Positions 1 through 35,398 of a DNA stretch of 35,398 bases are shown here, one piece after another. Positions within the stretch are counted from its first letter, which is position 1. Each line of letters begins with the position of its first letter. The stretch covers positions 19,344 to 54,741 of the forward strand of contig PXUB01000039.1 of the NCBI GenBank assembly GCA_003009755.1, written 5' to 3'. Origin of the DNA: Thermoplasmatales archaeon SW_10_69_26. Its GTDB lineage: Archaea > Thermoplasmatota > SW-10-69-26. Position numbers and translations under genes: made by a program. The notes under the pieces were generated by a model that saw only the letters and a program-made list of their open reading frames with translations, was not told the origin of the DNA and did no database searches.

Positions 1-821
1 CCCTCCTGGGCGCGCCGGAGGGCGATCATCGAGCCCGTGCTCGGGCGCAACAGGAGCCCGATGAGCAGCGGACCGGGCGCCACGGAGACGGCCAACAGGT
101 GCTCGCTGGTCTGCACGACGGTGGCCCAGCGGCGGGGCGTGAGGCCGTCGAAGCGACCCAAGCGGCTCAGGTCGGCGTGCACGTTGGAGAGGATCTCGCC
201 GATCTCGGCCTCGTCGCCCCCGTCGGGGAGAGTCGTCGCCACCGTGCCGCCGTCGGGGGTGCGGACGATCGCGCCGGTCACGGGGCCCTCGACGATGGCG
301 TCCAGCTCCTCGCGCAGGCCGCCGTGGTCGACCTCGCCCTCGGCCGGAGGACGGGGCTGGTCGGCCTCTTCGGCGGGCGTGGGGCCCTCCTCGAGCACGG
401 TGCCGATCGCTCGCCAGTCCTGTAGCGCCTGGACGGCCCGGCGCTGCAGGCGGTCGATCAGGCCCGGGCCCTTCACGAGGTAGTCCAGCGCCCCTCGCTG
501 CATGGCCTCCATGGCCACGTCCTCGCTACCCTGGCCGGTGAGGAAGATCACGGGATCTGAGCGGCGGGCATCGCGCAGGAAGTCGAGCAGTTGCAGGCCG
601 TCGCCGTCCGGCAGCTCGTAGTCCAAGACCACGAGGTCGAACCCGGCATCGTCGAGGCTGCGTTGGGCCTCCCCGACGGTGCTGACCCGGTCCACGGACC
701 ACGAGGTCCCCGAGGTGAGGGCTCGGGTCGCCAGCTCGGCGTGGTCGTCGTTGTCCTCCACGACGAGGATCGACAACGCCTCGTTGCGGATCTGATCGCG
801 ATCGGGCTCGTCCGCGTCCAC
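1..821 (-). CDS. Response regulator receiver domain fused to a probable roadblock/LC7 (MglB-like) domain; 3' end runs off the window
   Basis: Absent from the ORF track because it has no stop in the window. Manual translation from GTG 821 gives SILVVEDNDDHAEL...FDLVVLDYELPDGDGLQLL...PVIFLTGQGSEDVAMEAMQRGALDYLVK, with the receiver acidic pair, phospho-Asp, Thr and Lys. A P/E linker follows, then LREELDAIVEGPVTGAIVRTPDGGTVATTLP...VVQTSEHLLAVSVAPGPLLIGLL, which resembles a roadblock domain. Confidence 0.8.
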   Translation of the reverse strand, partial: MDADEPDRDQIRNEALSILVVEDNDDHAELATRALTSGTSWSVDRVSTVGEAQRSLDDAGFDLVVLDYELPDGDGLQLLDFLRDARRSDPVIFLTGQGSEDVAMEAMQRGALDYLVKGPGLIDRLQRRAVQALQDWRAIGTVLEEGPTPAEEADQPRPPAEGEVDHGGLREELDAIVEGPVTGAIVRTPDGGTVATTLPDGGDEAEIGEILSNVHADLSRLGRFDGLTPRRWATVVQTSEHLLAVSVAPGPLLIGLLLRPSTGSMIALRRAQE

Positions 822-873
822 GATGGCCCAGCGACCGCTGGGGTGAAAAGTCCTCGCTCGCTTCCCGTGGACG

Positions 874-1450
874 GTGCCGCGGATCGCGCTCGGGGGCGAC
901 GTTATGCTAGGCCGCGAGGTCGGGGCCCAGCTCGGCGATCGGCCTCCAGGGCCACGTGGGGCGAGGTCGGCGACCGGATGCGGTCCGCCGACGCCACGCT
1001 GGTCAACCTGAATGCGTCGTGGCGAGGCAAGGCCAGCCCCTCCCGGGTCAGCGGTTCCCCTTCCAAGCGCCCCCGGAGGCCGTCGACGTCCTCCAGGCGG
1101 CCGGCGCCGACGTCTCCTGGGGGCACAGCGCCCACCTGTTCCAGGCGATCGACGGTCACGAGGGTGGGGTGATCCTGTGCGACACCGGCGATCTCGTCGA
1201 CGACTACCGACGCGATCCCGACGAGCACAACGAGATCTCGTTCCTGTTCTTGGTCGACGTCGAGCGCGGCCAGGTACGACGCGTCGAGCTGGAGCCGGTG
1301 GGCATCCATCCTCGCGAGGGCTAGGTCCGCCTGGCCAATCGTTCAGCGCGGCCGTTCGCCGTCTCCCGGATGCGGGCACTGTGCGAGGCGTTCGACACCG
1401 ACCTGCACGAGGAGGGCTCGCGGCTCGTCGTCCCGCTCGAGCCCGCCTAA
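874..1450 (+). pseudogene. CapA/PGA_cap family metallophosphatase pseudogene (two frameshifts, internal deletion, in-frame TAG)
   Basis: Joining three frames gives RIALGGDVMLGR / WGEVGDRMRSADATLVNL / ECVV...FPFQAPPEAVDVLQAAGADVSWGHSAHLFQ...DTGDLVDDY. A TAG at 1322-1324 is followed by more in-frame sequence to TAA 1450. The central LANNH and HWG motifs are missing. Confidence 0.8.
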
Positions 1451-2190
1451 CCGTACATCATGCTGCGGTCGCTGGGCATGTCCTGCTGGGCGCGTTCCTG
1501 CTCCTCGAGCGCGGCGCGGAGGTTCTGCTCGAACTTGCGCGCCTCCTTGCGTAGGGGCTCGGGCTCCATGCGGATGCCCGGCACGAGCCCGTCGGCCACG
1601 TCGACGAGGCGAGCGGCCGCCTCGGCGTCGGGTACGTCCTCCTGGACGGCCGTGAACAGGCAAACCACCGGATGGTCGGCGTTGTTGCTCTCGGTCAACA
1701 GGGAGGCGCTGAAGCCGCTGAGGGCGCCGTCGGGGAACGCCTCGGCCCCGATCGCCTCCGCATCGATCTCCGTGACCAGGTTCGGGACCGCGTAGACGTG
1801 CTCGACCTCGGAGCTCGTCGGCGCGCCCTCGAGCGTGACCGTGAGCTTGCCCCCGATCTCTCGCGTGTAGTCGATGATCTCTCGGGAGATCTCGTCGACG
1901 TGCTCGGGGGGTGGGGCCGCGTCGGAGCGGACGACGACCAGCTGGTCGCAGTCGCCGTCGATGCCGCACCGGACCGTGGAGGCGAAGACCTGCACCGGCG
2001 AGTGGGCTCGTCCGTCTCGGATGCTGGCCACCGGCGGAAGGTTGGGGTTGTCGAGGGTTGCCACGAGTTCCATGTCCAGCTTCGGGACGAGGTAGCTGGC
2101 GACGATCGCGCCCACCAGTCCCTGACTGGGGAACCCAACCAGCACGAGCGGGTCTTGGAAATCCCAATCTCGGTGCTTGTTGACGGTCAT
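1447..2190 (-). CDS. PAC2 family proteasome assembly chaperone-like protein
   Basis: Motifs VLVGFPSQGLVGAIVASYL, PDAEAAARLV and EPLRKEARKFE, with a C-terminal MMYG (HbYX-like). ATG 2190 lies about 25 nt downstream of a CTTATC TATA-like box, so the upstream part of ORF 1447..2649 is not coding. Confidence 0.85.
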   Translation of the reverse strand: MTVNKHRDWDFQDPLVLVGFPSQGLVGAIVASYLVPKLDMELVATLDNPNLPPVASIRDGRAHSPVQVFASTVRCGIDGDCDQLVVVRSDAAPPPEHVDEISREIIDYTREIGGKLTVTLEGAPTSSEVEHVYAVPNLVTEIDAEAIGAEAFPDGALSGFSASLLTESNNADHPVVCLFTAVQEDVPDAEAAARLVDVADGLVPGIRMEPEPLRKEARKFEQNLRAALEEQERAQQDMPSDRSMMYG

Positions 2191-2334
2191 CGGGACCGGG
2201 ACCCAGCACGAGCCGGATAAGCGTTCCGAGACGGCGTAGGCAGGAACGAGGCCAGCGCCAACCTGATGCCACCTCGGGGGCCTCGCCGACGCGTGCGAGG
2301 TCGGCGGTGGCGGTGGGAATGACCTGGCGGCGGC

Positions 2335-2487
2335 GAACGCATCGACACCGTCGCGGCCGCGGTCTGGAAGCAAGCCACGTGCCGAGAGGTCGAGGCGATG
2401 GACCGGGCCTACACGCCTCCCGCGAGCCCTCCGTGGGATCCGGTGGCCATCGCGGCCCGTCTGAGGGGCCGTGAAGCACGGGTGTGA
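2335..2487 (+). pseudogene. Remnant C-terminus of a CoA-disulfide reductase/NADH oxidase-type flavoprotein (dimerisation domain)
   Basis: Manual translation ERIDTVAAAVWKQATCREVEAMDRAYTPPASPPWDPVAIAARL matches the family end motif KRID..A.A.....T...L..LDLAYAPPFSP.WDPV..AA. There is an in-frame TGA just upstream (2320-2322) and no start codon or N-terminal domains. Confidence 0.7.
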
Positions 2488-2536
2488 GGCTCGAACGGCA
2501 AGGCTAAAATAGGGGCCCATCTTCAAGACGTCCCAG

Positions 2537-3511
2537 ATGGTGCTCCCCTCGTTGCCCGAGCCCCTGCTGCTGGCGGGAGCCTTCGTAGGCATGGGCTTGC
2601 TCGGGTTCGGGGCCGTGTGGACGGACCGTCGCCACCACTGGCCTCGCATCGCTGGCTGGATGCTGTTCGGCCTCTACTGGCCGTTCAAAGCCCAGCACTA
2701 CTTCGCCATCGACGATCCGTTCAACGCCGTGCTGGCGCTGGCTGCCCCGCTGTTGACCGGCTACATCGCCTACCACGAGTACCTGTCGTGGAAGTGGGGC
2801 GAGCGCCCGGTCGCGCTGACCTGGCTGGCCGGCGCCACCTTCGTCGCCGCGTCGACCTACTTCCTCCTGTTCGAGATCACCGCCATCCAGGAGGAGATCA
2901 TCTACTGGACCGGCAAGGAGACCGCGTGGCTGACCGATACCGTGTTCGGCACGAACTCGATGGCCTACCAGTCCCCGACCGTGGACCCCCAGGACGGCTA
3001 CCGACCCACGCACATCTGCCTGGCCGAGGGCTACCAAAGCTCGGTCACGAGCCAGTTCTGCGGCGCGGAAGGGGCCGCCAGCTCCTGGTCGGGTGCCGCC
3101 TCGCAAGGTTTCCCCTACTACGCCGTGACGATCGTGTTCGCCTGCACCGCCTTGCAGTCGATCATGATCTTCGTCGGCGCGATCGCCTTCACCAAGGCCG
3201 ACACGGTGCGGAAGCTGAAGGCCTACGCCCTCACGGTCCCCACCATCTACGCGCTGAACCTCTTCCGCAACGCCGGCATCATCTACGGGTACCGCGTGAA
3301 GCAGTGGTCGATGTTCGGCATCGACTCCTTCACGTTCATGCACAGCTACGTGGCCAAGCTCGGCGCCATCCTCGCGCTCGTCGGCATCGCCTTGGCCGTG
3401 TTCCGTCTGCTGCCGGAGCTGCACGAGAACATCCTCGACGTCCTGTCCTTGCACGAACGCGAGCAGGCCAAGCCACCGTCCCCGCGCTCCGGCACCCCCA
3501 CCGAGACGTGA
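2537..3511 (+). CDS. artA: Archaeosortase A (PGF-CTERM-processing)
   Basis: Multi-pass membrane protein with exosortase/archaeosortase motifs IVFACTALQS (catalytic Cys), NLFRN (Arg) and MHSYVAK. The C-terminal LLPELHE..D is also ArtA-like. Confidence 0.85.
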   Translation: MVLPSLPEPLLLAGAFVGMGLLGFGAVWTDRRHHWPRIAGWMLFGLYWPFKAQHYFAIDDPFNAVLALAAPLLTGYIAYHEYLSWKWGERPVALTWLAGATFVAASTYFLLFEITAIQEEIIYWTGKETAWLTDTVFGTNSMAYQSPTVDPQDGYRPTHICLAEGYQSSVTSQFCGAEGAASSWSGAASQGFPYYAVTIVFACTALQSIMIFVGAIAFTKADTVRKLKAYALTVPTIYALNLFRNAGIIYGYRVKQWSMFGIDSFTFMHSYVAKLGAILALVGIALAVFRLLPELHENILDVLSLHEREQAKPPSPRSGTPTET

Positions 3512-3515
3512 TCGG

Positions 3516-4112
3516 ATGCGGCTGGCACAGGGATGGCTACCGTGGACCGCCGTCCCCCTGCTGGGTTCCCTGCTCGCCGCACTGGTATGGTGGCCCGCCG
3601 CCCTCGCGCTCGCGGCGCTAACCGTGTTCGTCGTCTGGTTCTTCCGCGACCCCGACCGCCAACCCAGCGAGGGCATCGTCGCCGCCGCCGACGGCCGCAT
3701 CCAGGAGATCGACGGCCGGGCGGTCACGTTTTTGAACCTCCACCACGTCCACGTCGTTCGAGCCCCGTACGAGGGCACGATCGAGACCGTCGAGCGCGTC
3801 TCCGGCGGTCGCCTGCCCGCGTTCCTGAAAGGGGCCGAGAAGAACGGAGGCGTCGCGATCGTCGCTGACACCGAATGGGGCAACCGCAGGATCGACCTCA
3901 AAGCTGGAGCCATCGCCCGCCGAGCCGTCTCCTTCGTCGACGAAGGAGACCACGTCGCCAAGGGCGAACGCATCGGCATGATCCGGTTCGGCTCCCGCGT
4001 CGACGTCGACCTGCCCGACCCCGTCCGACGGGAGGTCGCGCCCGGCGACCGCGTCACCGCCGCCGAGACCACGATCGCCACACCGACCGACACGGGGGAC
4101 GCCTCCCCGTGA
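3516..4112 (+). CDS. pssD: Phosphatidylserine/archaetidylserine decarboxylase proenzyme
   Basis: Motifs WFFRDPDR, AAADG, HVVRAP and GERIGMIRFGSRVD (self-cleavage Ser); N-terminal membrane anchor. Confidence 0.9.
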   Translation: MRLAQGWLPWTAVPLLGSLLAALVWWPAALALAALTVFVVWFFRDPDRQPSEGIVAAADGRIQEIDGRAVTFLNLHHVHVVRAPYEGTIETVERVSGGRLPAFLKGAEKNGGVAIVADTEWGNRRIDLKAGAIARRAVSFVDEGDHVAKGERIGMIRFGSRVDVDLPDPVRREVAPGDRVTAAETTIATPTDTGDASP

Positions 4113-4822
4113 GCCTGCCCGACCCTCGCCGCTGGGTCGCCGACGCGATGACGCTGGCCAACGGCATCTTCGGGTTCCTCTCCGTTCTCACGTGGGCGGT
4201 GGAGCTGGGCCCACTGTCGAGCCTGCCCGACCCGGCCGTCGCCGCCGCCTACATCGGTCTCGGCGTCGTCGCCGACGGCCTCGACGGCGTCGTCGCCCGC
4301 GCCTGGGGCTCCACCGGGGTCGGGGACGCCCTGGACTCGATCTGCGACGCCTTGACGTTCAGCGTGGCGCCCGCCGTGTTCCTCGTCAACGTGAACGAGA
4401 TGGTCGACGGCCTCGTGTTCCGCTCGGCTCTCTCCCTGGCCGCCGTGGCGCTCGTGCTCGCCGGCATGCTGCGCCTGGCCCGCCACCGCACCGGCGGCTC
4501 GACGGCCGTCTTCCACGGCCTGCCGACCCCCTGGAGCGCCGCCGCCTTGATCACCGTGCTGCTGCTCGGGATGCCCGGCTGGATCAGCGTCGGCCTGGCG
4601 TTCCTGCTCGCCGGCCTCAACCTCAGCCCGGTGCCCTACCCCAAGACCCGCGGCGCGGTGTTCACGCGCGCCGCGCTGGGCCTGGCGGTGGCCAGCCTCC
4701 TCGTGATCGGCGGCCTGCTCGTCTTCCAGCAGACGCCCGACTCCCTGCTGTGGCTGGCAGCGATCGTCGCGATCGGCCTCGTCCTGTTGGCCCCGATCGC
4801 TGCACCGACCGGGGAGACCTAA
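4109..4822 (+). CDS. pssA: CDP-alcohol phosphatidyltransferase (archaetidylserine synthase)
   Basis: Signature DGLDGVVAR...GDALDSICD, plus RLAR and FHGLPTP. GTG 4109 overlaps the pssD stop (GTGA). Confidence 0.88.
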   Translation: MSLPDPRRWVADAMTLANGIFGFLSVLTWAVELGPLSSLPDPAVAAAYIGLGVVADGLDGVVARAWGSTGVGDALDSICDALTFSVAPAVFLVNVNEMVDGLVFRSALSLAAVALVLAGMLRLARHRTGGSTAVFHGLPTPWSAAALITVLLLGMPGWISVGLAFLLAGLNLSPVPYPKTRGAVFTRAALGLAVASLLVIGGLLVFQQTPDSLLWLAAIVAIGLVLLAPIAAPTGET

Positions 4823-4903
4823 TCAACAGCCTTTTGCCGGAGACTCCGTTATGGAGTAGTAACAACGCGCCTCCTTTCGGGAGGCGTTTGGAGCACAAAT
4901 GCG

Positions 4904-5449
4904 ATGCCTCACGCAGCCAAGATCGGCATCACCGGCATGCCGTCTGTGGGGAAAACCCAGACCGTCCTCAAGATCATCGAGAAGCTCGAGGCCAAAGAGG
5001 TCATCGTCGGCGGGATGGTGACCGAGGCGATCGAGGAAGGTGGCCAGCGCAAGGGCTTCCACATCCAGGACTGGCTCACCAAGCAGAAGGACACGCTCTC
5101 GCACGTCGACTTCGACAGCGAGTTCCGCGTCGGCAAGTACGGTGTGGACCTCGAGGTGCTCGAAGAGCTCGGTGTGACGTCGATCCATCGAGGCATCGAG
5201 GACGCCGAGGTCGTGGTCGTCGACGAGGTCGGCAAGATGGAGATGGAGTCGGAGAACTTCTGCGCGGCCGTCAAGGACGCGCTGAACTCCGACAAGGCGA
5301 TGATCATGACGCTGCACAAGAAATCGCGCAACCCCTTGCTGCAGGACATCCGTCGCCGCGACGACATCCGGATCCTCGAGGTCACCCCGATCAACCGCAA
5401 CCTGTTGCCCTACAAGATCGAGAAGCTCCTCGAGGGCGACGTCCTCTAG
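4904..5449 (+). CDS. Nucleoside-triphosphatase THEP1 family (NTPase_1)
   Basis: P-loop ITGMPSVGKT, RKGF, RVGKYGV and Walker B VVVDEVGKME. Confidence 0.9.
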   Translation: MPHAAKIGITGMPSVGKTQTVLKIIEKLEAKEVIVGGMVTEAIEEGGQRKGFHIQDWLTKQKDTLSHVDFDSEFRVGKYGVDLEVLEELGVTSIHRGIEDAEVVVVDEVGKMEMESENFCAAVKDALNSDKAMIMTLHKKSRNPLLQDIRRRDDIRILEVTPINRNLLPYKIEKLLEGDVL

Positions 5450-5527
5450 CGTCTCCACGAGCCCCGCACAGCCTCGGCACGGGCCCCGGACATCGTTGAC
5501 GGTTACGCGGGCGCCCAGCCAGCCTGC

Positions 5528-6085
5528 ATGAAGCCGGCAACGTTCGCCCTGGCGTTGGGTACCGCCCTGTTGATCGCCGTCCCCGCGGCCGCCGCCGAGG
5601 ACACGACCGCCCCCACGCTCGTCGAGGCTCAACCCTCCCCCGACGGGCACACCCACGACGAGGAGTGGGTCGAGTTCGCCAACCCGGCGCCCACCGCGCT
5701 CGACCTCGAGGGACTGTTCTTGACCGACCACGACGCGTGCTTCGCGCCTGGCGAGGGCTACGTCGAGACCTACCGCCTGGCGCTCGACAACGTGACCGTG
5801 CCCGCTCGCGACCGCGTCGTCGTGGAGCTCCCCGCGAGTCCCTGCCTGAACCTCGCCGACGGCGGCGACGACCTCTTCCTCGAGGACGAGCAAGGCAAGC
5901 AGATCCAGCAGGTGGCCTACGGATCCGAGGGCGAGCTTCCCGCGCCCGGCACCGGTGAGAGCCTGTCGGCCTGCCAGGCGACCGCCGAGCGCTGGTCGGA
6001 CCGACAACCGATGATCCACGGCGATTGGTCCACCGCGATGGCCTCCCCCGGCAACGCCAACCCGTCCTGCTCGCCCGGACGCTAA
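5528..6085 (+). CDS. Secreted lamin-tail-domain protein
   Basis: Signal peptide ending AAAA, plus EWVEFAN, LDLEGLFLTD, LNLADGGDDLFL and SPG.N, all typical of LTD domains. Confidence 0.75.
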   Translation: MKPATFALALGTALLIAVPAAAAEDTTAPTLVEAQPSPDGHTHDEEWVEFANPAPTALDLEGLFLTDHDACFAPGEGYVETYRLALDNVTVPARDRVVVELPASPCLNLADGGDDLFLEDEQGKQIQQVAYGSEGELPAPGTGESLSACQATAERWSDRQPMIHGDWSTAMASPGNANPSCSPGR

Positions 6086-6152
6086 CAAGGACCGGCTGCC
6101 GGGCGGGCGACCGTCAGGCTTTTCCCCTATCGCCCGCCATCCGGCTCCCGAG

Positions 6153-6842
6153 ATGTACGCAGGCGTGGACGAGGCGGGCCGGGGTCCGGTCCTCGGCCCT
6201 CTCGTCGTCGCCGGCGTCGCCGGAGACCCGGACCAGGTCCCCGACGGCGTGGACGACTCCAAGCAGTTGACCGCCGAGACCCGCAACCAGCTGGCTTCCT
6301 CGATCGAGGACAGCCCGCTGACCGTGGCCGTGTGCTCGATCCCCGCCGACGAGCTCAACGAACGCATGGACGAGGGCGAGAACCTCAACCGGATCGAGGC
6401 CGCCGCCTTCGCCGAGGTCCTGCGCGAGCTCGAGACCGACGAAGCCCTGCTCGACCAGGTCGGCCCCGACGGCGAGGCCTTCGCCGACGAGGTCGCCGAC
6501 CAGGTCGCCGGCGAGTGCGCGATCGAGGCCCGGGTCGCGGCCGACGAGGACGACGCGATCGTCGGCGCAGCCAGCATCGTCGCCAAGGTCGAACGCGACC
6601 GAGCGGTGGCCGCGATCGCCGCGGAGCTCGACGCCGACGTCGGCTCCGGGTACGCCCACGACGAGCGGACACGCGCGTTCCTGGAGGACTGGCGGGAGAC
6701 CTCGATCCATCCGCCGCCCTACACCCGGCACGCCTGGTCCACGCTGGACACGATCGGGTTCGGGCAGGCCCGGCTGGGGGAGGACCCCGAGGCGGCCGCG
6801 AGCCCGGAGACCGTCGAACCGACCGAGGAGGCTCGACCGTGA
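6153..6842 (+). CDS. rnhB: Ribonuclease HII
   Basis: Motifs GVDEAGRGPVLGPLVV, DSKQLT, VGAASIVAKVERD and GSGY. Confidence 0.95.
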   Translation: MYAGVDEAGRGPVLGPLVVAGVAGDPDQVPDGVDDSKQLTAETRNQLASSIEDSPLTVAVCSIPADELNERMDEGENLNRIEAAAFAEVLRELETDEALLDQVGPDGEAFADEVADQVAGECAIEARVAADEDDAIVGAASIVAKVERDRAVAAIAAELDADVGSGYAHDERTRAFLEDWRETSIHPPPYTRHAWSTLDTIGFGQARLGEDPEAAASPETVEPTEEARP

Positions 6843-7204
6843 CCGAGCAAGAACAGATCGGACGCGAACGCGTGGAGGAGTGCCTGGACCGCCTCGAGGC
6901 GGGGTTCCGCCGACGATGGGACAACAACCCCGAGTTCCGGGAGAGCCTCGAGGGCAAGAACCGCGACATCCTGATCGACCTCCGTGACACGGGCGCGTGG
7001 TGGATCCAGGTCCGCGAGGGGGATCTCGAGGCGATCGTCGAGGACGAGCCCGAGGACCCCGACGTCGGCATCGAAGCCGACGCCGACGACTTCGTCGACG
7101 TCTTCGACGGGGACCTCGGCCCGGTCCAAGCCTACATGACGGGCAAGATCGAGGTCGACGCCGGTATGCGCGACCTGATGCTCGTCAAGACGTTCCTCGG
7201 CTGA
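6839..7204 (+). CDS. SCP2 sterol/lipid-binding domain protein
   Basis: PDVGIEADADDFVDVFDGDLGPVQAYMTGKIEVDAG. GTG 6839 overlaps the rnhB stop. Confidence 0.85.
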   Translation: MTEQEQIGRERVEECLDRLEAGFRRRWDNNPEFRESLEGKNRDILIDLRDTGAWWIQVREGDLEAIVEDEPEDPDVGIEADADDFVDVFDGDLGPVQAYMTGKIEVDAGMRDLMLVKTFLG

Positions 7205-7259
7205 TCCCCGAGCCGAGGCCCCGATGCCCGCAGGCCACCCCTCGGGCCCGTCCAGGTCG

Positions 7260-7273
7260 GAAAGCCTTATACC
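7260..7273 (+). promoter_or_regulatory. Archaeal BRE/TATA promoter of the TrkA-DHH gene
   Basis: GAAAGCCTTATACC, with SD-like AGGAG at 7318-7322 before GTG 7331. Confidence 0.55.
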
Positions 7274-7330
7274 GGAACCCTATCGTCGTAGGGGTGCCGG
7301 GTCCCGACCGGCCGACCAGGAGCCTTCCCT

Positions 7331-8779
7331 GTGTACGTCATCCTTGGATGCGGTTCCGTCGGATTCAAAGCCGCCAGCACGCTCCAATCGCGTGGCGAGG
7401 AGGTCTTCGTCGTCGATTCCTCGGAGAGCCGCGTGCAGAACCTCCGCGACGGCAACCTGAACGCTGCGGTCGGCGACCTGCGGAACCTCGACCCCTTCGA
7501 CGATCAACTCGAACGGGCCAACGCCGTGCTGGTGCTGTCCAGCGACGTCGACGCCAACCAGGAGGGTGTCGAGTACCTGCGCAAGCACTTCCAGCAGGCT
7601 CGCATCATCGCGCGAGCCACGGACCCACCCTCCCGTGACGCGTTGAAGAAGGCCGGCGCCGACGAGGTCATCCTTCCCCAAGAGGTCCTGGCCCGCAGCG
7701 TCGAACGGCGCCTGCGCGACGTCGAGATGGAGGCGCGCGTGCGCTCGCTCAAGCGCCTGCTCCTCGACGCTCGCTCCTTGGGCATCTTCCTGCAATCCAA
7801 CCCCGACCCGGACGCGATCTCCTCGGCGATGGCTCTCGAGTTCATCGCCAACTCGCTCAACCCGGAAGTCGAGGTCCGCAAGGTGACCAAGGGAGAGGTC
7901 GGCCGTCCCGAGAACCAGGCGATGATGAACCTGCTCGCCGTCCAGCTCGAGCAGGCCGAGGACAGCGAGGAGGCCCGCGAGGTCGTCAACGACGTCGACC
8001 TCGTCGCGCTCGTCGACGTCTCCGTCGCCGGCAAGAACAACCCCCTGCCCGAAGACGTCGTCCCAAACGTCGTCTTCGACCACCACCCGACCGACGAGGA
8101 CCGCATCAAGGGCGACTTCCAGGACGTCCGCCCGGGGGTGGGATCGACGGCGACGCTGCTCACCGGCTACCTGCGCGAGCTCGGCGTCACGCCCGATAGC
8201 GACATCGCGACCGCGCTCATGTACGGCATCCGCACGGACACCAAGGTCCTCACCGGCAAGGTCGACACCGAGGACCTCGAGGCCGTGCGCTACCTCGGCG
8301 CCCTGATGGACTCCGACGTGCTCCGCCGCATCGAGACGCCGCCGATGAGCAGCGACCAGGTCACCGTGCTCGGTCGCGCGATCGAAGGCATGACCAAGCG
8401 CGGCTCGCTCGTCGTGTCCTTCCTGAGCGTCGTGCCGCAGCCGGACTACTTGTCCTACATCGCCGACTTCCTGCTCGACATCGAGGGCGTGGACACCGTG
8501 GTCGTGTACGGGCTCGTCGAGGGCACGATCCACGTCAGCGCCCGCTCGCGCGACGTACGCGTCAACCTCGGGAACACGATGGAGGACCTGTTCGGTCCCG
8601 ACCGCGGCGGCGGGCACGCCCACATGGCCGGCGCCCAGATCCCGGTCGACGTGTTCGTCGAGATCCAGGAGCGCGAGGAGTTCCTGGAGAGTGTGCGCGG
8701 CGCGCTCAGCGACAAGTTCCTGCGCGCCTTCGGCCACAGCGTCCGCGAGGACGCGGACATCACGAGCGCCGAGCAGTAG
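7331..8779 (+). CDS. TrkA_N/RCK domain plus DHH/DHHA1 phosphoesterase
   Basis: N-terminal ILGCGSVG Rossmann motif, then NPDPDAI, FDHH, GIRTDT, SARS and GGGHAHMAG. Confidence 0.9.
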   Translation: MYVILGCGSVGFKAASTLQSRGEEVFVVDSSESRVQNLRDGNLNAAVGDLRNLDPFDDQLERANAVLVLSSDVDANQEGVEYLRKHFQQARIIARATDPPSRDALKKAGADEVILPQEVLARSVERRLRDVEMEARVRSLKRLLLDARSLGIFLQSNPDPDAISSAMALEFIANSLNPEVEVRKVTKGEVGRPENQAMMNLLAVQLEQAEDSEEAREVVNDVDLVALVDVSVAGKNNPLPEDVVPNVVFDHHPTDEDRIKGDFQDVRPGVGSTATLLTGYLRELGVTPDSDIATALMYGIRTDTKVLTGKVDTEDLEAVRYLGALMDSDVLRRIETPPMSSDQVTVLGRAIEGMTKRGSLVVSFLSVVPQPDYLSYIADFLLDIEGVDTVVVYGLVEGTIHVSARSRDVRVNLGNTMEDLFGPDRGGGHAHMAGAQIPVDVFVEIQEREEFLESVRGALSDKFLRAFGHSVREDADITSAEQ

Positions 8780-8889
8780 CCCCGCGGCGCTCGCTCAGGC
8801 GCCCGGGACCGTCAAACGCTTAAGGGAAGCTCCTGTAGGGGCTCCCGGTGGGACGCCGGCGACGTGCGCCGCGCTCCCGGTGCCACCGT

Positions 8890-8974
8890 GCGGGGATTGC
8901 CTAGCCTGGTAAGGCGCAGGATTGCTAATCCTGTGGCTGATAAAGCCCCGCGGGTTCGAATCCCGCTCCCCGCG
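8890..8974 (+). tRNA. tRNA-Ser(GCT), long variable arm, no encoded CCA, no intron
   Basis: Acceptor stem GCGGGGA/TCCCCGC; D arm TAGCCTGGTAAGG; anticodon arm CAGGA-TTGCTAA-TCCTG with GCT at 8924-8926; T arm GCGGG-TTCGAAT-CCCGC; discriminator G. A promoter-like AAACGCTTAAG lies at 8814-8824. Confidence 0.97.
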
Positions 8975-8975
8975 T

Positions 8976-9188
8976 CAGCAGATACCGCCCAAGGGTCGAG
9001 GGAGCGGGATGAGAACCCTTGGGTTTGTGTTCAGACGCGGTGAAGACCGCCCGCGTCTGAACACGCGACGGATCGGCAGACATGGAGCGATCCGTCTGCG
9101 TCTCGAGGCGCGGTGACGATGAGCGCGTCTCGAGATCGTACGAACCGACGGAAGGGCGCGGTTCGTACGTGAATCCCGCTCCCCGCGT
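8976..9188. repeat. tRNA-associated multi-hairpin element bounded by an inverted and a direct copy of the tRNA 3' end
   Basis: 18-bp direct repeat GAATCCCGCTCCCCGCGT at 8958-8975 and 9171-9188; inverted copy of the T-arm/acceptor at 9000-9018 (17/19); four internal stems of 14, 9, 12 and 11 bp. Confidence 0.85.
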
Positions 9189-9191
9189 GCG

Positions 9192-9204
9192 TTTTTCTTT
9201 CTTT
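9192..9204 (+). terminator. Archaeal oligo-T terminator after the tRNA and element
   Basis: TTTTTCTTTCTTT is the first T-rich tract downstream of the tRNA. Confidence 0.65.
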
Positions 9205-9641
9205 AGTGCCTCTCCGTCCGCCGAGGAGGGGACAGAGAAAATCTACGTGCATGAAAGAACCCCCTCGGCAGCGACGCAAGCCCCGGTGTCATCGATCTTG
9301 GGCGCGGTTGGGTCTTCTCGCAGGACCATCGTCGCTTGACGGGTTCCGACAAGGTCGTGGTGGACGTCGCTGGGCGGACCTGACGGATCGGGATGCAGGG
9401 GCGCGGTGGTGGTCCCCGGGACGACCCAGCTCGATCGTAGAACGGGGCAGGGAGGCTGCGACCGGAGATCGGCGACCACGTCCGCAGGGGCTCAGGGCCC
9501 GACAGCGCCGACGCTGGTCTTCGGGGAGGGGGTGTGGATCACGGAGAAGTCAGCGAGAGGAAGCCATCGGGCGCGAGCCCGAGGTAGCATCGTCACAACC
9601 TGCGTTACCCTCGGTGCCCGAAGGCACCGGGGCTGGGAACA

Positions 9642-9836
9642 TCAGTCAAGCTGGATGTTCTTCGCGCGAGGACCCTTCGGAGCTTGCTCGAGGTCGAACT
9701 CGACCTCTTGGCCCTCCGAGGGCTCGGGACCGTCAACGTCGTCCATGTGGAAGAAAACGTCGTCGTCGGACTGGGCGGTATCGATGAAACCGTAACCCTT
9801 TCTGTCGTGGAAGAAGTCCACTTTGCCGTTGGGCAT
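9642..9836 (-). CDS. csp: Cold-shock domain protein
   Basis: MPNGKVDFFHDRKGYGFI...DVFFH...KGPRA (RNP1/RNP2 motifs). AAAGGTTATC promoter about 25 nt upstream of ATG 9836. Confidence 0.95.
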   Translation of the reverse strand: MPNGKVDFFHDRKGYGFIDTAQSDDDVFFHMDDVDGPEPSEGQEVEFDLEQAPKGPRAKNIQLD

Positions 9837-9942
9837 GAATCGGGGTATGCCTCCCAACGGATAACCTTTGGTGTCCGAGCGGGGGGTCTTGGGCCCGAAC
9901 CGAGGCCGAAACCCCTATCCTTGCCGCGTCCTGTCGTCCGAC

Positions 9943-10353
9943 GTGGAGCGAGAGACGGTCCATCCGACCCAGTTCCTGTACTGGGGGCAGCTGATCTACG
10001 GCGCGTTCGTCGGGGTTCTCGGCTGGATCCTCTACCAACGGATCACGGCCGGCGTCGGCGGACCGGGCACCGTGGGCGCCGTGTTCGGGCTCCTGTTGGG
10101 CACGCTCGTGTTCGTGGCCTACATGCAGAACCTGCACAAGGGCGATCTCGAGCCCGACTACTCGCAGACGTGCTACGCCTGCCGGTTGCCCGTCAACCGC
10201 TACAGCGAGTTCTGCGAGCACTGTGGCGCCGATCAGATCGAGAAGGACAACTACGGCGCGTGCCCGGAGTGCCAGATGGAGGTCTTCGAGGGCACCGCCT
10301 TCTGTCCCAGCTGCGGCAAGGACCTCCAGGCGACCGGCCTGCAAGACCTGTGA
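9943..10353 (+). CDS. Two-TM membrane protein with a C-terminal double zinc ribbon
   Basis: Two hydrophobic helices followed by four CxxC pairs (CYAC, CEHC, CPEC, CPSC). The start is uncertain; GTG 9943 was chosen because 9868 overlaps the csp promoter. Confidence 0.75.
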   Translation: MERETVHPTQFLYWGQLIYGAFVGVLGWILYQRITAGVGGPGTVGAVFGLLLGTLVFVAYMQNLHKGDLEPDYSQTCYACRLPVNRYSEFCEHCGADQIEKDNYGACPECQMEVFEGTAFCPSCGKDLQATGLQDL

Positions 10354-10416
10354 GGCGCGCGAGCCCACCACCCCGGGGCTGCACCTTGATGTACCCAGGG
10401 GGGCTTCGACGCGCTC

Positions 10417-11934
10417 GTGCCCACGCCCTCGCTCGTCGTCGTCGACGGGATGGTCCGCACGCAGGCGCCCGACCGCACCGCCGAAGCCGTCGCCTTCCAC
10501 AAAGGTCGCGTGCTCGCGGTCGGCGCGACGGAGGAGATCGACGCGCTGGCCGGCCCCGAGACCCACCGCCTCGACGCCGAGGGCCGCGTCGTCCTCCCCG
10601 GGTTCGTCGACTGCCACACCCACGCCGCCCGTTTGGGCGAGATGCGGTTCCGCCAGGACATGAGCAACGCGCCCGGCAAGGACGAGGCCTTGCAGGTGCT
10701 CAACGCTCGCGCCCAGAAGACGCCCGGGGACGGCTGGGTCATCGGCTGGAACTGGGACGAGACCGCCTGGTCCGGTGAGGGCCCGATCACGCCCGAGGAC
10801 CTCGACGGCGTCAGCCCCCACCACAAGGTCCTCGCTCGCCGCGTGTGCGGCCACCGGATCGTCGTCAACCAGGCGGCGCTCGACGCCCTGGACCTGGATC
10901 GATCGACGCCGGGCATCGAGACCGACGAGGACGGCAACATCACCGGCCGGTTGAGCGAGGACGCCGCCGTCCAAGCCTGGGAGGCCTGTGCGCCCGCCCA
11001 CGAGACCTGTGTCAAGGGACTCAAGCTCGAGACCCGGCGCCTGGCCGAGATGGGCATCACGAGCGTGGCCGACACCGCCGGCCGTCGGGAGATCCGCCTG
11101 CTGACCCAAGCCGCCCAGGAGGGCTGGATGCTGCAACGCTCGGGCCTGTACGTCAAGGACGACCTGCTCGAGCACCTCGAAGGCCTCGCCATGGGTCCCC
11201 TATCCGGGCCCTGGTGCTCGCTGTTGGGCGTCAAGATCTACGTCGACGGCTCGATCGGCGCCCGCACCGCGGCTCTGCGCGAGCCCTACGCGGACGAAGA
11301 CACCCGCGGCGAGCTGTTGCACGCGCCCGAGGAGATCGCCGACGTCGCCTCGCGCGCCGCCGACCTCGGCCTGCAGTTGAAGGCCCACGCCATCGGCGAC
11401 CGCGCGATCGACGCCGTGCTCGACGGGCTCGAGCAAGCCGACGTGGACCCGGCCCTTCGTCCCCGCATGGAGCACGTCGAGATGCTGCACGACGACCAGC
11501 TCGATCGGATGCGCGAGCTGGGCGTCACCGCCGTCATGCAGCCCAACTTCGTCGGCAACTGGCAACGACCCGGCGGCCTGTACGAGCAGGCGCTGGGCGA
11601 GGAGCGCGCCCGCCGCATGAACCCGTTCCGATCCGTCCTCGACGCCGACGTCCCCTTGGCCTTCTCCAGCGACGGCATGCCGTATGGTCCCCTCTACGGG
11701 ATCGCGTGCGCGGTCGACCACCCCAACCCTGACGAGGCGTTGACCGTGCCCGAGGCCATCCGCTCGTACACGCGAAACGCAGCTTACGCGCTCGGTGACG
11801 AGCACGCCCGCGGCGTCCTGCAGGAGGGCGCGCTGGGCGACGCCGTCGTCTTGGACGAGGATCCCCGACAGGCGGCCGCGATCGACGAGATCGACGTGCA
11901 CGCGACCGTCGTCGGCGGTCAGCGCATCGTGTAG
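10417..11934 (+). CDS. Amidohydrolase (Amidohydro_3/YtcJ-like)
   Basis: Motifs PGFVDCHTH, KIYVDGSIGARTA, HAIGDRA, RMEH and FSSD. Confidence 0.9.
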   Translation: MPTPSLVVVDGMVRTQAPDRTAEAVAFHKGRVLAVGATEEIDALAGPETHRLDAEGRVVLPGFVDCHTHAARLGEMRFRQDMSNAPGKDEALQVLNARAQKTPGDGWVIGWNWDETAWSGEGPITPEDLDGVSPHHKVLARRVCGHRIVVNQAALDALDLDRSTPGIETDEDGNITGRLSEDAAVQAWEACAPAHETCVKGLKLETRRLAEMGITSVADTAGRREIRLLTQAAQEGWMLQRSGLYVKDDLLEHLEGLAMGPLSGPWCSLLGVKIYVDGSIGARTAALREPYADEDTRGELLHAPEEIADVASRAADLGLQLKAHAIGDRAIDAVLDGLEQADVDPALRPRMEHVEMLHDDQLDRMRELGVTAVMQPNFVGNWQRPGGLYEQALGEERARRMNPFRSVLDADVPLAFSSDGMPYGPLYGIACAVDHPNPDEALTVPEAIRSYTRNAAYALGDEHARGVLQEGALGDAVVLDEDPRQAAAIDEIDVHATVVGGQRIV

Positions 11935-11937
11935 GCG

Positions 11938-13002
11938 CTAGGTGTTGCGGTTCAGGTGGTCCAAGGCGTCGGCCCCCTGCACGATGCCGTACCCGTAGCG
12001 ATCGTTGTGGCCACGGAAGCTCTGCTTCTCGGCCGTCTCCGTCAACGAGGTCTTGATCTGGGTGATCGTCTCCCGGTCCTGGCGCTGCAGGTCCGGGTTC
12101 TCCTCGAGCATCAACGCCACGATGCCGCCCACGATCGGGGCCGCCTGGCTCGTCCCGCTGTTGAGGCAGTACTTGGCGTCGGCGCGGCCGGCGCAACTGA
12201 GGCCCGGCCAAGGCCCGATGAGGCCCACGCCGGGCGCCGACAGCTCGGGTTTCTTGTTCGGGTCTTCACGCTGCCCGATCCCGAGCGGGCCGCTCGAGGA
12301 GCCGCCCTTGCAGGAGAACTCCGCGATCGTGCCGTTGCGGTCGACGGCGCCGACCGCGATCACGTCTTCCAGGTTCGCCGGCGAGGAGACCTGGCAGTCC
12401 TCGCCGCTTTCGCCCTGTTGGGCGTTGCCGGCGGCCGCCACGACGACGACGCCGCGATCCAGGGCGCGCGAGACGCTGTTCTCCAGGTTCCGGTTGATGT
12501 CGACGATGCGTGGGCGCTCGCCCAACGAGAGGATGAGCACGTCGGCACCGTTGTCGACGGCCCAGTCGATGCCTTGGGCCACGTCGCTGGCGCTCGACTG
12601 CCCCGAGGCCTTGATCGCCTTCGCGTGCAGCAGCGGCGAACCCGGCGCCACGCCCTGCACCTTCGGGTTGTTGAACCCGCCTTTGCCTTGCGCGACGGCG
12701 AGCCCGGAAACGTGCGTGCCGTGCCCGTCGTCGTCGTATGGGTTGGGCTGTTCGTTCACGACGTCCTTCCAGCGGACGGTGACGCCCTCGTACTCGCGAT
12801 GGTCGGCGCCGACACCGGAGTCGACCACGGCCAGACGGACGGAGGCCCCGGTCAGGTTGCGGTCGTGGAGCTCGTCCACCTGCGTCATCTCGAGGGCCCA
12901 GTCGTTGGAGGCCGAGCTGCCGAACGTCTCCTGGAGCTGCGAGGTGCACCCGGAGACCAGCATGGCGCCGACGACGACCCAAACGAGCGCCTGGCGCGAC
13001 AC
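11938..13002 (-). CDS. S8 subtilisin-like serine protease, probable lipoprotein
   Basis: Lipobox LVSGC; catalytic triad motifs VDSG, GHGTH and SGTSQAAP; oxyanion motif AAGN. Confidence 0.9.
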   Translation of the reverse strand: MSRQALVWVVVGAMLVSGCTSQLQETFGSSASNDWALEMTQVDELHDRNLTGASVRLAVVDSGVGADHREYEGVTVRWKDVVNEQPNPYDDDGHGTHVSGLAVAQGKGGFNNPKVQGVAPGSPLLHAKAIKASGQSSASDVAQGIDWAVDNGADVLILSLGERPRIVDINRNLENSVSRALDRGVVVVAAAGNAQQGESGEDCQVSSPANLEDVIAVGAVDRNGTIAEFSCKGGSSSGPLGIGQREDPNKKPELSAPGVGLIGPWPGLSCAGRADAKYCLNSGTSQAAPIVGGIVALMLEENPDLQRQDRETITQIKTSLTETAEKQSFRGHNDRYGYGIVQGADALDHLNRNT

Positions 13003-13127
13003 GGTTCGCCAACAGACCGCCTATCGTAAAACCCTACCATCGATGTCCCTCGTCACCCGTCTTCGGTCTCCCGCGAGGGGTCGATGGAAGGCGTTAGGCT
13101 CTTGGCGGGAAGGCTCGGTGCCCGCCT

Positions 13128-14159
13128 GTGCCCCAGATCGTCCTCGCGCACGATCGCTTCACCGACGGGGAGGCCAAGACGGCCGAGGCCTTGATCCGCT
13201 ACGCCTCGGACCCGGTGGTGGCCGTCGTCGACCGCTCGGCCTCCATCGACACGGCCGAGCCCGTCGTCGGCGCCGCCGGGCGCGAGATCCCCGTCGTCCG
13301 GGACGCCGACGAGGCCTTGAGCCTCGACGCCGACCGGTTGGCGATCGGGGTCGCTCCCGTCGGCGGCCGCGTCCCCGACGACTGGCGCCCAGACCTGCGC
13401 GCCGCCCTCGAGGAGGGGCTGGACATCGTGTCCGGGCTGCACGACTTCCTCGCCGAGGACGAGGAACTCGCCAAGCTCGCTCGCGGGCACGGCGCCGAGC
13501 TGCACGATCTGCGCCGGCCTCCACCCGATCAGCCGATCTACAGCTCGCAGGTGCTCGACCTCGACGCCACGATCGTGCTCACCGTCGGCACCGACTGCTC
13601 CTCGGGCAAGATGACGACGAGCGTCGAGCTCGTGCGGGCGCTGAGGGACCGCGGCGTGGACACGGCCTTCGCCGCCACCGGCCAGACCGGTCTCATGCTG
13701 GGCGCCGACGCCGGCGTCGTCGTCGACGCCGTCGCCGCCGACTTCGTCGCCGGCTGGGGCGAGAAGATCGTGCTCGACGCCCACGAAGCCACCGGCGCCG
13801 ACGTGATCGTCACCGAGGGCCAGGGCGCCTTGTCCCACCCCGCCTACGGCGCCGTCACCCTCGGCCTCCTGCACGGCACCTCTCCGCACGCGTGCGTGCT
13901 CTGTCACGACGAGACACGGGAGGAGAAGACGACCACCTTTCACGAGGGCCGCCGGTTCCCGGTGCTGGACCCCGTGAGGGAATGGCGGCGTCTGCAGGCG
14001 GTCGCCGACCCCGTGCGACGGCCGTCCCTGGCCGGGCTCTCCGTCATGAACGGCCCGCTTGCGATCCCCGACGATCACCCCTTCGCGGACGTGCCCCAGG
14101 TCGACGTGCTCGCCGACGGCGCCCACCGCCTCGCCGCCCAGGTGGAGGCGATCGATTGA
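13128..14159 (+). CDS. DUF1611 family protein (DgcN-like D-glutamate N-acetyltransferase)
   Basis: Motifs AKTA, GVAPVGGR, IVSGLH, VGTDCSSGKMTT, ATGQTG and EGQGALSHPAY. Confidence 0.85.
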   Translation: MPQIVLAHDRFTDGEAKTAEALIRYASDPVVAVVDRSASIDTAEPVVGAAGREIPVVRDADEALSLDADRLAIGVAPVGGRVPDDWRPDLRAALEEGLDIVSGLHDFLAEDEELAKLARGHGAELHDLRRPPPDQPIYSSQVLDLDATIVLTVGTDCSSGKMTTSVELVRALRDRGVDTAFAATGQTGLMLGADAGVVVDAVAADFVAGWGEKIVLDAHEATGADVIVTEGQGALSHPAYGAVTLGLLHGTSPHACVLCHDETREEKTTTFHEGRRFPVLDPVREWRRLQAVADPVRRPSLAGLSVMNGPLAIPDDHPFADVPQVDVLADGAHRLAAQVEAID

Positions 14160-15247
14160 CCGAGCTGACGCTGTTCGAGGCCGAGCTCGAGCTCTCCCGA
14201 CCGTTCCGCATCGCCCGCGGCACGAGGGAGACCCTCGAGGTCCTGTTCCTCCGCATCCGGGAGGGCGATTCGACCGGCTGGGGCGAGGCCCATCCTGCCC
14301 CCGACGTCACCGGCGAAACGGCCCTCGAGACCCGCGAAGCCCTCGCCTCGCTCGACCCCGACGAGGTCAACGCGTTGGATCCAGCCAGCACGTTGGCGGC
14401 CCACGAGGATCTGGGCCCGGCCGCCCGCTCGGCCCTGGACCTGGCCCTGCACGATCTCGCCGGCCGGCAGGCCGACCAGCCGGTGCACACCCTGCTGGAT
14501 CTGCCCTGCGGGCACATGCCCTGCGCCGGCACGGTCACCGTCAGCGACCCCGACGACGCCGCCGAGCAGGCCCGCGAGTGGCTGCGCTCGGGCTTCTTCC
14601 ACCTCAAGGTCAAGATCGAGGACCCCGAGGACGGGCTCGAAGCCACCCGCCGCGTCGCCGAGCTGTTGCCCACCGACCTCCCCGACCGCTTCCCCGAACC
14701 GGAGGTCTGGGTCGACGCCAACGAGGCCCTCGACCTCGACCAAGCCCAAGCTCTCCTTACCGGGCTCGACACGCTCGGTGCCCGTCTCGTCGAGCAACCG
14801 CTACCCCGGGCTGCCACCGCCGACCTGGCCCACCTGGCCCAGGACGCGCCGGTGCCGATCCTGCTCGACGAATCGGTGCAAAGCCCCGAGGACGTGCGCG
14901 CCGTCGGCCGCATCGAGGGCCCCACGATGGCCAACATCAAGGTCCAGAAGGTGGGAGGCCTGCAGGCCGCCAGCGCCTGCCTCGACGCCGGCCAAGCCAC
15001 CGGGACCCCGCTCGTCGTCGGCTGCAACATCGAGACCGGGCTCGGCATCGCCGCCGGCTCGGCCCTCACCGGCGCCGTCGACCGTGCCGACCTCGACGGC
15101 AACCGGTTCCTGGCCAACGAACCGTTCCCCCTGGCCCGTCCCCGGCCCGGGTTCGCCGGCACGCCCGAGGGCCCCGGCCTGGGCGCCTACCCCGACCCCG
15201 GCAAGCTCGACGCGCTCGACAAGATCGTCTCCCTCGGCACCGCGTAG
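14156..15247 (+). CDS. Enolase-superfamily dipeptide epimerase (L-Ala-D/L-Glu epimerase/DgcA-like)
   Basis: Motifs PFRIARG, GWGEA, KVK, VDANE, VEQP, LDES, NIK and ADLDG. TTG 14156 overlaps the DUF1611 stop; the upstream part of ORF 12005..15247 is a shadow. Confidence 0.85.
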   Translation: MTELTLFEAELELSRPFRIARGTRETLEVLFLRIREGDSTGWGEAHPAPDVTGETALETREALASLDPDEVNALDPASTLAAHEDLGPAARSALDLALHDLAGRQADQPVHTLLDLPCGHMPCAGTVTVSDPDDAAEQAREWLRSGFFHLKVKIEDPEDGLEATRRVAELLPTDLPDRFPEPEVWVDANEALDLDQAQALLTGLDTLGARLVEQPLPRAATADLAHLAQDAPVPILLDESVQSPEDVRAVGRIEGPTMANIKVQKVGGLQAASACLDAGQATGTPLVVGCNIETGLGIAAGSALTGAVDRADLDGNRFLANEPFPLARPRPGFAGTPEGPGLGAYPDPGKLDALDKIVSLGTA

Positions 15248-15307
15248 GCCCATCGGCCAACGCATCGCCAGCAACGTTGATACGTCCGCCCACGGCTGCA
15301 CCGTGCG

Positions 15308-16903
15308 ATGCGGCCCCCGCCGATCGCCGTCCTCGCGCTGGTCTGCCTGACCGCCATGGCCGGCTGCCTGACCGCCCTCGACCCCCAAGCCACGGGCGCC
15401 TCCGCCGGCGAGGACACCGACCGCGAGCGACGGGAGCTGACGTTCGCGCCCGGTCCGGGTCCCACCGACCGCCGCCAGGTCACCGACACCCTCACCGTCC
15501 CCGACCGCGCCGAGGGCCTGGCGTTCGGCTACGAGCTCACGCTCGACGACGCGGGCGAGGTCGAGGCCTGGCTCACCACGCCCGACGACGACGAGATCCA
15601 GCTCACCCAGACCCGCACGATGCAAGCGACCACGCTCGCGGACACGGTGTTGCTCGAGCCCCACCCCGGCGAGTGGACGATCCACGTCGACACCTCCGCC
15701 CCCGGACAGCTGGCCGTCAACCTCACGATCCAACCCGGGGCCCCGAGCTTCGACGCCGTGGACCCAACCGGCAGGGACCGTCCGGTCGTCGCCGTCGTCG
15801 ACACGGGCGTCAACCCCTACCACGAGGTGTTCCGATCGGCCGATCTGGCCACGAGTGAGCTGCCCGAGCGCGTCCACGGCGAGGACGACGCGACCGTCCT
15901 CCAGGTCCCGGTCACCCCCGAGGCCACCTACCGAGCCTCGCTGGCCGCCGACGCCGGGCTGTGGGCGAACGTGCCCGACGAGCGGCTCGTGCACTTCGCG
16001 GGCACGAACCTGCTGGGCTACCAGCTGGACGGCACCGAGCTCCCCCAAGCGCCGGTGCTCGACCAGTCCGGGCACGGGACCGGCGTCTCCCACGCCGTCA
16101 CCCGCGATGCCTCCCGAGCGCTCGTCGTCATGGTGACCGGCGCCGACTACGACGAGGGCGTCGAGTGGGCCGCCCAACAGGAGTGGATCGACGTCATCAG
16201 CCTCTCCTGGGGCCCGGTCGTCAACGCCGCCGGCACCGCCGAGCCCTACGTCTCCGGGTTCCAGACCCCCGATGTCACACGCATGGCGCACGACAACGGC
16301 AAGCTCGTCGTCGCCGCCAGCGGCAACGATCCCACCGCGACCGTGACCGACACCACGACCGGTCCCCCGTGGGTGCACGCCGTCAGCGGCGCGCAACCGA
16401 ACACGACCGCTCGGGCAGCCATGAGCGGCAACCTCGTCGACACCGTCGCCAACTGGACCCAAACGCTGGCCGACCACGAGAGCCGCAACGACACCGGCCA
16501 GGCCTCCGGGACGAGCTTCGCCACGCCGACGACCGCCGGCATCGCCGCCCACGTCCTCGACCACGTCCGCCAGGCCAGCGACCACGAGGGCCCCCGCGAC
16601 GACGGTGTGCTGGCACGCACCGACGACGGGCCCATCACGAACACACAGCTCCGCTCGGCCCTCAACCGCTCGGCCGTCTACTGGAACACCACCGACTACG
16701 GCGGCCCCTCCGACCCCGGACCCAGCGTGCCCGTCGCCCCCACCCCGTGGGTCAGCATGGGCTGGGGCTACCTCGACGGATCTCGCGTCCCGGTCGCCGT
16801 GGACGCCCTGCTCGGCGACGCGGTGCCCGACAAACCCGCCGAAGCCGAGGCCTGGATGAACGGGCACCAGCGAGCCCGCGAGACCTACTGGGCCTCCCGC
16901 TGA
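15308..16903 (+). CDS. S8 family peptidase, probable lipoprotein with an N-terminal beta (PPC-like) domain
   Basis: Lipobox MAGC; motifs VDTG, GHGTG, AASGN and SGTSFATP. Confidence 0.85.
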   Translation: MRPPPIAVLALVCLTAMAGCLTALDPQATGASAGEDTDRERRELTFAPGPGPTDRRQVTDTLTVPDRAEGLAFGYELTLDDAGEVEAWLTTPDDDEIQLTQTRTMQATTLADTVLLEPHPGEWTIHVDTSAPGQLAVNLTIQPGAPSFDAVDPTGRDRPVVAVVDTGVNPYHEVFRSADLATSELPERVHGEDDATVLQVPVTPEATYRASLAADAGLWANVPDERLVHFAGTNLLGYQLDGTELPQAPVLDQSGHGTGVSHAVTRDASRALVVMVTGADYDEGVEWAAQQEWIDVISLSWGPVVNAAGTAEPYVSGFQTPDVTRMAHDNGKLVVAASGNDPTATVTDTTTGPPWVHAVSGAQPNTTARAAMSGNLVDTVANWTQTLADHESRNDTGQASGTSFATPTTAGIAAHVLDHVRQASDHEGPRDDGVLARTDDGPITNTQLRSALNRSAVYWNTTDYGGPSDPGPSVPVAPTPWVSMGWGYLDGSRVPVAVDALLGDAVPDKPAEAEAWMNGHQRARETYWASR

Positions 16904-17131
16904 CGCCACGTCGCTGGCCTGCCCCCAACCGCCGTGCGGTCTTCGGCGGAGGGCTGTTGGGTCCCGCAGACGCTGTCGCTGGCGGCGCTGAACCTCAGCG
17001 CGTGGACCGGGGCCGCCGCCGACGACAGCGGCGAGGTCGCCCTCTCACGCCCGTGAAACAAGCTCGCGAGCAGCGCTCTACCAAGGCGCCCAAATGGTTA
17101 TCTGGGGGAACTTGGTTCGGCCGCTAATTCC

Positions 17132-17503
17132 ATGGTCGCCTCGGGAGCGCACGGCTCTGAGTCCCGCCAGAACGGGAGGCGCATCGACGCGCTTCGCGAG
17201 ATCAAAGAGACCGAGCAGCGGATCGAAGAGGAGAAGCAGAAGGCTCGCAGCGAGGCCGACGACATCGTCGAAGAGGCTCGCAACGAAGCCAACCAGCTCC
17301 TCGAGGAGACGGTTCAGGAAGCCGAACGCGAAGCCGAGGAGCACGTGACCGAGGCGCGCGAGGACGCCCAGGAGCGCGCCGACGAGCTCCTGGCCGAGGC
17401 CGACGACGAGGCCGAGGACCTCCGCAACGTCTCCGAGACGCAGCTCGACGAGGCCGCCGAGGCCGTCATCGACCGCTTCAAGTCCCGGGTAGGGGGTTCC
17501 TGA
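17132..17503 (+). CDS. atpH: A-type ATP synthase subunit H
   Basis: E/A/R-rich coiled coil (ALREIKETE...), first gene of the operon, with promoter-like AAATGGTTATC at about 17092-17102. Confidence 0.85.
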   Translation: MVASGAHGSESRQNGRRIDALREIKETEQRIEEEKQKARSEADDIVEEARNEANQLLEETVQEAEREAEEHVTEAREDAQERADELLAEADDEAEDLRNVSETQLDEAAEAVIDRFKSRVGGS

Positions 17504-19531
17504 CTGGCCCTCAAGCCGGAGCAACTCACGCGCCTGGCGATCGTCGCCCACGACTCTCGCCAGGACGCCATCATCGAGACCCTGCACGATCTGCAGCTCG
17601 CTCACATCCAAGAGTACGCGAAGGAGGAGGCCGAGGATCTCGACATCGGGGATCCCCGGCCGGAGGCCTCCCAAGCCAGCCAGCGCCTCGTCCGCATCCG
17701 CGGCCTGCTACACACGCTGGATCTCGACGGCGAACCCTCGCGCAAGCTCCCGACCGACTCCGTCCGGCAACGCCTCGACGACCAGCTCGACACGATCGAG
17801 ACCGAGGTCCACCAGGCCAAGCAACGCCGCGACGAGGTCGAACGCGAGCTCAACCAGACCGAAGACCGCATCGAGCGCCTGCGCCCGTTTCGACACCTGC
17901 CGCTGGCGTTCGAGGACTACCACGGCTACGAGACCCTCGAGGTCTTCGTCGGCCGCGGTCCCGAGGAGCTCGAGAGACGCCTCGCCGGCGAGCTCGACCG
18001 CTACGATCACTTCGAAGGCGGCGAGCTCGACGCCGTGTTCGTCCACGAGGACGAAGCCGACCGCGCCCGCGACGTGCTCGTCCGGGAGGGCTTCCGCAAC
18101 GTGGACGTCCCCGCCGAGGAGGGCGCCCCCGACGAAGAGCTCCAGCGCGCCCGCAGCGAGGCCGAAGACCTGCGCGACGAGCTGGCTCAACGTGAGGCCC
18201 AGCTCGCCCAGCTCGCCGACCAGTACGGCGACCTGCTCCTCTGCGCCGAAGAGGACCTGTCCATCACCGTCGAGAAAGCCGAGGCCCCGCTGGAGTGGGC
18301 CGCCACCGACCGCACGTTCATCTGCGACGCCTGGGTCCCCACCCAGCAGCTCGACGAGGTGAAGACCGCCCTCACCTCGGCCACCAACGGCAACGTCCAC
18401 TTCGAGACGCTCGACGATGGAGACCCCGACGTCCACCACCGCGAGGAGGAGCCGCCGACCCGGTACGACCACCGGGACTCGGTCGAACCCTACGACTTCC
18501 TCATGGAGACCTTCTCCACGCCGCGCTACAACGAGATCGATCCCACCCTCATCCTGTCCCTCGTCTTCCCGCTGTTCCTCGGGTTCGTCATCGGCGACTT
18601 CGGCTACGGGCTCGTCATGGTGCCCTTGGGCATCTGGCTGTACCGTGGCCTGGGTGCCAAGTCCGAGGCGGCCCGTTCCCTCGGGTTCGCCATCGCCGTC
18701 GCCGGCGTGTGGTCGATCCTGTTCGGCGGGTTGCTGTTCAAAGATGCCCTAGGAATCCCCATGTACCACGCCGAGCACGGGCTCAGCTGGCCCTCGCTGC
18801 TCGGCACGATCGGGCTCGCCGAACCCGCGATCCACAAGATCGAAGCCGGCGGCGTGCGCGCCATGCTGGCGCTGTCCCTGCTGGCAGCCTTCGTGCACCT
18901 GTTCCTCGGGTTCATCTTCGGCTTCGTCAACGAGATCGGGCACAACACCAAGCACGCCATCGCGCAACTCGGTTGGATGGTCACGCTGACCGGGATCGTG
19001 CTGCTCACGATCGTCCACGGCCCGGAGAACATGATCTCCGGCTACCTGGTCAACGGCTTGGACCTGGGCCAGGCGCACTTCGATCACGGGCACGTAGAGA
19101 GCATGACGTTCAGCCCGTTCGCGCAGATGCTGCCCTGGTACTTGCTGGGGCCGGGCGTGCTCGTGCTGGTGCTCACCGAAGGCCTCATGGGCCTCATGGA
19201 GACGGTGAGCCTGCTGGCCAACGTCATCTCCTACACCCGGTTGGCCGGGATCGCCGTCGCCAAGGGCGGCATCGTGGCCGCGTTCAACGAGATCTTCCTG
19301 GAGCGGATGGTCCTGGACCCCAGCACTGGGATCCTGGTCATCGTGGCCGGGTTCGCGCTGTTCGCGATCTCCCAGTTGCTGATGTTCGTGCTGGGCTTGC
19401 TCAGCGGGGGTATCCAGAGCATCCGTCTCAACTACGTCGAGTTCTTCCTGAAGTTCTTCGAAGGCGGCGGGGAACGCTTCTCGCCGTTCGGACGAGACCG
19501 TCAGTACACGATCGGTAACGAATCGAGGTGA
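17504..19531 (+). CDS. atpI: A-type ATP synthase subunit I (a), 675 aa, apparent CTG start
   Basis: The frame is open from CTG 17504 (ALKPEQLTRLAIV...IIETLHDLQLAHI). Motifs PRYNEIDPT, GDFGYG, SYTRL and IRLNYVEFFLKFFEGGG. Confidence 0.92.
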   Translation: MALKPEQLTRLAIVAHDSRQDAIIETLHDLQLAHIQEYAKEEAEDLDIGDPRPEASQASQRLVRIRGLLHTLDLDGEPSRKLPTDSVRQRLDDQLDTIETEVHQAKQRRDEVERELNQTEDRIERLRPFRHLPLAFEDYHGYETLEVFVGRGPEELERRLAGELDRYDHFEGGELDAVFVHEDEADRARDVLVREGFRNVDVPAEEGAPDEELQRARSEAEDLRDELAQREAQLAQLADQYGDLLLCAEEDLSITVEKAEAPLEWAATDRTFICDAWVPTQQLDEVKTALTSATNGNVHFETLDDGDPDVHHREEEPPTRYDHRDSVEPYDFLMETFSTPRYNEIDPTLILSLVFPLFLGFVIGDFGYGLVMVPLGIWLYRGLGAKSEAARSLGFAIAVAGVWSILFGGLLFKDALGIPMYHAEHGLSWPSLLGTIGLAEPAIHKIEAGGVRAMLALSLLAAFVHLFLGFIFGFVNEIGHNTKHAIAQLGWMVTLTGIVLLTIVHGPENMISGYLVNGLDLGQAHFDHGHVESMTFSPFAQMLPWYLLGPGVLVLVLTEGLMGLMETVSLLANVISYTRLAGIAVAKGGIVAAFNEIFLERMVLDPSTGILVIVAGFALFAISQLLMFVLGLLSGGIQSIRLNYVEFFLKFFEGGGERFSPFGRDRQYTIGNESR

Positions 19532-19538
19532 ATCGAGA

Positions 19539-19766
19539 ATGGTTTCCGCAGGATTGGCAGGTATCGGAGTTGGGCTCGCTGTTGGACTCGCTGGTCTCGC
19601 CACGGGCTGGGCCATGCGTGACATCGGTGCCGCAGCCGTCGGCGCCACCGCCGAGAACGAGGAGATGTTCGGTCGAGGCCTCGTCCTCATGGTGATCCCG
19701 GAGACGATCGTCCTCTTCGGGTTCGTCATCGCGTTCCTCCTCCTCGGCGAGATCCCCGGTATGTGA
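19539..19766 (+). CDS. atpK: A-type ATP synthase subunit K (c), single hairpin
   Basis: Two TM helices, GAAAVGA loop and IPETI with the ion-carrying Glu. Confidence 0.93.
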   Translation: MVSAGLAGIGVGLAVGLAGLATGWAMRDIGAAAVGATAENEEMFGRGLVLMVIPETIVLFGFVIAFLLLGEIPGM

Positions 19767-19791
19767 ACCGGCGCGAGCCAGGAGAGCAACG

Positions 19792-20355
19792 ATGGGACTC
19801 GAGCAGGTCATCGACGACATCCGAGAGGAAGGCGAGGCTGAGGTCGAGGCGATCCGTGCCGAGGCCGAGGAGGAAGCCCAAGCCATCCGCGAGGACGCCG
19901 AGAACCGAGCCCAGGAACGCAAGCAGGAGATCCTGGACGAGGCCGACGACGAAGCCGAGGCCGAGCGCCAGCGCATCGTCGCGAACGCTCAGCTGCAAGC
20001 CAAGAAGAAGCGGCTCAACGCCGAATCCGACGTCCTGTCGTCGGTGCGCTCCCGCGTCGAGTCCCGGTTGGCGAACCTCGACGAGGACGACCGCCGCGAG
20101 CTGATCGAAACCTACATCGAGGGGTCCGGCGCCGACGAGCTCGGCGACGGGGCCAAGGCCTGGGGTCGATCGGAGGACCAGGCCATCCTCGAGGATCTCG
20201 GCTTCACCTTCGAGGGCGAGATCGACTGCGTCGGCGGCACCGTGCTCGAGAGCCCGGAGGGCGACATCCGCGAGGATCTCCGGTTCGACGAGGTTCTCGA
20301 CGAGATCTGGCGCGAGGAGATCCACGAGATCGCCTCCGACCTCCTGGAGCGGTGA
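19792..20355 (+). CDS. atpE: A-type ATP synthase subunit E
   Basis: MGLEQVIDDI...IDCVGGTVLES; operon position. Confidence 0.92.
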   Translation: MGLEQVIDDIREEGEAEVEAIRAEAEEEAQAIREDAENRAQERKQEILDEADDEAEAERQRIVANAQLQAKKKRLNAESDVLSSVRSRVESRLANLDEDDRRELIETYIEGSGADELGDGAKAWGRSEDQAILEDLGFTFEGEIDCVGGTVLESPEGDIREDLRFDEVLDEIWREEIHEIASDLLER

Positions 20356-20357
20356 CG

Positions 20358-21419
20358 ATGTTCTCCGGAGTGGGCGAGTTGCTGGGCATGGGATCCTCGG
20401 GCGGCGGACGCTCGAACTACCCCTACGTGACCGCACGCGTGCGATCGATGAAGACCCACCTGTTGCCCGAGGAGGAATACGCACGGATGGTCGCTCGCGA
20501 CGTGCACGAGATCGCCCGCTCCCTGCAGGAGGGCCGCTACCAGGAGCAGATCGACCGGCTGTCCTCCGAGTACAGCGGTGCCCAGCTCATCGAGCAAGCG
20601 ACCTGGCAAGGCATGGGCAACGACTTCCAGCGCATCCTCGAGTGGTGCGAGGGCCCGCTCGAGGACATGGTGGCCCGCTACTTCGAGCGGTTCACCGTCT
20701 ACAACCTGAAGACCGCGCTCCGCGGCGCGCGAAGCGGCGCCACGTCCACGCAGTCCGAGCAAGCGCTCGTCCCCGTCGGCCTCGTCGCCCGCGACGACTG
20801 GCGAGCCGCGCTCAACGCGGACTCGCTGCCCGAAGCGATCGAGGCGCTGCGCACGCTCCCGTACGGGGACGTGATCCAGAACATGGACGAGGAGCCGTTG
20901 CCCGTCATCGAGAACGCGCTGGACCACGCCTACTACGACCGGTTGATCTCGTCGGTCGAGGCCGACGATCGGCCGCGCGAGGCCTACCTGACGTTCCTCC
21001 GCCGCGAGATCGACACCATCAACCTCAAGAACATCTTCCGCGCCAAACACGCGGGCATCGAAGAGTACGAGCACGTCGAGGGCGGCGAGGACGTCGACGA
21101 GGAGCTGGCCCGTCGCATCCTGCAAGCCGACTGGGAGGAGGTCTCCGCCATGCTCGACGAGACGGCCTACGGGGACGATCTCCGTCCGGCCGTCGAGGAC
21201 TACCGCGAGTCCGGTGACCTGAACCGGCTCGCCAACGAGCTCGAGACCCTGCACCTGGAGGAAGCCGACACCTTCGGCCACCGCTACCCGCTTTCCATCC
21301 TCCCGATCATCGACTACGTGCTCCGCAAAGAGCGAGAGGTCGACCGCCTGCGCATGATCGCGTTCGGCAAACAGGCCGGCCTCTCCCGAGACGAGATCGA
21401 ACAACTGGTAACGGACTGA
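20358..21419 (+). CDS. atpC: A-type ATP synthase subunit C
   Basis: NYPYVTARVRSMK, YNLKTALRG, EIDTINLK and KEREVDRLRMIA. The start could be 20352, 20358 or 20388. Confidence 0.92.
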   Translation: MFSGVGELLGMGSSGGGRSNYPYVTARVRSMKTHLLPEEEYARMVARDVHEIARSLQEGRYQEQIDRLSSEYSGAQLIEQATWQGMGNDFQRILEWCEGPLEDMVARYFERFTVYNLKTALRGARSGATSTQSEQALVPVGLVARDDWRAALNADSLPEAIEALRTLPYGDVIQNMDEEPLPVIENALDHAYYDRLISSVEADDRPREAYLTFLRREIDTINLKNIFRAKHAGIEEYEHVEGGEDVDEELARRILQADWEEVSAMLDETAYGDDLRPAVEDYRESGDLNRLANELETLHLEEADTFGHRYPLSILPIIDYVLRKEREVDRLRMIAFGKQAGLSRDEIEQLVTD

Positions 21420-21426
21420 GCCCACG

Positions 21427-21735
21427 ATGGACGAGAAACAACTGGCTGCGATCGGTCCCGAGGACTTCGTGCTCGGGTTCCAACTCGCGGGCGTCGAGGA
21501 GGCCCGGGAGACGACCCCGGCGTCCTACGAAGAGGACATCCAAGCCCTCCTCGACCATCCCGACGTGGGCATCATCATCGCGCGCCACGAGGACGTGGCG
21601 TCGCTTCCCGACAACGTACGGTCGGAGGTCACCGGTTCCGTGGACCCCGTCGTCATCCAGCTGGGTGGCGGAGCCGGCGAGGGCCTCCGAGAACAGATCC
21701 GATCAGCGATCGGTATCGACCTCATGGAAGAGTGA
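21427..21735 (+). CDS. atpF: A-type ATP synthase subunit F
   Basis: [17 protein letters not shown]...[13 protein letters not shown]. Confidence 0.93.
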
Positions 21736-21740
21736 TCCAC

Positions 21741-23501
21741 ATGGCCATGGCAGACCAACAGACCGAGTCCGGCGGCCGCATCACGCGCGTGGCTGGGCCC
21801 GTCGTGACCGCCGAAGGCCTCACCAGCGGCATGTACGACGTCGTGTACGTCGGCGAGGAGGAGCTGATGGGTGAGGTGATCGAGATCGACGGCGACAAGA
21901 CCCTCATCCAAGTGTACGAGGAGACGGGGGGCATCAAGCCCGGCGAACCCGTCGAGGAGACGCACCAGCCGCTCACCGTCGACCTCGCCCCCGGGCTCGT
22001 GTCGTCCGTGTACGACGGCATCCAGCGCCCGCTCGACACCCTGCGCGCCGAGATGGGCGACTTCATCGACCGCGGCGTCACCGCGCCCGGCGTCGATCTC
22101 GACAAGACGTGGGAGTTCAACCCCACCGTCAGCGAGGGCGACCCGGTCGAGGCTGGCGACGTGATCGGCAAGGTCCCCGAATCCCCGTCGATCACCCACC
22201 GCGTCATGGTCCCCCCGAACGTCGAGGGGACCGTCGCCGAGATCGAGCAAGGCGAGTTCACGGTCGAGGAGACCGTGTGCCGGCTCGAAGACGGCACCGA
22301 GATCCGGATGCGGCAGGAGTGGCCGGTCCGCGAGGCCCGTCCCTACGAGACCAAGCACCGCCCGACGGTGCCCCTCATCACCGGGCAGCGCATCCTGGAC
22401 ACCTTGTTCCCGATCGCCAAGGGCGGCACGGCCGCGATCCCGGGCCCGTTCGGCTCCGGGAAGACGGTCACCCAGCAGTCCCTGGCTAAGTGGAGCGACG
22501 CCGACCTCGTCGTCTACATCGGGTGCGGCGAGCGCGGCAACGAGATGACCGAGGTCCTCGAGGAGTTCCCCGAGCTCGAGGACCCGCAGACCGGTAACGC
22601 GCTGATGGACCGCACCGTCCTCATCGCGAACACCTCCAACATGCCGGTCGCGGCCCGCGAATCTTCGATTTACACAGGGATCACGATCGCCGAGTACTAC
22701 CGCGACATGGGGTACAGCGTGGCCCTCATGGCCGACTCCACGTCGCGGTGGGCCGAAGCGATGCGCGAGATCAGCTCCCGGCTCGAGGAGATGCCCGGCG
22801 AGGAGGGCTACCCGGCCTACCTGGCGGCCCGCCTGGCCGAGTTCTACGAGCGAGCTGGCCGCGTCGAGACGCTGAACGGCAAGGAAGGCTCCGTCACCGT
22901 GATCGGGGCCGTGTCCCCGCCCGGCGGTGACTTCTCCGAGCCGGTCACCCAGAACACGCTGCGCATCGTCAAGGTGTTCTGGGCCCTGGACAGCGACCTC
23001 GCCCAACGCCGGCACTTCCCGGCGATCAACTGGCTCGACAGCTACTCGCTGTACGAGTCCGACCTCGAAGGGTGGTTCGAGGACGAGGTCGACGAGGAGT
23101 GGGGCGACCTGCGCACGCAGATCATGGACATCCTGCAGGAGGAGTCCGAGCTGCAGGACATCGTGCAGCTCGTCGGATCCGACGCGCTGCCCGAGGACCA
23201 GCAGCTCACGCTCGAGGTTGCCCGCCTCATCCGTGAGGTGTTCCTCCAGCAGAACGCCTTCCACCCGGTCGAGACGTACAGCGCTCCCCAGAAGAGCTTC
23301 AAGATCCTCAAGGGCATCCAGCGGTTCAACGAGCTCGCGCGCGAGGCGCTCGACGAGGGCGTCCCCGTCGCCGAGATCAAGGACACCAGCGCGCCCGCCG
23401 AGCTCGCGCAGGCCCGCAACGAAGAGGACTTCGATCCGGTCTACGAGGACGTGATGCAGATGATGGAAGACGAGTTCGCGGAGCTCACGGAGGCGGTCTG
23501 A
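21741..23501 (+). CDS. atpA: A-type ATP synthase catalytic subunit A (no intein)
   Basis: [25 protein letters not shown] and [12 protein letters not shown]. Confidence 0.97.
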
Positions 23502-23502
23502 G

Positions 23503-24936
23503 ATGACGAAGGAGTACAAGACGGTCTCCGAGATCTCCGGCCCGCTCGTGTTCGTCGAACGAACCGAACCGGTCGGCTTCAACGAACTCGTCGAGATCAC
23601 CATGCCCAACGGCGACCGGCGCCGCGGGCAAGTGCTCGACACGAGCGAGGACTACGTCGCCGTGCAGGTGTTCGAGGGCACGACCGGCATCAACCGCGAT
23701 GCCTCGGTCAAGTTCCTCGGCGAAACCCTCAAGCTCCCGGTGAGCGAGGACCTGCTCGGCCGCATCCTCTCCGGCAGCGGCGACCCGCTCGACGGCGGTC
23801 CCGACGTCGTGCCCGAGGAACGGCTCGACATCGAGGGCGCCGCGATCAACCCGTGGGCCCGCGAGGAACCCAACGAGTGGATCCAAACCGGGATCAGCAC
23901 GATCGACGGCATGAACACGCTGGTCCGCGGTCAAAAGCTCCCGATCTTCTCGTCCAGCGGGCTCCCGCACAACGACATCGCGCTGCAGATCGCCCGCCAA
24001 GCCCAGGTGCGCGGCACCGACGAGGAGTTCGCCGTCGTGTTCTGCGCGATGGGCATCACGCACGAGGAGTCCTCGCAGTTCATGTCCCAGTTCGAGCAGA
24101 CCGGCGCCCTCGAGCGCGCGGTCGTGTTCCTCAACCTGGCCGACGACCCGGCCATCGAGCGCATGATCACCCCCCGGATGGCGCTCACCGCGGCCGAGTA
24201 CCTGGCCTACGAGCACGACTACCACGTGCTCGTGATCCTCACCGACATGACCAACTACTGCGAGTCGCTGCGCCAGATCGGCGCCGCTCGCGAAGAGGTC
24301 CCCGGTCGCCGCGGCTACCCCGGGTACATGTACACCGACCTGGCGATGCTCTACGAGCGCGCCGGCCGGATCGAGGGCCGCGATGGCACCATCACGCAGA
24401 TGCCGATCCTCACGATGCCGGGCGGCGACATCACGCACCCGATCCCGGACCTGACCGGGTACATCACCGAGGGCCAGCTCGTGGTCGATCGCGACCTCCA
24501 CCAGAAGGGCATCTACCCCCCGATCGACGTGCTGCCGTCCCTGTCCCGCCTGATGGAGGGCGGCATCGGGGAAGGCCTCACGCGCGAGGACCACGGCGGC
24601 GTCAGCGACCAGTGCTACGCCGCGTACGCTGAGGGCAAGGACCTGCGCGGCCTCGTCAACATCGTCGGCGAGGAGGCGCTCAGCGACCGCGACCAGGACT
24701 ACCTGGACTTCGCCGACGCCTTCGAGGACGAGTTCGTCCGCCAAGGCCGCGAAGAGGACCGCGCGATCGAGGAGACGCTCGGCATCGGCTGGGAGCTGCT
24801 CGCCAAGCTCGACACCGACGAGCTCAACCGCATCGACCGCGAGAACGTCGAGACCTACCACCCCGAGCTCGGATCCGCGTCCCCGGACGAGTCGGCCGCC
24901 GACGCGTCCGGCGAAGAGCTCGAGGCCGAGGCCTGA
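23503..24936 (+). CDS. atpB: A-type ATP synthase subunit B
   Basis: [23 protein letters not shown] and [15 protein letters not shown]. Confidence 0.97.
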
Positions 24937-24959
24937 CCCCCGACGCGAGGCTCTCCCCC

Positions 24960-25643
24960 ATGGACCCCAAGGACGTCAAACCGACCCGGATGAAGCTCCT
25001 CGAGCTCAAGGACCGCATCGAGCTCTCCGAGAAGGGCCACAACCTGCTCGAGATGAAACGCGACGGTCTCATCATCGAGTTCTTCGACCTGCTCGAGGAG
25101 GCCAAGGACGCCATGACGAAGCTCGAGGACAAGCACGAGGACGCCACCCGCGCCCTCGCCATCGCCCAAGCCGTCGAGGGCACCATCCCCGTGCGATCGG
25201 CGGCGCTGTCGCTCGAGAACAGCCCTCGCATCGAGATCGGGACGAAGAACATCATGGGCGTCGTCGTCCCGGAGATCGAGGGGGAGAGCGTGCACACCGA
25301 CGTCTCCGAACGCGGGTACGGCACGATCGGCACCTCGCCCCGCATCGACACGGCCGTCGACGCCTACGAGGACCTCGTCGACGCCATCATCGCGGCCGCG
25401 GAGGCCGAAACCGCTCTCCGCAAGCTCCTCGACGAGATCGAGAAGACCAAGCGCCGCGTGAACGCGCTGGAGTTCAAGGTCATCCCCGAGCTCGAGGAAG
25501 CCCGCGACTTCATCGAGTTCCGGCTCGAGGAGCAGGAGCGCGAGGAGACCTTCCGTCTCAAGAAGATCAAGGACAAGAAAGAAGAAGAGGAGAAGGCCGC
25601 CCGCGAAGAGGCGGCGCGCCGTCGCGAGGAAGCCGAGAGCTGA
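24960..25643 (+). CDS. atpD: A-type ATP synthase subunit D
   Basis: [16 protein letters not shown] and TKRRVNALE. Confidence 0.95.
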
Positions 25644-25654
25644 CCGTCCCCCTC

Positions 25655-25716
25655 GTCGTCGGCCGGGGCCGACGACCTCTCGTCTCCCTTGTTTTCCTTC
25701 CCCGTCTTCTTCCCCC
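25655..25716 (+). terminator. Probable atp operon terminator
   Basis: Inverted repeat GTCGTCGGCC/GGCCGACGAC (25655-25676) followed by a long pyrimidine tract containing TTGTTTTCCTT. Confidence 0.55.
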
Positions 25717-25807
25717 ACACCCCGCTCCGCGTCCAGCCAGACGGCTGAGGGGCGAACATCTGCTGGACAGGGAACCCCGATGAGGGGGCAGCGACTCTGG
25801 CTGAGGT

Positions 25808-26509
25808 ATGCGCGAGGGCCGAACCACGAGCGACACGGCGACGTGGAAGCGCGTAGCGAAGACCGCCGCCGGCGGGACGCTGGTCGCCTGGGGTCTGCGA
25901 CGCCGGACCGTGCCCGGCTACATCGCCGCCCTCACCGGCGGCGTGCTCGCCTACCGCGGGCTGCGAGGCGCGGACGTCGAGATCCACCTGGAGAACCTCG
26001 AGGCGCAGGCCCAAGCGGTCGACGTGGAGCGCTCGTTGACGATCGCGGCGCCCGCCGACGACGTGCGCGCCTTCCTGTCCGACCCCGACCGGTTGGACGA
26101 GGCTCTGGACGAGGTGGGCACGGTCGAGGCGCTCAGCGAGGCCCGCCAACGGTGGACGCTGCACAGCCCCACGGGGCACGCGCTCAGCTGGGATATGCGG
26201 CGCGAGGACATGGGCACCGAGGACGAGATGGAGTGGACGTCCACCGGCGATCTCGACGTGGGGATCACGCTCGCCCTCGAACCCACCGACGAGGACACGA
26301 CGGTGACCACGATGACGCTCACCGTCGAACCGCCTGGAGGCTCGATCGGTCAAGCGCTGACCGAACGCCTCGACGTCGTGCCCCAGGCCCTCGTCGCCGG
26401 GTTCCTGCAGCGGACCAAGACCCTCCTCGAGGGCGAGCACCGACGATCGGTGGGCGCCCTCGACACCGGGTCTCCGGCGACCGGTGCCGGGCCCGGGTCG
26501 ACGCACTGA
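25808..26509 (+). CDS. SRPBCC/polyketide-cyclase family protein with an N-terminal DUF2892-like membrane segment
   Basis: GGTLVAWGLRRR...LAYRGLRG; VERSLTIAAPADDVRAF; RWT...LSWD; PPGG; RTKTLLE. Confidence 0.75.
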   Translation: MREGRTTSDTATWKRVAKTAAGGTLVAWGLRRRTVPGYIAALTGGVLAYRGLRGADVEIHLENLEAQAQAVDVERSLTIAAPADDVRAFLSDPDRLDEALDEVGTVEALSEARQRWTLHSPTGHALSWDMRREDMGTEDEMEWTSTGDLDVGITLALEPTDEDTTVTTMTLTVEPPGGSIGQALTERLDVVPQALVAGFLQRTKTLLEGEHRRSVGALDTGSPATGAGPGSTH

Positions 26510-26559
26510 ACGTGTGACCTCGACCACGGGCTTTCCCCCCGCCGGTCCCCGTTGGCGTT

Positions 26560-27849
26560 GTGCGGCTGCTGCAGTTCCCCGCACCCGACGACCAGCGAGA
26601 CGACCTGTTGGGGGTGCTCGACGACGAGGACCTCGCCTACACCCTCAGCCAGGGCGCCGACGAGCAGGCCGGGACGACCCTCGTGACCACCGCCATGCCG
26701 GCCGACGCGGTCGAGGACGTGCTCGACGATCTCACCGAGGCCGGCCTGGACCCGGACGCGTTCACCGCATCCGTCGACGCCGAGTTCGTCCACTTCGACC
26801 AGGCCGACGAGGTGCAGAACCGTTGGAGCACGACGCCCAACCGCATCGCCCCCCGCACCCTGCGGTCGAAGGCCAAGGACCTGCGGCTCAACTCGCGCTC
26901 CTACGTGCGGATGATGGTCCTCAGCGCGATCGTCGCCACCGCCGGTCTCCTGTTGCGCTCCCCCGCGGTCGTGGTGGGCTCGATGGTGATCGCACCGATC
27001 GTGAGCCCGATGCTGACGGCCAGCGTGGGCGCCGTGCGCAACGACCGCGACATGCTCGTCCACAGCCTGCACCTGCAAGCTCTCGGGTTGGGCCTGGCGA
27101 TCGCGACGGCCGCGTCGACCGCCTGGCTCGTGCGGACCGGCGACGTCGTGGCCGGCGGGCTGGCCGTCGAGACGATGGGGTTGATCAGCTTGCGCATCTC
27201 GCCCAGCATGTTGGCGGTCGTCGTCGGCCTCTGCGCGGGCGCCGCCGGCGCCTTCGGCCTGGCCACGAAGGGCCAGGTGACGATCGTGGGCGTCATGATC
27301 GCGGCCGCGCTCATCCCGACCGCGGCCGCCGCCGGCATCGGGCTCGCCTGGGCGGATCCCGTCGTCGCGCTCGGGGCCACCCTGCTGCTCGTGTTGAGCC
27401 TCGTCACGGTCAACGTCGGCGCGACCGCGATGCTAGTCTACCTCGACTACCGCCCCGACGAGGTCGACGATCCCATCCTCTCGTTCGAGACCGCCGGGCA
27501 GGCCCTCACCGTGACGGCGACGCTGGGCCTGACCCTGCTGGCCGTCGTCGCCGTGGGCGTCCTCTTCGTCCAACAGAGCGGGTTCGAACGCGACGTGAAC
27601 CGAGCCGTCGGGGACGTGCTGGCCGAGGAGGCCTACGATGGCCTCGGCGTCGAGGCGCTCACCGTCGAGTACCGCACCCCGCTGTCGGCCGACCCCCCGA
27701 CCGTGACGGTCGAGATCGCCCGAGGGCAAGGCCCCGACCACCCGGCCCTGGCCGAGCGGTTGAGCGAAGCGATCGCCGAGCGCACCGGGCACGACGTGCG
27801 CGTCCAGGTCACGTTCGTCGACTACCAGCGATCGCCCCCGGGGAACTGA
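26560..27849 (+). CDS. TIGR00341/DUF389 family membrane protein
   Basis: MRLLQ start, SAIVATAGLL.SPAVVVGSMVIAP, GVMIAAALIP and multiple TM helices. Confidence 0.85.
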   Translation: MRLLQFPAPDDQRDDLLGVLDDEDLAYTLSQGADEQAGTTLVTTAMPADAVEDVLDDLTEAGLDPDAFTASVDAEFVHFDQADEVQNRWSTTPNRIAPRTLRSKAKDLRLNSRSYVRMMVLSAIVATAGLLLRSPAVVVGSMVIAPIVSPMLTASVGAVRNDRDMLVHSLHLQALGLGLAIATAASTAWLVRTGDVVAGGLAVETMGLISLRISPSMLAVVVGLCAGAAGAFGLATKGQVTIVGVMIAAALIPTAAAAGIGLAWADPVVALGATLLLVLSLVTVNVGATAMLVYLDYRPDEVDDPILSFETAGQALTVTATLGLTLLAVVAVGVLFVQQSGFERDVNRAVGDVLAEEAYDGLGVEALTVEYRTPLSADPPTVTVEIARGQGPDHPALAERLSEAIAERTGHDVRVQVTFVDYQRSPPGN

Positions 27850-28025
27850 GCGGTGGGCTGGGTCCGCTGGGTGTTGCTGGAGGGCGGCCCCACCCGGTTG
27901 GTCGCGCTCGTGGTCGGGCTCGCGTTCGTGGCGCTGCTGGTGGCTCGTTCCTCTCCCGACCCAGGTGAGCCCGAACGACGTCCCTCAACACCAACGCCCA
28001 TGCCCATCCAAGACCATGGGGACCC

Positions 28026-29825
28026 ATGGCCGAGGGCTCGCGGGCCGGGACCAAGGATCGCTACGTCGCCGTCGTCGACCAGGACAAGGTCACCGACGAG
28101 GTCCGCGACATCGCGCTCAAGTACGACCCGTTGAACCAGACGCCCGGCGAGCAGGGGTTCCACGTCACCGAGGACGGCCAGCTGCACATCGAGGACCACA
28201 AGGTCATCGAGGAGCACCGGATCGTCCAGAACAAGATCCCCAACGACGCGATCGAGATCCTCCGCCTGCCCGCCGAACGCGGCGAGCTCGTGCACCAGTA
28301 CGGCCCCAACGGGTTCCGCCTGTACGAGCTGGCGGCCCCGGTGGAGGACCGCGTCGTCGGCTTGCTGGGCCCCAACGGGGTCGGCAAGTCCTCGGCCCTG
28401 CGCATCCTCGACGGCTCCCTGCAGCCCAACCTCGGCCGGATCGAGGACCCCCCGGCGTGGGCCGAGATCGTGCAGCGGTTCCGTGGCACCGCCGCCCAGC
28501 GCTACTTGGAGAAGCTCGAAGCCGGCGAGGTGTCCACCGCCTACAAGCCCCAGCGCGTGGATCGCATCCCCGAGCACCACGGGGGCACGCCCGAGCAACT
28601 GCTCGCCCGCCGGGACGAGCGCGGCCGCCGAGAGCAAGCCCTCGAGGCGCTGGAGCTCGAGCACGTCGCCGACCGCCGGGTCGACGAGCTGTCCGGCGGC
28701 GAGCTGCAGCGGTTGGCGATCGCGGCCACGCTCGTGGCCGACGTCGACACCTACCTCGTCGACGAGCCCAGCTCCTACCTCGACGTCGGGCAGCGGTTGA
28801 CGATGGCCCGCGGCCTGGCCGAGCTGGCCGCCGACCGCGAGGTCATCGTCGTCGACCACGACCTCGTCACCCTCGACGTGCTCGCCGACCAGCTGCACGT
28901 GGTCTACGGCCAGCCCGGCGGGTTCGGCGTCGTCTCCCGGCCCCTGTCGGCTCGGCGAGGCATCAACCAGTTCCTGTCGGGTCGGCTCGAGGACGAGGAG
29001 ATCCGCATCCGGGAACAGGCGATCACGTTCCGCGAGGACCCAGCCCGCCGGGCCCGCGAGGGCGACCCGGTTGTGAGGGTCCCCTCGCTGACCAAGCGCT
29101 TCGACGGGTTCGAGCTCACCGTCGACCCGGGCACGATCCACGCCGGCGAGGTCGTCGCCGTGCTCGGCCGCAACGGGCTCGGCAAGACCACCTTCGCCCG
29201 CCTGCTGGCGGGGGCCTTGTCCCCGGACGAGGGCACCATCGAGGAGGAGGTCGCGATCGCCTACAAGCCCCAGTACCTCGACCCCGGCTTCGAGGGCACC
29301 GTCGGCACGTTGCTGGCCAGCCAGGTGGACGTCGAGGCCGCCGGCTTCCAGGCCGACATCCGCGGCCCCTTCGACCTCGATCCGCTCTGGGACGAACCCG
29401 TGCCCTCCCTCTCCGGCGGCGAACGCCAGCGCGTCGCCGTCGCGCTCGCGCTCGCCCGCGAAGCAGACGCCTACCTGCTGGACGAGCCCTCGGCCTACCT
29501 CGACGTCGAACGCCGCATGGCGCTGGCCGGCCGCCTGCGGCGCTTCGCCAGCCAACGCTCGACGCCCTGCCTGGTGATCGACCACGATCTGTCGCTGCTC
29601 GACGCCGTGGCCGACCGCGTCATGGTGTTCGAGGGCGATCCCGGTCGCCGCGGGCACGGGCGTTCACCCGAGCCCGTCCGGGAGGGCCTCGATCGGTTCC
29701 TGGCCTCGGTGGACGTGACCGTCCGCAAGGACGCCCGCACCGGTCGGCCCCGGGCCAACGATCCCGGCTCGCGCAAGGACCGCCAGCAGCGCGAGGCTGG
29801 GGAGTACTTCGCCAGCGAGGCCTAG
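28026..29825 (+). CDS. rli: ABCE1/Rli ribosome-recycling ATPase paralogue lacking Fe-S cysteines
   Basis: HQYGPNGFRLY; NBD1 motifs GPNGVGKS, LSGGELQR, DEPSSYLD and DHD; NBD2 motifs GRNGLGKT, LSGGERQR, DEPSAYLD and DHD; hinge TGRPRAN; C-terminal DRQQREAGEYF. Confidence 0.9.
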   Translation: MAEGSRAGTKDRYVAVVDQDKVTDEVRDIALKYDPLNQTPGEQGFHVTEDGQLHIEDHKVIEEHRIVQNKIPNDAIEILRLPAERGELVHQYGPNGFRLYELAAPVEDRVVGLLGPNGVGKSSALRILDGSLQPNLGRIEDPPAWAEIVQRFRGTAAQRYLEKLEAGEVSTAYKPQRVDRIPEHHGGTPEQLLARRDERGRREQALEALELEHVADRRVDELSGGELQRLAIAATLVADVDTYLVDEPSSYLDVGQRLTMARGLAELAADREVIVVDHDLVTLDVLADQLHVVYGQPGGFGVVSRPLSARRGINQFLSGRLEDEEIRIREQAITFREDPARRAREGDPVVRVPSLTKRFDGFELTVDPGTIHAGEVVAVLGRNGLGKTTFARLLAGALSPDEGTIEEEVAIAYKPQYLDPGFEGTVGTLLASQVDVEAAGFQADIRGPFDLDPLWDEPVPSLSGGERQRVAVALALAREADAYLLDEPSAYLDVERRMALAGRLRRFASQRSTPCLVIDHDLSLLDAVADRVMVFEGDPGRRGHGRSPEPVREGLDRFLASVDVTVRKDARTGRPRANDPGSRKDRQQREAGEYFASEA

Positions 29826-30499
29826 ACGGCGTCCTCGATCAGCTCGGCCAGGTGCTCGGCCTCGTCCTCGCGGCCCGGGTCGAAGCTCGTGAGCCGGAAG
29901 TTGCGTTCGGGATCCATCTCCGTCCGATGAGCGCCGGGGTTGACGTGCGTGGACCCGTCGGGCAACCGGATCGCGGGGCTGTGCGTGAAGCCCTCCTCGT
30001 ACCAGCCCTCCTCGGTCTCGGCGACGACCTGGGCCCGATGCCCGTCGTCGTAGACCTCGAGGAACCGCTCGCGGGCGAGCCCGACGTCCTCGGCCAGGTC
30101 GGCCAGCACGTGGCGCAGCGTGAGGCAGGCGTGCTCGGCGAAGAAGGCCTGCCGGATCCGCCAGTCCAGCTCCCACGCCATCTCGGGGTCGATCGACTCG
30201 GCGGCTTTGACGGCCTCGAAGGCGGGGAAGAACGTGGAGGGCCACTCGGCGATCTCGGCGTCGGGCCAGGGCTCGTAGGGGATCTGTTCCTCCAGGAGGA
30301 CGAGGCTGTGGGTCTCGACGTCCAGGATCCGCTTGGGCGTGGGAGCCTGCTTGTCGTACTCGATCGAAAGGCACCGCGAGCGGAAGCTGACGTCGTCGGG
30401 GACCTCGTCGTTGATCTGCCGCAACCGGTACCGCGTGAGGTAGGCGTGCGGGCAGTGCAGGTCCGAGAAGAACTCGACATCGGGCATCACGAGACCCAT
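29822..30499 (-). CDS. DsbA/FrnE-like thioredoxin-fold protein (CPHA monothiol site)
   Basis: VEFFSDLHCPHAY, AVKAAE, RIRQAFF and GFTHSPAI (cis-Pro position). The start may be 30499 or 30487. Confidence 0.75.
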   Translation of the reverse strand: MGLVMPDVEFFSDLHCPHAYLTRYRLRQINDEVPDDVSFRSRCLSIEYDKQAPTPKRILDVETHSLVLLEEQIPYEPWPDAEIAEWPSTFFPAFEAVKAAESIDPEMAWELDWRIRQAFFAEHACLTLRHVLADLAEDVGLARERFLEVYDDGHRAQVVAETEEGWYEEGFTHSPAIRLPDGSTHVNPGAHRTEMDPERNFRLTSFDPGREDEAEHLAELIEDAV

Positions 30500-30542
30500 G
30501 CCGGCCCAGCACGTGAGCGTTGCGTCCGCTCGGGTCGTGGGC

Positions 30543-30788
30543 TCAACCGTCGTCGTCCCTTTCGGCCTCGCTCAACAGCTCGCGGAGCACGCGGGCCTTG
30601 GCCGCGCGGAAGCCCTCGTCGACGTCGACGTTGGCCAGCTGGGGGCTGTCCTCGTCGCGATGGAGATAACGTACGAGGCTGGCGAGCTCGCGACGCAGCG
30701 GGCCAGGGCCCTCGTTGCGCAATTGCTCGCGTTTGGCGTGCTCGTAAGCCTCGAGCGTCTGCTCCCAGGTCTCCTCGTCGTCGGCCAC
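30543..30788 (-). CDS. Hypothetical acidic protein (81 aa)
   Basis: Acidic composition and GC3-rich codons like neighbouring genes; fills the gap in a minus-strand gene run. Confidence 0.55.
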   Translation of the reverse strand: MADDEETWEQTLEAYEHAKREQLRNEGPGPLRRELASLVRYLHRDEDSPQLANVDVDEGFRAAKARVLRELLSEAERDDDG

Positions 30789-30822
30789 GGGCCCGCATCC
30801 GGCTCGGGGGCCTAAGCTTTCC

Positions 30823-31038
30823 TCACACGATGCGCTCGTCGCCGCGGTGCAACAGGTAGGCGCCGAACGCGATCGAGGACGCTCCCAGCCCGGTCAACAA
30901 CCAGCCGAGGTTGCGCGCCGTCGATGCTTGCGAGCCCAGCGCGTCGGCCACGGGTGGGGCCAGGGCCCACAGGAGGCCGAAGGCGGTGAACGGCAAGGCC
31001 AGGAAGATGAGCCGCCGCCCGGCCGTGGTTCCGCGCAT
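30823..31038 (-). CDS. Small two-TM membrane protein
   Basis: Two hydrophobic stretches; ATG 24 nt after the upstream gene's stop. Confidence 0.55.
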   Translation of the reverse strand: MRGTTAGRRLIFLALPFTAFGLLWALAPPVADALGSQASTARNLGWLLTGLGASSIAFGAYLLHRGDERIV

Positions 31039-31062
31039 ACCCGTGCCAGCGGGCCCGGTGCG

Positions 31063-33081
31063 TTAAGGCTTGCGGGCTCGCACCACCCACGCGGCCCCGA
31101 ACAGGAGGCAGAGGAGGGCGAGCGCGCTCGGGCCGGGGGTTTCGGCCGCCTGGTCCCCCGTGGCCGCTCCGTCGGTGGGCCGGATCGGTTCCAGCTTCGA
31201 GGGCTCGGCGTCGGGCGCGTCCTCGGTGTCGAGCTGGTCCTCGGTGGGCAGATCCACCGTGGCGGTCGACCCGGGGGTGGCCTCGGTTTCCGTGGCGCCC
31301 TCGTCCGTCGTCTCGGCCTCGTCCTCGCCGGCCTCGTCCTGGGTCGTCTCGTTGGTGTAGGTGAACTGGCCCAGGTTCAGGGCGTCGACCTGCACGGAGA
31401 GCGGTTGCCGACCCGCGTCGACGGGCACGGTCAGGTTGCTCGTGGCCGTACCTGCGGCCGGCACCTCGAGGCCGCGGGCGGCGCCGGGTTCACCGTCCAC
31501 CAGACCCAGCAGGGTCGCCGGTCGGGGGATCGGGCTCGGGTTGGTGACGTCGACCGTGATCCGTGCCTGTTCGCCGGTGGATGCCACGTCGACGGGGTCG
31601 ACGGTGAGGGGGTCGGTGCCCTCCTCGATCGTCCAACCGTCGACGGTGATCGCGCGCGTCACGACGTGGCCGTCGGCGCGATGGATCGACAGCGGGTGGG
31701 TGCCCTCGTCCGGCAGATCGGTGACCAGCGTCCCGTTGGCGTCGGTGAACCCCTGCGAGCGGTCGTCGAGGTAGACGGCCGCGTCGGACAGCGGGCGATC
31801 GCGGCCGTCGGTGAGGGTCCAGTGGACCTCGGGACCATCGTGCACGGCGGCGTGGACGCCGGCGGTCGCATGGATCGCGACCGGCTGGTCCGTGCGGGCC
31901 AGCGAGACCCGGGCCTCGCCAGGGTCCTCGTCGGCGAGGTCGATCGTCCAGCCGGTCTCGTGGCCTCGGACGTCGGCCGTGGCGCCGGTCACGGTCGGCG
32001 AGAGGGCGCGCAGACGGTCGGGGCCGGTCAGGTCGACGCGGAGGGAGGCCGAGCCTTCGGCCACGTGCAGCGGGTGGATGGCCAACGTGGGATCACCGAC
32101 GGTGATCTGGGCGGGCAGATCGATCCAGCGGTCGCCCCCGGCCGGCTGCACGCTGATCCGGTGGGTGCCCAGCGGGAGGTCGTCGAGCGTGTCGGCGGGC
32201 ACGCGGGCCCGGCCCTCGCGGACCGGGACCGAGGGGCTGGCGGCCCCGTCGGCGCCCCTCAGACGCAGGGTGCCCTGTGCGGGCGCCCCATCGCGCGTGA
32301 CGTTGACCTCGAGCGGGCCCTGGTCCAGACCTCGGAACCAGGTCGACCGGTCCATGGAGGCCTCGAGCCCGATCAACCGGACGCTGGGCATGGTGCCGGC
32401 GTTGTCGGTGGTTCCCTCGCGCACGTACAGGTAGTAGGTGCCGGGCTCGAGCGAGGCGTCCGAGCGCAGCAGGGTCGTGTTGTCGCGGGCCTGGACCTCG
32501 CCGGCGGTATCCGAGGGCGGCGTGTAGGCACGCATCGGTAACCCTCGGACGTCGAGGTAGCCTTGGCGGATCTGGGAGGCGGCGTCCTCGTCGACGAGAT
32601 AGGCTTGGACATCATCGTCGCCCTCGATCTGGGCGGAGACCTCGATCTCGTCGCCGGCGTACACCTCGTCGTCGGCGACGGCGACGGCCATCTGGCCGCC
32701 GGCCGCCTTGTCGGTATCGCCAACCCCGCCGACACCGCCCGTCATCATGAACCCGTACACGGCCAGGCCTGCGACCAGGGCGGCCACGAGCGCGCTCGCC
32801 AAGGCCAGGTAGAACCGGGTCCGCTGGGGGTTGAGCAAGCGCTTGCCGCGACCGGTGAGGTGGTAGTAGACCCACAACCGGTCGTCCTCCTGGCGTTCGA
32901 CCAGGCCGACCTCGGTCAGCTTGTCCAGGTGCTCGTGCACGGTCGCCTTGCCCAGATCGAGCTCCCGCGAGAGCTCGGTCACCGTCATGCGCTGGTCCTG
33001 GAGCAGGGAGAGGATGTCCCTGCGGGTGTCGGCGGCCAGCACCTTGATCAGATCCGGTTCGAGCGGGAGCTCCTCGGGCAT
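31063..33081 (-). CDS. ArsR-type winged-HTH protein with a TM helix, large extracellular beta-rich region and PGF-CTERM-like sorting tail (672 aa)
   Basis: HTH: IKVLAADTRRDILSLL...TVTELSRELDLGKATVHEHLDKLTEVGLV...WVYYHLTGRG. TM: FYLALASALVAALVAGLAVYGF. Several N-x-T sequons, an acidic T/E linker, and tail ETPGPSALALLCLLFGAAWVVRARKP. Confidence 0.85.
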   Translation of the reverse strand: MPEELPLEPDLIKVLAADTRRDILSLLQDQRMTVTELSRELDLGKATVHEHLDKLTEVGLVERQEDDRLWVYYHLTGRGKRLLNPQRTRFYLALASALVAALVAGLAVYGFMMTGGVGGVGDTDKAAGGQMAVAVADDEVYAGDEIEVSAQIEGDDDVQAYLVDEDAASQIRQGYLDVRGLPMRAYTPPSDTAGEVQARDNTTLLRSDASLEPGTYYLYVREGTTDNAGTMPSVRLIGLEASMDRSTWFRGLDQGPLEVNVTRDGAPAQGTLRLRGADGAASPSVPVREGRARVPADTLDDLPLGTHRISVQPAGGDRWIDLPAQITVGDPTLAIHPLHVAEGSASLRVDLTGPDRLRALSPTVTGATADVRGHETGWTIDLADEDPGEARVSLARTDQPVAIHATAGVHAAVHDGPEVHWTLTDGRDRPLSDAAVYLDDRSQGFTDANGTLVTDLPDEGTHPLSIHRADGHVVTRAITVDGWTIEEGTDPLTVDPVDVASTGEQARITVDVTNPSPIPRPATLLGLVDGEPGAARGLEVPAAGTATSNLTVPVDAGRQPLSVQVDALNLGQFTYTNETTQDEAGEDEAETTDEGATETEATPGSTATVDLPTEDQLDTEDAPDAEPSKLEPIRPTDGAATGDQAAETPGPSALALLCLLFGAAWVVRARKP

Positions 33082-33143
33082 CCGTGCACCTATCCGACGG
33101 TGTCCATACCTACCGGCCCGTCCTACAAATACGTCTGGGGGGT

Positions 33144-33161
33144 GTTCGGTGGGCACCGAAC
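33144..33161. promoter_or_regulatory. Candidate operator: perfect 8-2-8 palindrome in the divergent intergenic region
   Basis: GTTCGGTG-GG-CACCGAAC, 12 nt downstream of the AT-rich TACAAATA box (33124-33131). Confidence 0.5.
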
Positions 33162-33173
33162 GCCGGAGCCCAC

Positions 33174-35108
33174 CTGCCGCGGGCGGCCGGTGGTTCCCGA
33201 GGTTGGGCATCGATCGCGATCGTCGTGGCCTTGCTGGCCGGCGGCCCGGCAGGATCGGCCTTGGCCGACCACGTCGACCACGAGCGCGAAGACGAATGGC
33301 ACATCACGCACACCGTGAACGCCACCGTCGTCGACAACTACGCGACCGTACGTGTCGGCGTGGAGATCGTGAACGAAGGCCCCGATCCCGAGTTCCCGTT
33401 CCGGGTCGACCTACCCGAGGACGCCTACGTGACCGGGCTCACGGTGACACGTGACGGGAAGACCTACGAGGCCGACATCCAGGCCGCCGAGGAGGCTCGC
33501 GAACGGTACGAGCAGGCTCGCGAGGAGCATCGGTCGGCGGGCCTGGTCGAGGAGGCCGACGAGGGCGTGTATGCGTACAACATCAACGTGGAAGGCACTG
33601 AGACGGTGCAAGCGACGCTGACCTACGAGCGCTACGTGACCGCCGACGGCGGGGTCTACGAGCTCGGCCTGAGAGCACCGGCCACGCAACGCGGGATCGA
33701 CGAGGGCGCCACGATCGAAGCCCACGTCCAGCACCGGGCGGGGCTGGAGACCTTGCAGGCCGCCCCCGAGGCCGAGATCACCCGCTCGGGTGACTCAGGG
33801 CACGTCGTCCGCCACGTCGACCCTCGCGGCCAAGACGAAGCCAGCGACCTCCGCGTCCGGTACGAGCTGGCCCAGACGCCGCCTGGGGGCGCGATCGAGG
33901 CCGCCGTCGAGGATGGGACCGGGTACTTCGCGCACCGGTTCCGAGCCTCCGAGACGATGGACCGCGTCCCGGTGGACGTCGCCCTCGTGCTCGACACCAG
34001 CGGCTCGATGACGGGGGACAAGATCGCCCAGCTCGAGCAGGCCACGCGTCGCCTCGTCGACGACCTGGAACCCCGCGACCGGCTGGCGTTGACCTTCTTC
34101 GCCGACGACACCGATCGGCCCTGGGAGGGGTTCGCGTCCGTCGATGCGAACACGACCGACCGTGCCTTCGACGCCCTCGAGCGGATGCGCGCCACCGGGT
34201 CCACGAACATCGAGCAGGCGATCGCTGACGGCTTCGCGCCCCTCGGCGATCTCGAGACCTCCGTCGAACGCTTGCCCGTCGTCGTGTTCCTCACCGACGG
34301 CCGCCCGACGACGGGGGTCACCGGCGAACACCAGCTGCGCACCGCGGCCCTCGAGGCCAACGACGCCGGCGCCCACGTCTTCTCCCTGGCGTTCGGTGCC
34401 GACGCCGACTGGGGTCTCGTGCACGGGCTCGCCCAGGACGGCGAGGGCCTGGCCCGCCACGTCCAGGGCAGCGATCACGCGGAGGTCGAGCTCGGCTCGT
34501 TCCTGACCGCGCTCACCACGCCCGTCCTCACCGACGTCCAGCTCGACCACACCCACGCCGAGGAGACCTGGCGCGTGGGCGCCCCGGTCCTGTTCGCCGG
34601 TGGCGAGCTGTTGTACGTCGGCACCTTCGACCCCAACCGGACCACGCTCGAGGCGCAGGTGACGGCCCGCGATGACCAGGGCCGGCGCTCGTGGAACGTC
34701 TCCGAGGCCGTCGAGGAGACCAACGCCAGCTACCTGCCGGATCTGGTCGCCTACCAGCGCATCCAGGCGCTCGAGGCCCAGATCCAAGCCGAGGGCGGCA
34801 ACGCGACGCTGGAGGAGCGAGCGCTCGAGCTCGCGCTCGAACACGGGTTCGTGACCGACCAAACGAGCCTCGTCGTCGACCTGCCCGCCTCGTCCAACGA
34901 GGAACCCGAGCCACAGACGCCCGACCACGAGCCCACGGACGCAGCCGATGCGACACGAGGGGCCCAGCCCGCGGATCGATCAGCCACGGATGGAGCCGAC
35001 GAGCCCACCGAGGCCGATGAACAGCCCGCCCAAACCCCCGGTGTCGGTGCAGCCCTCGCGGTGGCCCTGCTCGCCATCGGAGCCGCGGTCGCGCGATCGC
35101 GGCCGTGA
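33174..35108 (+). CDS. Secreted VIT + vWA domain surface protein with a PGF-CTERM-like tail
   Basis: Signal peptide ending SALA; VIT motifs (LPEDAYVTGL, EEARERYEQA, SAGLVE); vWA MIDAS LDTSGSM, GSTNI, FLTDG; ITIH-like LALEHGFVTDQTSLVV; tail QTPGVGAALAVALLAIGAAVARSRP. The start is uncertain (CTG 33174 preferred). Confidence 0.85.
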   Translation: MPRAAGGSRGWASIAIVVALLAGGPAGSALADHVDHEREDEWHITHTVNATVVDNYATVRVGVEIVNEGPDPEFPFRVDLPEDAYVTGLTVTRDGKTYEADIQAAEEARERYEQAREEHRSAGLVEEADEGVYAYNINVEGTETVQATLTYERYVTADGGVYELGLRAPATQRGIDEGATIEAHVQHRAGLETLQAAPEAEITRSGDSGHVVRHVDPRGQDEASDLRVRYELAQTPPGGAIEAAVEDGTGYFAHRFRASETMDRVPVDVALVLDTSGSMTGDKIAQLEQATRRLVDDLEPRDRLALTFFADDTDRPWEGFASVDANTTDRAFDALERMRATGSTNIEQAIADGFAPLGDLETSVERLPVVVFLTDGRPTTGVTGEHQLRTAALEANDAGAHVFSLAFGADADWGLVHGLAQDGEGLARHVQGSDHAEVELGSFLTALTTPVLTDVQLDHTHAEETWRVGAPVLFAGGELLYVGTFDPNRTTLEAQVTARDDQGRRSWNVSEAVEETNASYLPDLVAYQRIQALEAQIQAEGGNATLEERALELALEHGFVTDQTSLVVDLPASSNEEPEPQTPDHEPTDAADATRGAQPADRSATDGADEPTEADEQPAQTPGVGAALAVALLAIGAAVARSRP

Positions 35109-35398
35109 GAGCGTGCCGAAGCGAACTCGCCGGTCCGGGCCGAGGCGCAGGCTCGGACCGGCGGGGGCAGCCGGCGGGGGAGGAGAGCAAAGCTGGGGCC
35201 CGAGGGCCAGGCGGCGGACAGCGGACCAGCAGTGGAACCCGTCAGCGATGGTCGCGATCCGCGGCCTCGGTGGTATCCACGATCGGCCGTGCTCTCGACA
35301 GGGTGCTGAACGCGCCCTCTCAATAGACATCGAACCGTTCGCGGACAACGCCTCCCGCCAAGGCCCCCATCCCCAGGCATGAGCAACGACGACCTCCC

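Follow-up and report, generated by a model that had tools for sequence, protein, structure and literature searches.

An artA-pssD-pssA operon, likely of a lipid-anchoring pathway, in an uncultured Thermoplasmatota archaeon

Whether archaeosortase A (ArtA) depends on the lipid enzymes PssA and PssD has been tested in a single organism, Haloferax volcanii, where loss of HvPssA (HVO_1143) or HvPssD (HVO_0146) is reported to block ArtA-dependent processing and lipid labelling (PMC7157517). In the model of those authors, archaetidylethanolamine acts as the nucleophile (PMC7157517). They themselves call their anchoring model speculative, state that the S-layer glycoprotein yielded archaetidic acid as its lipid and that archaetidylethanolamine is reported absent from some haloarchaea, and leave open whether PssA and PssD act via the lipid or via protein contact (PMC7157517). 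The starting hypothesis of that work was synteny in methanogens (Abdul-Halim 2020; PMC7157517): artA and pssA are juxtaposed in Methanosarcina and other methanogens (Haft 2012, as cited there), with pssD described as lying between them, and artA, pssA and pssD are given as unclustered in over 70 genomes of haloarchaea (PMC7157517). The same text draws a parallel with bacterial rhombosortase, including a glycerophosphoethanolamine-containing moiety (PMC7157517). Rhombosortase with its GlyGly-CTERM substrates, and sortase A, would share an analogous logic with ArtA, in which a membrane peptidase takes off a C-terminal sorting helix and the intermediate is resolved by an amine acting as nucleophile, but these bacterial enzymes are not homologous to those of the ArtA system. 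An initial annotation of the archaeal locus described here had described ArtA processing in H. volcanii as dependent on PssA and PssD and the genes as lying apart there, in agreement with the published account (PMC7157517), and had offered the operon as new genomic evidence from outside the Halobacteria. This claim to novelty fails because artA, pssD and pssA are already reported together in Methanosarcina (PMC7157517).

The locus lies on the plus strand of the window, by which we mean the whole stretch of DNA analysed (35,398 nucleotides, 69% GC). As in the Methanosarcina cluster, to the extent that the text of PMC7157517 describes it, the same three families stand side by side with pssD in the middle, and the proposed role is also the same, consecutive steps to archaetidylethanolamine encoded beside an archaeosortase (PMC7157517). 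The gene for archaeosortase A, artA (2537..3511; 324 aa, ATG start), is followed by pssD, for an archaetidylserine (PS-type) decarboxylase (3516..4112; 198 aa, ATG start, with an N-terminal hydrophobic segment), and by pssA, for an archaetidylserine synthase, a CDP-alcohol phosphatidyltransferase of the serine type (4109..4822; 237 aa, GTG start). The enzyme families and the expected pathway are those of H. volcanii, but the window genes are packed: the artA stop (TGA, 3509-3511) is followed by TCGG and the pssD ATG at 3516, leaving a 4-nt gap, and the GTG at 4109 overlaps the pssD stop (TGA, 4110-4112), giving a 4-nt GTGA overlap. GTG 4109 was preferred as the pssA start because the alternative, ATG at 4148, would cut away a conserved N-terminal A-D-x-x-T-L block, whose residues D12, T15 and L16 are invariant in our PssA alignment (A3). 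Coding-type composition was found solely in the three plus-strand frames (GC3 0.86-0.94, GC2 0.47-0.56), and a 670-aa minus-strand ORF across the same DNA was rejected by the same GC3/GC2 filter.

Upstream of artA we located a putative BRE/TATA-like promoter element (2497..2511, plus strand), so named from its sequence, which holds CTAAAATA at 2504-2511. This box sits 26-33 nt before the artA ATG, a distance that would suit a transcript with little or no leader, and is among just five clusters of octamers with at least seven of eight A/T positions in the 35.4-kb window. When the upstream DNA was aligned with that of five close relatives, positions 2497, 2499-2501, 2505, 2507, 2508, 2510 and 2511 were invariant. 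The layout of the three genes, the 4-bp gap, the 4-bp overlap and the TATA-like box are thus all as first annotated. A scan of the window for AT-rich octamers revealed no AT-rich box between the genes; one AT-rich octamer, TTTTTGAA, occurs inside pssD at 3729-3736. Downstream of pssA lie a T4 run (4832-4835) and, 45 nt after the stop codon, a GC-rich hairpin followed by UUU (4867..4889, plus strand; 9-pair stem, UUC loop), a weak candidate for the transcript end, given that the fold z-score of the 91-nt stretch that holds it is just -1.4. The THEP1-type NTPase gene beyond it was rejected as a fourth operon member, as it lies behind an 81-nt spacer that includes the hairpin and follows pssA in 8 of the 80 best loci. 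Scans for tRNAs and Rfam families returned a single find, a tRNA-Ser at 8889-8976, unrelated to the operon.

The first gene encodes ArtA and no other exosortase subfamily, in line with its first description: its product scores 141.1 bits against TIGR04125 (exosort_PGF_TRM; cut-off 75), and the next subfamily models score 28.6 (XrtH), 24.6 (XrtR), 22.3 (heimdallarchaeosortase) and 16.4 bits (ArtB). Within its own genome TIGR04125 matches this protein only, and its closest named relatives are annotated as archaeosortase A of Thermoplasmatota. C203 (in ACTALQS), R244 (in NLFRN), H269 and K274 are invariant in a 16-sequence alignment (A1), and R244 we take to be the conserved arginine of the exosortase signature region. 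C203 is the putative counterpart of the active-site cysteine, which is Cys-173 in H. volcanii ArtA (PMC7157517).

The product of the second gene, whose assignment as a PS-type decarboxylase is upheld, matches PF02666 at 97.8 bits (cut-off 22) and is the sole PF02666 match in its genome. All NCBIfam models stayed under their cut-offs (NF003685, 179.5/183; NF003683, 185.6/244; NF038088, 159.2/240; TIGR00164, 135.2/230 bits), including NF038088, which together with NF038086 for PssA is the NCBIfam 'protein sorting system' model for PssD, and the protein sits on a long branch in a 58-row PssD tree (1.46 versus a median of 0.38). The residues expected of such an enzyme are kept. Across 21 sequences, F42, R44, D45, A58-D59-G60, H79-V80 and S160-R161 are invariant, and these comprise the conserved aspartate (D45, in FFRDP) and histidine (H79, in VHV) as well as the serine of a putative Gly-Ser self-cleavage site, F-G159-S160-R161, of which G159 is present in 19 of the 21. 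A search of the PDB with the single PssD sequence gave no match at E ≤0.01, whereas the alignment profile (A2) matched the beta chain of Escherichia coli PSD (7cnw/6l06; E 1.5e-4), with which the RD and H-x-V regions align.

For PssA, the match to PF01066 reaches 36.5 bits (cut-off 22), and the four best NCBIfam matches are all serine synthase models, none at its cut-off (82.5/240, 79.3/200, 79.1/200 and 77.6/107 bits); the serine-specific models used were NF038087, TIGR04217, NF038086 and TIGR00473. The cut-off of NF038086 is reached in none of 41 related genomes, and these models therefore do not cover Thermoplasmatota. In the PDB, the single sequence matched only the entries for Methanocaldococcus jannaschii PS synthase (MjPSS; 7b1k/7pow), and the A3 profile scored 126.7 bits on MjPSS 7b1k (E 1e-35) compared with 30.4 on PI synthase (6h53), 23 on AF2299 and 19.2 on PGP synthase (7drj), which bears out the assignment of the third gene to the serine type as opposed to an inositol- or glycerol-phosphate transferase. 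We searched for the CDP-alcohol phosphotransferase signature D-x2-D-G-x2-A-R-x8-G-x3-D-x3-D and found D56, D59, G60, R64, G72, D76 and D80 invariant among the 15 sequences of A3, as are R122, L123 and A124, with A63 nearly so; the spacer comprises seven residues in the window protein versus eight in MjPSS. Ser63, Arg101, Arg104 and Phe105 are described as serine/chloride-site residues of MjPSS (PMC8633023). Equivalents of the first three are kept in the window PssA, where an R-L-A-R block aligns with Arg101 and Arg104, and Phe105 is replaced by histidine here and in the two nearest A3 relatives.

Two proteins encoded elsewhere in the window are candidate ArtA substrates. The first (31063..33210, minus strand) combines an N-terminal winged helix (PF12840/PF01022 at residues 57-105) with a single membrane segment and a large outer part; it also has an acidic linker and ends in the tail TPGPSALALLCLLFGAAWVVRARKP, with hydrophobic segments at residues 131-160 and 692-713. 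The second (33084..35108, plus strand; true start probably downstream of 33084) carries a signal-like segment, VIT and VWA domains (PF08487, 78.8 bits; PF00092, 57 bits) and an acidic linker, and ends in the tail TPGVGAALAVALLAIGAAVARSRP, with hydrophobic segments at 41-62 and 651-672. The earlier proposal of substrates in the same window thus stands in part: both proteins end in a PGx, hydrophobic and basic tail, but the PGF-CTERM model TIGR04126 matches neither of them, and in the genome as a whole it gives one match over its cut-off and four at E ≤0.1, none of them in the window. Because TIGR04126 missed these two proteins, we used a tail pattern of our own with controls (PGx, hydrophobic stretch, basic RR), which was found in 29 of 1711 coding-like frames, both window candidates among them, versus 5 of 8215 internal windows. 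The third tail residue in the 29 is P (10), L (6), A (5), F (4), V (3) or S (1), so that the tails of this genome, in contrast to those of Methanosarcina, are mostly PGP, PGL, PGA or PGV and seldom PGF. The two systems differ further in that the window belongs to the phylum Thermoplasmatota and in that its PssD and PssA are too divergent for the 'protein sorting system' cut-offs.

The arrangement of the three genes is more than chance, as the order recurs in related genomes. A survey of artA neighbourhoods shows that the clustering is not unique to this genome: artA, pssD and pssA follow one another on one strand in 22 of 41 related genomes, and the same order appears in 51 of the best 80 fetched loci, which came from a contig scan and are almost all from Thermoplasmatota-type archaea. 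Many relatives also have 4-nt stop/start overlaps at both junctions. In a phylum sample of 151 near-complete Thermoplasmatota genomes, 92 hold both artA and pssD; the two are adjacent in 50 of these, spread over 16 families, and apart in the other 42. Fifteen of the 151 genomes have artA without pssD (13 belong to one family), five have pssD without artA, and both genes are absent together in six families (f8, f14, f29, f31, f33, f38). Pairs of pssD and pssA stand apart from artA in 9 of the 41 relatives and in the whole of families f20 and f24, and are present without artA in family f23. Linkage of artA to pssD is not a requirement in Thermoplasmatota.

In 31 of 71 loci, artA and pssD form a single unbroken frame. 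The great part of these fused loci (26) have a GC content of at most 46%, where such long open frames do not come up by chance; both domains are present in the four fused ORFs tested, and at least 24 of the 31 have pssA immediately after the fused gene (17 detected by tblastn, another 7 through a PF01066 match in the adjoining ORF). The fusions of marine Thermoplasmatota (MGII/MGIII-type) consist of orthologous genes in the same order as in the window, but as one frame of about 510-580 aa, whereas the window has two genes split by a stop codon and 4 nt. The 58-row PssD tree, which leaves out region L099, where our PssD profile found no match despite a match to PF02666, follows taxonomy: linked and unlinked genes interleave by family, and the linked state requires at least four changes on well-supported branches. 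Given this interleaving, we rejected an ancient split of PssD into an 'anchor-specific' and a 'bulk-lipid' paralogue; the additional pssD that stands alone in family f18 arose by duplication inside that lineage.

Taken together, we consider it likely that artA, pssD and pssA form the operon of a lipid-anchoring pathway in this uncultured archaeon. PssA would condense CDP-archaeol with L-serine to give archaetidylserine, which PssD, a predicted self-cleaving pyruvoyl enzyme, would decarboxylate to archaetidylethanolamine. ArtA, as a membrane cysteine transpeptidase, would remove the C-terminal tail (PGx, hydrophobic helix and basic residues) of secreted proteins and transfer the C-terminus so exposed to a lipid, the amine of archaetidylethanolamine being the most likely acceptor. 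Both the need of PssA and PssD for anchoring and the role of archaetidylethanolamine as acceptor would carry over from H. volcanii genetics and the published model. A single promoter some 30 nt ahead of artA probably serves all three genes, co-transcription being read from their spacing, and the 4-nt gap and 4-nt overlap make coupled translation probable.

Were the third gene to make another head group, the operon would yield no ethanolamine lipid, and the scores of all archaetidylserine synthase models under their cut-offs, the signature spacer one residue shorter than in MjPSS and the histidine aligned with Phe105 could be taken in that sense. We regard this as very improbable, since serine synthase models are nonetheless the four best matches while the inositol-phosphate synthase model reaches 21.8 bits, the profile clearly prefers the solved PS synthase to the PI and PGP synthases, and pssA shows translational coupling to the gene of a decarboxylase for which serine lipids are the one known class of substrate. 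It is also unlikely that the genes are adjacent yet separate units, with promoters inside artA or pssD driving the lipid genes. In several relatives the pssD-pssA pair functions without artA beside it and therefore can have its own promoter, and the octamer within pssD might be read as one; yet that stretch encodes the conserved Phe72 region of PssD, the only conserved AT-rich box is the one that precedes artA, the gap and overlap leave no intergenic room, and the overlapping and fused forms in relatives argue for one unit.

A more serious prospect, though one that we hold short of probable, is that pssD and pssA make up a general pathway to archaetidylethanolamine for the cell and that their place beside artA reflects inherited order and the co-regulation of envelope genes. 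The genome has a single PF02666 gene, and of its four PF01066 genes only one looks like a serine synthase; the PssD tree is ordered by family and not by linkage, with its repeated changes of linked state; and the pair occurs apart from artA, or in its absence, in the relatives and families named above. This explanation has to be set against the frequency of artA-pssD fusions, the conserved translational coupling, the six families that lack both genes together and the H. volcanii mutants, which are reported to phenocopy the artA deletion (PMC7157517). This view and that of an anchoring operon are compatible, as a single pathway can provide for bulk lipid as well as for anchoring. To call the module 'dedicated' is to go further than these data show: the genome has no other pathway for ethanolamine lipids, and the tree of PssD sorts by taxonomy instead of linkage. 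Going beyond the anchoring operon itself, we tentatively suggest that ArtA and the ethanolamine-lipid pathway of Thermoplasmatota might, beyond sharing a substrate, work as one physical machine, in which PssD would hand newly made archaetidylethanolamine straight to ArtA and ArtA would read a relaxed PGx signal with a dispensable Phe, a proposal that we think somewhat less likely to be right than wrong. The natural ArtA-PssD fusions would favour protein contact, with the window representing the unfused, coupled form. Prediction of an ArtA (A1) and PssD (A2) complex, run without controls, scored under the mark in both runs and speaks neither for nor against binding, and a literature search of incomplete coverage found no paper on an ArtA-PssD machine or a relaxed PGx signal.

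By itself, the window confirms an annotation and repeats a synteny already in print. The wider survey adds that the order, the translational coupling and even the fusion of these genes are kept over many families of an uncultured, globally abundant phylum, and it backs the H. volcanii model with independent comparative evidence. The curated PGF-CTERM model and the 'protein sorting system' models for PssA and PssD miss Thermoplasmatota, and automatic annotation will therefore under-call substrates and lipid enzymes alike in this phylum. The natural ArtA-PssD fusions could serve as reagents with which to test whether archaeosortase and decarboxylase work in contact.

The interval 2537-4822 of the window (GC content 69.4%), which belongs to contig C39 in a 95%-complete genome bin of 2.8 Mb, is occupied by three plus-strand ORFs: artA (2537-3511, 324 aa), pssD (3516-4112, 198 aa) and pssA (4109-4822, GTG start, 237 aa). 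Four bases separate the artA stop codon TGA (3509-3511) from the pssD ATG, while the pssA GTG at 4109 overlaps the pssD stop as GTGA; we preferred this GTG to the ATG at 4148, with which the conserved N-terminal A-D-x-x-T-L block would be lost. Over 2537-4822 only the artA, pssD and pssA frames have coding-type composition (GC3 0.86-0.94), and a long minus-strand ORF opposite them, lacking such composition, was rejected as a product of the high GC content. Upstream of artA lies the AT-rich box CTAAAATA (2504-2511), one of five clusters of AT-rich octamers in the 35.4 kb, and the block around it holds nine invariant positions in an alignment with five close relatives. The three-gene layout, 4-nt gap, 4-nt overlap and box at 2504-2511 described in the initial annotation were all confirmed. 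Directly 3' of pssA is a THEP1-type NTPase gene (4904-5449, +; 196.9 bits on NF010248, cut-off 156), which is pssA's downstream neighbour in 8 of 80 surveyed loci and keeps 85-95% identity in relatives whose ArtA reaches only 67-70%. Elsewhere, a tRNA-Ser (GCT) gene (8889-8976, +) is followed by the window's two other strongly AT-rich stretches (9192-9205 and 9238-9245), and co-oriented high-GC3 ORFs at 18035-25643 (+) resemble, by their protein N-termini, an archaeal A/V-type ATPase operon.

Gene 1, the sole archaeosortase A gene of the genome, scored 141.1 bits on the archaeosortase A model TIGR04125 (cut-off 75) and stayed below 30 bits with all other exosortase subfamily models, which places it in the ArtA subfamily as proposed; C203 and R244 are invariant in an alignment of 16 ArtA sequences. 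Between membrane segments (residues ~140-190) the window's ArtA has an inserted, Cys-containing loop of ~45 residues, which in that alignment it shares only with its nearest relatives (rows P0003 and P0011). Gene 2 scored 97.8 bits on PS_Dcarbxylase, its blocks FFRD45P, PAD59G, VH79V and FG159S160R are conserved across 21 sequences, and a profile of these aligns the first three with the beta chain of E. coli PSD. Gene 3 matches CDP-OH_P_transf with a complete Asp-rich signature, and as a single sequence against the PDB it found only the M. jannaschii PS synthase. Its profile scored 126.7 bits on that enzyme versus 30 on PI synthase and 19 on PGP synthase, so that a serine-type enzyme, not an inositol- or glycerol-phosphate transferase, is indicated; equivalents of M. 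jannaschii Ser63, Arg101 and Arg104 are kept and Phe105 is replaced by His, the roles of these residues being taken from PMC8633023. Because genes 2 and 3 fall under every NCBIfam curated cut-off, both 'protein sorting system' models included, and the NF038086 cut-off is reached by 0/41 related genomes, the curated models do not cover this phylum.

The nearest relatives of ArtA are annotated as Thermoplasmatota MAGs. A survey of the window's own genome and 40 relatives recovered artA, pssD and pssA in that order, co-oriented on a single contig, in 22/41 genomes; artA-pssD were adjacent with pssA elsewhere or off the contig in 4/41 and pssD-pssA adjacent with artA elsewhere in 9/41, all three were dispersed in 1/41, artA alone was found in 2/41 (one a weak match), and neither artA nor pssD in 3/41 (one with a faint pssA match). 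Among the best 80 artA loci from reference genomes, nearly all named Thermoplasmata, Thermoplasmatales, Poseidoniia or marine group III, pssD follows artA in 71 (3 of the remaining 9 end no more than 6 nt from artA) and pssA is next in 51, 42 by tblastn and 9 by a Pfam test on the next ORF (24 frames from 18 loci scanned). The clustering is therefore not unique to this genome. Two loci with bacterial MAG labels, L008 (Proteobacteria) and L041 (Neomarinimicrobiota), carry archaeal artA loci (their ArtA shares 46% and 36% identity with that of the window) and are probably mis-binned or mislabelled contigs; a few genomes have other DNA between artA and pssD (L071, 1.1 kb; L080, 3.5 kb; G091:C162, ~4 kb). 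In a phylum sample of 151 genomes (requested completeness at least 90%), whose counts are descriptive only because related genomes are not independent, artA and pssD were both present in 92, artA only in 15 (13 in family f11), pssD only in 5 and neither in 39. In 50 of the 92, spread across 16 families, artA and pssD adjoin; families f26 (21 genomes) and f20 (8 genomes) have them apart. Family f11 (e.g. G036, G062, G145, G151) has an ArtA over the cut-off without a PS decarboxylase match in 13/15 genomes, and this ArtA may use another acceptor or only cleave.

At the artA/pssD junction many relatives have stop and start codons that overlap by 4 nt, and many do so at the pssD/pssA junction. A single unbroken artA-pssD frame runs through 31/71 loci (L019-L026, L028, L029, L032-L035, L038-L045, L047, L054, L059, L060, L062, L066-L068 and L078; artA match from ~4001 in most), 26 of them at a GC content of at most 46%. 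These frames, of ~510-580 aa and mostly from low-GC marine group II/III-type genomes, read as natural ArtA-PssD fusions, and in 4/4 scanned, TIGR04125 matches the N-terminal part and a PSD domain the C-terminal part.

PF02666 is represented in the genome by a single gene and PF01066 by four, among which only pssA resembles a serine synthase, so the operon holds the genome's only ethanolamine-lipid pathway, which may serve anchoring alone or bulk lipid as well. In a PssD tree of 58 rows, sequences cluster according to family rather than linkage state. Six genomes of family f18 (G076, G104, G110, G137, G149, G152; loci L091-L096) have a second, stand-alone pssD with neither artA nor pssA beside it; these copies form one clade (support 100) nearest that family's linked copies and represent a duplication inside that lineage. 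In G158 and G167 the second copy is instead long and divergent.

The initial annotation had also placed candidate substrates in the window. No window protein passed the PGF-CTERM cut-off and one did so in the genome, and the claim stands only for two window proteins with a PGx tail. Our own pattern (PGx followed by 11-22 uncharged residues and a tail holding two or more Arg or Lys) occurred at the C-terminus of 29/1711 coding-like frames, versus 5/8215 random internal windows of the same frames; other frames gave 31/13081. The residue after PG was P in 10, L in 6, A in 5, F in 4, V in 3 and S in 1, and the predicted C-terminal sorting signal of this genome is PGx, not PGF. Both window candidates are among the 29: 33084-35108 (+), with VIT and VWA domains and a PGV-type tail, and 31063-33210 (-), with a winged-helix N-terminus, a single membrane segment and a large outer part. 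The former's best NCBIfam match is 'marine proteobacterial sortase target protein' (155 bits, well short of the 551-bit cut-off), and similar cargo would thus pair with a non-homologous sorting system. The latter has an unusual architecture, an ArsR-type winged helix (57-105) and membrane segment (131-160) preceding an outer part of ~530 aa with N-x-S/T sites, then an acidic linker that leads to a PGP-type sorting tail; if ArtA does process this protein, both its ends would be held in the membrane.

According to Abdul-Halim et al. 2020 (PMC7157517), artA adjoins pssA in Methanosarcina and several other methanogens (Haft 2012, cited there), pssD is flanked by artA and pssA in several Methanosarcina species, the same three genes in the same arrangement as here, and it was this artA-pssD-pssA synteny that prompted the H. 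volcanii experiments; in >70 haloarchaeal genomes the three genes are unclustered, in agreement with the initial annotation, which had them non-adjacent in H. volcanii. The published model has an ArtA thioester at Cys-173 resolved by the archaetidylethanolamine amine, and allows PssA/PssD to act via the lipid or via protein contact. The facts of the initial annotation were right, but what it offered as new evidence for a dedicated anchoring module outside Halobacteria was already in print with the methanogen synteny. Within our incomplete literature coverage, no publication dealt with this cluster in Thermoplasmatota or with naturally fused ArtA-PssD proteins. Judged by its genes and their order, the window's operon is an ordinary archaeosortase A lipid-anchor operon, correctly read as such, and the most useful by-products of its analysis are the conserved coupling and the predicted ArtA-PssD fusions in its relatives.

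Follow-up and report, generated by a model that had tools for sequence, protein, structure and literature searches.

The gene considered here lies on the forward strand of a 35,398-nucleotide stretch of DNA (the window) and encodes a protein of 599 residues, confirming an earlier note, made from the sequence alone, that had read it as an ABCE1/Rli. The protein scores 679.1 bits against the NCBIfam RLI equivalog NF009945 (cut-off 469), with residues 14–597 matched to profile positions 4–590 of 592, and 523 bits against P. abyssi ABCE1 (3bk7), with residues 12–595 aligned unbroken across the helix-loop-helix (HLH) and hinge; identity to the P. abyssi protein is 43% in the fold alignment. Pfam places ABC_tran in two stretches. 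Both ATPase sites and the hinge had been described as intact, and every motif could indeed be located in both halves: the Walker A, Q-loop, signature, Walker B/Glu and H-loop motifs correspond with residues 115–123, 173–178, 222–229, 242–250 and 275–280 of NBD1, and with residues 381–389, 413–418, 462–469, 482–490 and 517–522 of NBD2. The HLH insert of NBD1 is kept, as is the bipartite hinge (hinge 1 and the C-terminal hinge 2). Ten residues of hinge 2, for which a role in 30S binding is given in passages of PMC7196836, are invariant in 24 Cys-free proteins and in the canonical copy (T565, R567, D569, R574, P575, R576, N578, P580, S582 and D585).

Table 1. Features of the Cys-free ABCE1 gene and of the insertion in which it lies (window positions).
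Feature	Position	Strand	Basis
Three-gene insertion of ~4.2 kb, between atpD and a DSBA-like gene	25650..29825		synteny vs G005
SRPBCC gene of the insertion	25808-26509		
DUF389 gene of the insertion	26560-27849		
Cys-free ABCE1/Rli paralogue, complete gene (599 aa + stop)	28026..29825	+	RLI equivalog, 3bk7 match
N-terminal domain, residues 13-82, homologue of the 2x[4Fe-4S] domain, 0 Cys	28062..28271	+	alignment, AF2, fold matches
Cantilever linker and conserved HQYG.NGFRLY segment, head-NBD1 junction	28272..28343	+	75% mean identity in family
Walker A, NBD1 (GPNGVGKSS)	28368..28394	+	alignment
ABCE-specific helix-loop-helix insert, NBD1; conserved W145, F152, R153, G154	28452..28517	+	alignment
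ABC signature 1 (LSGGELQR)	28689..28712	+	alignment
Walker B and catalytic Glu, NBD1 (D246, E247)	28749..28775	+	alignment
H-loop 1 (H278)	28848..28865	+	alignment
Walker A, NBD2 (GRNGLGKTT)	29166..29192	+	alignment
ABC signature 2 (LSGGERQR)	29409..29432	+	alignment
Walker B and catalytic Glu, NBD2 (D486, E487)	29469..29495	+	alignment
H-loop 2 (H520)	29574..29591	+	alignment
Hinge 2 (TVRKD..GRPRANDPGSRKD)	29718..29780	+	alignment

Identity as an ABC-F translation factor (EttA and others) was rejected. The hallmarks considered were an inter-NBD linker that interacts with P-site tRNA, no N-terminal head and no ABCE hinge; with scores of 156 and 131, the ABC-F models fall well short of their respective cut-offs of 380 and 807, and EttA structures rank below every ABCE1 entry (E 1e-23 against 1e-61).

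The N-terminal domain, or head, aligns column by column with the canonical ABCE1 of the same genome and with the solved ABCE1 Fe-S domains. The only cysteine of the window protein is residue 515, outside this domain; residues 1–514 contain none, which bears out the reported retention of the Fe-S domain scaffold without any Cys. The eight ligand positions correspond with V22, V26, A30, D34, I61, H64, V67 and I71, with positions 23–30 uncertain by one because of a one-residue deletion. Six of the former ligands are thus Val, Ala or Ile. The other two, D34 (former Cys4) and H64 (former Cys6), are invariant in all 41 cluster-deficient N-domains compared, including those of one-cluster intermediates, whereas the remaining six positions are occupied by V, A, I, M or Y. 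Since the cysteine ligands are absent, [4Fe-4S] clusters are impossible in the window protein. Sequencing error or chance can be set aside, because 119 of the 121 N-domains of the query and its 120 best relatives have no Cys and the other two have one. Identity to canonical heads is 24–25%, compared with 46–50% in the NBDs, and neither RLI (PF04068) nor Fer4 gives a Pfam match in the protein. A search with the 75-residue N-domain against 1.84 billion representatives returned 15 matches, all of them ABCE-length proteins or short fragments, and no other architecture.

The Cys-free head is predicted to retain the ABCE1/ferredoxin fold. The AF2 model of the domain has a pLDDT of 79.4 (83–93 in the core blocks), and in a Foldseek comparison with the PDB its matches at ranks 1–11 are all ABCE1 Fe-S domains (TMq 0.56–0.67, E 1.6e-3 to 1.8e-2, none below 1e-3). 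Small ferredoxins match with TMt 0.64–0.72 and rmsd 2.3–2.6 Å, while chains of archaeal RNA polymerase subunit D/Rpo3 and of subunit 3 of plant Pol IV/V appear at ranks 20–40 (TMq 0.35–0.48). A profile built from 41 N-domains matches 6tmf_d with E 6.8e-16. The full-length AF2 model has a pTM of 0.47, and for this reason we draw no conclusion on the docking of the head on to NBD1.

Comparisons within the family indicate that the Cys-free head is under strong purifying selection. In the halo-type sequences (n=134) the N-domain has a mean pairwise identity of 75.4%, compared with 57–62% for the NBDs and hinges; in the nano-type sequences (n=142) the corresponding values are 80% and 67–74%. The NG86 dN/dS of the N-domain is 0–0.07 and falls below that of the rest of the protein in all 11 pairs with estimable dS, and for dN alone the N-domain has the lower value in all 17 pairs. 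The earlier note had named an unconserved N-domain as the sign of simple decay and had proposed an estimate of dN/dS; this refutation clearly fails, since no other region is as well conserved as the N-domain, and simple decay is ruled out by that conservation and the low dN/dS.

The surface that meets the ribosome is conserved in part. Of the contacts made by S. solfataricus ABCE1, P25, K59 and I68 are kept in the window protein as P35, K70 and I78, and the uS12-contact pair R28/S29 is kept in the family consensus, with Q38/T39 in the window protein. Four head-ribosome contacts differ from those in canonical ABCE1 (R2 to Y13, K15 to E25, N17 to R27 and N70 to R80); of these replacements, Y13, E25 and R27, at rRNA-contact positions, are invariant in the family.

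ABCE1/Rli, listed as a single-copy core gene, is present in two copies in this genome, judged by the RLI cut-off. One of them, C34, is the canonical Cys-containing ABCE1 for which the earlier note had advised looking (892.7 bits, 8 Cys), and the window copy (678.8 bits) is 47% identical to it. Given the canonical copy, the paralogue need not do the essential job here. In the sister genome G005, atpB, atpD and the DSBA gene are directly adjacent and the three-gene insertion (Table 1) is absent. A search for repeats or att sites flanking the insertion yielded nothing apart from the internal repeat of NBD1 and NBD2 and short matches of the kind that chance produces. Ten neighbours of the gene in the window are unrelated genes by Pfam, and no conserved operon partner was seen around the Cys-free ABCE1 in seven loci compared by eye. 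A search for related loci made from a single protein reached nine close loci.

In a tree built from NBD columns, 22 canonical and 49 cluster-deficient sequences are separated with a support of 99; the window sequence groups with copies from its own family (97), within a clade (100) that contains named Halobacteria. Its terminal branch is of ordinary length (0.16 against a median of 0.18). Nesting among haloarchaeal copies, together with the absence of the insertion from the sister genome, leads us to conclude that the window copy was acquired horizontally. The direction of transfer is one that we infer, since these 'quick' trees have SH-aLRT support only, lack a root and carry a flag for compositional heterogeneity. 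The horizontal origin, like the sole-copy lineages and one-cluster intermediates described below, had not been foreseen in the earlier note.

Second, similar copies in some haloarchaea, which that note had mentioned, do exist: of the 301 Halobacteria sampled, 15 have a member of the family, and megaplasmids are often its location (8 records). Cultured carriers include Haloarcula sinaiiensis ATCC 33800, Natrinema zhouii, Halocatena pleomorpha and Ca. Nanohalobium constans. Among 401 genomes of the phylum to which the window belongs, 3 have the family; besides the window's own genome, two genomes of its taxonomic family carry the paralogue. From the Nanohaloarchaeota, the phylum of the Ca. Nanohalalkaliarchaeum genome, we sampled 70 genomes; many are MAGs and may be incomplete. 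An RLI match is present in 53 of them, singly in 52 and as two pieces at contig ends in one. The N-domain profile matches in 56: 54 genomes score 127–174 bits, one has a five-Cys intermediate and one a canonical head (91 bits), and in none of the 56 do canonical and cluster-deficient kinds occur together. Of these 56 genomes with an ABCE1 head domain, 55 therefore have a cluster-deficient form as their only ABCE1. Where the sequence was read, 28 of 30 loci have no Cys; in 26 of the 54 genomes it is the profile score that points to the Cys-free state. In five nanohaloarchaeal genomes (G402, G419, G420, G422 and G423) the sole ABCE1 is a member of the window's own subfamily. G440 and three genomes of ~2 Mb from the class Halobacteria have as their sole ABCE1 a one-cluster intermediate, which keeps only Cys 1, 2, 3 and 8. 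No separate Fe-S head acting in trans was found in the Nanohaloarchaeota, there being one N-domain match per genome besides the contig-end fragments. Loss of Fe-S biogenesis as the cause was ruled out for this phylum, as SufB/D (PF01458) is present in 57 of the 70 genomes.

Because the head is strongly conserved and is that of the sole ABCE1 in most nanohaloarchaea, the Cys-free ABCE1 very likely works without clusters that have been thought indispensable. The earlier proposal of an iron-independent ribosome splitter gains strong, if indirect, support from the sole-copy status in 55 of 56 genomes. We consider it probable that the window gene encodes a functional, cluster-independent ribosome recycler kept as a spare. 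Like canonical ABCE1, the twin-ATPase would bind the small ribosomal subunit and, with aRF1 or aPelota, split or recycle ribosomes. Its wedge-like head would fold without [4Fe-4S] clusters, the residues V, V, A, I, V and I providing a hydrophobic fill for the former cluster space and the invariant Asp-His pair standing at former ligands 4 and 6. The benefit of such a spare may lie in freedom from Fe-S supply and from oxidative damage to the clusters; in yeast, the Rli1 clusters are reported as a prime target of reactive oxygen species (PMC3442406).

The evolutionary reading that we favour, with somewhat less assurance, is that the two [4Fe-4S] clusters of ABCE1, as a rule regarded as essential and conserved everywhere, are dispensable in nature, and that ribosomes are recycled by forms poor in clusters or free of them throughout one archaeal phylum, the Nanohaloarchaeota, and in a small lineage of haloarchaea. 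These would have arisen stepwise from canonical ABCE1, the ferredoxin-type cluster being lost first, to give intermediates with Cys 1, 2, 3 and 8, and the second, ABCE1-type cluster at least twice, independently in two sublineages. The cluster-free form, as the only ABCE1 of most Nanohaloarchaeota, would then have spread horizontally to some host Halobacteria and thence to the halophilic, Thermoplasmata-like lineage of the window, which may keep it alongside the canonical copy as an accessory recycling factor, oxidation- and iron-proof.

A neofunctionalised paralogue is one alternative. Beside a canonical ABCE1, the Cys-free copy could have ceased to split ribosomes and taken on a regulatory role, such as preventing subunit association or promoting hibernation while bound to the 30S, or dealing with a special class of stalled ribosomes; its patchy, accessory occurrence in Halobacteria, often on megaplasmids, and in the window's phylum fits this, as does the exchange of canonical rRNA-contact residues for the invariant Y13, E25 and R27. 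We nevertheless think it unlikely. The same subfamily is the sole ABCE1 in five nanohaloarchaeal genomes, so it is able to carry the whole ABCE1 function; the ATPase and hinge motifs are all intact; and no extra aRF1/Pelota-like partner accompanies the gene (the genome has a single eRF1_2 match), nor does a conserved operon partner, as judged by eye. Similarly improbable is a head in which Asp34, His64 and nearby acidic or His residues hold a mononuclear metal (Zn, Fe or Mn) in place of the Fe-S clusters. By ferredoxin topology, former ligands 4 and 6 belong to the same lost cluster, and D34 and H64 should therefore be neighbours; their invariance in all 41 domains speaks for such a site. They are, however, the only two invariant polar residues at the former ligand positions, H54, E62 and E63 are not invariant across the two subfamilies, and a hydrogen-bonded Asp-His pair would explain the conservation equally well. 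The suggestion that another metal might be bound is weakened accordingly, six of the eight ligand positions being hydrophobic.

That the gene is a decaying duplicate, or an artefact of assembly or binning in which a haloarchaeal contig was misplaced, is highly improbable. The closest named relatives are Halobacteria, and the assembly consists of 49 contigs with an estimated contamination of 2.19%. Against this, the frame is open and full-length, the terminal branch is unexceptional and the N-domain is strongly constrained. AtpB on the same contig is 81–85% identical to its counterparts in genomes of the same family, compared with 72% to those of Halobacteria, and the flanking order atpB-atpD...DSBA...ArsR-like agrees with that in G005; these two observations rule out contamination, and the paralogue recurs in two other genomes of the family.

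The Fe-S head of ABCE1 is a widely cited reason why Fe-S biogenesis cannot be lost, and engineered ABCE1 lacking the Fe-S domain is not known to split ribosomes. Passages of PMC7196836, PMC8153317 and PMC6088178 describe the head as essential. Our search of openly accessible articles turned up no account of an archaeal ABCE1 free of clusters, although supplementary files or subscription journals may mention one. A natural and strongly conserved Cys-free head makes directly testable the question of why a head that acts as a mechanical wedge should require two clusters that are redox-inert; it helps that dozens of genomes have this form as their sole ABCE1 and that one-cluster intermediates survive. 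The Cys-free head also suggests a plausible way in which halophiles living in air and light could shield translation from oxidative or iron stress. Lastly, it is a clear example of a core translation factor that has moved from one archaeal phylum to another, apparently along an axis of symbiont and host.

Canonical ABCE1 (Rli1, RNase L inhibitor) of archaea and eukaryotes (PDB 3bk7, 6tmf, 5ll6) has the same length as the window protein and the same order of parts: head, cantilever, NBD1 with HLH, hinge 1, NBD2 and hinge 2. The window protein differs in having no cysteine ligands, in the replacement of several head-rRNA contacts and in being a second, horizontally acquired copy. A parallel is found among zinc-ribbon ribosomal proteins (L31, L36, S14 and others), whose Cys-minus paralogues serve under zinc scarcity, in that all metal-binding Cys of a translation protein are replaced while fold and role persist, in an accessory beside the metal-binding copy. 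Those paralogues are bacterial, Zur-regulated and concern one Zn each, whereas the Cys-free ABCE1 replaces two Fe-S clusters and its metal-free form has displaced the metal form in one phylum. The ferredoxin-like domain of archaeal Rpo3 (subunit D) and of plant Pol IV/V subunit 3, in which a 4Fe-4S cluster is present or absent by lineage, is likewise a structural Fe-S domain of an information-processing machine that is cluster-free in some lineages, but its protein context is unrelated and the sequence relation is at fold level only. The engineered ABCE1 constructs without an Fe-S domain (PDB 1yqt, 3ozx, 5yv5) are cluster-free bodies that align to residues 85–596; they delete the whole head, whereas the natural Cys-free protein has a conserved head that is predicted to be folded.

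The window gene is an open frame whose product matches the NCBIfam RLI equivalog ('ribosome biogenesis/translation initiation ATPase RLI') end to end, residues 14–597 lying on profile positions 4–590 of 592 with 679.1 bits against a cut-off of 469. Pfam finds two ABC_tran domains in the protein and no match to the RLI N-terminal family or any 4Fe-4S family; the best solved-structure match is Pyrococcus ABCE1 (3bk7, 523 bits, residues 12–595), followed by the yeast, human and Sulfolobus proteins. Both halves carry Walker A, Q-loop, signature, Walker B/Glu and H-loop motifs, and the HLH insert and hinge 2 are also present. Residues 13–82 align with the canonical Fe-S head, its eight ligand columns being occupied by V22, V26, A30, D34, I61, H64, V67 and I71, with positions 23–30 uncertain by one owing to a one-residue deletion; the sole cysteine of the protein is residue 515. 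Motifs, RLI match and ligand columns therefore bear out the earlier note, which had described an ABCE1 scaffold without head cysteines and with intact ATPase sites and hinge.

The same assembly (2.82 Mb, 49 contigs, 95% complete) does contain a canonical ABCE1. Two loci exceed the RLI cut-off in a genome-wide scan, the window gene (678.8 bits) and a locus on contig 34 (892.7 bits) whose head has the classical eight cysteines; the two proteins are 47% identical. ABCE1 is found in 20 of 21 genomes of the window's class, with an extra Cys-free copy only in three, and these are also the only three of 401 sampled genomes of the phylum with a Cys-free head: the window's own and two of the same family. 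Record titles of two relatives read Thermoplasmata or Thermoplasmatales. Second copies in some haloarchaea, which the earlier note mentioned, are indeed found. Cys-free heads match in 15 of 301 sampled Halobacteria genomes (11 strongly, one as an 82-codon fragment, three at 41% identity), and in each of the six examined for the two kinds a canonical copy (928–954 bits) accompanies one or two Cys-free ones. The Cys-free gene occurs at ten places on eight haloarchaeal megaplasmids, which range from 183 kb to 1.0 Mb.

Natrinema zhouii has two such genes on plasmid NZ_CP084882.1 (508 kb) and a canonical chromosomal one, making three ABCE1-like genes per cell, and Haloarcula sinaiiensis ATCC 33800 has one Cys-free copy on each of two plasmids. 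The 82-codon haloarchaeal frame (G551:C7:32747-32875) resembles the Cys-free head over its initial 44 residues only, at 60% identity, and may be the remnant of a lost copy.

In the Nanohaloarchaeota, the phylum of the Ca. Nanohalalkaliarchaeum genome, with Ca. Nanohalobium, Nanosalina and Nanohalococcus among the named relatives, the Cys-free form is the sole ABCE1 in most genomes with an ABCE1 head. RLI matches at E ≤ 1e-60 occur in 53 of 70 sampled genomes, exactly one in each of 52 and two contig-end pieces in the other; they score 456–776 bits, never in the canonical range of ~890–950, and several lie on contigs of 0.4–0.8 Mb or more. Among 30 loci read, 28 have no head cysteine, one (genome G406) is canonical and one (G440) has five. 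A profile of cluster-deficient heads matches 56 of the 70 genomes, G440 at 147 bits, G406 at 91 and 54 at 127–174, the Cys-free state of 26 of these 54 being deduced from the score, with the sequence unread. This search found neither a genome with both kinds of ABCE1 nor a stand-alone head among the 70. The window gene's own subfamily (halo-type) is the only ABCE1 in G402, G419, G420, G422 and G423. Passages in reviews call ABCE1 essential in eukaryotes and archaea, and PMC3828320 does so for Haloferax volcanii, solely by quoting unpublished results. Because ABCE1 is reported to be essential, a sole cluster-deficient copy would have to perform the ABCE1 job.

Loss of Fe-S biogenesis in the Nanohaloarchaeota is ruled out, SufB/D being present in 57 of 70 genomes. 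Fourteen of the 70 (G407–G417, G438, G443, G459) have no RLI match at 1e-60 and no head match, and four of these, of 1.1–1.3 Mb, have none even at 1e-25; SufB/D matches are absent in eight of the 11 genomes G407–G417. The fourteen are either very incomplete MAGs or a lineage without recognisable ABCE1.

Partly reduced heads are also seen. A single RLI match each is found in G440 and in three genomes of ~2 Mb from the Halobacteria class (G477, G500, G740); all four heads keep Cys 1, 2, 3 and 8 (Cys 7 too in two of them), with Asp as residue 4 and His as residue 6 of the eight ligand positions, as in the Cys-free forms. From ferredoxin topology we assume that Cys 1–3 and 8 bind one ABCE1 cluster and Cys 4–7 the other, and the three haloarchaeal-class proteins are predicted to be one-cluster forms. 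One cluster is described as ferredoxin-like and the other as ABCE1-specific in PMC8153317. Over 417 aligned rows, the ligand columns read CCCCCCCC (136 rows), IAVDMHAY and variants in the related nano-type family (144), VVAD[MI]H[IV]I and variants in the halo-type (135) and CCCDTHCC (2); the two Cys-free types have D and H in common and differ at the other five positions.

Trees were built from NBD and hinge columns only, leaving out the head (IQ-TREE 'quick', LG+C20 PMSF); they are unrooted, support is SH-aLRT only, and several rows were flagged for composition. In a 71-row tree, made after removing 45 near-duplicate or long-branch rows, a split supported at 99* separates 22 canonical rows (DPANN, Bathyarchaeia and the like, Halobacteria and the window's class) from 49 cluster-deficient ones. 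The nano-type clade, with G440 in its basal polytomy, has as its sister group the three one-cluster rows from the Halobacteria class (99*), and the remaining cluster-deficient branch consists of the halo-type (support 82). There the window protein groups with two same-family copies and one metagenomic protein (97*), nested in a 12-row clade (100*) with Natronosalvus, Natronococcus, Halocatena and Halomarina; nanohaloarchaeal halo-type proteins neighbour this clade (99*), with another haloarchaeal clade (100*) at a deeper position. A 113-row tree, which still contained three long-branch rows later dropped, agrees with this topology. In the simplest reading, one ancestor would have lost the ferredoxin-type cluster first and the second cluster would then have been lost at least twice; the halo-type would have moved between Nanohaloarchaeota and Halobacteria and, in a direction that we likewise infer, passed from Halobacteria into the window's lineage.

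The contig is, as judged by sequence, native to the window's lineage, and AtpB is 81–85% identical to same-family genomes versus 72% to Halobacteria. In the sister genome G005, atpB and atpD are followed directly by a DSBA-like gene on the other strand and then an ArsR-like gene, and its own Cys-free copy lies on another contig. The window's DUF389 protein is 41% identical (269 bits) to that of Halocatena, where 6.7 kb of a single contig separate the homologue from the Cys-free ABCE1, versus 26–30% (50–73 bits) to family genomes; the SRPBCC protein finds a match only in a haloarchaeon among five genomes tested. The G005 gene order and the haloarchaeal kinship of the neighbours argue that the window gene arrived within an insertion of ~4.2 kb. 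No repeats were found flanking it, and its G+C matches that of the adjoining DNA. G+C is ~70% across the whole window, and the minus-strand 705-codon frame is probably a non-coding shadow frame of such high-G+C DNA.

Coordinates of the features discussed (window positions unless a genome and contig are given)
Feature	Position	Strand	Remarks
A-type ATP synthase genes	20352-25643		C/AC39 subunit, catalytic subunit, subunit D; directly upstream of insertion
705-codon frame	21525-23642	-	No Pfam hit; overlaps ATP synthase region
AtpB	23503-24936		Catalytic alpha/beta-family subunit
Insertion	25650-29825		Relative to G005: SRPBCC, DUF389 membrane protein, Cys-free ABCE1, between atpD and DSBA-like gene
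Cys-free ABCE1 gene	28026-29825	+	Frame +1, open, 599 codons
ArsR-type HTH protein	31063-33210	-	715 aa; HTH, then long non-cytoplasmic-looking region; syntenic in G005
VIT-VWA protein	33084-35108	+	Adjoins ArsR-type HTH protein
G477 ABCE1 (L086-L088 set)	G477:C1:1175014-1176765		Single ABCE1; only Cys 1, 2, 3, 8
G500 ABCE1 (L086-L088 set)	G500:C40:8300-10054		Single ABCE1; only Cys 1, 2, 3, 8
G740 ABCE1 (L086-L088 set)	G740:C5:4143-5906		Single ABCE1; Cys 1, 2, 3, 8 and 7

We consider it quite probable that the protein works as an ABCE1 with a head that folds without clusters, and that it serves as an accessory copy in the window's genome. That it is a product of decay or an artefact is very improbable. 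The best 120 relatives among 5.8 billion proteins (50–97% identical) have no precomputed RLI or Fer4 Pfam hit, and with the query included 119 of 121 heads have no cysteine and two have one. Mean pairwise identity in the halo-type alignment (134 rows, protein and locus copies not de-duplicated) is 75.4% in the head versus 57–62% in NBDs and hinges, and the nano-type follows the same pattern (80% versus 67–74%); between Cys-free and canonical proteins, heads are just 24–25% and NBDs 46–50% identical. Head dN/dS (Nei-Gojobori) is 0–0.07; in 11 of 11 pairs for which dS could be estimated it falls below the value for the remaining sequence, as does dN in 17 of 17 pairs, dS being often near saturation and only one pair being halo-type. 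The head, which by the earlier note would have to be unconserved for its reading to fail, is thus the most constrained part, and simple decay is rejected. Near-identical DNA (at least half of the gene's sampled 31-letter words) occurs in halite metagenome runs of two studies, and the window itself may stem from one of these.

For residues 8–106, AlphaFold2 modelling on 41 cluster-deficient heads gives a mean pLDDT of 79.4, with 10-residue blocks over model residues 11–70 averaging 83–93. Foldseek gives no PDB match below E 1e-3; ranks 1–11 are taken up entirely by archaeal, yeast and mammalian ABCE1 Fe-S heads (TMq 0.56–0.67, probability 1.00), and small ferredoxins also match (TMt 0.64–0.72, rmsd 2.3–2.6 Å). 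Searched as a profile, the 41 heads recover S. solfataricus ABCE1 (6tmf_d) at E 6.8e-16. The top matches of a full-length model (pLDDT 78, pTM 0.47) are 18 ABCE1 entries (E 1e-48 to 1e-61), the arrangement of the model's domains being too uncertain for use. Of the eight ligand positions, six now hold hydrophobic residues, consistent with a hydrophobic core in place of the clusters. The other two, D34 and H64, do not vary among the 41 heads; a mononuclear metal site there, compatible with a working cluster-free ABCE1, is unlikely. We hold it similarly doubtful that the protein is a regulator that no longer splits ribosomes, and the ribosome contacts bear on this point. Passages of Nurenberg-Goloub et al. 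(2020, PMC7196836) on the S. solfataricus 30S post-splitting complex list R2, K15, N17, E19 and K59 of the head as rRNA contacts, P25, R28 and S29 as uS12 contacts, and I68 and N70 as cantilever residues. By alignment, P25 (P35, invariant), K59 (K70) and I68 (I78) are kept; for R28/S29 the family consensus ('DPLNRSG') has R/S or R/A and the window protein Q38/T39; R2, K15, N17 and N70 are changed to Y13, E25, R27 and R80, some replacements being themselves family-invariant. Together with the invariant hinge-2 residues, these mixed contacts indicate that the body's ribosome anchor is intact and that the head interface is part kept, part remodelled, as far as alignment can tell.

The benefit of a working ABCE1 without clusters would probably be that translation depends neither on Fe-S supply nor on clusters open to oxidative damage; in yeast, a prime ROS target is reported to be the clusters of Rli1 (PMC3442406). 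Public annotation calls the Cys-free proteins plainly 'RLI', and we found no mention of a cluster-free archaeal ABCE1 in openly available full texts. Reviews, in the passages that treat the head clusters, describe them as conserved and essential.

Follow-up and report, generated by a model that had tools for sequence, protein, structure and literature searches.

A putative transmembrane transcription regulator with a surface rod and a sorting-signal-like C-terminal tail in uncultured Thermoplasmatota

What use would a DNA-binding protein have for a long beta-rich surface domain and for a C-terminus that resembles the sorting signals of archaeosortase A (ArtA)? The question is raised by a gene of 672 codons plus stop (positions 31063..33081, minus strand; an exact open reading frame) in the window, by which we mean the whole 35,398-nucleotide stretch of DNA analysed here. 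In its product, an ArsR/Phr-type winged helix-turn-helix (wHTH) is followed by one transmembrane (TM) helix and a row of about five beta-sandwich domains of Ig/macroglobulin-like type; next comes a linker that is acidic and rich in Thr, and the protein closes with TPGPS-hydrophobic-RARKP. We suggest that it is a transmembrane transcription regulator that works at the membrane, controls itself together with a small envelope regulon, and carries a tail that is probably processed by ArtA; as a whole, we consider this reading fairly probable.

The join between the HTH and the ectodomain, on which any such reading depends, is neither chance nor an assembly artefact, because the layout is common to relatives. 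A genome scan with the single protein found no related loci, and the alignment A1, used as the query, returned 10. Nineteen relatives with 30-59% identity were collected from the sources jgi, lgn and ncbi, and 18 of them were aligned, P0008 being left out as a frameshifted copy of P0007. The series of HTH, TM helix, ectodomain, linker and tail is kept in 16 of these 18, the exceptions being P0018, which is partial, and P0019, which has a different end; the start, MPEELPLEPD, is likewise common to the aligned relatives. Among the 21 genomes of the class, 11 have the full-length architecture, and these include all six (6/6) of the window's own family. The source organisms of the regulator family are uncultured Thermoplasmatota. 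Conservation is uneven along the protein, with mean pairwise identities of 76% in the HTH, by far the best-conserved part, 52% in TM1, 33% in the ectodomain, 25% in the linker and 39% in the tail. An AlphaFold2 model (mean pLDDT 80.6) gives the wHTH, a helix at residues 85-113, beta-sandwich domains at 133-577, disorder at 578-650 and a last helix at 652-669, and a hydropathy script places the two hydrophobic segments at residues 90-108 (TM1) and 649-667.

The wHTH, which the first-pass annotation had described as intact and ArsR-like, is indeed so. It spans residues 9-83 (32833..33057, minus strand) and is supported by the helices and wing of the AlphaFold2 model, by invariant columns in the alignment and by two Pfam families, HTH_20 (49.2 bits, cut-off 27) and HTH_5, the ArsR family (48 bits, cut-off 22), both over residues 15-63; the NCBIfam subfamily model HTH_metalloreg reaches 51.5 bits, slightly below its cut-off of 55. 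Within the recognition helix, KATVHEHLxKL, residues K45, A46, T47, H49, E50 and H51 are invariant in the aligned relatives. The Pyrococcus heat-shock regulator Phr is a dimeric ArsR-family protein with a palindromic binding site. It also provides the closest solved structure to the wHTH (PH1932, E 1.7e-10 over residues 7-65; PDB 1uly/2cwe, with 2p4w a further Phr entry). Unlike the present protein, Phr is soluble, dimerises through a C-terminal coiled-coil domain and is without TM segment or ectodomain. An alpha5 metal site of the ArsR/SmtB type is unlikely, since the soluble N-terminal part stops at the wing and runs straight into TM1.

TM1 (residues 85-113; 32743..32829, minus strand), on which hydropathy, model and alignment agree, comes after GKRLLNPQRTRFY, a stretch whose basic residues identify the side that faces the cytoplasm. 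By Pfam, hydropathy and AlphaFold2, the N-terminus is made up of 84 aa of cytoplasmic HTH and then an anchor helix that looks uncleaved, with no Sec or Tat signal peptide. Since each of the two hydrophobic segments has positive charges next to its cytoplasmic end, a topology with the N-terminus in, the ectodomain out and the C-terminus in is supported as a prediction. The ectodomain (residues 130-577; 31351..32694, minus strand), correctly seen as beta-rich in the first-pass annotation, is modelled as about five beta-sandwich (Ig/macroglobulin-like) domains in blocks of pLDDT 85-97, and all five of the N-x-S/T sequons that had been pointed out (NTT201, NVT260, NGT449, NLT549 and NET577) lie within it. 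A Foldseek search with the whole model returned alpha-2-macroglobulin, the MG arrays of C3/C5 and the H. volcanii S-layer protein 7ptp_A with good E-values and TM-scores of 0.10-0.18, which are so low that the result indicates an array of MG/Ig-like domains and no specific relative. With the ectodomain alone, Pfam and NCBIfam gave only a sub-threshold match to CarboxypepD_reg (16.9 bits, cut-off 32.3), and the top score of an ESM Atlas query, 0.77, is below the level often reached by shuffled proteins. The linker that follows (residues 578-645; 31147..31350, minus strand) is Thr-rich and disordered by alignment, model and composition, and it is acidic, as had been claimed, with 23 D+E against 2 K+R in the 71 aa of residues 578-648; two short motifs, T-x-T-V-D/E-L-P and L-E-P-I/V, are kept in it among relatives.

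In plan, the protein resembles the transmembrane transcription regulators (TTRs) ToxR, TcpP, CadC and the archaeal ArnR, which, in the part available to us of the survey by Demey et al. (2023; PMC10269533), combine a DNA-binding domain with one or more TM segments and a part outside the cytoplasm, and presumably act on promoters while seated in the membrane. Both sequence features by which that survey defines a TTR, a predicted DNA-binding domain and at least one predicted TM region, are found here; the same pages give about 4 TTRs per archaeal genome and two TM regions for 17% of TTRs. Set against these TTRs (PMC10269533), our protein has an HTH of ArsR/Phr type and not of OmpR type, its ectodomain is a 450-aa Ig/MG-like array, and its second membrane segment looks like an archaeosortase signal. 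The terms 'sortase' and 'ArsR' are absent from the main text of PMC10269533, whose supplementary lists may include members of the regulator family. The earlier statement that no system of this kind had been described is reasonable as regards the tail and goes too far for the HTH-TM-ectodomain part, which falls in the known TTR class.

A new element of our analysis is an exact palindrome upstream of the regulator's TATA-like box, which suggests that the protein may control itself and a few envelope-protein genes. The putative operator, GTTCGGTGGGCACCGAAC, is a 6-N6-6 inverted repeat, GTTCGG-N6-CCGAAC, at 33144..33161, and is the sole match to the palindrome in the window at up to one mismatch. 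The edge of the operator nearer to the regulator's ATG lies 63 nt upstream of that codon, 13 nt farther out than the TATA-like box TATTTGTA (33124..33131, minus strand; read from the sequence), which is itself 43-50 nt upstream of the ATG and is represented at orthologous loci by TATAAAT, CTTATA or TATAA. In a comparison of 12 genomes covering three families of the class, 11 have the palindrome, at one mismatch or none, in the 300 nt upstream of the regulator orthologue, and in nine of these it is exact; G004 and G009 have one-mismatch sites only, and G003 lacks it upstream of the regulator.

The palindrome also occurs elsewhere, mostly ahead of genes whose products are secreted or have a lipobox. 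The organism's own 2.8-Mb genome contains three exact copies, where 20 shuffles lead one to expect 0.2. Downstream of each copy come a TATA-like element and a start codon, and the genes concerned are the regulator, a 572-aa protein with four CarboxypepD_reg repeats and a DUF7490 lipobox protein. The last two bear a sorting-type tail, as does the VIT-VWA gene beside the regulator, so that all three other genes adjoining an exact operator in this genome carry the same kind of tail. One-mismatch copies with N6 spacing number 17 against 12.55 expected from shuffles, and we treated them as noise. Five relatives hold 25 exact palindromes, against 2 for a reversed-pattern control. Eight of the 25 are at regulator loci, and 15 of the other 17 lie directly upstream of a gene with a signal-peptide- or lipobox-like start; these N-termini were judged by eye, a signal-peptide heuristic having been dropped after it marked the regulator itself as 'SP-like'. 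The orthologue of the CarboxypepD_reg target in another genus is likewise preceded by the palindrome. Most predicted targets in the relatives are without a sorting tail, and the regulon is hence better described as one of envelope proteins than as one of ArtA substrates.

The VIT-VWA gene (33084..35108, plus strand, putative start codon; Pfam VIT 78.8 bits, VWA 57 bits) encodes a surface protein ending in QTPGVGAALAVALLAIGAAVARSRP and is a likely target of the regulator. It is the regulator's divergent neighbour in nine of 10 assessable genomes, and in most relatives a second copy of the palindrome adjoins it. Its closest NCBIfam model is TIGR03788, the bacterial 'marine proteobacterial sortase target' proteins (155 bits, far under the cut-off of 551.65), with which it has in common a VIT domain, a VWA domain and a C-terminal sorting-type tail, although its tail is of archaeal type and not LPXTG-like.

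We propose the following mechanism. As the sequence shows, a single signal-anchor helix links the cytoplasmic ArsR/Phr-type wHTH to a rod outside the cell, made up of about five domains of Ig/macroglobulin-like type, and the rod's far end comes back to the membrane through the acidic linker and the tripartite tail. As a dimer, the HTH would bind GTTCGG-N6-CCGAAC just upstream of its own TATA box and at a few other promoters, nearly all of which serve genes for proteins that are secreted or have a lipobox. That the HTH binds the repeat is something that we infer by comparative genomics from the position of the palindrome, which another factor could also bind. It is because the palindrome stands at the regulator's own promoter and at those of envelope genes that we picture an autoregulated controller based in the membrane, with transcription presumably controlled while the protein is membrane-bound. 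The ectodomain would then sense some state of the cell surface. The first-pass annotation's idea of a membrane-spanning one-component regulator is thereby strengthened, given the charge-based orientation of N-terminus and ectodomain, the 76% identity of the HTH and the conserved palindrome at its own promoter.

ArtA, the presumed processing enzyme, is encoded in the same window, 28 kb from the regulator (2537..3511, plus strand), as the genome's one copy of archaeosortase A (TIGR04125, 139.5-141.1 bits, cut-off 75). The next gene, at 4148..4822 on the plus strand, is a pssA-like CDP-alcohol phosphatidyltransferase whose NCBIfam matches are all below cut-off (archaetidylserine synthase model, 77.8 bits against 240; 'protein sorting system' model, 70.9 against 200); it follows artA here as in the artA-pssA synteny noted for Methanosarcina in the available part of PMC7157517. 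ArtA is found in 21/21 genomes of the class and so is a match to A1 (covering the HTH-TM at least), which leaves no variance for a comparison of co-occurrence. The tail itself, residues 646-672 (31066..31146, minus strand), reads ETPGPSALALLCLLFGAAWVVRARKP and has the tripartite layout of motif, hydrophobic helix and basic cluster at the extreme C-terminus, the part between TPGPS and the RARKP end being ALALLCLLFGAAWVV. It had been assigned to the PGF-CTERM type. The layout and the genome's own tail profile uphold that assignment, and the curated model does not: TIGR04126 (PGF_CTERM; cut-off 24.5 bits) gives no match to the last 40 aa at E up to 10, so that 'PGF-CTERM type' is valid for the architecture and for the genome's tails and not in the sense of the model. 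The best model match of those 40 aa is PEP_CTERM (14.4 bits, under the cut-off of 16). The Pro-Gly-Phe signature is replaced by T-P-G-P-S here and by PGP, PGL, PAP or PVP in relatives, PGF occurring in some representatives. The whole genome has one place over the TIGR04126 cut-off and 10 more below it; 66 of its 3406 high-GC3 open reading frames end in a hydrophobic stretch followed by basic residues, and it is from these that the genome profile derives. On it the VIT-VWA tail scores 26.6 bits, a value to be read with that tail's own presence in the training set.

The tail is plausibly an archaeosortase A signal, the alternative being a plain second TM helix. Regulators of the wider superfamily are built as HTH-TM-loop-TM, and the last helix could thus be an inherited TM2, with the ectodomain grown inside the loop, no cleavage or lipidation at any time, and a likeness to sorting tails that arose by convergence at the helix cap. 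Two short paralogues in the same genome (HTH-TM-short loop-TM-RRR) fit this, as do the failure of TIGR04126 to match, the lack of a signal peptide, and the hydropathy result that most of 161 proteins, short forms included, have a second hydrophobic segment near the C-terminus. Several observations pull the other way. When held out, the regulator's tail scores 24.1 bits against the profile of the other 65 genome tails (E 4.9e-6, rank 39 of 3406 C-termini), compared with 12.6 bits for the TM2 of a short paralogue. Among database representatives, 80 of 90 long forms (at least 400 aa) have a hydrophobic-basic end, 54 also a preceding PG/PxP motif, and 56 reach at least 15 bits, against 26, one and none, respectively, of 67 short forms (<300 aa), a comparison that the taxonomic make-up of the two sets confounds. 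The T-P of the motif is conserved and P649 is invariant in the aligned relatives; a long acidic Thr-rich linker stands ahead of the motif, as in the genome's consensus tail, and the protein ends directly after the basic cluster. We therefore see an inherited, uncleaved TM2 as possible but doubtful. Our own leaning, if a slight one, is that the tail represents this lineage's own version ([VT]-P-G/A-x-G) of the archaeosortase A signal, that ArtA removes the last helix, and that a lipid anchor replaces it; the mature regulator would then be anchored twice, through TM1 at one end and through lipid at the other. A change in the order of the PGF residues in an H. volcanii substrate reportedly blocks processing, and we counted this against the sorting reading. 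A second archaeosortase-family gene of the genome adjoins a protein with a different tail (TAIPTFP...), and was entered on the same side. So was the export route: in the available part of PMC7157517, the PGF-CTERM/ArtA substrates of H. volcanii, the S-layer glycoprotein among them, have Sec or Tat signal peptides, whereas our protein begins with a cytoplasmic DNA-binding domain and an uncleaved signal-anchor. These substrates share with it the tripartite end, a Thr-rich or acidic linker and a sequon-bearing Ig-like surface domain, and differ in having PGF where it has PGP, in matching the curated HMM and in that its processing is putative (PMC7157517).

What processing would do to the HTH is a separate matter. 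The first-pass annotation had it that ArtA cleavage or proteolysis of the outer domain might free the HTH or switch its activity, as in regulated intramembrane proteolysis, and the two conserved linker motifs (TxTVDLP, LEP[IV]) and the double tether could be taken in its favour. Nothing in the sequence requires release, however; a cut by ArtA at the far C-terminus would fall about 560 residues from TM1, with the entire ectodomain in between, and would leave the HTH anchored, no site-2-protease-type site or partner was identified, and the available part of PMC10269533 describes TTRs as regulators that act from their place in the membrane. We hold release to be very unlikely and propose that ArtA processing does not free the HTH. 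It is less remote, if still rather unlikely, that the regulator is a substrate-mimic sensor, that is, an ArtA substrate whose C-terminal state (helix or lipid) reports the capacity for ArtA/archaetidyl-ethanolamine anchoring and feeds it back onto surface-protein genes. A further reading would dispense with regulation altogether, making the protein a structural surface component with the wHTH as a module for anchoring or interaction in the cytoplasm, and would assign the palindrome to another regulator. The resemblance of the ectodomain to S-layer and macroglobulin-type arrays is in keeping with that, but the HTH, with its invariant recognition helix, is the part most strictly conserved, and in 11/12 genomes from three families of the class the palindrome goes with the gene's own promoter; we give this reading hardly any credence.

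To our knowledge, gene control by membrane-bound regulators in archaea is almost unstudied, and archaeosortase substrates have so far been regarded purely as secreted cargo. A conserved family in which a DNA-binding domain is combined with an Ig-like rod at the surface and a tail of sorting type, and for which an operator and a few target genes are predicted, would offer a concrete case in which the state of the archaeal cell surface may be coupled to transcription. If the tail is processed, the known substrates of ArtA would come to include type-II-anchored proteins that have a cytoplasmic domain. In titles and abstract openings of the PGF-CTERM literature no DNA-binding protein with such a tail is described, those of the archaeosortase literature on transcription and membrane anchoring hold nothing relevant, and neither does the available part of PMC4158269 with regard to wHTH or VWA.

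A small gene of no known family, encoding a 71-aa protein with two TM segments, lies 24 nt downstream of the regulator (30823..31038, minus strand; from the open reading frame list and the conserved neighbourhood). A complex prediction for its product with the regulator scored 0.00 and 0.00 and counts neither way on binding; the gene is kept downstream of the regulator in 5/5 assessable genomes of the same family.

The regulator is a 672-aa protein whose reading frame occupies exactly 31063..33081 on the reverse strand; a longer frame from the ATG at 33210 is possible but unsupported, relatives sharing the start MPEELPLEPD. The first-pass annotation had described an ArsR-like winged helix-turn-helix (HTH), a transmembrane (TM) helix, a beta-rich ectodomain bearing glycosylation sequons and an acidic linker, and each of these elements is borne out. 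Both HTH_20 (49.2 bits against a cut-off of 27) and HTH_5/ArsR (48 against 22) match residues 15-63, and the closest solved protein to the HTH is Phr PH1932, a heat-shock regulator from archaea (E 1.7e-10). Two hydrophobic segments, 90-108 (TM1) and 649-667, were found with a hydropathy script, and an AlphaFold2 model built on a 19-row alignment (mean pLDDT 80.6, pTM 0.62) assigns residues 9-83 to a winged helix and 85-113 to a long helix, followed by roughly five beta-sandwich domains across 133-577 (pLDDT mostly 85-97), disorder at 578-650 and a last helix at 652-669. Foldseek matched macroglobulin/Ig-like domain arrays (alpha-2-macroglobulin, complement C3/C5, the Haloferax S-layer protein 7ptp_A) with good E-values and TM-scores of just 0.10-0.18; the modelled ectodomain is clearly of the macroglobulin/Ig-like array type, without any one specific relative. 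It contains all five N-x-S/T sequons, and the 71-aa linker (578-648) holds 23 acidic and 2 basic residues. Because basic residues lie ahead of TM1 (GKRLLNPQRTRFY) and behind the last helix (RARKP), with acidic ones in between, the positive-inside rule fits a topology with the N-terminus in, the ectodomain out and the C-terminus in. Two short motifs, T-x-T-V-D/E-L-P and L-E-P-I/V (residues about 601-609 and 626-632; about 31255-31281 and 31186-31206, reverse strand), are kept family-wide in the otherwise poorly conserved linker, with a short strand at 604-609 in the AlphaFold2 model; these motifs might serve as a strand for docking, as a target for glycosylation or as a protease site.

A word-indexed protein search retrieved 19 relatives from three independent sources (identity 30-59%, query coverage 73-100%), and an exhaustive search of representatives returned 1710 proteins at E <=1e-3, 54 of them at E <=1e-30. 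Where genome records carry names, they assign the family to uncultured Thermoplasmata/Thermoplasmatota MAGs. Among 21 genomes of the window's class, all have at least an HTH-TM match and 11 a full-length relative, including 6/6 of the window's family. The query was aligned with 18 relatives, omitting P0008, a frameshifted copy of P0007; 16 of the 18 keep all parts, tail included, the exceptions being P0018, which is partial, and P0019, which ends differently. Mean pairwise identity is 76% in the HTH, 52% in TM1, 33% in the ectodomain, 25% in the linker and 39% in the tail, and the recognition helix KATVHEHL is invariant. An assembly artefact at the HTH-ectodomain join, the possibility against which the earlier reading had been hedged, is thus excluded by the conservation of the layout across relatives.

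A conserved palindrome, the putative operator of the regulator, is new in this analysis. An exact or near-exact inverted repeat, GTTCGG-N6-CCGAAC, stood upstream of the orthologues in 9/9 loci first compared, with an AT-rich TATA-like element immediately downstream of it. In the window the putative operator lies at 33144-33161, the sole match at one mismatch or fewer, its near edge 63 nt from the regulator ATG and 13 nt beyond the TATA-like TATTTGTA. Within 300 nt upstream of the regulator gene, and allowing at most one arm mismatch, the palindrome is present in 11 of 12 genomes (exact in 9) and absent from the relative G003. Five of the six genomes in the window's family have a proximal copy that begins between -68 and -80; in G020 this copy is degenerate. 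Three of the six (G016, G017, G018) have another exact copy some 83 nt farther upstream, near the divergent gene; the copy at this outer position has one mismatch in G019 and is the sole match in G020.

Other copies point to a small predicted regulon. The own genome holds 3 exact palindromes against 0.2 expected (20 shuffles), and the other two each precede a TATA-like element and a start codon: one belongs to a 572-aa protein that contains four CarboxypepD_reg repeats and whose orthologue in another genus also has the palindrome, and one to a DUF7490 protein whose start resembles a lipobox. The two products carry a tail of the same kind as the regulator's. The CarboxypepD_reg promoter has the site twice (G000:C17:42964-43002, a contig of this genome): after an exact N6 copy and a gap of 4 nt comes an N5 copy that has a single mismatch. 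In five relatives together, 25 exact copies were counted, against 2 matches to the reversed pattern. Eight belong to regulator loci. The remaining 17 were all examined: 15 immediately precede a gene for a protein whose start, judged by eye, resembles a signal peptide or lipobox, one (L042) is without such a start and one (L048) is ambiguous. Since most targets in relatives are without the tail, the predicted regulon would consist of envelope proteins, not specifically of ArtA substrates.

The divergent neighbour, a gene with VIT and VWA domains and the same tail type (QTPGVG...ARSRP), is kept in 9 of 10 assessable genomes, two contigs too short to judge having been excluded; G019 is the exception. 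The first ATG/GTG/TTG of its frame is a GTG at 33084 (+), 2 nt from the regulator ATG, a start that would place the putative operator inside the coding sequence. Its signal-peptide-like N-terminus (…PRAAGGSRGWASIAIVVALLAGGPAGSALA; region 33084-33260, +) starts from an in-frame CTG near 33171, with no canonical start codon just before it; the gene may use a non-standard start codon, or the MAG sequence may contain an error here.

Starting from what is observed, namely the domain layout and its conservation, the palindrome and the location of its copies, we propose that an HTH dimer would bind the palindrome, and that the membrane-held regulator would control its own gene together with the VIT-VWA gene and a small number of further envelope genes. 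At the regulator's own promoter the putative operator is upstream of the TATA box, a placement seen more typically with activators in archaea; it also lies, in this genome, almost at the VIT-VWA coding start, a position from which that gene could be repressed. The regulator would still be anchored by TM1 if ArtA processed the tail, and the release of the HTH envisaged by the first-pass annotation finds no support; transmembrane transcription regulators (TTRs) are described as working while membrane-held (PMC10269533).

Whether the C-terminus is a sorting signal bears on how much of this scheme involves ArtA. The tail had been called PGF-CTERM-like, which holds for the layout and not for the curated model: TIGR04126 does not match the last 40 residues even at E values as high as 10, PEP-CTERM comes closest at 14.4 bits (cut-off 16), and the motif is PGP, not PGF. 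The TIGR04126 cut-off is passed at only one place in the own genome, and by sequence the tails of this genome have diverged generally from the curated model. A hydrophobic stretch and basic cluster end 66 of 3406 high-GC3 ORFs; on an unsupervised profile of the 65 other tails (consensus ...EETSSVPGPGLAALLAALAAAAVAARRRRR), the held-out regulator tail scores 24.1 bits (E 4.9e-6, rank 39 of 3406 C-termini), mid-class and third among sequences outside the training set. The last helix might instead be an inherited, plain second TM helix: the wider superfamily has the form HTH-TM-loop-TM, as do two short paralogues in this genome and most short database representatives. Against this, the second helix of a short paralogue reaches only 12.6 bits on the profile. 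Among database representatives, whose taxonomic composition confounds the comparison, 90 long forms (400 aa or more) show a hydrophobic-basic end in 80, a PG/PxP motif before it in 54 and at least 15 bits on the profile in 56, against 26, 1 and 0 of 67 short forms (under 300 aa). ArtA is present in 21/21 genomes of the class, so its co-occurrence with the tail cannot discriminate between these readings. We lean slightly towards a sorting signal and regard a plain second TM helix as rather unlikely; a further step, in which the regulator would, as an ArtA substrate, sense anchoring capacity, seems improbable.

The earlier view that no such system had been described stands for the tail, for which our literature search, mostly at title and abstract level, found no DNA-binding protein with an archaeosortase-type end; it does not stand for the HTH-TM-ectodomain part, which belongs to the known TTR class. 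The main text of the TTR survey mentions neither sortases nor ArsR (PMC10269533).

The genome's only archaeosortase A gene lies inside the window (2537-3511, +; 141 bits, cut-off 75). The next gene (4148-4822, +) encodes a pssA-like CDP-alcohol phosphatidyltransferase, its best matches being archaetidylserine synthase models, all sub-threshold; an artA-pssA juxtaposition has been reported in Methanosarcina (PMC7157517). A second, unclassified exosortase/archaeosortase-family gene (TIGR04178, 53.7-57.2 bits; nearest subtype ArtC, 52.5 bits, under the cut-off of 100) lies on another contig (G000:C6:14974-15894, -; L049 1475-2395), adjoining a gene for a 347-aa secreted protein (15926-16969, -; L049 2427-3470) that ends in ...EATAIPTFPTTATVGFAIVGSVACLALARRRG, a TAIPTFP...RRRG tail. 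Similar TAIP[FV]F-type tails occur on at least four further proteins (at least five in all), and enzyme and tail are probably a separate undescribed pair. Because the second enzyme adjoins a different tail type, and on the logic of one enzyme with many substrates, we infer that the large PGPG tail class goes with ArtA.

Downstream of the regulator by 24 nt is a gene (30823-31038, -) for a 71-aa protein with two hydrophobic segments, matching no Pfam family and with invariant P16, F17, F20, G21, P28 and P29. It holds this place in 5/5 assessable genomes of the window's family and was not detected in f5, the other family of the class with enough flank to assess. Its homologue in one metagenome record, P0008, is joined to the regulator frame by a frameshift. 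Two genes downstream of the regulator, a DsbA-like thioredoxin-fold gene (29822-30499, -; Pfam DSBA, 39.5 bits) has a counterpart, likewise downstream, in the relative L004 (61% identity). In L007 (JAJPHT010000031.1), from a MAG titled 'Proteobacteria bacterium', regulator and VIT-VWA gene are paired just as in Thermoplasmatota records, and the bin is probably mislabelled or mixed.
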